Virus record (IMG/VR): IMGVR_UViG_3300032239_000183
Location: 1-24,608 of that record
Strand: one strand, 5' to 3'
DNA length: 24,608 bases
Origin: a virus
Lineage: Duplodnaviria; Caudoviricetes
The notes beneath the pieces are model-generated. The model was not told the origin of the DNA, ran no database searches, and saw only the letters and a list, made by a program, of their open reading frames with translations. Made by a program: the position numbers and the translations under genes. Numbering within the stretch: the stretch's first letter is position 1; each line of letters starts with the position of its first letter. Positions 1 to 24,608 of this stretch are shown here, in pieces.

Positions 1-1
1 T

Positions 2-322
2 GAACTTAACAAGGTAGCCGCTCCTAACCTACCATTGGCTACGCTTGAGTACGACCGTCAATATATTGACCAGTTAAACAACGTGATGCGTCTGTACTTC
101 AACAGACTTGATGCTCTGACAGGACAATTTATGACCAACACGGTCATGCCGCCCTTGACTAACTACACGGTGGCTACGTTACCCAGCGCAGTTACTTCAG
201 GAAAAGGCGCAAGGTCTTTTGTTACTGATGCTTTAGCTCCAACGTTTGGGGCAACCGTTGTGACCGGCGGCGCTATTGCTGTGCCTGTATATTCAGACGG
301 AATAAATTGGAAGGTCGGATAA
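2..322 (+). CDS. 5'-partial small conserved phage virion-block protein
   Basis: Frame is open from position 2 (ELNKVAAPNLPLATLEYDRQYIDQLNNVMRLYFNRLD...), so the TTG at 35 is not the true start. The APNLPLA..EY...Y..QLNNV.RLYFN motif is one I recall from small phage structural-region proteins. Stop overlaps the next start (TAATG, 320-324). Confidence 0.75.
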   Translation, partial: ELNKVAAPNLPLATLEYDRQYIDQLNNVMRLYFNRLDALTGQFMTNTVMPPLTNYTVATLPSAVTSGKGARSFVTDALAPTFGATVVTGGAIAVPVYSDGINWKVG

Positions 323-1599
323 TGGCAAACGCATATACCGCTGAAAATGTTGCTAAGTTAGCAAAACAAATCCTCGCGCAAGGAACCACTTCTAAGTGGA
401 CGGGTGGACTTGACCCACAAAAAGCTGCGTCATATATGGCTGATGACTTAGCTAAAAGCGGCATTACGGACATCTCTCAAGTTGGTCGGGGCGAAAACGG
501 CATTGTTAATAAATTAACTGGACAACAACTGGTTTCAAATTATGGTGATCGCACGAGCGGCAATCTATGGTCGGGCTCTTACGAAGGTAAAGGCAATACG
601 GGTTTTGGTGTGCAGTTTGATGCCAAAGGCAATCCGGTCTTTTACTCACAGGGTGCGTCGTCCAATGACCTAGTTAATATGCTGGGCGATAACAAATTGC
701 TCAACGCTGCCGCACAACTTGGCGCTGCGTATTTTGGCGGCCCCGCCGGTTCTGCTGCGTTAAATGCAGCAATGGGTAAAAGTGTTGGAGACATTGCTAA
801 GTCTGCGTTGTTATCTTATGCCGGTGGTCAAGCTGCGGGCGCTGTTTCCGGCATGGAAGGCATTCAAGATATCTTGGGTAAGACTGGGACAGACCTTGCC
901 TCTAAAGCCGCTAGCAGTTTTGTCACTAATCAAGGCAAATTTGACCTTGAAAAGTTTTTGTTAAGCCAAGGATTAAACGCGGGTAAAAACGCTTTAAGTT
1001 CAGCAAATTCTTTTGGTGGTTGGGACGCAAATTCCAAAGACTTCACGGAAGGTTATTTCCTGCCCGGTGGCGAAGGCTACATTGACCCTATGTCAAAAAC
1101 TGCCGGTGTGACTGGCTCTGGTTACTATGATGAGATTACAGGTCGGTATATTAAAGATGACTTGGGTGGTTTGCAAAACCCCCTTGGCGCAAACACTGGT
1201 AACTTAGATCCCAACCAAAAGTGGGAATACAACCAGATTAGACCTAACGTATGGGCCGACAAAGACGGTAACGAGCTGGACATGAGCTACTTGCCCAACT
1301 CTCAAACAGCGTTAACAGGCGCAGATATTATGAGGAGCGCTGGTGCATTGCCCGGCGGTTCAGGTGGTACTAAAACAGATGCCGGTGGTGGTAATAAGAC
1401 TACTACGCCAGCCACATCGGGATTAGACTTGTCCAAATTGTTATCTTTGCTTGCTGCCGGTGATCAACAAACTCCTACGACAACCCCTATCCAAGATCCA
1501 TACGCCCATATAAAATCAATGGAAAACGTATTTGGGGATGACATTGCTTATAAATTAGCTTCCCTTGAAGCGGACAAAGGAAAACAAAATGGCGGATGA
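322..1599 (+). CDS. Putative internal virion/ejection-region protein, Gly/Ala/Thr-rich (425 aa)
   Basis: Long ORF; ATG at 322 is coupled to the upstream stop. Gly/Ala-rich amphipathic middle (AAAQLGAAYFGGPAGSAAL). Function inferred from position only. Confidence 0.7.
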   Translation: MANAYTAENVAKLAKQILAQGTTSKWTGGLDPQKAASYMADDLAKSGITDISQVGRGENGIVNKLTGQQLVSNYGDRTSGNLWSGSYEGKGNTGFGVQFDAKGNPVFYSQGASSNDLVNMLGDNKLLNAAAQLGAAYFGGPAGSAALNAAMGKSVGDIAKSALLSYAGGQAAGAVSGMEGIQDILGKTGTDLASKAASSFVTNQGKFDLEKFLLSQGLNAGKNALSSANSFGGWDANSKDFTEGYFLPGGEGYIDPMSKTAGVTGSGYYDEITGRYIKDDLGGLQNPLGANTGNLDPNQKWEYNQIRPNVWADKDGNELDMSYLPNSQTALTGADIMRSAGALPGGSGGTKTDAGGGNKTTTPATSGLDLSKLLSLLAAGDQQTPTTTPIQDPYAHIKSMENVFGDDIAYKLASLEADKGKQNGG

Positions 1600-4579
1600 A
1601 CTAAGCCCAACCGACTCTGGCTACGGCAAAACAATTGGAATTGGTTCCAATGCTATTACTCAAGCTGCGGACAATAGCGGTAACACATCGGCAATAGACA
1701 ATTTAACCCGTTACTCTACGGATTTTTTTGATATTAATAATCCCGTAGGAAATACAAACTTTAACTACACCATACCCGGTGCATACACTAGCACGGGGCT
1801 AACTAATACAAACGGCACAGTACTTGATACTGTAAAGAGCCTCTTTACAGACAAAGATGGCAACTTGAACCTGCAAGCGCTTGGTGCTTTAGGTGGTGGT
1901 TTGGCTGGTTTAGCGGGTGCAATGAATAAGACAACCACACCTTCAGGATATCAAGGCGGCATCCCTGAGCTTACTGCTACACGCCACATGATTCAAGCAC
2001 CGCCAACTAAAGAACAGGGGTATCGTCCCGGCGCTGGTGGCATTGACTATGGTGGCGATGTAACTTACACACGCACACCCGGTGTTGATTCTTGGGCAAA
2101 CTTAAACGGTTTTTCTGGAACATCAGCGGGCGCTAACTTAGGTGGACTTGGTAGCCTAACGCCGGGCGGTACAAGAACAATAACACCCGGCAGTACAGTC
2201 ATTCCCGGGGGTACAAAAACTGTTGTTCCCGGTAGTACAGTTGTACCTGCACGACCAATAATTCCAAACGAAACCGGGTCTGTTGAAGTTAAACCTAAAC
2301 CACCTACACCTCCTAATTTAGGTTCTACAGGATACCAAAACGCCATAAAAGCTGGCTTAACGCCCGCCCAATATTTAAACAACATCAATCAGTGGATTCT
2401 TAATAATCCTCGCGCAAGTCGCGATCAGATTGACGCTGCTTTAAAACAATATGGCGTAAGTGACACTGACCTTCAAGAAGCTTTGCGTACTACAAATTTT
2501 TCTGATTCTACTAAGTACGGTTTAACCCACGGTATGGGGTTGCAGGAAATAAACAACAACATTACCAATTGGATTGCTGCTCACCCATACGCAACCAATG
2601 ACCAAATTCAAGCAGTACAAAAACAATACGGCGTAAATGATGAAGATGTAGCCCGCGCTATGAATGGTTTAAATTCTTCAGCCGGTAAAGAGTACGCAGT
2701 TGTCCATGACATGGGTCTGGATCAGTTGTACAAAAACATTCTGGACTACCAAGCCGCAGGCCATACACCTACTGAAATTGCCAATGTAATGTCCCAGTAC
2801 GGCATTGAACAACGTGATGTTAATAACGCCAACAAATATGCTACTTCAACTGGGTACACAGCAAATCCAACTTCATATGCTGGTGTTGGTGATTACAGCA
2901 ATCTTGGTGGTGGGTCTACTGCGGCCAGTAATACCGCCGTTAGTTCTGGCGGTGGAGAATCTACCGCTGTTAATAATGCCGCTGTTAATAATGCTGTTGT
3001 CAATAATTCCACTGCCAGCTCTGGTGGAACAAACCAAGGTTTAGATACAAGTAATAGTATTTATCAATATTTTGCAAGACCTGAAACTCAAGCCGCTTTA
3101 GCGTCTGGAGATACACGCGGTATTGCCGAAACAATGCAAGCCCTTGGGTATTCGCCAGCAGATGTGGCGGCGGCTACAGGTACAAATGTTGCCGACGTTC
3201 AAGCCGCTTATGATGCGGCTTTGGGCGGTGGAACCCAGTCTTATGACCCGTACTCTGAAGCGTTTGCTGAAGGCGGTATGGCTAAAGGCCGTTATTTACA
3301 AGGCGGTACAGATGGTATGGCTGACAAAATTCCAGCGCAAATTGGAGCAAGTCAACCCGCTGCGCTTAGCCACGGCGAGTTTGTTATTCCTGCGGATGTC
3401 GTGTCTCATATGGGTAACGGCAACTCTGATGCTGGGGCCAAAAAACTTTATCAAATGATGGACAAAATTCGTATGGCACGCACAGGTACAAAGCAACAAG
3501 GCAAGAAGATCAACCCTGATAAGTTCATGCCCGGCGGTCTAGCTAACTCTAAATATGCTAGAGGTGGTTCTGTACGGCATTTTGATGCTGGAGGCGGCAT
3601 TTCAGGTGTTGGCACTGCTGCTAATGCCGGTGTTACCGGTACGGAATCCGCACTTTCTAACTGGGTAGGCCCTTACACAACCAACATGTTGGGTCAAGGT
3701 CAAGCTCTAGCTAATGCGCCTTATCAAGCATACATGGGCCCCCTTACTGCGGGTGAGTCTCCCTTGCAAACTCAGGCGTTTGGCACTGCCGCAAATTTAA
3801 CAACCCCAACAAGTATTGGCGATGCCGCTACTCAAGCGGGTAACATTTCTACTGCGGCTCAAGGGTTGAAATACACACCTAATACTTCTTCGTTTGATAC
3901 TACGCAAGCTCAAGCGTACATGAATCCGTATTTAGAGGCTTCTTTAAAACCTCAATTAGAAGAAGCTCGCCGTCAGTCCTTGATTACTCAGCAGGGTAAT
4001 GCTGCCAAAATGACTCAGGCTGGTGCTTTTGGTGGGTCTCGTCAAGCTATTCTTGATGCTGAAACTCAGCGTAACCTTGGCACTAACCTAGCTAATATTA
4101 CAGGCACTGGATACAACACTGCGTATAACAATGCGCAGACTCAGTTTAATGCTGACCAACAACGTAAGATGGCTGAAAACCAATACGGCGCTGGCTATGG
4201 ACTGCAAGGGTTGCAGACTGGCCTACAAGCTGCTCAAGCACAAGGTGTTTTGGGTGGTCAGGAAAATCAAATTGGTTTGGCAAACTTGGCGCAGCAGCTT
4301 GCTGCGGGTCAGCAACAACGTGGTATTGAGTCTGAAGGCATTGCTGCTGACAAAGCTCAGTTTGAAGAAGCTAGGGCTAACCCTTATAAAATGGTTCAGT
4401 TCCAACAGTCATTGTTGCAGGGCTTACCTACAAGCGCACAAAACATTAACATGGCTCAACCTAGCACTTTGCAACAGATCCTTGCCGGCGCTGGCGGTGT
4501 GGCTGGTATGTTCCCCACTGCAGGTACAACAGGTGCGCAAGACTTGGCAGCAGCGTTGAAAAAATTAGGTATTGGCTAA
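1589..4579 (+). CDS. Putative internal virion (DNA ejection/pilot) protein, multi-module (996 aa)
   Basis: AAGGA RBS upstream of ATG 1589. Contains 59-aa repeats, an FAEGG...SHGEFVIPADVV module and a Gln/Gly-rich C-terminal part (YMNPY...GAFGGSRQA) resembling podovirus DNA-transfer proteins. Confidence 0.7.
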   Translation: MADELSPTDSGYGKTIGIGSNAITQAADNSGNTSAIDNLTRYSTDFFDINNPVGNTNFNYTIPGAYTSTGLTNTNGTVLDTVKSLFTDKDGNLNLQALGALGGGLAGLAGAMNKTTTPSGYQGGIPELTATRHMIQAPPTKEQGYRPGAGGIDYGGDVTYTRTPGVDSWANLNGFSGTSAGANLGGLGSLTPGGTRTITPGSTVIPGGTKTVVPGSTVVPARPIIPNETGSVEVKPKPPTPPNLGSTGYQNAIKAGLTPAQYLNNINQWILNNPRASRDQIDAALKQYGVSDTDLQEALRTTNFSDSTKYGLTHGMGLQEINNNITNWIAAHPYATNDQIQAVQKQYGVNDEDVARAMNGLNSSAGKEYAVVHDMGLDQLYKNILDYQAAGHTPTEIANVMSQYGIEQRDVNNANKYATSTGYTANPTSYAGVGDYSNLGGGSTAASNTAVSSGGGESTAVNNAAVNNAVVNNSTASSGGTNQGLDTSNSIYQYFARPETQAALASGDTRGIAETMQALGYSPADVAAATGTNVADVQAAYDAALGGGTQSYDPYSEAFAEGGMAKGRYLQGGTDGMADKIPAQIGASQPAALSHGEFVIPADVVSHMGNGNSDAGAKKLYQMMDKIRMARTGTKQQGKKINPDKFMPGGLANSKYARGGSVRHFDAGGGISGVGTAANAGVTGTESALSNWVGPYTTNMLGQGQALANAPYQAYMGPLTAGESPLQTQAFGTAANLTTPTSIGDAATQAGNISTAAQGLKYTPNTSSFDTTQAQAYMNPYLEASLKPQLEEARRQSLITQQGNAAKMTQAGAFGGSRQAILDAETQRNLGTNLANITGTGYNTAYNNAQTQFNADQQRKMAENQYGAGYGLQGLQTGLQAAQAQGVLGGQENQIGLANLAQQLAAGQQQRGIESEGIAADKAQFEEARANPYKMVQFQQSLLQGLPTSAQNINMAQPSTLQQILAGAGGVAGMFPTAGTTGAQDLAAALKKLGIG
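2159..2248 (+). repeat. Degenerate 42-bp (14-aa) coding tandem repeat
   Basis: TPGGTRTITPGSTV / IPGGTKTVVPGSTV / VP. Confidence 0.7.
2354..2830 (+). repeat. 59-aa (177-bp) protein repeat, about 2.7 copies
   Basis: Units start at 2354, 2531 and 2708 and share NI..(W/Y)...(Q/E)I....QYG(V/I)...D(L/V)..A. Confidence 0.8.
2966..3010 (+). repeat. 15-bp tandem repeat x3 (AVNNA)
   Basis: gctgttaataatgcc / gctgttaataatgct / gttgtcaataattcc. Confidence 0.85.
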
Positions 4580-4591
4580 AGGAAAATAATC

Positions 4592-6628
4592 ATGACGGCT
4601 GGAATTAATCAACTTGTTGATACATACAAGGGCAACCCACAGCCCTTAAATGCAAAGGTTCAACAAGCGCAGCAGAAGCAACCGCCCGGTTCTATTCCTC
4701 CTGATCTAGAGGAAGCGATGGCGCTTCAAAAGATTGCTGAGTTACGTAACGGTGCTCAGAATCAACAAGCCATGCAAGCTGGTGGTACTCAGCCCTCCAT
4801 TATGGAAAAGCTGCGCCAAATACTTGGTATGCAACAGCAACAGATGGCTCAAGCCCCACAACAAATGGGTCAGCCTCAACAAATGGGTCAGCCCCAACAA
4901 CCTGTGATGGCGGCTCGTGGTGGAAGTATTGACCAGCTTGTATCTAACCTTGGTCGTGGCTATGCTGGCGGTGGCATTATTGCGTTTGCTAAACCTACAG
5001 AAGAAAATAATCGAAGCCAAGTTGAAGATCCAGATGAAAAAAAGGACAAAGAATACGATGATGTAAATGTACTTTCCGCTGCTGGAACAACGGCTGCTAC
5101 GCTGTCTCCCATTTATGCAAAATTACTTCAAATGTCGGCAAACGCTGCGCGACATGGACTTAAATTGCCAATGTATCCCGCTGGTACAAGCGCTACTTCA
5201 GCTATAGGGCAAACTGCAGCAACTACGGGTTTCCCCCTTGCAGTGGCTGGTGGTGGTACAGCCGCAACTTTAAAAGCTATGCAAGATCTTCAGGCTATGT
5301 CGCCTGAACAACGTCGGGCGTTAGCGGCTAATCCTATGCTTAGCGCTATGGGTGGGGACGCCGGCATAGCTGCTGCGATCCAAGAAGCAGGGGGCGATGA
5401 ACCTCGTCAAAACAAGTCTTCGTATTTTGAGCAAATTGGTAATGCTCTGGGTACTATCCCTAAAATTGCGGGTGAGGCGGGGATTGCTGGTCTTAAACAT
5501 CTTGTTAGCGCACCGGGCTATGGCTTTCAGTCTGACTTTTCTTCTACACCTAAACCTAAACCTACTGCAACGCCGTCTCCAACTGACCCCAACTTCCGCC
5601 GTCAAACTGACCCTCGCATGCTTGGAGTTTCGTCAGTTGCAGACGATGTGCCGCTTATTACCTCTGCTCCCGGTTCTAAACCTAGTAGTGGTGGTGGCGG
5701 TGGCGGTGGCGGCGGTGGTGGAATAAACACCTCACAAAAAGTTGACCCCAATAGCTTAGATGCTATAACTCGTGCGTACCTCAAGGGCGAGTTTGCTGTT
5801 AGTCCTGAAGCTGAACGTGACAAAGCTGTTGACTGGACTAAGAAAACTCTTGGCCTTGATTCGCTTCTTGCTGAGAAACAAGGTCGTATTGACTCACGCG
5901 AAAAAGCAATTGCTGCTGCTCAAGCTGCGCGTACTCCTGAATGGGTCAAGGGTCTACAGGCAGTGGGCGGTGCGCCTATTCGTGGCGGTATAGGCATGGT
6001 GTTGGCGCAAGCTGGCGCTGGCGCTACAAAAGCCCGTGAAGCTTACGCTGACCAAGACATGAAGTATGTTGAGGAATTAGATCGCCTACGCGATGTTATT
6101 ACCGATGCCAAGATTAAGGGTAACTACGAATTGGCTAAAGAAGGTATGGCGGCATACAAAGAGGTGGACGCACGTCGTCGCGCTGCTGCTCAATCTTCAG
6201 CTAGCTTACTTAACACTGATGCAAATAATGCGGCACGTATTCAACAAGCCAATATTACTGCTCAAGCAAGACGTGATTCTCAACAACAAGAGGCTAACTA
6301 CAAGCTTGAAAAACTTAAACAAGGTGAGCGTGCTCAGCAAATTAGAATTGCCCAAGTTGGTTTGACTGCTCAAAAACCTGCAATCGACGCGGCTGCAAAA
6401 GAAGCTAAGCTGCAACGAATGATATATGAAGCGTTTAAGGATAAAAATCCAGAAAAAGCCGCTACTGCTTTGGATAATGCAGAGCAAGCTCAGCATAGAA
6501 TTGATATGATCTTGGCTCCGTTATCAGGAATTGCTGGCTCTAGTGTTGCGGCTGCTCCTACAGGTTCAACATCATCTGCCTCATCTGTAGCTCCACCCGG
6601 AGCAGTTAGAGAAGTGAAGAAGTCATAA
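4592..6628 (+). CDS. Putative internal virion/ejection protein (678 aa)
   Basis: AAGGA RBS. Gln-rich N-terminus, MAARGG and YAGGGIIAFA motifs, Gly11 linker (5690-5722), helical C-terminal half. Sits directly before the giant polyvalent gene. Confidence 0.7.
   Translation: MTAGINQLVDTYKGNPQPLNAKVQQAQQKQPPGSIPPDLEEAMALQKIAELRNGAQNQQAMQAGGTQPSIMEKLRQILGMQQQQMAQAPQQMGQPQQMGQPQQPVMAARGGSIDQLVSNLGRGYAGGGIIAFAKPTEENNRSQVEDPDEKKDKEYDDVNVLSAAGTTAATLSPIYAKLLQMSANAARHGLKLPMYPAGTSATSAIGQTAATTGFPLAVAGGGTAATLKAMQDLQAMSPEQRRALAANPMLSAMGGDAGIAAAIQEAGGDEPRQNKSSYFEQIGNALGTIPKIAGEAGIAGLKHLVSAPGYGFQSDFSSTPKPKPTATPSPTDPNFRRQTDPRMLGVSSVADDVPLITSAPGSKPSSGGGGGGGGGGGINTSQKVDPNSLDAITRAYLKGEFAVSPEAERDKAVDWTKKTLGLDSLLAEKQGRIDSREKAIAAAQAARTPEWVKGLQAVGGAPIRGGIGMVLAQAGAGATKAREAYADQDMKYVEELDRLRDVITDAKIKGNYELAKEGMAAYKEVDARRRAAAQSSASLLNTDANNAARIQQANITAQARRDSQQQEANYKLEKLKQGERAQQIRIAQVGLTAQKPAIDAAAKEAKLQRMIYEAFKDKNPEKAATALDNAEQAQHRIDMILAPLSGIAGSSVAAAPTGSTSSASSVAPPGAVREVKKS
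4859..4900 (+). repeat. 18-bp tandem repeat x2.3 (QQMGQP)
   Basis: caacaaatgggtcagcct / caacaaatgggtcagccc / caacaa. Confidence 0.85.
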
Positions 6629-6629
6629 T

Positions 6630-9600
6630 ATGCCAACATACCAAGTTGATGTCGGGAACAAAACTTACGAAGTAGATGCACCGGATCCCAACACTGCTTG
6701 GCGTTGGGCTAACTCAACACACTCTACACAAGAGACTAAAGCTAAAGAACGTACTGCGGGTGAAGCGGTTACTGACGTAGGTGCTGGCCTACTGTCGGGT
6801 TTGGGTAGCCTTGGTCAATTCCCCGGTCAGCTTTACGGATTGGCTACGGGTGACTTCTCAAAAACTGGTCTCTATGGCGCTGCTCAAGAACTTGAAGAAT
6901 ACGGTAAGGGATTAAAGTCCAAAGGTCTTCAAGCAAGGGAAGCGGCTGCGCAACGTGCTGTACAAGAAGCCCAAAAGAAGGGCGAGTGGGAAGCGTTTAA
7001 AACTTCAATTGGTCAAACTGTTTCTGATCCTGCACTGCTGGCTAATTTCTTTGCTGAACAATTACCACAACAATTACCCGCTGCCCTTGCCGCTATTGGT
7101 ACTCCTGCCGCCTCTGCTGAAGTTGCTGCGCTTCGCGCTACTGCACAAAAAGCTGCTGCTGGTGTAGCTAAACAAGAAGCTGAAACTGCGGCTAAAAAAG
7201 CTGCTGTTGATTTGGGCGCAAAGTCTGCGGTAAGAACTGCCGCAGTTCAGCAAGGTGCTGACGTAGGTACAGGTACTTACGAGGCTATGTATAAGTACCT
7301 CACCGAACAACAAAAGATGGGTGAGCAAGAAGCAGCAGATGCAACCATTAATTACGCTCGTGCTGCTGGTCTTGGTGGCGCAGCTTTATCGTTACTAGCT
7401 CAGAAACTTCCCGGATCGCAAGCGTTTGAGCGTGCGTTGGCAGGTGAGAAAACAGGCATGGGTCGTATTACTGGCGCACTTGCTGGCGCTATTAAAGAAG
7501 CCCCCGGTGAGAACATTGAAGAAGTTGGTGGTCGTGCGCTGCAGAACTTGGCGATGCGTCAAGTTAATCCTAAACAAGCCCTTACTGAAGGATTTGGTGA
7601 AACAGCCGCTCAAGCTACGCTGGGTGCTGTGGGTATGGGCGGCGCGGCAGGTATTGCTAGCGGTGGTGGTAAGGCTGCTACAGAAGGTGGTACAAAGACT
7701 GCTGAAGAAGCCGATGCGCTTGATGCGATTAAACAGGGTGAGCAGACTGCGGAAGAAAAACCCCCTGAAGAACAACCTAACGCAATTAAAAAAGCGATTA
7801 AAGAACAGAAGCGTAGCCAGATCGCTAAAACAAGTACTGATCTAGAACAGCTTAACGGCATTTTGAATCAGTACAACGAGATGCTTGCAAAAGCTGAAGC
7901 GGCTGGAACAATATCAAATTCTTTTAATACAAATATTGCTACAGCAAGGAATAATCTTGCCAAACGTATTGAAGGGTTGACTACCGCAGGAGTTGCAGAT
8001 GCTACAAAACCTATCGAATCAGCAGGTGGAGAAGGCGCTGGCGTGGATCTACAATCCAATACCGGAACCAATACCCAAGGAGCTGCGACACCTCCAGCAG
8101 ATGGAGTGGTTCTTACTGAGCCGAATGCTGGAAAGCCTCCTACAGGAGCAGGAGGACAGCCCCCTGCAGTAAATGTCCAAGTAAAGGGAAGCCAAGCGCA
8201 AAACCTACGCAACAAGCGTAAGCAACAGAAAATAGATCCCGCTGATTTGCCAATTGGCGCTGAAGATCCAATTGAGCAAGAAGAACGTGAACAAGCAAAA
8301 TGGTACGGGCTTGACTACGATAGCTACATTACGCAAGCCGGCCTTGATGAAGACCGCTTTTACACAGACTTACAAGCCGCAGAAATTAAAGCTGCTGCTG
8401 GCAGATTTAAACTTGATCTTGGTGACTACGCGTCTGATGCAGGGTTTGACGACAACCGTTTCTGGAACGACGTTGACTCACTAAAAGATGCATCAAAGGA
8501 AAAAGCGCCAGCGCCTCAACGCGGTGCGTTTCAAGAGTTACCAGACAAAGCATCAATTGCAGGTCAAACCGATGAAGACCTTCAAAAGACTGTTGACGAG
8601 TTGCGCCAGCAAAAACGCGAGGGTTTATACAAGCTAAGCAAAGAAGAGCAGGAACTGTACAACGAGCAACGTCAAGCACATTCTGAAAACATTGAACAGT
8701 CCGCTAAAGAAATTGCAGAAGAGCTAATTAATGAACAAGGTAATCTCCCAGAGGCTACCGCGGAAGACATTGAAGACGACAAAGGTTTTGTTACAGAACA
8801 GTTAGGCAAGCTGCTTAAACTACCTTCGTTTAGCGATCTAACACCCTATGAGAAGGGTATCTACTTTGGTGGTCAAGCCGCAAAGTTTGGTAACAGCGTA
8901 GCAGAACATATTGATGCGACTCAGCGCTTGCTAGAGTACCGTGCCGATTTGCTTGCTGTTCAGCGTGACGCACGTAAGAAGGCTCGTAACGAAGCTAAGC
9001 GTGGCGGGGCTTCCAAGGAGTCAACAGAAGTTGCCGCTAAAGCTGCGGCAGATGAAGCTAGAAAAGATTTTGAAATACAGCACAGTTACGAGCAGAACAA
9101 ACCAAGCACGCTGCCTAACTGGAACAGCTTATCTGAAGAAAACAAACAGGTATACCGTGACACAGTACAGCAGGGTAGCCCTGCAGAACAAGAACTTGCT
9201 TTCCGTAAGATACGCAAAACAGAAACAAAGTTCTCTCAATCAGAAGCTGAAGACAAGCGTCAAAGGGAGCAGCAAGCTAATGATGACCTAGTTGCGCAAA
9301 TGCACGCCGCAACTGAGGCGATGATTGAGAATGACCCTAAGAGCCAAGGTGATGCGCTAACCGTGCAGATGATTCGTCGTTTGCAAGAGGGTGATGTTAA
9401 AGGTGTTCTTCAGTGGCTATCAGATAATGCCCGTGGTGCTAAGACTGCGCCCCTTACCCGTGTGGGCATTACCAAAGCAGAGATCAAAACGCAGAAGGTT
9501 AAGCAAGAAGAGTACTTAAAACTTGTTGCTGAGAATGAGCGTAAACGTCTGCTTGAGACTGAAGAAGATCCAGTTAGTATTGAGCGTAAGGTTAAGCAAG

Positions 9601-12600
9601 CGGTTAAGACTGCTGAAGAGCGCCTTAAATACAAGCGTGGCTCGTTAGTGCGTGAGGGTAGTCTTGCAGGACAACTAATCCGCGTTTCTCGTGAGATGAG
9701 TTCAAAGGTTTATCGCAATCTTGCCGAGTCTTTACTGTCAACAATTGGCGATACTAAGATCAAAGTAGTATTTGATCCAAACCTTGATCCCAAAGAAGGT
9801 CTGGCTAAGTACGACCCCAAAACAAACACAATGACGTTTGGCCCATTTGGGTTTACAGAAACTGCCGTACTGCATGAGATAACGCACGCAGTTACAGCTA
9901 AGATCATTCGTCAGTTCTTTAAAGACCCATCTGTTTTGACTGAAAGACAGCGTAAGGGTGTTGAGCATCTGCAAACAATCTTTGCTTTGTCACAGAGCAA
10001 ACTGGGTAAGAAGTTCCCAGCGGCATTTAAGAATCTGTATGAGTTTGTTGCGTACTCAATGACTGACTTGAAGTTCCAAAATGAACTTGTCAAGATACAG
10101 TTAAATGATGCAGTCCGCGCTACAGGACGCGCCCGAGTGGGACAGGTAATACGTGACTATGAATTCCCTACAGGTAAAACTGTATGGGATGCGTTCACTA
10201 CAGCACTTGCTTACATTTACAAAGCCTTTACGCCTAGCAAGAGAAAGACTGACTATCTGGTTCCCGTTGAAAATTACGGCAACAGAAATGTTACTACAGG
10301 CGTGCAGGCGTTGCCTAAAGGCGCAAGGGACAAAATAACTGAAGCGGACGAAGCCTTCCTTGAAAGAATGCAGGAAAAGGGGCCACCCCTGCCCGATGAG
10401 ATTGCATTGCTCACGGGCGCTGACGAAGCCATTAAAGACGAAGAGTCCACCTTTGACGAAGGTATTAGCGATGGCGAAGCTGCCCTTGCTGGCGTTAAGA
10501 GCATTCCGTTCAATACAACTATGGATAGCCTTGCTCCGGGTATGACGGCCCGTGTTGGTGCAACCGTTACTAAAGGCGGCATCACTAATCTTCGTAAAGA
10601 TACGTACACACAGCCCGGCTACAAAGGTAACTTGCTAATAGAAGCTGCCGCAGCTTTTAACGACATTATGGTTGCGCCCGAAGCCGTAGAAGAAGTCCCA
10701 GAGTTGGCAACGCAAGGAAGCGCTGCTGCAACTCCACCAACACCTGCCGCTACTCCTGCGCCAGCTAAACCCGCAACGCCTAAGAATCAGCCAAAGGCTG
10801 AGACTACAGCTTCGTTTGAAGAACAAGTTGACTCTGCTACGGGTTCGCAGATGCCAAGGACAAAACAAAGTCTGTACAAACTGTTTACAACCGCAGAGGG
10901 CGGCAGGGAAATCATCCGTCGTTTTGCAAACAACCGCCATGCCATCAAAGCATGGGAAGCTGCAAACGAAATGGTTGGCAAGATCGTATACGCGGGCGAG
11001 AAGATTAATGCTGTGTACAACGAAATCACAATGTCCACAGGCCGTGCGCGTAACATATACGAGCGCGAATTAGAGCAAGACATTCAGTCCATCCATGACA
11101 TGATGCAGAAGTTAGCTGATAAAGCTGGCGTAGACTTTGACCGCACCCTTAAAACAATGCACGTCTTTGCCCGTACATTGCATGAGCGTGAGCGTCGCCA
11201 TATTAAGTTCTTGTTTTACGCGCCACTTGATTTAGCGTCTGCCACACGTCGTGGAGAAATCATCCAGAAGTTCCGCAAGGGCGACAAGATGACCGACAAG
11301 GAGATTGAAGGCTATCGCGGAGAGCTTGAGAAGTTTGCGAAACCAACAAGTCAGGGTGGTAATCTTGACGCGGTGAACGGCTACTCGTGGGTTAGTGATC
11401 CTACATCGTCAATCCGTATTGGGGATAAGAACATGTCTTACACCTCTGCTGATGAGCAGAGTACTCAGTACAACGTGATTGCTAATTATGATTTGCCTTC
11501 ACGGGAAGCTGCATACAAAGCATATGAGGGTTATGCGCATAAAGCTGAAGTCGATGCAATCCTAGAAAAGATTGAAGACCTCCAAAAGAAAACAATAAAG
11601 CTTAATAAAGACGCTAACTATTGGTCGCAACCCGTGGACAATGTTGTTAAGTTGTATGACTTTCAACACTACGTACCGTTTAAAGGCCGCGCTTACGATA
11701 AAGTTGATGATCAATTTGACATTAGAACAGGCGCTGGTAGGGAACTGCAAGAAGCGCAGAACACTTTTGAAGGTCGTGTTTCCGATTCTAATAACACGAT
11801 CGTGCAAACAATGCTTGATGCAACTCACGCCGCGGCGCGTGCTGGTCGCAGTGGTGTAGATGGACAAGGTTTAACTTTAGCGCTTAAAAATGCGGTGAAC
11901 TCCGGCATGATTAAGGGCGATGCAAAACTTAAAATTAAATTTGAAGACCGATATAAAGGTGAAATAGACGTAGCCAAGTTGCGCGGTAAGAATGCGATCT
12001 TCCATTACGAACCTGATGGAACAATCACAATCATCAAGATTGATGACCCACACCTGCGCGAAGCTATCCGCAGAACATACCGCGAAGCTAACCCCGTGGT
12101 GAGCGTGCTGAACTCTGCTACAAGTTTCTTTGGGCAGATGCACACCCGCTACAACATCCCATTTGCGCCGGCTAACTTCTTAATTGATGGATTAACTAAC
12201 ACATTTAACATAGCCGCTAAAGAAGGCTGGGGCGTTGGCGCTAGCTATTTAAAGCAGTTGATCGGTCAGCAGGTTCTTCATGGTGGTCTGTACAAGGCTG
12301 GTAAGTTTTCTGCTCTGTACACAGCTAAGAAATTTGGTGAGATTGAGCGCCTTGCCAAAACCGATCCAGACTTCAGGGATCTGAATGAGTATGTAAACGC
12401 TGGCGGTAAAGTGTCTTATATCCGGAGCTTGACTGCCGAAGGTTTGGCTGAAGATTTTGAAGCGGATATTAAGGGTAACAATGTATTTGTTACGACTAAA
12501 AAAGGTATAGATAAAGTAATTGACGTTTGGTCTGATTCTTTTGAATTGGCAAGCCGTGTAGCTGCGTACCGTATTCTTAAAGAACAGTACATGAAGAAAG

Positions 12601-13952
12601 GTATGAGCGAAGCAGAGGCAAAGCAGAAAGCCGTGGGCGATGGCAAAAACTTAGCTAACTTTGAACAGGTTGGTGAGTGGGGTCAGGCTATGGGCGCTAT
12701 GTTCATGTTCTTCCGCCCCGCTGCTACAGGCGCAGTGCGTGCAATCGAGGCTTTGGCTCCCGCGTTTGTTAGTGCGGACAAGGCCGTGAAGATGCTACCT
12801 AATGAGGGAACATTTGCTTACGAGTTTAAAGACGGTGAACGGGTCTATAAAAATCCTGAAGCCGTTAAAAAATACAAGAAGGAACATAACAAGCGCCAAC
12901 AACATGCTCGCGCTGTTGCAGGTGGTTTAATTGGCATGGGCATGATGGTTTACGCGATGGGCGCAGTGGCTGGTGGTGATGATGATCTGGGTCGCAACAA
13001 AGCTGAGACTGATGACATGGCTCGTTACACCCGCTACGCTCGGTTCCACTTCCGCGTGGGTGATAGAGACTTTGTGTTCCAACTGCCTTGGGGCTTTGGT
13101 CTTGGTGCTTTTGCTTCTGCTGGCGCTCAGATGGCGGGCTACGCACATGGTGCGGTCATGCGCCCAGAGGGAGATCGTAGTTTCTTTGGCATGTTAAGTA
13201 ACATCATGGAGGTTACTCAAGACTCATTCTTGCCCATACCGGTGTCTAGAATTGACAAATACGAGAAGCCAGCCGAGTGGTTGGCGGATACTTTTGCCCC
13301 ATCTATCTTGCGACCCATGATTGAGTACGCGATGAACACAGACGCGTTGGGTCGTGACATTTACAACGCTCAGAAGAGCCGAGTGAGTGAAGTGTTTGTC
13401 GGTGGCGATAGCGTACCCGAGTTGTACAAAGGTGCGGCAAAGATGCTTTACGACATTACCGGTGTGCCTGTATCGCCTAACGTAATGTATTTCTTTGCTA
13501 ATAACTACGCAGACGGCCTAGCCCGGGTGATGCACAACGGTGTCAATGTTGCGCAAGCTATGGTTGGCAATAAAGAGTTTGACCCCCGCACAGATACAGT
13601 CTTGTTTGACCGCTTCTTTGGCGCAGTGTCTAACGTCGATGCTAGGGAGTTTGCTAAAGTGTCCAAAGAAATTAAGGATATCTCTAGCACAATCAAAACT
13701 TTAAAGGATGACCCAGAGCGCTACGCTAAATATCTGTCTAAGAATCCTACACACGAGTTTATTGTTGAACACTATAACTCTGCAATCAATGGCACTTTAA
13801 AAGATTTCCAAGAGCAGAAGAACAATGTACGCAAGATGCAAGAGCTTTCACAAGCAGAGCGCACATCAATGCTACGTTACCTGACATTGGGTGAAAACAT
13901 TGTTAAGCGCGGAATCCTGCACGAATTCAACGCGCTTGATATTAAGCCCTAA
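6630..13952 (+). CDS. Large polyvalent (putative injected) protein with zincin-like metallopeptidase and C-terminal LPD38-like domain (2440 aa)
   Basis: HEITH at 9873-9887 with a downstream Glu in NLYEFVAY (10041). C-terminal motifs FELASRVAAY, FQLPWGFG and PSILRPMIEYAMNTDALGRDIY are LPD38-like. Last gene of the virion block. Confidence 0.75.
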   Translation: MPTYQVDVGNKTYEVDAPDPNTAWRWANSTHSTQETKAKERTAGEAVTDVGAGLLSGLGSLGQFPGQLYGLATGDFSKTGLYGAAQELEEYGKGLKSKGLQAREAAAQRAVQEAQKKGEWEAFKTSIGQTVSDPALLANFFAEQLPQQLPAALAAIGTPAASAEVAALRATAQKAAAGVAKQEAETAAKKAAVDLGAKSAVRTAAVQQGADVGTGTYEAMYKYLTEQQKMGEQEAADATINYARAAGLGGAALSLLAQKLPGSQAFERALAGEKTGMGRITGALAGAIKEAPGENIEEVGGRALQNLAMRQVNPKQALTEGFGETAAQATLGAVGMGGAAGIASGGGKAATEGGTKTAEEADALDAIKQGEQTAEEKPPEEQPNAIKKAIKEQKRSQIAKTSTDLEQLNGILNQYNEMLAKAEAAGTISNSFNTNIATARNNLAKRIEGLTTAGVADATKPIESAGGEGAGVDLQSNTGTNTQGAATPPADGVVLTEPNAGKPPTGAGGQPPAVNVQVKGSQAQNLRNKRKQQKIDPADLPIGAEDPIEQEEREQAKWYGLDYDSYITQAGLDEDRFYTDLQAAEIKAAAGRFKLDLGDYASDAGFDDNRFWNDVDSLKDASKEKAPAPQRGAFQELPDKASIAGQTDEDLQKTVDELRQQKREGLYKLSKEEQELYNEQRQAHSENIEQSAKEIAEELINEQGNLPEATAEDIEDDKGFVTEQLGKLLKLPSFSDLTPYEKGIYFGGQAAKFGNSVAEHIDATQRLLEYRADLLAVQRDARKKARNEAKRGGASKESTEVAAKAAADEARKDFEIQHSYEQNKPSTLPNWNSLSEENKQVYRDTVQQGSPAEQELAFRKIRKTETKFSQSEAEDKRQREQQANDDLVAQMHAATEAMIENDPKSQGDALTVQMIRRLQEGDVKGVLQWLSDNARGAKTAPLTRVGITKAEIKTQKVKQEEYLKLVAENERKRLLETEEDPVSIERKVKQAVKTAEERLKYKRGSLVREGSLAGQLIRVSREMSSKVYRNLAESLLSTIGDTKIKVVFDPNLDPKEGLAKYDPKTNTMTFGPFGFTETAVLHEITHAVTAKIIRQFFKDPSVLTERQRKGVEHLQTIFALSQSKLGKKFPAAFKNLYEFVAYSMTDLKFQNELVKIQLNDAVRATGRARVGQVIRDYEFPTGKTVWDAFTTALAYIYKAFTPSKRKTDYLVPVENYGNRNVTTGVQALPKGARDKITEADEAFLERMQEKGPPLPDEIALLTGADEAIKDEESTFDEGISDGEAALAGVKSIPFNTTMDSLAPGMTARVGATVTKGGITNLRKDTYTQPGYKGNLLIEAAAAFNDIMVAPEAVEEVPELATQGSAAATPPTPAATPAPAKPATPKNQPKAETTASFEEQVDSATGSQMPRTKQSLYKLFTTAEGGREIIRRFANNRHAIKAWEAANEMVGKIVYAGEKINAVYNEITMSTGRARNIYERELEQDIQSIHDMMQKLADKAGVDFDRTLKTMHVFARTLHERERRHIKFLFYAPLDLASATRRGEIIQKFRKGDKMTDKEIEGYRGELEKFAKPTSQGGNLDAVNGYSWVSDPTSSIRIGDKNMSYTSADEQSTQYNVIANYDLPSREAAYKAYEGYAHKAEVDAILEKIEDLQKKTIKLNKDANYWSQPVDNVVKLYDFQHYVPFKGRAYDKVDDQFDIRTGAGRELQEAQNTFEGRVSDSNNTIVQTMLDATHAAARAGRSGVDGQGLTLALKNAVNSGMIKGDAKLKIKFEDRYKGEIDVAKLRGKNAIFHYEPDGTITIIKIDDPHLREAIRRTYREANPVVSVLNSATSFFGQMHTRYNIPFAPANFLIDGLTNTFNIAAKEGWGVGASYLKQLIGQQVLHGGLYKAGKFSALYTAKKFGEIERLAKTDPDFRDLNEYVNAGGKVSYIRSLTAEGLAEDFEADIKGNNVFVTTKKGIDKVIDVWSDSFELASRVAAYRILKEQYMKKGMSEAEAKQKAVGDGKNLANFEQVGEWGQAMGAMFMFFRPAATGAVRAIEALAPAFVSADKAVKMLPNEGTFAYEFKDGERVYKNPEAVKKYKKEHNKRQQHARAVAGGLIGMGMMVYAMGAVAGGDDDLGRNKAETDDMARYTRYARFHFRVGDRDFVFQLPWGFGLGAFASAGAQMAGYAHGAVMRPEGDRSFFGMLSNIMEVTQDSFLPIPVSRIDKYEKPAEWLADTFAPSILRPMIEYAMNTDALGRDIYNAQKSRVSEVFVGGDSVPELYKGAAKMLYDITGVPVSPNVMYFFANNYADGLARVMHNGVNVAQAMVGNKEFDPRTDTVLFDRFFGAVSNVDAREFAKVSKEIKDISSTIKTLKDDPERYAKYLSKNPTHEFIVEHYNSAINGTLKDFQEQKNNVRKMQELSQAERTSMLRYLTLGENIVKRGILHEFNALDIKP
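7999..8172 (+). CDS. Nested overprinted small protein (57 aa) in the +1 frame of the giant gene
   Basis: AGGAG at 7988-7992, 6-nt spacer, ATG 7999, TAA 8170-8172. Translation MLQNLSNQQVEKALAWIYNPIPEPIPKELRHLQQMEWFLLSRMLESLLQEQEDSPLQ. The host frame here is a low-complexity linker with unusual GGA codon use. Confidence 0.65.
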   Translation: MLQNLSNQQVEKALAWIYNPIPEPIPKELRHLQQMEWFLLSRMLESLLQEQEDSPLQ

Positions 13953-14173
13953 TTGATACGCCATGCACGAACACCGAGGAATCCATCCTCGGTTGTCTTA
14001 TGCACTTTTATACCTATACCCTCCCGTTTAGCACCATTCTGTATTGCGTACAGCATGTATGCAGGGCGCAGAGTCGGTATGAAGAAACTCTGCCCCACTT
14101 GCATTTGACTAAACGGAAAGATCCACTCCGGCTCTTCCAGTGGCATTGCCTCCGGTGGGCTCTTCTTCGACAT
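13949..14173 (-). CDS. Small conserved phage protein (74 aa), possibly nucleic-acid binding
   Basis: GGAG RBS 9 nt before the ATG. FPF..M.VG.SFFIP...GVR.WR motif recalled from small phage proteins. Overlaps the primase 3' end by 65 nt. Confidence 0.75.
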   Translation of the reverse strand: MSKKSPPEAMPLEEPEWIFPFSQMQVGQSFFIPTLRPAYMLYAIQNGAKREGIGIKVHKTTEDGFLGVRAWRIN

Positions 14174-17039
14174 GTTTGATTACTCCGCTTAAATCCGTTT
14201 TGAACTCATAGACATAGACACTTGCTATGCCCGCCGCGGCCTTCCATCCCGTACCAAGGCGTACCTTTTTATCAGTACTAACTAGAACACCGCTGTTCTT
14301 AAGCGCTTCCTCAAAAGCTTTGACACCCGCCTGACCTTTGGCAAGGAACTCTTTAAGTGGTGTCTTAGCAATCTGCAGTATCCCTAGATCAGCATCTGCT
14401 CGCATGATTAACGCATTGCGCGGTTCCATTACAACTTTGTTATCACGGAAAGCCAACATGCTTGGCAGGTTTTGGTTCAGGAACTCACCAAGCATATTCT
14501 CGTAGTCGATGCCACGAGTTGTGTTCTGCTTGATGAGGTTGCGAGTCTCGACCAACATGTACTGATATACACGTTCAATGTCGATGTTAATGATGCCTTC
14601 TTCTACGGCAATTTCTCCGGCAGCAAACACAGCCGAATACATACTGTTAATGAAGCGATACTCACTTGAGTTAGTTAGCTCTGAGGACAGGCGCAGTCTC
14701 CAACGATTAATGCGTTCACGAACTTCTTCCTCGGGTACATTGAGCAAAGCGGCAATGAAGCGTGGGCCTGCATGACCATAGTGAAAGTGAAACGGCTCAA
14801 ACATCTCTATGCCGCGTTTATCATCTAACTCAAAGCCGGGGACTAATGGCTTCTTGACTGTGAACTCCAAGTAGCGCACTTCTTCTGCGCCCACGTTCTT
14901 TTTGTATTGAGCGATCTTCTCCCGTGCAGATTGATTCATGTTAATCATAGATAACAAACAGGACATAAGCGACAGAGGCCGCTCGGCGTTTGTTGATGAC
15001 TGCAACCTGATCTTGCCCCGACCTGCACATAGCGCATAGATTAGCTTAGACAGTGACTCACCTGAAGCGTTAGAGAACTCATCCAAACCAAACATATGAT
15101 TCTTAAGAGTCAGCATACGCTGAATCAAACCATTGTCCGTCGCCTCCATAACTGCAAGAGGTTTAGGTTCGCCATAAACACTTAGGCCAGCATACAACGC
15201 ACCTGATTTACCAACGCCTGTTTCACCAAGCAGACCTACAACCGCGCCATGCACGTTTGTGTACTTGAGCAAGGGTGACCCTAAAGCATATAACAATGCA
15301 AACGCATGGAACTCATATCCCGGATCGTTCAACATGTCAGCCGCTTTGCGCCAACCCTCGTATGTGCCCTTAGTTTTGAGCAGATTAGCAATCGGTTTAG
15401 ACAGTGGTGATGGCGGGCATTCGCTAACCTTTCCGTTGGGGTGATACTCTTTATCGCCAAGCACGTAGCCTGTCTCTGTCCAGCCCTGCTGAATGCGCAT
15501 GGTCTGCGCAGAATCTGTCTCAATCATGTAGTTACCCCATTTGGTTATGTATGTCATTAGTAATTGCACTTTCGTTGGGTTATCAAAGAACACTCCATTG
15601 CTGGACATAATCTTTTTAAATTCTTCTTGAGCCGATACAGACTTCATCGGCAACATAAACTCCCTTGCACCGTCGCGTGGCAATACAAGCCTCATGCTTA
15701 AACACTCACCGTCATACGGACTGAACAAACGCTTCGTTGGGTACAGGTCGTACTTAGTTAGCAGGATTGGGTCATGCTCTGTGATCGATCCATCCTTGTT
15801 CGTCTTCGTTGGTGGTTGGTAATAGATGCCGCCATGCACGCCTTTAACAAACGGCTTTAAGTAGTCCGGTAGGTGGAGAGGTGCGTCTTTCGGAATCTCC
15901 CGAACTGACTCCGCTTCATCGGTGGTGTCTTGCGTTGGCTCGGGTTCAACTGGGGCTTTGGCGATAAGGAATGTTTTTCCAAGGGCGTAGGGTGATCTAA
16001 ACTTTCCTTTGAATTGGCATCCCTCACATCCTTTTGGATTCTTGTGTTTGAATCTGTCCTCAATAACAGTGCAGGTGTGCGTTCCTTCGATTGCCTTGCG
16101 TATCTCATTGCGCTTTCTCTCCGTTTCATCGTGTGTATAGTCTTCGTGTTCATTGGATGCCATGTGCGTTGCTTCATCAGCGTCAACACAAGCTTCGGCA
16201 ATCGTTAGAACTGAATGCCACATAGGTTCATCAGCATCGTTCTGATGTGTCAGATACCACTTAAGTTGGTTACAGCCCTTGCCTTCCATGCTATCGACAG
16301 CAATCTTGTCAAAACGAAACTCGTAGTTGTCCATGCCAAGCATCTTGCGAGTCTCGTCATCGATCCCCTTTTGAACACTCTTCAAACTAAACACACCGTC
16401 ATCCGGGGCCGCATCGATCTCAACGCTATCTAATAGCGCAGTCAGATCTTCAAACGGATACGTAATCAAGTCTGTGAGCAAAGCGGTCGGTAGAGGCGGA
16501 ACATTAGGGCGCTTTTCCTTGCCCCAGTTCAACGTATCAGGGCAACGAATCAATCGTGCCGCATCTGCTGGAACAGCGGTATCAATCTCAAACCCAAGGT
16601 CAAGCGCAAGCTTCTTAAACTTTTCAGCATGGGGTTTCCAAACTGATGTAGCAACTTGTTCGTCAAAGATCCAATACGCATACAACCCTCTCCCAGAGTT
16701 GAGACGTACAGGTTCAGGGAATCCTGAATCCGTGATGAACTTGTCGAGCGCCAACATGCCATCCTCTTGAGTGGCATATGGCTTGTCTTCTCCACAATCA
16801 ATGTCCAAAAAGAAGGACTTGATGTAGATACTGTTTATTGCCTGTCGGCTGAATCCTTCAAACGTGCTAGGTGTGAAGTATGTATTCATGCCATCTTGAG
16901 AGTTGAAATAATCAATCAGCTCAAGAACTTCGTCTACTGTTTCGCAATACCGAGGAATGATCTTCCCCTGCATATTGATCCCTGCCACGCAGTAGTAGCC
17001 CTGCGTAGGCGATATTGTTTCGTAAAATTGTTTAGTCAT
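14109..17039 (-). CDS. Primase-helicase: AEP/RepB-like primase, Cys-rich domain and DUF927 P-loop helicase (976 aa)
   Basis: FFLDIDCG (DxD), NSGRGLYAYW and DAARLIRCP primase motifs. GCNQL...HTC...CEGC cysteine cluster. Walker A GETGVGKS, Walker B FGLDE, and HYGHAG. Start taken as MTKQFY (17039). Confidence 0.85.
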   Translation of the reverse strand: MTKQFYETISPTQGYYCVAGINMQGKIIPRYCETVDEVLELIDYFNSQDGMNTYFTPSTFEGFSRQAINSIYIKSFFLDIDCGEDKPYATQEDGMLALDKFITDSGFPEPVRLNSGRGLYAYWIFDEQVATSVWKPHAEKFKKLALDLGFEIDTAVPADAARLIRCPDTLNWGKEKRPNVPPLPTALLTDLITYPFEDLTALLDSVEIDAAPDDGVFSLKSVQKGIDDETRKMLGMDNYEFRFDKIAVDSMEGKGCNQLKWYLTHQNDADEPMWHSVLTIAEACVDADEATHMASNEHEDYTHDETERKRNEIRKAIEGTHTCTVIEDRFKHKNPKGCEGCQFKGKFRSPYALGKTFLIAKAPVEPEPTQDTTDEAESVREIPKDAPLHLPDYLKPFVKGVHGGIYYQPPTKTNKDGSITEHDPILLTKYDLYPTKRLFSPYDGECLSMRLVLPRDGAREFMLPMKSVSAQEEFKKIMSSNGVFFDNPTKVQLLMTYITKWGNYMIETDSAQTMRIQQGWTETGYVLGDKEYHPNGKVSECPPSPLSKPIANLLKTKGTYEGWRKAADMLNDPGYEFHAFALLYALGSPLLKYTNVHGAVVGLLGETGVGKSGALYAGLSVYGEPKPLAVMEATDNGLIQRMLTLKNHMFGLDEFSNASGESLSKLIYALCAGRGKIRLQSSTNAERPLSLMSCLLSMINMNQSAREKIAQYKKNVGAEEVRYLEFTVKKPLVPGFELDDKRGIEMFEPFHFHYGHAGPRFIAALLNVPEEEVRERINRWRLRLSSELTNSSEYRFINSMYSAVFAAGEIAVEEGIINIDIERVYQYMLVETRNLIKQNTTRGIDYENMLGEFLNQNLPSMLAFRDNKVVMEPRNALIMRADADLGILQIAKTPLKEFLAKGQAGVKAFEEALKNSGVLVSTDKKVRLGTGWKAAAGIASVYVYEFKTDLSGVIKHVEEEPTGGNATGRAGVDLSV

Positions 17040-17058
17040 TGGATCGCAGAGACAATTA

Positions 17059-17078
17059 GGGCGGGAACTAGCCCGCCC
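17059..17078 (-). promoter_or_regulatory. GC-rich hairpin between the HTH and primase genes
   Basis: Minus strand GGGCGGG-CTAGTT-CCCGCCC, 7-bp stem, no clear U-tract. Confidence 0.55.
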
Positions 17079-17089
17079 AACTAGCAAAC

Positions 17090-17407
17090 TTATTTGCTTT
17101 TGAATGTCTTACGAACTTGGGCTAGATAGACTTTTGCTTTCTTAAGATTAACTGCTGGCAGAATCCCCGTCTTAATGTCATCCTCGACCTTATTCATAAA
17201 TCGTTCAATAGCGCCGTGTCTGGCACTACGAATCGGCTTACCACGAAACCAACTGTGTATCGTCATGCGTGATACACCGAAGACAGGGGCAAGGTGCTGA
17301 GTCGGTAAGTTTGCTCTTACACAAACACGCGCTAACTCAGTACCAAGCCGACCATCCATTTCGTTGTCGAGGGCTTGCAGTAATTCCAATCCGTAGGGTC
17401 GCGCCAT
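17090..17407 (-). CDS. Cro/C1-type HTH DNA-binding protein (105 aa)
   Basis: LPTQHLAPVFGVSRMTIHSWFRG HTH pattern. ATG 17407 follows the upstream stop (TAA-T-ATG). Confidence 0.8.
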   Translation of the reverse strand: MARPYGLELLQALDNEMDGRLGTELARVCVRANLPTQHLAPVFGVSRMTIHSWFRGKPIRSARHGAIERFMNKVEDDIKTGILPAVNLKKAKVYLAQVRKTFKSK

Positions 17408-17408
17408 A

Positions 17409-18248
17409 TTATTTTTTAGTCCACTTCTTGATGATCTCTGTTGCATCCTCTACAGGTTCAACAGCGGCCTTCTTCACGCTCTCGCGCTTTACAGGTTCAG
17501 CTAAAGCAGGTGCTTCAACTTCATCGGGTGAGTCAGCTTGGAACACTGTCAGTTTGATAGCGTTCTCTGCCGCCATGCTCTTGCTCTGCTTCATGATTGT
17601 GTCTTTCAACTCAGGCGGTACTGCTTGAGCAGGAGAGAACAGCACGCGAGGCACAGGAGCCTTGATATCGAATTGCATCTTGGTAATGATCTTGCCTGCA
17701 CTCACGTTGTTGTTAGCCAACATTTGAATGAAGGGGCGGAAAGGCCATCTGCCGTTTTCCTCTTTACCAAACGCGCTCATCGCTGGCAACACCAACTGAT
17801 ACACATCGCCTGCGGGATCATTAGGCAATACCACGGCAGTGCGCCATGACAACTTGCACTTGGTTCCGTTACCGCCTTGACCGCTTCCTTTAACAGAGTT
17901 AGGGCAGTTGTCGCACGAAGCCGCTGCCGGCGTTGGTACAGATGGGTCAGGCTTCTTAGAGTCACTAGACCAGCAAGAAGGTGAAGTCTTCTCGCCCTCA
18001 CGATATGCGCCTTCGTAGCAAGTACGTGACGCTTCGTGTGCCATCTTTACAAAGATGACGTTCATCCAATTCTCTTCGTTGACGCTGACTTCTTTGCCAC
18101 CAACGATCTTGCGGAACACTCGTCCCTTGATCGAAATGCGCTTAGAGCCTTTCGTTGCACCGCCTGCTACAGCAAGCGTATCTTCATCAAGCCCTTGTTC
18201 AATAAGGGCTGGGTTATTCTCAAAAAAGTTTGCGAGTTCGTTACTCAT
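17409..18248 (-). CDS. Conserved phage replication protein, putative Zn-binding ssDNA-binding protein (279 aa)
   Basis: GGAG RBS. CWSSD...CDNCP...GS...G..C four-Cys pattern and a flexible charged tail. Lies between helicase and primase. CDS is clear; function is inferred. Confidence 0.6.
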   Translation of the reverse strand: MSNELANFFENNPALIEQGLDEDTLAVAGGATKGSKRISIKGRVFRKIVGGKEVSVNEENWMNVIFVKMAHEASRTCYEGAYREGEKTSPSCWSSDSKKPDPSVPTPAAASCDNCPNSVKGSGQGGNGTKCKLSWRTAVVLPNDPAGDVYQLVLPAMSAFGKEENGRWPFRPFIQMLANNNVSAGKIITKMQFDIKAPVPRVLFSPAQAVPPELKDTIMKQSKSMAAENAIKLTVFQADSPDEVEAPALAEPVKRESVKKAAVEPVEDATEIIKKWTKK

Positions 18249-18280
18249 TTATTTCTCCGACTGTTTTAAAACTGATTTAA

Positions 18281-18682
18281 TTAAACGCGCTCAGTGGCTT
18301 TACGTACTGTAATAGCCATCTCACGCATGGCATTCACTCCGGGCGGTAGACCATCGTCCTTATGCTCAGACATGAATTCTTTGAAGTTCTTTTGATGGAT
18401 GCGACGCTCGAACAAATCGACTGCACCATGCGCAAGAACAAATTCTTTGAAGTTGTCCCAATCGGTACAGAAGAAGCGCTCTTTGACTGAACGCATGACT
18501 GTGCCATGTTGGGTGCGGATGCTGTCCGCATTGACTTCACTACAAGCTTGTAGCATTACTTTTTCTAAACCTTCCATGTCGCCCTTGAGGGCTTCATCTT
18601 GTTGTTCAAATAACGCTTTGAGTTTTTCACGTTCATTGCGAATTGTCAAGTATGCTTTTACTAATTCTTCCATGTTAACCAT
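18281..18682 (-). CDS. Conserved phage coiled-coil protein, Gam/Gp157-like architecture (133 aa)
   Basis: GGAG RBS within the helicase 3' end. N-terminal coiled coil, then SIRT.HGT, DWDNF..F and LPPGV motifs. Function uncertain. Confidence 0.6.
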   Translation of the reverse strand: MVNMEELVKAYLTIRNEREKLKALFEQQDEALKGDMEGLEKVMLQACSEVNADSIRTQHGTVMRSVKERFFCTDWDNFKEFVLAHGAVDLFERRIHQKNFKEFMSEHKDDGLPPGVNAMREMAITVRKATERV

Positions 18683-20252
18683 TGTCTTCAATCTCCAATT
18701 CAAATTTATACAGATCAACTAATTTGTCGTGCAAGTCCACCTTGTTCTGCAACATCTCAAAAACTTTGCGCTCAACTTCTGAGCCTTGAAGATGGACGAC
18801 CGTCATTTTATTTTGTTGACCAAAACGATCCATGCGTGCGATGCACTGTAAGTATGTTTCCACTGACATAACGGGCGACCAAAATACAACTGTATTAGCC
18901 GCAGTGAGTGTTACGCCATGTGATGCCGCTTGTGGTTGGATGATTAACACACGCGGGTCTGTTGCGGTTTGAAACCTATTAAAGATTTCACTGCGCTCTC
19001 GCGCTGATACGCTTCCTGAAATGATCTCGTTGGTATATCCCTCCTGAGTTAAAAAATTACTGACGACTTCAATCGTGTGTCTATACGGCACAAACACGAT
19101 CACTTTATGCTCTGTCTCTTCTAGGACTTCTCTCAATGCTTGCTTGCGCGGTGAGATATCAAACTCAACAACCTCACCACTGTCGGTGTAGACTGCGCCA
19201 CCCGAGATCTGCAATAGCTTCGTAAGGCTTGCCGCGGCATTGACAGTACTGATCTGCTCGCCTGCCGCTTTGATTAGCATGTCCTTCTTCAAGTCACGAT
19301 AAAACTTTTGCGCTTGGGGTGTGAGAGGGACTTCCCTAATTTGGTAAACAACATCGGGCAAGTCAAGGCACTGCGCTTTCTCAAAGCGAATAGCTGGTTG
19401 AAGCGCATTGAAAACTGCGTCGCGTGCAGTACTCTTTGGCAACCACTTGAACCGAGTCACTTGTTGCATCACCTTGTCGCGCCATGCCGTTACGAATTTA
19501 GGTACACCGCTTGGATTGACCAGTCGGGCTAAACCAAATGCGTCAAGCGGAGACTGTGAAGCAGGCGTGCCTGTCATCATCCATAGGTATGTATCCATCT
19601 TTAGGATGCGAGCAAGGATCTTCCAGCGTTGTGTCGACGTTGTTTTGTATGCGTTGGCTTCATCAATGATGATGAGATCAAAGTTACCCTCTGAGATTTC
19701 TTTCTGCACCACGCCCACGCCATCGTAGTTAATTACAACGAAGTCGTAGCCACCCTCAATAACCTTTTTGCGTTTGCTTGCAGAGCCATGCGCTACGCCA
19801 CATGTGCGGTGCATTGCTGTCTTGAACAGATCAGCTTGCCATGCAGAAAACATAATGGAAAGGGGGCAGATCACCAGCACTCTGCGGATGATGCCTTTGT
19901 TCATTAGGTAGTCAGCCGCCCATATCGCGGCAGATGTTTTGCCTGTGCCTGCTTCGTTGAAACAGAATGCGCGTCTGCGCAGGGAGAGAAACTCTGATGT
20001 TTCTTTTTGATGAACAAAAGGCTGGAACAATCCGGGCCAGTTGTATTCTTTGAGTATCGGTGAGGGAACTTTTACATCACGGGGCACGAGGGTAGCAAGG
20101 CGCTCCATCTCGGGCAGTCCCCAGTTAACTAACACTTCAGACAATCCTGATTCAGTGTTTAGAATCTCACTCTTCTCGATACATTTGCAGATGAACTCGG
20201 CCTCTTCAGTCGGGGCTTTGAATTGCACTGCACTATCTAAAACTATCTGCAT
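18675..20252 (-). CDS. SNF2-like superfamily 2 helicase (525 aa)
   Basis: Motif I NEAGTGKT, Ia LVICPLS, II IIIDEAN, III MTGTP, V HGVTLTAA, VI QCIARMDRFGQ. AAGGA RBS. Confidence 0.9.
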   Translation of the reverse strand: MQIVLDSAVQFKAPTEEAEFICKCIEKSEILNTESGLSEVLVNWGLPEMERLATLVPRDVKVPSPILKEYNWPGLFQPFVHQKETSEFLSLRRRAFCFNEAGTGKTSAAIWAADYLMNKGIIRRVLVICPLSIMFSAWQADLFKTAMHRTCGVAHGSASKRKKVIEGGYDFVVINYDGVGVVQKEISEGNFDLIIIDEANAYKTTSTQRWKILARILKMDTYLWMMTGTPASQSPLDAFGLARLVNPSGVPKFVTAWRDKVMQQVTRFKWLPKSTARDAVFNALQPAIRFEKAQCLDLPDVVYQIREVPLTPQAQKFYRDLKKDMLIKAAGEQISTVNAAASLTKLLQISGGAVYTDSGEVVEFDISPRKQALREVLEETEHKVIVFVPYRHTIEVVSNFLTQEGYTNEIISGSVSARERSEIFNRFQTATDPRVLIIQPQAASHGVTLTAANTVVFWSPVMSVETYLQCIARMDRFGQQNKMTVVHLQGSEVERKVFEMLQNKVDLHDKLVDLYKFELEIEDNG

Positions 20253-20399
20253 ACTGTCCTTAAACTAAATTGTTGGTGTCAAGCCTGACGCACCTGAAAG
20301 TCTGCGGGGAGTCCGCGATGCCGCTTGACTGACGAAGTTAATGGGGTGAAACACTCAACGACAAACCCCCCTGTGACTCACCCTCGCCTTACAGTCACA
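20253..20399 (-). promoter_or_regulatory. Putative structured 5' leader or ncRNA upstream of the helicase
   Basis: Largest non-coding gap in the window. Inverted repeats 20372-20378/20393-20399 and 20278-20284/20323-20329, the latter with nested inner stems. Confidence 0.45.
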
Positions 20400-20404
20400 C
20401 ACCA

Positions 20405-20432
20405 AGTATATGGGTGTTAATTCATTTGTCAA
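20405..20432 (-). promoter_or_regulatory. Sigma70-like promoter
   Basis: TTGACA (20432-20427), 16-nt spacer, TATACT (20410-20405). Confidence 0.65.
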
Positions 20433-20743
20433 GTTCTCTTTCGTTCTTTTTTGCTAATTTCTGATACGAGGTTTCCCTTAGAGTCACGACGGAACGAACG
20501 ATTCTGTGCCGCGCTTTGAATGCGCAATCCATCTTTGTTTGAACCGCCTTTATCTAACGCTTTAACGTGCGCAACATCTTTGCCTTCACGCTTGTCAGCT
20601 TTACCATCGTGATCACCATCAACGCCTGTCTTGTCGATTAAACGACGACCACGTTGCCGTTCCATGCGACGCTCATGTTCACCACGAGCAAGTTGTTGCT
20701 GATATTCTTTTTTGTAGGGTCTAGGCTTGTTGACGTATGCCAT
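20429..20743 (-). CDS. HNH-like endonuclease (104 aa)
   Basis: DVAHVKALDKGGSN...QNRS resembles the HNH (H-N-N) core. Basic protein. AAAGGA RBS. Confidence 0.7.
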   Translation of the reverse strand: MAYVNKPRPYKKEYQQQLARGEHERRMERQRGRRLIDKTGVDGDHDGKADKREGKDVAHVKALDKGGSNKDGLRIQSAAQNRSFRRDSKGNLVSEISKKERKRT

Positions 20744-20918
20744 ATGTATCCTTTAATGCTCTGTCAAGTTCTTTGGGGTATTCGACCTCTGCTATTTCGA
20801 CAGTACACAGGCGTGTATCAACAGGCTCTAGTCCTCTTCGCATAACTGTGTACCCATCATTCTCTTTGTGTCGATAGAGAAAGCCATCCTTAATATAGTA
20901 CCAAGTTTCGCTAGCCAT
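20721..20918 (-). CDS. Hypothetical protein (65 aa)
   Basis: MASETWYY start is coupled to the nuclease stop (TGATG) with AAGGGG upstream. Fills the gap between nuclease and HNH genes. Confidence 0.65.
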   Translation of the reverse strand: MASETWYYIKDGFLYRHKENDGYTVMRRGLEPVDTRLCTVEIAEVEYPKELDRALKDTYGIRQQA

Positions 20919-21577
20919 CACTTCCCCTTGTAATGATTGCAAGCAGTCACCGGACACCAACCGCAAAGTGGTGTAGGGTTCTCTTGCCACACGCCATTCT
21001 CATACGAGAGTTGCAAGCGAGCTAGTGAAGGCGCAAAGTCATCCCAGTACTTGTCAATTTTCTCACGTCGGTATTCAGAAGTCACGAAATCGTTATGAGC
21101 AACGAACAGTAGTCCAGCCTTGAAGTGTGTGACCTCGGGGAAGTATTCAAACCCCATCAACGCCATGAGTTGAAGTTGTTTGGGATCAGGGTAACGATTG
21201 CTTCCGGTCTTGTAGTCGACGATGTAACCTTGGTCACCATCGACCACCATCAGATCAGCAATGCCACGCACCCAGTAGTCCTTTGCGCCAAAGGTACAGG
21301 GTTGTCTGTTTATGGTTAGCGCCATGCGGTACTCAGGGTACTTGATGCCTTCCATGTCACGCAGAGGATCTAGCTGTTTGGCAAAGTGTTCGTAGTTCTT
21401 AGCTAGGGGTTTACCCTCCTTCACATAGTCTTCTAACGCACTATGGACTTGAGTCCCATAACGCATCTCGACTGTGGCTTTCTTCTCGTAACGCTTGAGG
21501 ACTTTAACCTCGTTGTATTGCCGTGGGCAGTTAACAAAGTCTTTGAGACCTGAATAAGACCATTTAATTTCTTGCAT
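20918..21577 (-). CDS. Cas4/RecB-like PD-(D/E)XK exonuclease (219 aa)
   Basis: WSYS...F..CP, RGIAD, VDYKTG, QLQLM, and C-terminal CGWCPVTAC (1+3 Cys layout). Confidence 0.88.
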   Translation of the reverse strand: MQEIKWSYSGLKDFVNCPRQYNEVKVLKRYEKKATVEMRYGTQVHSALEDYVKEGKPLAKNYEHFAKQLDPLRDMEGIKYPEYRMALTINRQPCTFGAKDYWVRGIADLMVVDGDQGYIVDYKTGSNRYPDPKQLQLMALMGFEYFPEVTHFKAGLLFVAHNDFVTSEYRREKIDKYWDDFAPSLARLQLSYENGVWQENPTPLCGWCPVTACNHYKGK

Positions 21578-21613
21578 ACTGAATCCTTACTAAAGTTTTT
21601 AGAGAGCTAAATA

Positions 21614-23512
21614 TTAGCAGTCTCCGTACCTTTCTGCAAATTCAGCTTCACACGCGACAGGCAGCCCACTCGCCCACGTTGGAGGCGTAGACATGAGACC
21701 AGTTATTATCCCTACCGCTTTCTCTGCCTCGTCTTCCGGCACGACAACAACTGCCGCGTCATGCACAGTCAGCACAACCTGATAGTGCTTGTTTATCTGA
21801 ACCATCTGCTCGCCCACGATGATCCTTGCTAGGGCTTGCACCACGTTCTCTACAAACGTGCCACCCCAAATAGATACAGAACCCTTGCGAGAGTCATAGA
21901 CAGTCCGGCTCTTAGTTATGTCAGCTTCATCCTCCACCTCGGACACAATAGTCTCATCTTCCTTACGTAGATTCTTATAGCGGATACCTAAACCATTGGG
22001 TAGCGTAATGCCCTCAGCATCTACCAAGACGCACTTATGTTCACCAAAGTACAGGCTCGTATCTTTCTTAAAGGTTTTGGCAATCATCTTATTAAGAACT
22101 GTGTCGCCTTCCTTCCACAAGTTCTTGATGTCCGGATAAGTTTCGCGGTACACGTCAATAATGGTTGAACCCTCTGACTCGGTAAGGGTGCGCCCCATAC
22201 CTTTGAGTTGCATCACAAACTTCTTACCACCCATACCATACCCTGCGCCAAGAATCGTAGTCTTGCCCACGAACCTCTCATCCTTGCTTATCTCTTCTAT
22301 GGGTTTCTTATAGATCTTTGATGCCATGATCTTGTACACGTCTTCTTTATCTGCAAACGCTTTTACTAGATCAGTCTGTCCTGATAGCCAAGCCAGCACC
22401 CTAGCCTCAATCTGAGAAGAGTCACAGTTGATAACGACGTAACCTTCTGGCGCTCTTACCGCACGTTTAAGGGCTTTCTTCTTGGGGTCACGGCTAGGTA
22501 GATTCTGAAAGTTAACCTTGTCGTAGCCTGCCCACCGCCCTGTATGCGCACCATAGTACTTTAGAGGTATAGGCAATGCGCCCCTGTTGCGGATGCCAAT
22601 GTCAATGAACCGCTGAATGCGTGACTCCTCGATCGTTGACTTAGTGCCAAGGCGCACAGCACAGAGGTGCTGAATGAATGTGTCCTCATGCTCGATCAAC
22701 TCAATGAACTCGGGGTCACCCTTGGCAAGGGCTAGCGTGGGCTTTCCGGTTGTCTTGCTAGTCTTCATCTTAGGCTCGACACCAAACGACCGCAGTACAT
22801 CAGCAAACTGTTTACCGCTAGACAGTTTCTTGCGCACCGCTTCCTCATCCTCGCACTTCATGCTCTCCTTGAGAGATGCCAGCAGTTCGTTCTTTTCTCT
22901 CTTCAATAACTCTAACCGCTCATGCAGTAGAGGCTCATCAAGAATGAGCTTGGGATGTGTGAACATCCGTATTGTCATATCTATCAGTTGTAACTCACTC
23001 GCGGGGAATTTAGTTGCAAGCCTTGCGAAAAGGTCAAAGGTCAACTGCACGTCGTTCTTGCAGTACTCACCATATTGCGCCAAGTCCTCGGGTGTAAAGT
23101 CAATCAGGTACTTGCCGATCGCATCAACAACCTCAGTACCCTTCTTACCTATCTCATACCTCTCAGCCAAAGCCGCAAGAGAACCGCCGGCCTCTACGCC
23201 ATGAACCGCCCTTGCCATGCACAAGGTATCAAGGTAGAACTTAGGCGAGATACCAAAGAACCATTTAAGAATCGCACCATCAAACATTGTGTTGTGACAG
23301 AGCAGGGTACTGTTGCGCCAATCAAAGGACAGTAGTGTCTTACGCAATGCCTCTCGGTTGCCTGAGTACCACACGGGCTTGCCATCATCAACTTTAACGG
23401 CAACGCCAATCACCTCGAACTCATTCGAGCGGATGTATTCTTCTGTAGGGAATCGGGTCAGACTGAAAGACTTTGAGTAAAACGTCTCGAAGTCAAGGGT
23501 AATTAGGGACAA
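21614..23512 (-). CDS. polA: Family A DNA polymerase with 3'-5' exonuclease (632 aa)
   Basis: ExoI LDFET, ExoII HNTMFD, ExoIII YCKND. Motif A DSSQIEARV, motif B RFVGKTTILGAGYG, motif C VHDA. TTG start at 23512 lies 6 nt after a GGAG RBS. Confidence 0.93.
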   Translation of the reverse strand: MSLITLDFETFYSKSFSLTRFPTEEYIRSNEFEVIGVAVKVDDGKPVWYSGNREALRKTLLSFDWRNSTLLCHNTMFDGAILKWFFGISPKFYLDTLCMARAVHGVEAGGSLAALAERYEIGKKGTEVVDAIGKYLIDFTPEDLAQYGEYCKNDVQLTFDLFARLATKFPASELQLIDMTIRMFTHPKLILDEPLLHERLELLKREKNELLASLKESMKCEDEEAVRKKLSSGKQFADVLRSFGVEPKMKTSKTTGKPTLALAKGDPEFIELIEHEDTFIQHLCAVRLGTKSTIEESRIQRFIDIGIRNRGALPIPLKYYGAHTGRWAGYDKVNFQNLPSRDPKKKALKRAVRAPEGYVVINCDSSQIEARVLAWLSGQTDLVKAFADKEDVYKIMASKIYKKPIEEISKDERFVGKTTILGAGYGMGGKKFVMQLKGMGRTLTESEGSTIIDVYRETYPDIKNLWKEGDTVLNKMIAKTFKKDTSLYFGEHKCVLVDAEGITLPNGLGIRYKNLRKEDETIVSEVEDEADITKSRTVYDSRKGSVSIWGGTFVENVVQALARIIVGEQMVQINKHYQVVLTVHDAAVVVVPEDEAEKAVGIITGLMSTPPTWASGLPVACEAEFAERYGDC

Positions 23513-23522
23513 AGCGAACTCC

Positions 23523-23548
23523 AAAAAAAGCAGGGGCTAGCCCCTGCT
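23523..23548 (-). terminator. Rho-independent terminator after the DUF3310 gene
   Basis: Perfect 20-bp palindrome AGCAGGGGCTAGCCCCTGCT (23529-23548) running into a T7 tract on the minus strand. Confidence 0.8.
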
Positions 23549-23565
23549 GTGTGTGAAAGGATGAA

Positions 23566-24063
23566 TTAAATGTAAGCGGATTGCAGTTTAGTTGCGTACC
23601 AAACCATCTTGTCCACGTCCTTGCCTGCATCATCTTTGTGGCCTGCTCGCGTCAAGTACTTAACGACGTTACCCTTAAGATACCCACGGAACTCATCGGG
23701 TGTCAGCTTGGCTTTGATTATGTCGATCGTCTCAATGCCACCGATCTTGTAGTGCGGGGGCTGATTAACATCATCAATGGATCTCTGCATGCGCACCTTG
23801 GGCTTTGTCGCATTAAACACAAGACGACTCATCTGCTCGTCAGTCAGGTTGGTCTTGTCGTCTTTGCCCATCATTACACCTTGCACTTTAACTAATGGAT
23901 CAGGTGTAGCTGATGCCTTAAGTTTCTTGCGTTCTTGATGCATTGCGGAATACACATACTGGATAGTTGTACCAAGTGCTTCTGCGACTGCCTTTGCTTT
24001 CGCATCGGGGTGATCCTTGATGTAGTTACGGATCTTTTGTACTTTGCTAAGTTTTTTAGCCAT
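23566..24063 (-). CDS. DUF3310 (SaV / T7 gp1.7-like) domain protein with N-terminal HTH-like region (165 aa)
   Basis: C-terminal VNQPPHY..GGIETID.I...GYLKGNVVKYL.RAG.K...D..K..WY. N-terminal KIRNYIKDHPDAKAKAVAEALG..IQYVY. GGAG RBS. Confidence 0.82.
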   Translation of the reverse strand: MAKKLSKVQKIRNYIKDHPDAKAKAVAEALGTTIQYVYSAMHQERKKLKASATPDPLVKVQGVMMGKDDKTNLTDEQMSRLVFNATKPKVRMQRSIDDVNQPPHYKIGGIETIDIIKAKLTPDEFRGYLKGNVVKYLTRAGHKDDAGKDVDKMVWYATKLQSAYI

Positions 24064-24096
24064 TTGTCTTTCTCCAAAAATTTAAAAGGGATTGCT

Positions 24097-24124
24097 ATGA
24101 TGAGGGTTAAAATTTATTTGTCAA
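24097..24124 (-). promoter_or_regulatory. Possible sigma70-like promoter
   Basis: TTGACA (24124-24119), 16-nt spacer, weak -10 CATCAT. Similar in sequence to the promoter at 20405-20432. Confidence 0.45.
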
Positions 24125-24303
24125 GTGGGTTTGTCCTCCTTTTTGAAAATATTTTTATAGTATGTTTTAGGAAACGGATCTTTCTTATCCAATAAGTTTC
24201 TTAACCATTCAGCACCACCAAGGTGATTAAAAATATAGAACTGTCTATCGGACATTCGTACTTGTCTACCTATGATTGGCTCGGGCGGTTTAGGTCTTGG
24301 CAT
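24121..24303 (-). CDS. Small putative ribbon-helix-helix-like DNA-binding protein (60 aa)
   Basis: MPRPKP...RQVRMSD....F..LGGAEWLR pattern. TAATG coupling with the upstream gene. Confidence 0.7.
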   Translation of the reverse strand: MPRPKPPEPIIGRQVRMSDRQFYIFNHLGGAEWLRNLLDKKDPFPKTYYKNIFKKEDKPT

Positions 24304-24494
24304 TATCGTTTCATTCCTCTTATGTATACTGCAAAGCTTGAGATAGTGTCCTGCCCAAAGGCTTTCATCTTCTCAATCTCTTTAGCTACTTCTTCTAGCG
24401 TGTCATTGCGTATCTTCTCGTATACCTCATTGACTTGACGCTTGCGCCAACCTGATGAGGCTACGTAATCCTGAATGTCATCGTCATCATCCAT
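24303..24494 (-). CDS. Hypothetical phage protein (63 aa)
   Basis: AAGGAG RBS 7 nt before MDDDDDIQDYV. Contains RNDTLEEVAKEIEKMKAFG.DT..SF..YIR. Confidence 0.75.
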   Translation of the reverse strand: MDDDDDIQDYVASSGWRKRQVNEVYEKIRNDTLEEVAKEIEKMKAFGQDTISSFAVYIRGMKR

Positions 24495-24608
24495 AGTTTT
24501 TCTCCTTAAGTTTGGCTTCAATAGCATCTGCAAACTTCACCCAAAATGGTTTGCCGCCCACAATCTGTTTTACTTGGTCGTAAACAAAAGATTGCTCCTC
24601 ATCCGTCA
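24487..24608 (-). CDS. 3' end of a hypothetical phage protein (5'-partial; absent from the ORF track)
   Basis: Reads ...TDEEQSFVYDQVKQIVGGKPFWVKFADAIEAKLKEKNYG*. The TDEE...FA.AIEAKLKEKN ending is a recurrent small phage protein motif. Overlaps the next start by 8 nt. Confidence 0.7.
   Translation of the reverse strand, partial: TDEEQSFVYDQVKQIVGGKPFWVKFADAIEAKLKEKNYG

Follow-up and report, generated by a model that had tools for sequence, protein, structure and literature searches.

The window, by which we mean the whole stretch of DNA analysed here (24,608 nucleotides), is a virus record of 24.6 kb, about 38% complete, that comes from an uncultured lake phage. Contigs from freshwater and lake sequencing runs of four studies mapped onto it, two of them covering all of the stretch; no RNA dataset was listed among the sequencing runs with matches. 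The minus strand carries genes for PolA, an SNF2 helicase, a PD-(D/E)XK nuclease and a DUF927 primase, and the best identity to a PolA of cultured phages is 34%, in the Pseudomonas phage KPP25 group and Rhizobium RHph phages. Also on this strand, an ORF of 165 aa (23566-24063) ends in a C-terminal 'VNQPPHY...ETID' domain, of the kind expected in phage nucleotide kinases resembling DUF3310. On the plus strand lie four large co-oriented genes, the last of which encodes a giant protein of 2440 aa and harbors a short candidate gene in its +1 frame:

307..6628, plus strand: three upstream genes of 430, 1004 and 678 aa, G/A/Q-rich and co-oriented with the giant gene
6630..13952, plus strand: giant host gene, 2440 aa, polyvalent-type, with LPD38 and an HExxH peptidase
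7988..7992, plus strand: Shine-Dalgarno (SD) sequence AGGAG of the nested gene, within host codons for Ala-Gly
7999..8172, plus strand: nested 57-aa gene in the +1 frame of ORF 6630-13952, ATG at 7999-8001 and TAA at 8170-8172
8128..8169, plus strand: codons 44-57 of the nested gene, acidic amphipathic helix end and [LVI][HQ] tail, LESLLQEQEDSPLQ, putatively Lon-tail-like
9687..10244, plus strand: zincin-like metallopeptidase region of the giant (HExxH ... EF), with invariant residues

Like polyvalent proteins, the giant combines LPD38 (aa 2128-2316) and a zincin-like HExxH...E peptidase in one very large protein. The peptidase motif reads HEITH at aa 1082, and H63, E64, H67, E119 and F120 of the peptidase region were invariant across 42 aligned rows. 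Residues 27-431 showed a weak likeness to the N-terminus of the virion RNA polymerase phrog_2206. A sequence search of the giant against the PDB returned nothing significant, and its C-terminus had no match in 50,697 cultured phage records. Among relatives, peptidase domains are swapped freely between giants; the motif HExxH occurs twice each in the giants of L025, L038, L068 and L072, and an HExxxH variant is found in those of L020, L042, L060, L167 and L170. By analogy with the polyvalent proteins of PMC5512222 and with phi24B gp47, an LPD38 protein reported to be carried in the virion (bioRxiv 10.64898/2026.04.10.717836), the giant is likely a packaged ejection protein. The three upstream genes, which had no match in Pfam or PHROG, would then encode other internal virion or ejection proteins of its operon.

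The nested ORF falls within a variable G/A/P/T linker of the giant (host codons 457-515). An earlier note on this DNA had described it as a hidden gene with an AGGAG ribosome-binding site (RBS), a 6-nt spacer, ATG at 7999 and TAA ending at 8172; all coordinates proved exact and the 57-aa translation identical, the spacer reads TTGCAG, and a recount returned the same composition (8 D/E, 4 K/R, two Trp). The note's count of GGA at 9 of 12 host-frame Gly codons was reproduced in a 60-codon segment starting at 7980. Within the nested span itself, GGA makes up 8 of 11 Gly codons versus 19 of 187 elsewhere in the giant, a bias beyond chance (Fisher p=5e-6). Within one genome, the GGA bias is alone among these features in exceeding chance expectation; the ORF and its RBS do not. 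The stop-to-stop length of the nested frame (63 codons) ranks only 9th among the giant's +1 segments (87 stops). In 1000 synonymous shuffles of the giant, the nested span remained open in 179, and an SD followed by ATG and an ORF of at least 50 aa arose somewhere in the +1 frame in 75. A promoter scan found 1 site versus 1.6 expected, and thus no sign of a promoter belonging to the nested gene.

The comparative data were decisive instead. Searching IMG/VR with the 57-aa peptide yielded 95 relatives, of which 80 were kept (53-96% identity), and every one of the 80 matches sat inside a long ORF (1776-3201 codons if complete, at least 590 if cut by a contig end), in its +1 frame. We then took a census of starts and stops over 78 of these loci plus the window, 79 in all; L071, which is truncated ahead of its stop, and L072, whose start lies further upstream, were excluded. 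Start codons were ATG in 49 and GTG in 30 loci, with no others; the SD core was kept in 78 of 79 aligned loci; and stops were TAA (46), TAG (31) or TGA (2), giving proteins of 56-59 aa. Homologues losing the RBS or ATG, or gaining +1-frame stops, which the earlier note had named as the observation that would speak against a gene, were looked for, and SD, start and stop were found to be kept. An SD duplex of -5 kcal/mol or stronger preceded 62 of 62 nested starts, compared with 15% of 2361 other +1-frame ATG or GTG codons, and the RBS region was less structured than the local background in 59 of 62 loci. In L072, L117 and L119, SD-preceded starts are positioned further upstream. At L143:7968-8174, an ATA stands in place of the ATG that its sister L144 carries behind the same AGGAGG, with a nearly identical peptide, which may represent either a rare start codon or a recent loss.

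Selection was then compared in both frames. In 1888 of 1891 pairs drawn from 62 distinct DNA sequences, conservation was higher for the nested than for the host protein, and pN/pS was 0.11 in the nested versus 5.35 in the host frame, as calculated from 48 pairs above 90% DNA identity that are not independent of each other. Change concentrates at nested third positions (entropy 1.08, versus 0.50 at second positions). Comparison with the two closest relatives revealed differences at 0 of 118 host third positions in the span versus 1444 of 4872 gene-wide, and among contig variants 1 of 6 inside the span fell on host third positions versus 24 of 32 outside (p=0.012). These data support the reading of the GGA bias as a footprint of +1-frame selection. 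The drop in third-position change was seen in no other part of the giant, leaving a second nested gene unsupported.

Because the first locus set had been found with the peptide itself, we ran a second search with the giant's last 640 aa. This unbiased set comprised 58 loci, 6 of which stop short of the linker and 52 of which cover it; the family was present in 48 of the latter. The four misses (L101, L116, L123, L128) are near-identical copies of one lineage, and counted non-redundantly over all sets, 62 of 64 complete giants contain a family member. In the same linker part, the L101 lineage carries a 22-codon basic +1 ORF (L101:6405-6473, MAMKPL...RPQPQ), which follows an AAGGA by about 10 nt and may be either a relic or a nested gene of another kind. 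In L094 (5443-11005), the giant is split into several ORFs while the nested gene is intact; the broken giant may be an assembly error. Overall, the ORF lies wholly inside a shifted-frame ORF, has its own conserved RBS, start and stop, and is under purifying selection, as expected of an embedded gene. The hidden gene posited by the earlier note was thus borne out by the conserved SD, start and stop, by pN/pS and by the third-position drop among relatives, and the nested ORF is almost certainly a real, separately initiated gene maintained by selection in the +1 frame.

A profile search of 1.84 billion proteins extended the family to 144 cluster representatives at E <= 0.001, about four of which look like chance matches to long or repetitive proteins (for example P0070, P0120 and P0151). 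Scans of 125 members against Pfam and PHROG found no family match, the 50,697 cultured phage records held no match for the small protein, and the family profile returned nothing significant in a sequence search of the PDB. No locus was found for P0154. A search for longer or fused forms found none, which is weak evidence, and a literature search, mostly outside subscription papers, found no earlier report of the nested gene. Two further matches were discarded: L140, the sole genome_contigs match, is a chance octapeptide in an unrelated transporter region, and L137 is reversed at a contig end. One called protein, P0055 (266 aa), passes from the host frame into the nested frame, probably through an assembly indel; its N-terminal part looks, to our eye, like an ADP-ribosyltransferase-type domain of polyvalent proteins.

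AlphaFold2, run with 125 sequences, predicted a helix at residues 7-18, a Pro loop, a short turn, a second helix at 34-53 and a free tail (pLDDT 87, pTM 0.66), in agreement with the helix, Pro-loop, helix arrangement that had been read from the sequence. Foldseek searches of the PDB and BFVD found no match at E <= 0.001, the best VIA-align Z scores of 5.2 and 4.8 correspond to a common helix arrangement, and the ESM Atlas gave no usable match. Outside the tail, the most conserved residues are L5, A13, L17, P26, L29, L32, W37, L44, L47 and E50. The tail itself is distinctive: 61 of 62 nested members end in [LVI][HQ], compared with 35 of 2180 shadow +1 segments and 12 of 553 ordinary genes, and free-standing copies that were seen whole, and that have no overlap to constrain them, end in [IV]H. 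Across 125 aligned members, the last residue is only ever His (75), Gln (48) or Asn (2), having changed about 19 times on the tree; in the window copy it is Gln. Position -2 is L, I or V in 123 of 125 members, and position -3 is mostly Pro (63), Ser (15) or Gln (14), not L or I. The DUF927 primases of relatives L003, L019, L093 and L099 end in an acidic or Gln-rich stretch followed by [LIV]Q, which may be the same kind of tail.

The gene had been regarded as genetically locked inside the giant gene. This did not hold, as free-standing copies exist in two lineages and the L101/L116/L123/L128 lineage has an intact HExxH peptidase without the gene. In L141 and L142, the gene stands two genes upstream of the giant with its own AGGAGG, between equivalents of the window's upstream genes; in L152, L216, L217 and L218 it directly follows the giant's stop. 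Both forms remain in the same gene cluster, by ejection-type genes. They belong to a clade that includes Tara Oceans sequences, and the close relatives L143, L144, L145, L158, L166-L171 and L176 have the nested state. No copy was found in L161 (913 aa seen), L172/L173, L174 or L175, nor in the more distant L178-L180.

The L152 locus preserves traces of the transition. Its giant retains the codons and an orphan SD that precede the nested start in L143/L144, and the nested slot is replaced by a 12-nt APEV repeat. Moreover, the 20 bases after the giant's stop match the upstream flank of the nested gene at 18 of 20 positions, both in its own giant and in L143/L144, the next best comparison reaching 14-15 of 20. 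This flank fossil therefore indicates that the copy was duplicated out of the linker together with its flank and that the nested copy was lost, the sequences showing movement from nested to free in this lineage. In a midpoint-rooted tree of the neighboring 424-aa gene (FastTree, 14 sequences), the two free forms sit apart among nested ones with support of 0.96 each; as a caveat, the 58-column small-protein tree, also from FastTree, puts the L152 copy with L158, not with L143/L144. The wide spread of the nested state suggests that the family first originated by overprinting. Directly before the APEV repeat or nested slot, the L152 giant (aa about 660-720) and the giants of L143/L144 contain a compact domain that resembles an FtsK-gamma-type winged helix.

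What might the small protein do? The earlier note had offered a dedicated partner of the giant, as chaperone or metallopeptidase inhibitor, or a host-targeting effector. Similarity of the small protein was compared with that of the giant's domains over 1830 pairs, a comparison partly biased because loci found with the peptide raise the nested identity. It correlated neither with similarity of the peptidase (rho 0.07) nor with that of the giant's C-terminal region (rho 0.10). Among 268 pairs with nested identity of at least 60%, the peptidase was less than 25% identical in 173. These data therefore speak against a protein dedicated to inhibiting or chaperoning a domain of the giant, and favor a conserved target elsewhere; the idea of a dedicated partner is weakened accordingly, and a host-targeting effector appears to fit best among the three options.

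Our leading explanation, held tentatively, is a late Lon-engaging protein that protects ejection proteins. The small helical protein would be made late, together with the ejection proteins; its C-terminal helix and [LVI][HQ] tail would engage a host Lon-type protease; and as a decoy or regulator it would spare the ejection proteins, which are long and in part unfolded, up to the time of packaging. In this explanation we infer translation, late timing, the giant's ejection role and everything that concerns Lon. The C-terminal end of the small protein resembles Lon protease tails: Lon is reported to recognize x-L/I-L/I/V-H C-terminal ends, with Smg as the tightest degron (PMC11986505), and the Lon activator LarA to engage Lon through a helix and a short His-ending tail (PMC10665427). 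Aligned with 30 Smg tails, the family's last 16 residues are in register (L-14, L-11, L-10, E-8, L-2, H-1), a match reached by 1 of 2000 permutations in a post hoc test, with the caveat that two acidic amphipathic helices can match by register alone. Judged residue by residue against the Lon C-terminal His degron, L/I/V at -2 is present in 123 of 125 members and the terminal His in 75 of 125, the window copy with its Gln being among those that lack it, and L/I at -3 is rare in the family. Validated degrons also deviate at -3 (TLH, TVH and SLH in PMC11986505 Table 1), and Smg itself often has P or M there. The Gln ends fit less well, as just one Smg protein among 30 has a terminal Gln, and a His-to-Gln change in the published screen lengthened the half-life from 152 to 402 min, giving Gln no advantage over most other residues (PMC11986505 Table S1). 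Further points against the Lon reading include the gene-less L101 lineage and the ATA of L143. The most conserved residues lie outside the tail, which may therefore only set turnover; that the small protein does not track the giant's domains, in turn, suits a target outside the giant.

If the tail only sets lifetime, the small protein could possibly, though doubtfully, be an assembly or packaging helper or a small virion protein of the ejection operon, its binding target being a conserved phage structure such as the core, the portal or an ejection protein. Both escapes stayed beside ejection-type genes, P1 virions are reported to take up several Dar proteins, Ulx among them, in an ordered process that also involves DarB of roughly 2,000 aa (PMC12810830), and the LPD38 protein of phi24B, gp47, is virion-borne according to the same preprint. 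Set against this, small proteins share 60-70% identity in phages whose giants mostly share 17-31% over the N-terminus, peptidase and C-terminus, and one lineage manages without the small protein. The homology to the N-terminus of the upstream gene that we considered was rejected, as profile comparison gave no similarity (hhalign probability 0.08).

An effector acting on a host target other than Lon, for instance an acidic helix-turn-helix-like mimic binding a host regulator or defence protein, appears unlikely. Its similarity pattern is decoupled from phage phylogeny, as expected of a module fitted to the host (L003, 70% nested versus 18% C-terminal identity; L086, 30% versus 47%), and many weak structural neighbors are three-helix Myb, homeodomain or MarR folds; however, these matches reach Z <= 5.2 at most, the level of a common helix arrangement, and such an effector by itself leaves the near-invariant tail and the fixed late-operon place unexplained. 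More improbable is a dedicated, antitoxin-like inhibitor of the giant's metallopeptidase, made unstable through its tail: an HExxH or HExxxH peptidase accompanies the nested gene in almost all giants that carry it, and a degron-like tail would suit an unstable inhibitor, but the decoupling from the peptidase described above (173 of 268 pairs, rho 0.07) and the intact HExxH of L101 without a family member speak against it. Finally, the absence of an independent gene, with a programmed +1 frameshift to an alternative giant C-terminus or a coding-like RNA or DNA element in its stead, is largely refuted and very improbable, since, although the +1 frame is open for more than 100 codons upstream in some loci and P0055 crosses between the frames, a stop directly precedes the ATG in L001, L038 and L041, starts are only ATG or GTG at SD spacing, change favors nested third over second positions (entropy 1.08 versus 0.50) and free-standing copies have their own SD.

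Returning to the Lon-engaging reading, its full evolutionary version, in which an overprinted linker gave rise to a folded de novo protein with a convergent Lon tail that serves as a late decoy or regulator and was freed at least twice, in a family widespread among aquatic podovirus-like phages, is doubtful as a whole. If true, the one release that retains a parent-frame fossil makes the gene's whole birth-and-release path readable and testable in one family. Judged from sequence, the nested family is unnamed, unannotated and conserved, and its escape from nesting is documented. Although it occurs in many lake and some marine phages, it is nearly invisible because nested genes are dropped by gene callers: it matches neither a family in Pfam or PHROG nor any of 50,697 phage records. 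The case points to variable linkers in giant virion genes as places to search for hidden genes. Having both states together with evidence of direction, the family renders overprinting and un-nesting testable, and should the tail engage Lon, it would constitute a new way for a phage to act on proteolysis in its host, with a link to virion assembly.

Several known systems share parts of this arrangement. Phage polyvalent proteins with MPTase and LPD38 (PMC5512222) and phi24B gp47 have the LPD38 plus HExxH peptidase combination in common with the giant; the available text of PMC5512222 makes no mention of a nested gene and lacks the word 'overlapping', whereas the window's giant has one. The Lon His degrons of Smg, SulA and Y2853 (PMC11986505) and LarA (PMC10665427) pair an amphipathic helix with a short free [LVI]-H tail, as the family does. 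The family differs in being phage-encoded, in ending in Gln in about 40% of members and in usually having Pro, Ser or Gln at -3, and there is no homology outside the tail. T7 gp4.5 and lambda CIII are likewise short phage proteins acting on a host AAA+ protease, as the small protein may do, but their genes are ordinary ones of the early or middle class and do not lie within a late virion gene. The former is reported to inhibit Lon (PMC8230891) and the latter FtsH, as an amphipathic helix that is both substrate and inhibitor (PMC1838920); homology to gp4.5, CIII or PinA found no backing in the Pfam and PHROG scans of 125 members or in any significant structure match.

The closest architectural parallel is lambda Rz1 in Rz, where a small gene also lies wholly inside the shifted frame of another, over a genetically flexible linker, and is usually missed in annotation. 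An Rz1-type o-spanin carries a lipobox Cys signal and is encoded inside an i-spanin gene, whereas the 57-aa protein has no Cys and hence no lipobox; spanins belong to a lysis cassette, whereas the nested gene lies outside one, in a 2,000-3,200-aa polyvalent-type host. We rejected an o-spanin identity on these grounds, the missing Cys and the LPD38/peptidase giant as host gene. A survey of two-component spanins, the most closely studied case of embedded phage genes, described architectures that were embedded, overlapped or separated, reported no family with both embedded and separated members, and favored the direction from separated to embedded (PMC6139136). Families in that survey are thus single-state as reported, whereas the family found here occurs in both the nested and the free-standing state and retains a DNA fossil pointing in the opposite direction, from embedded to separated.
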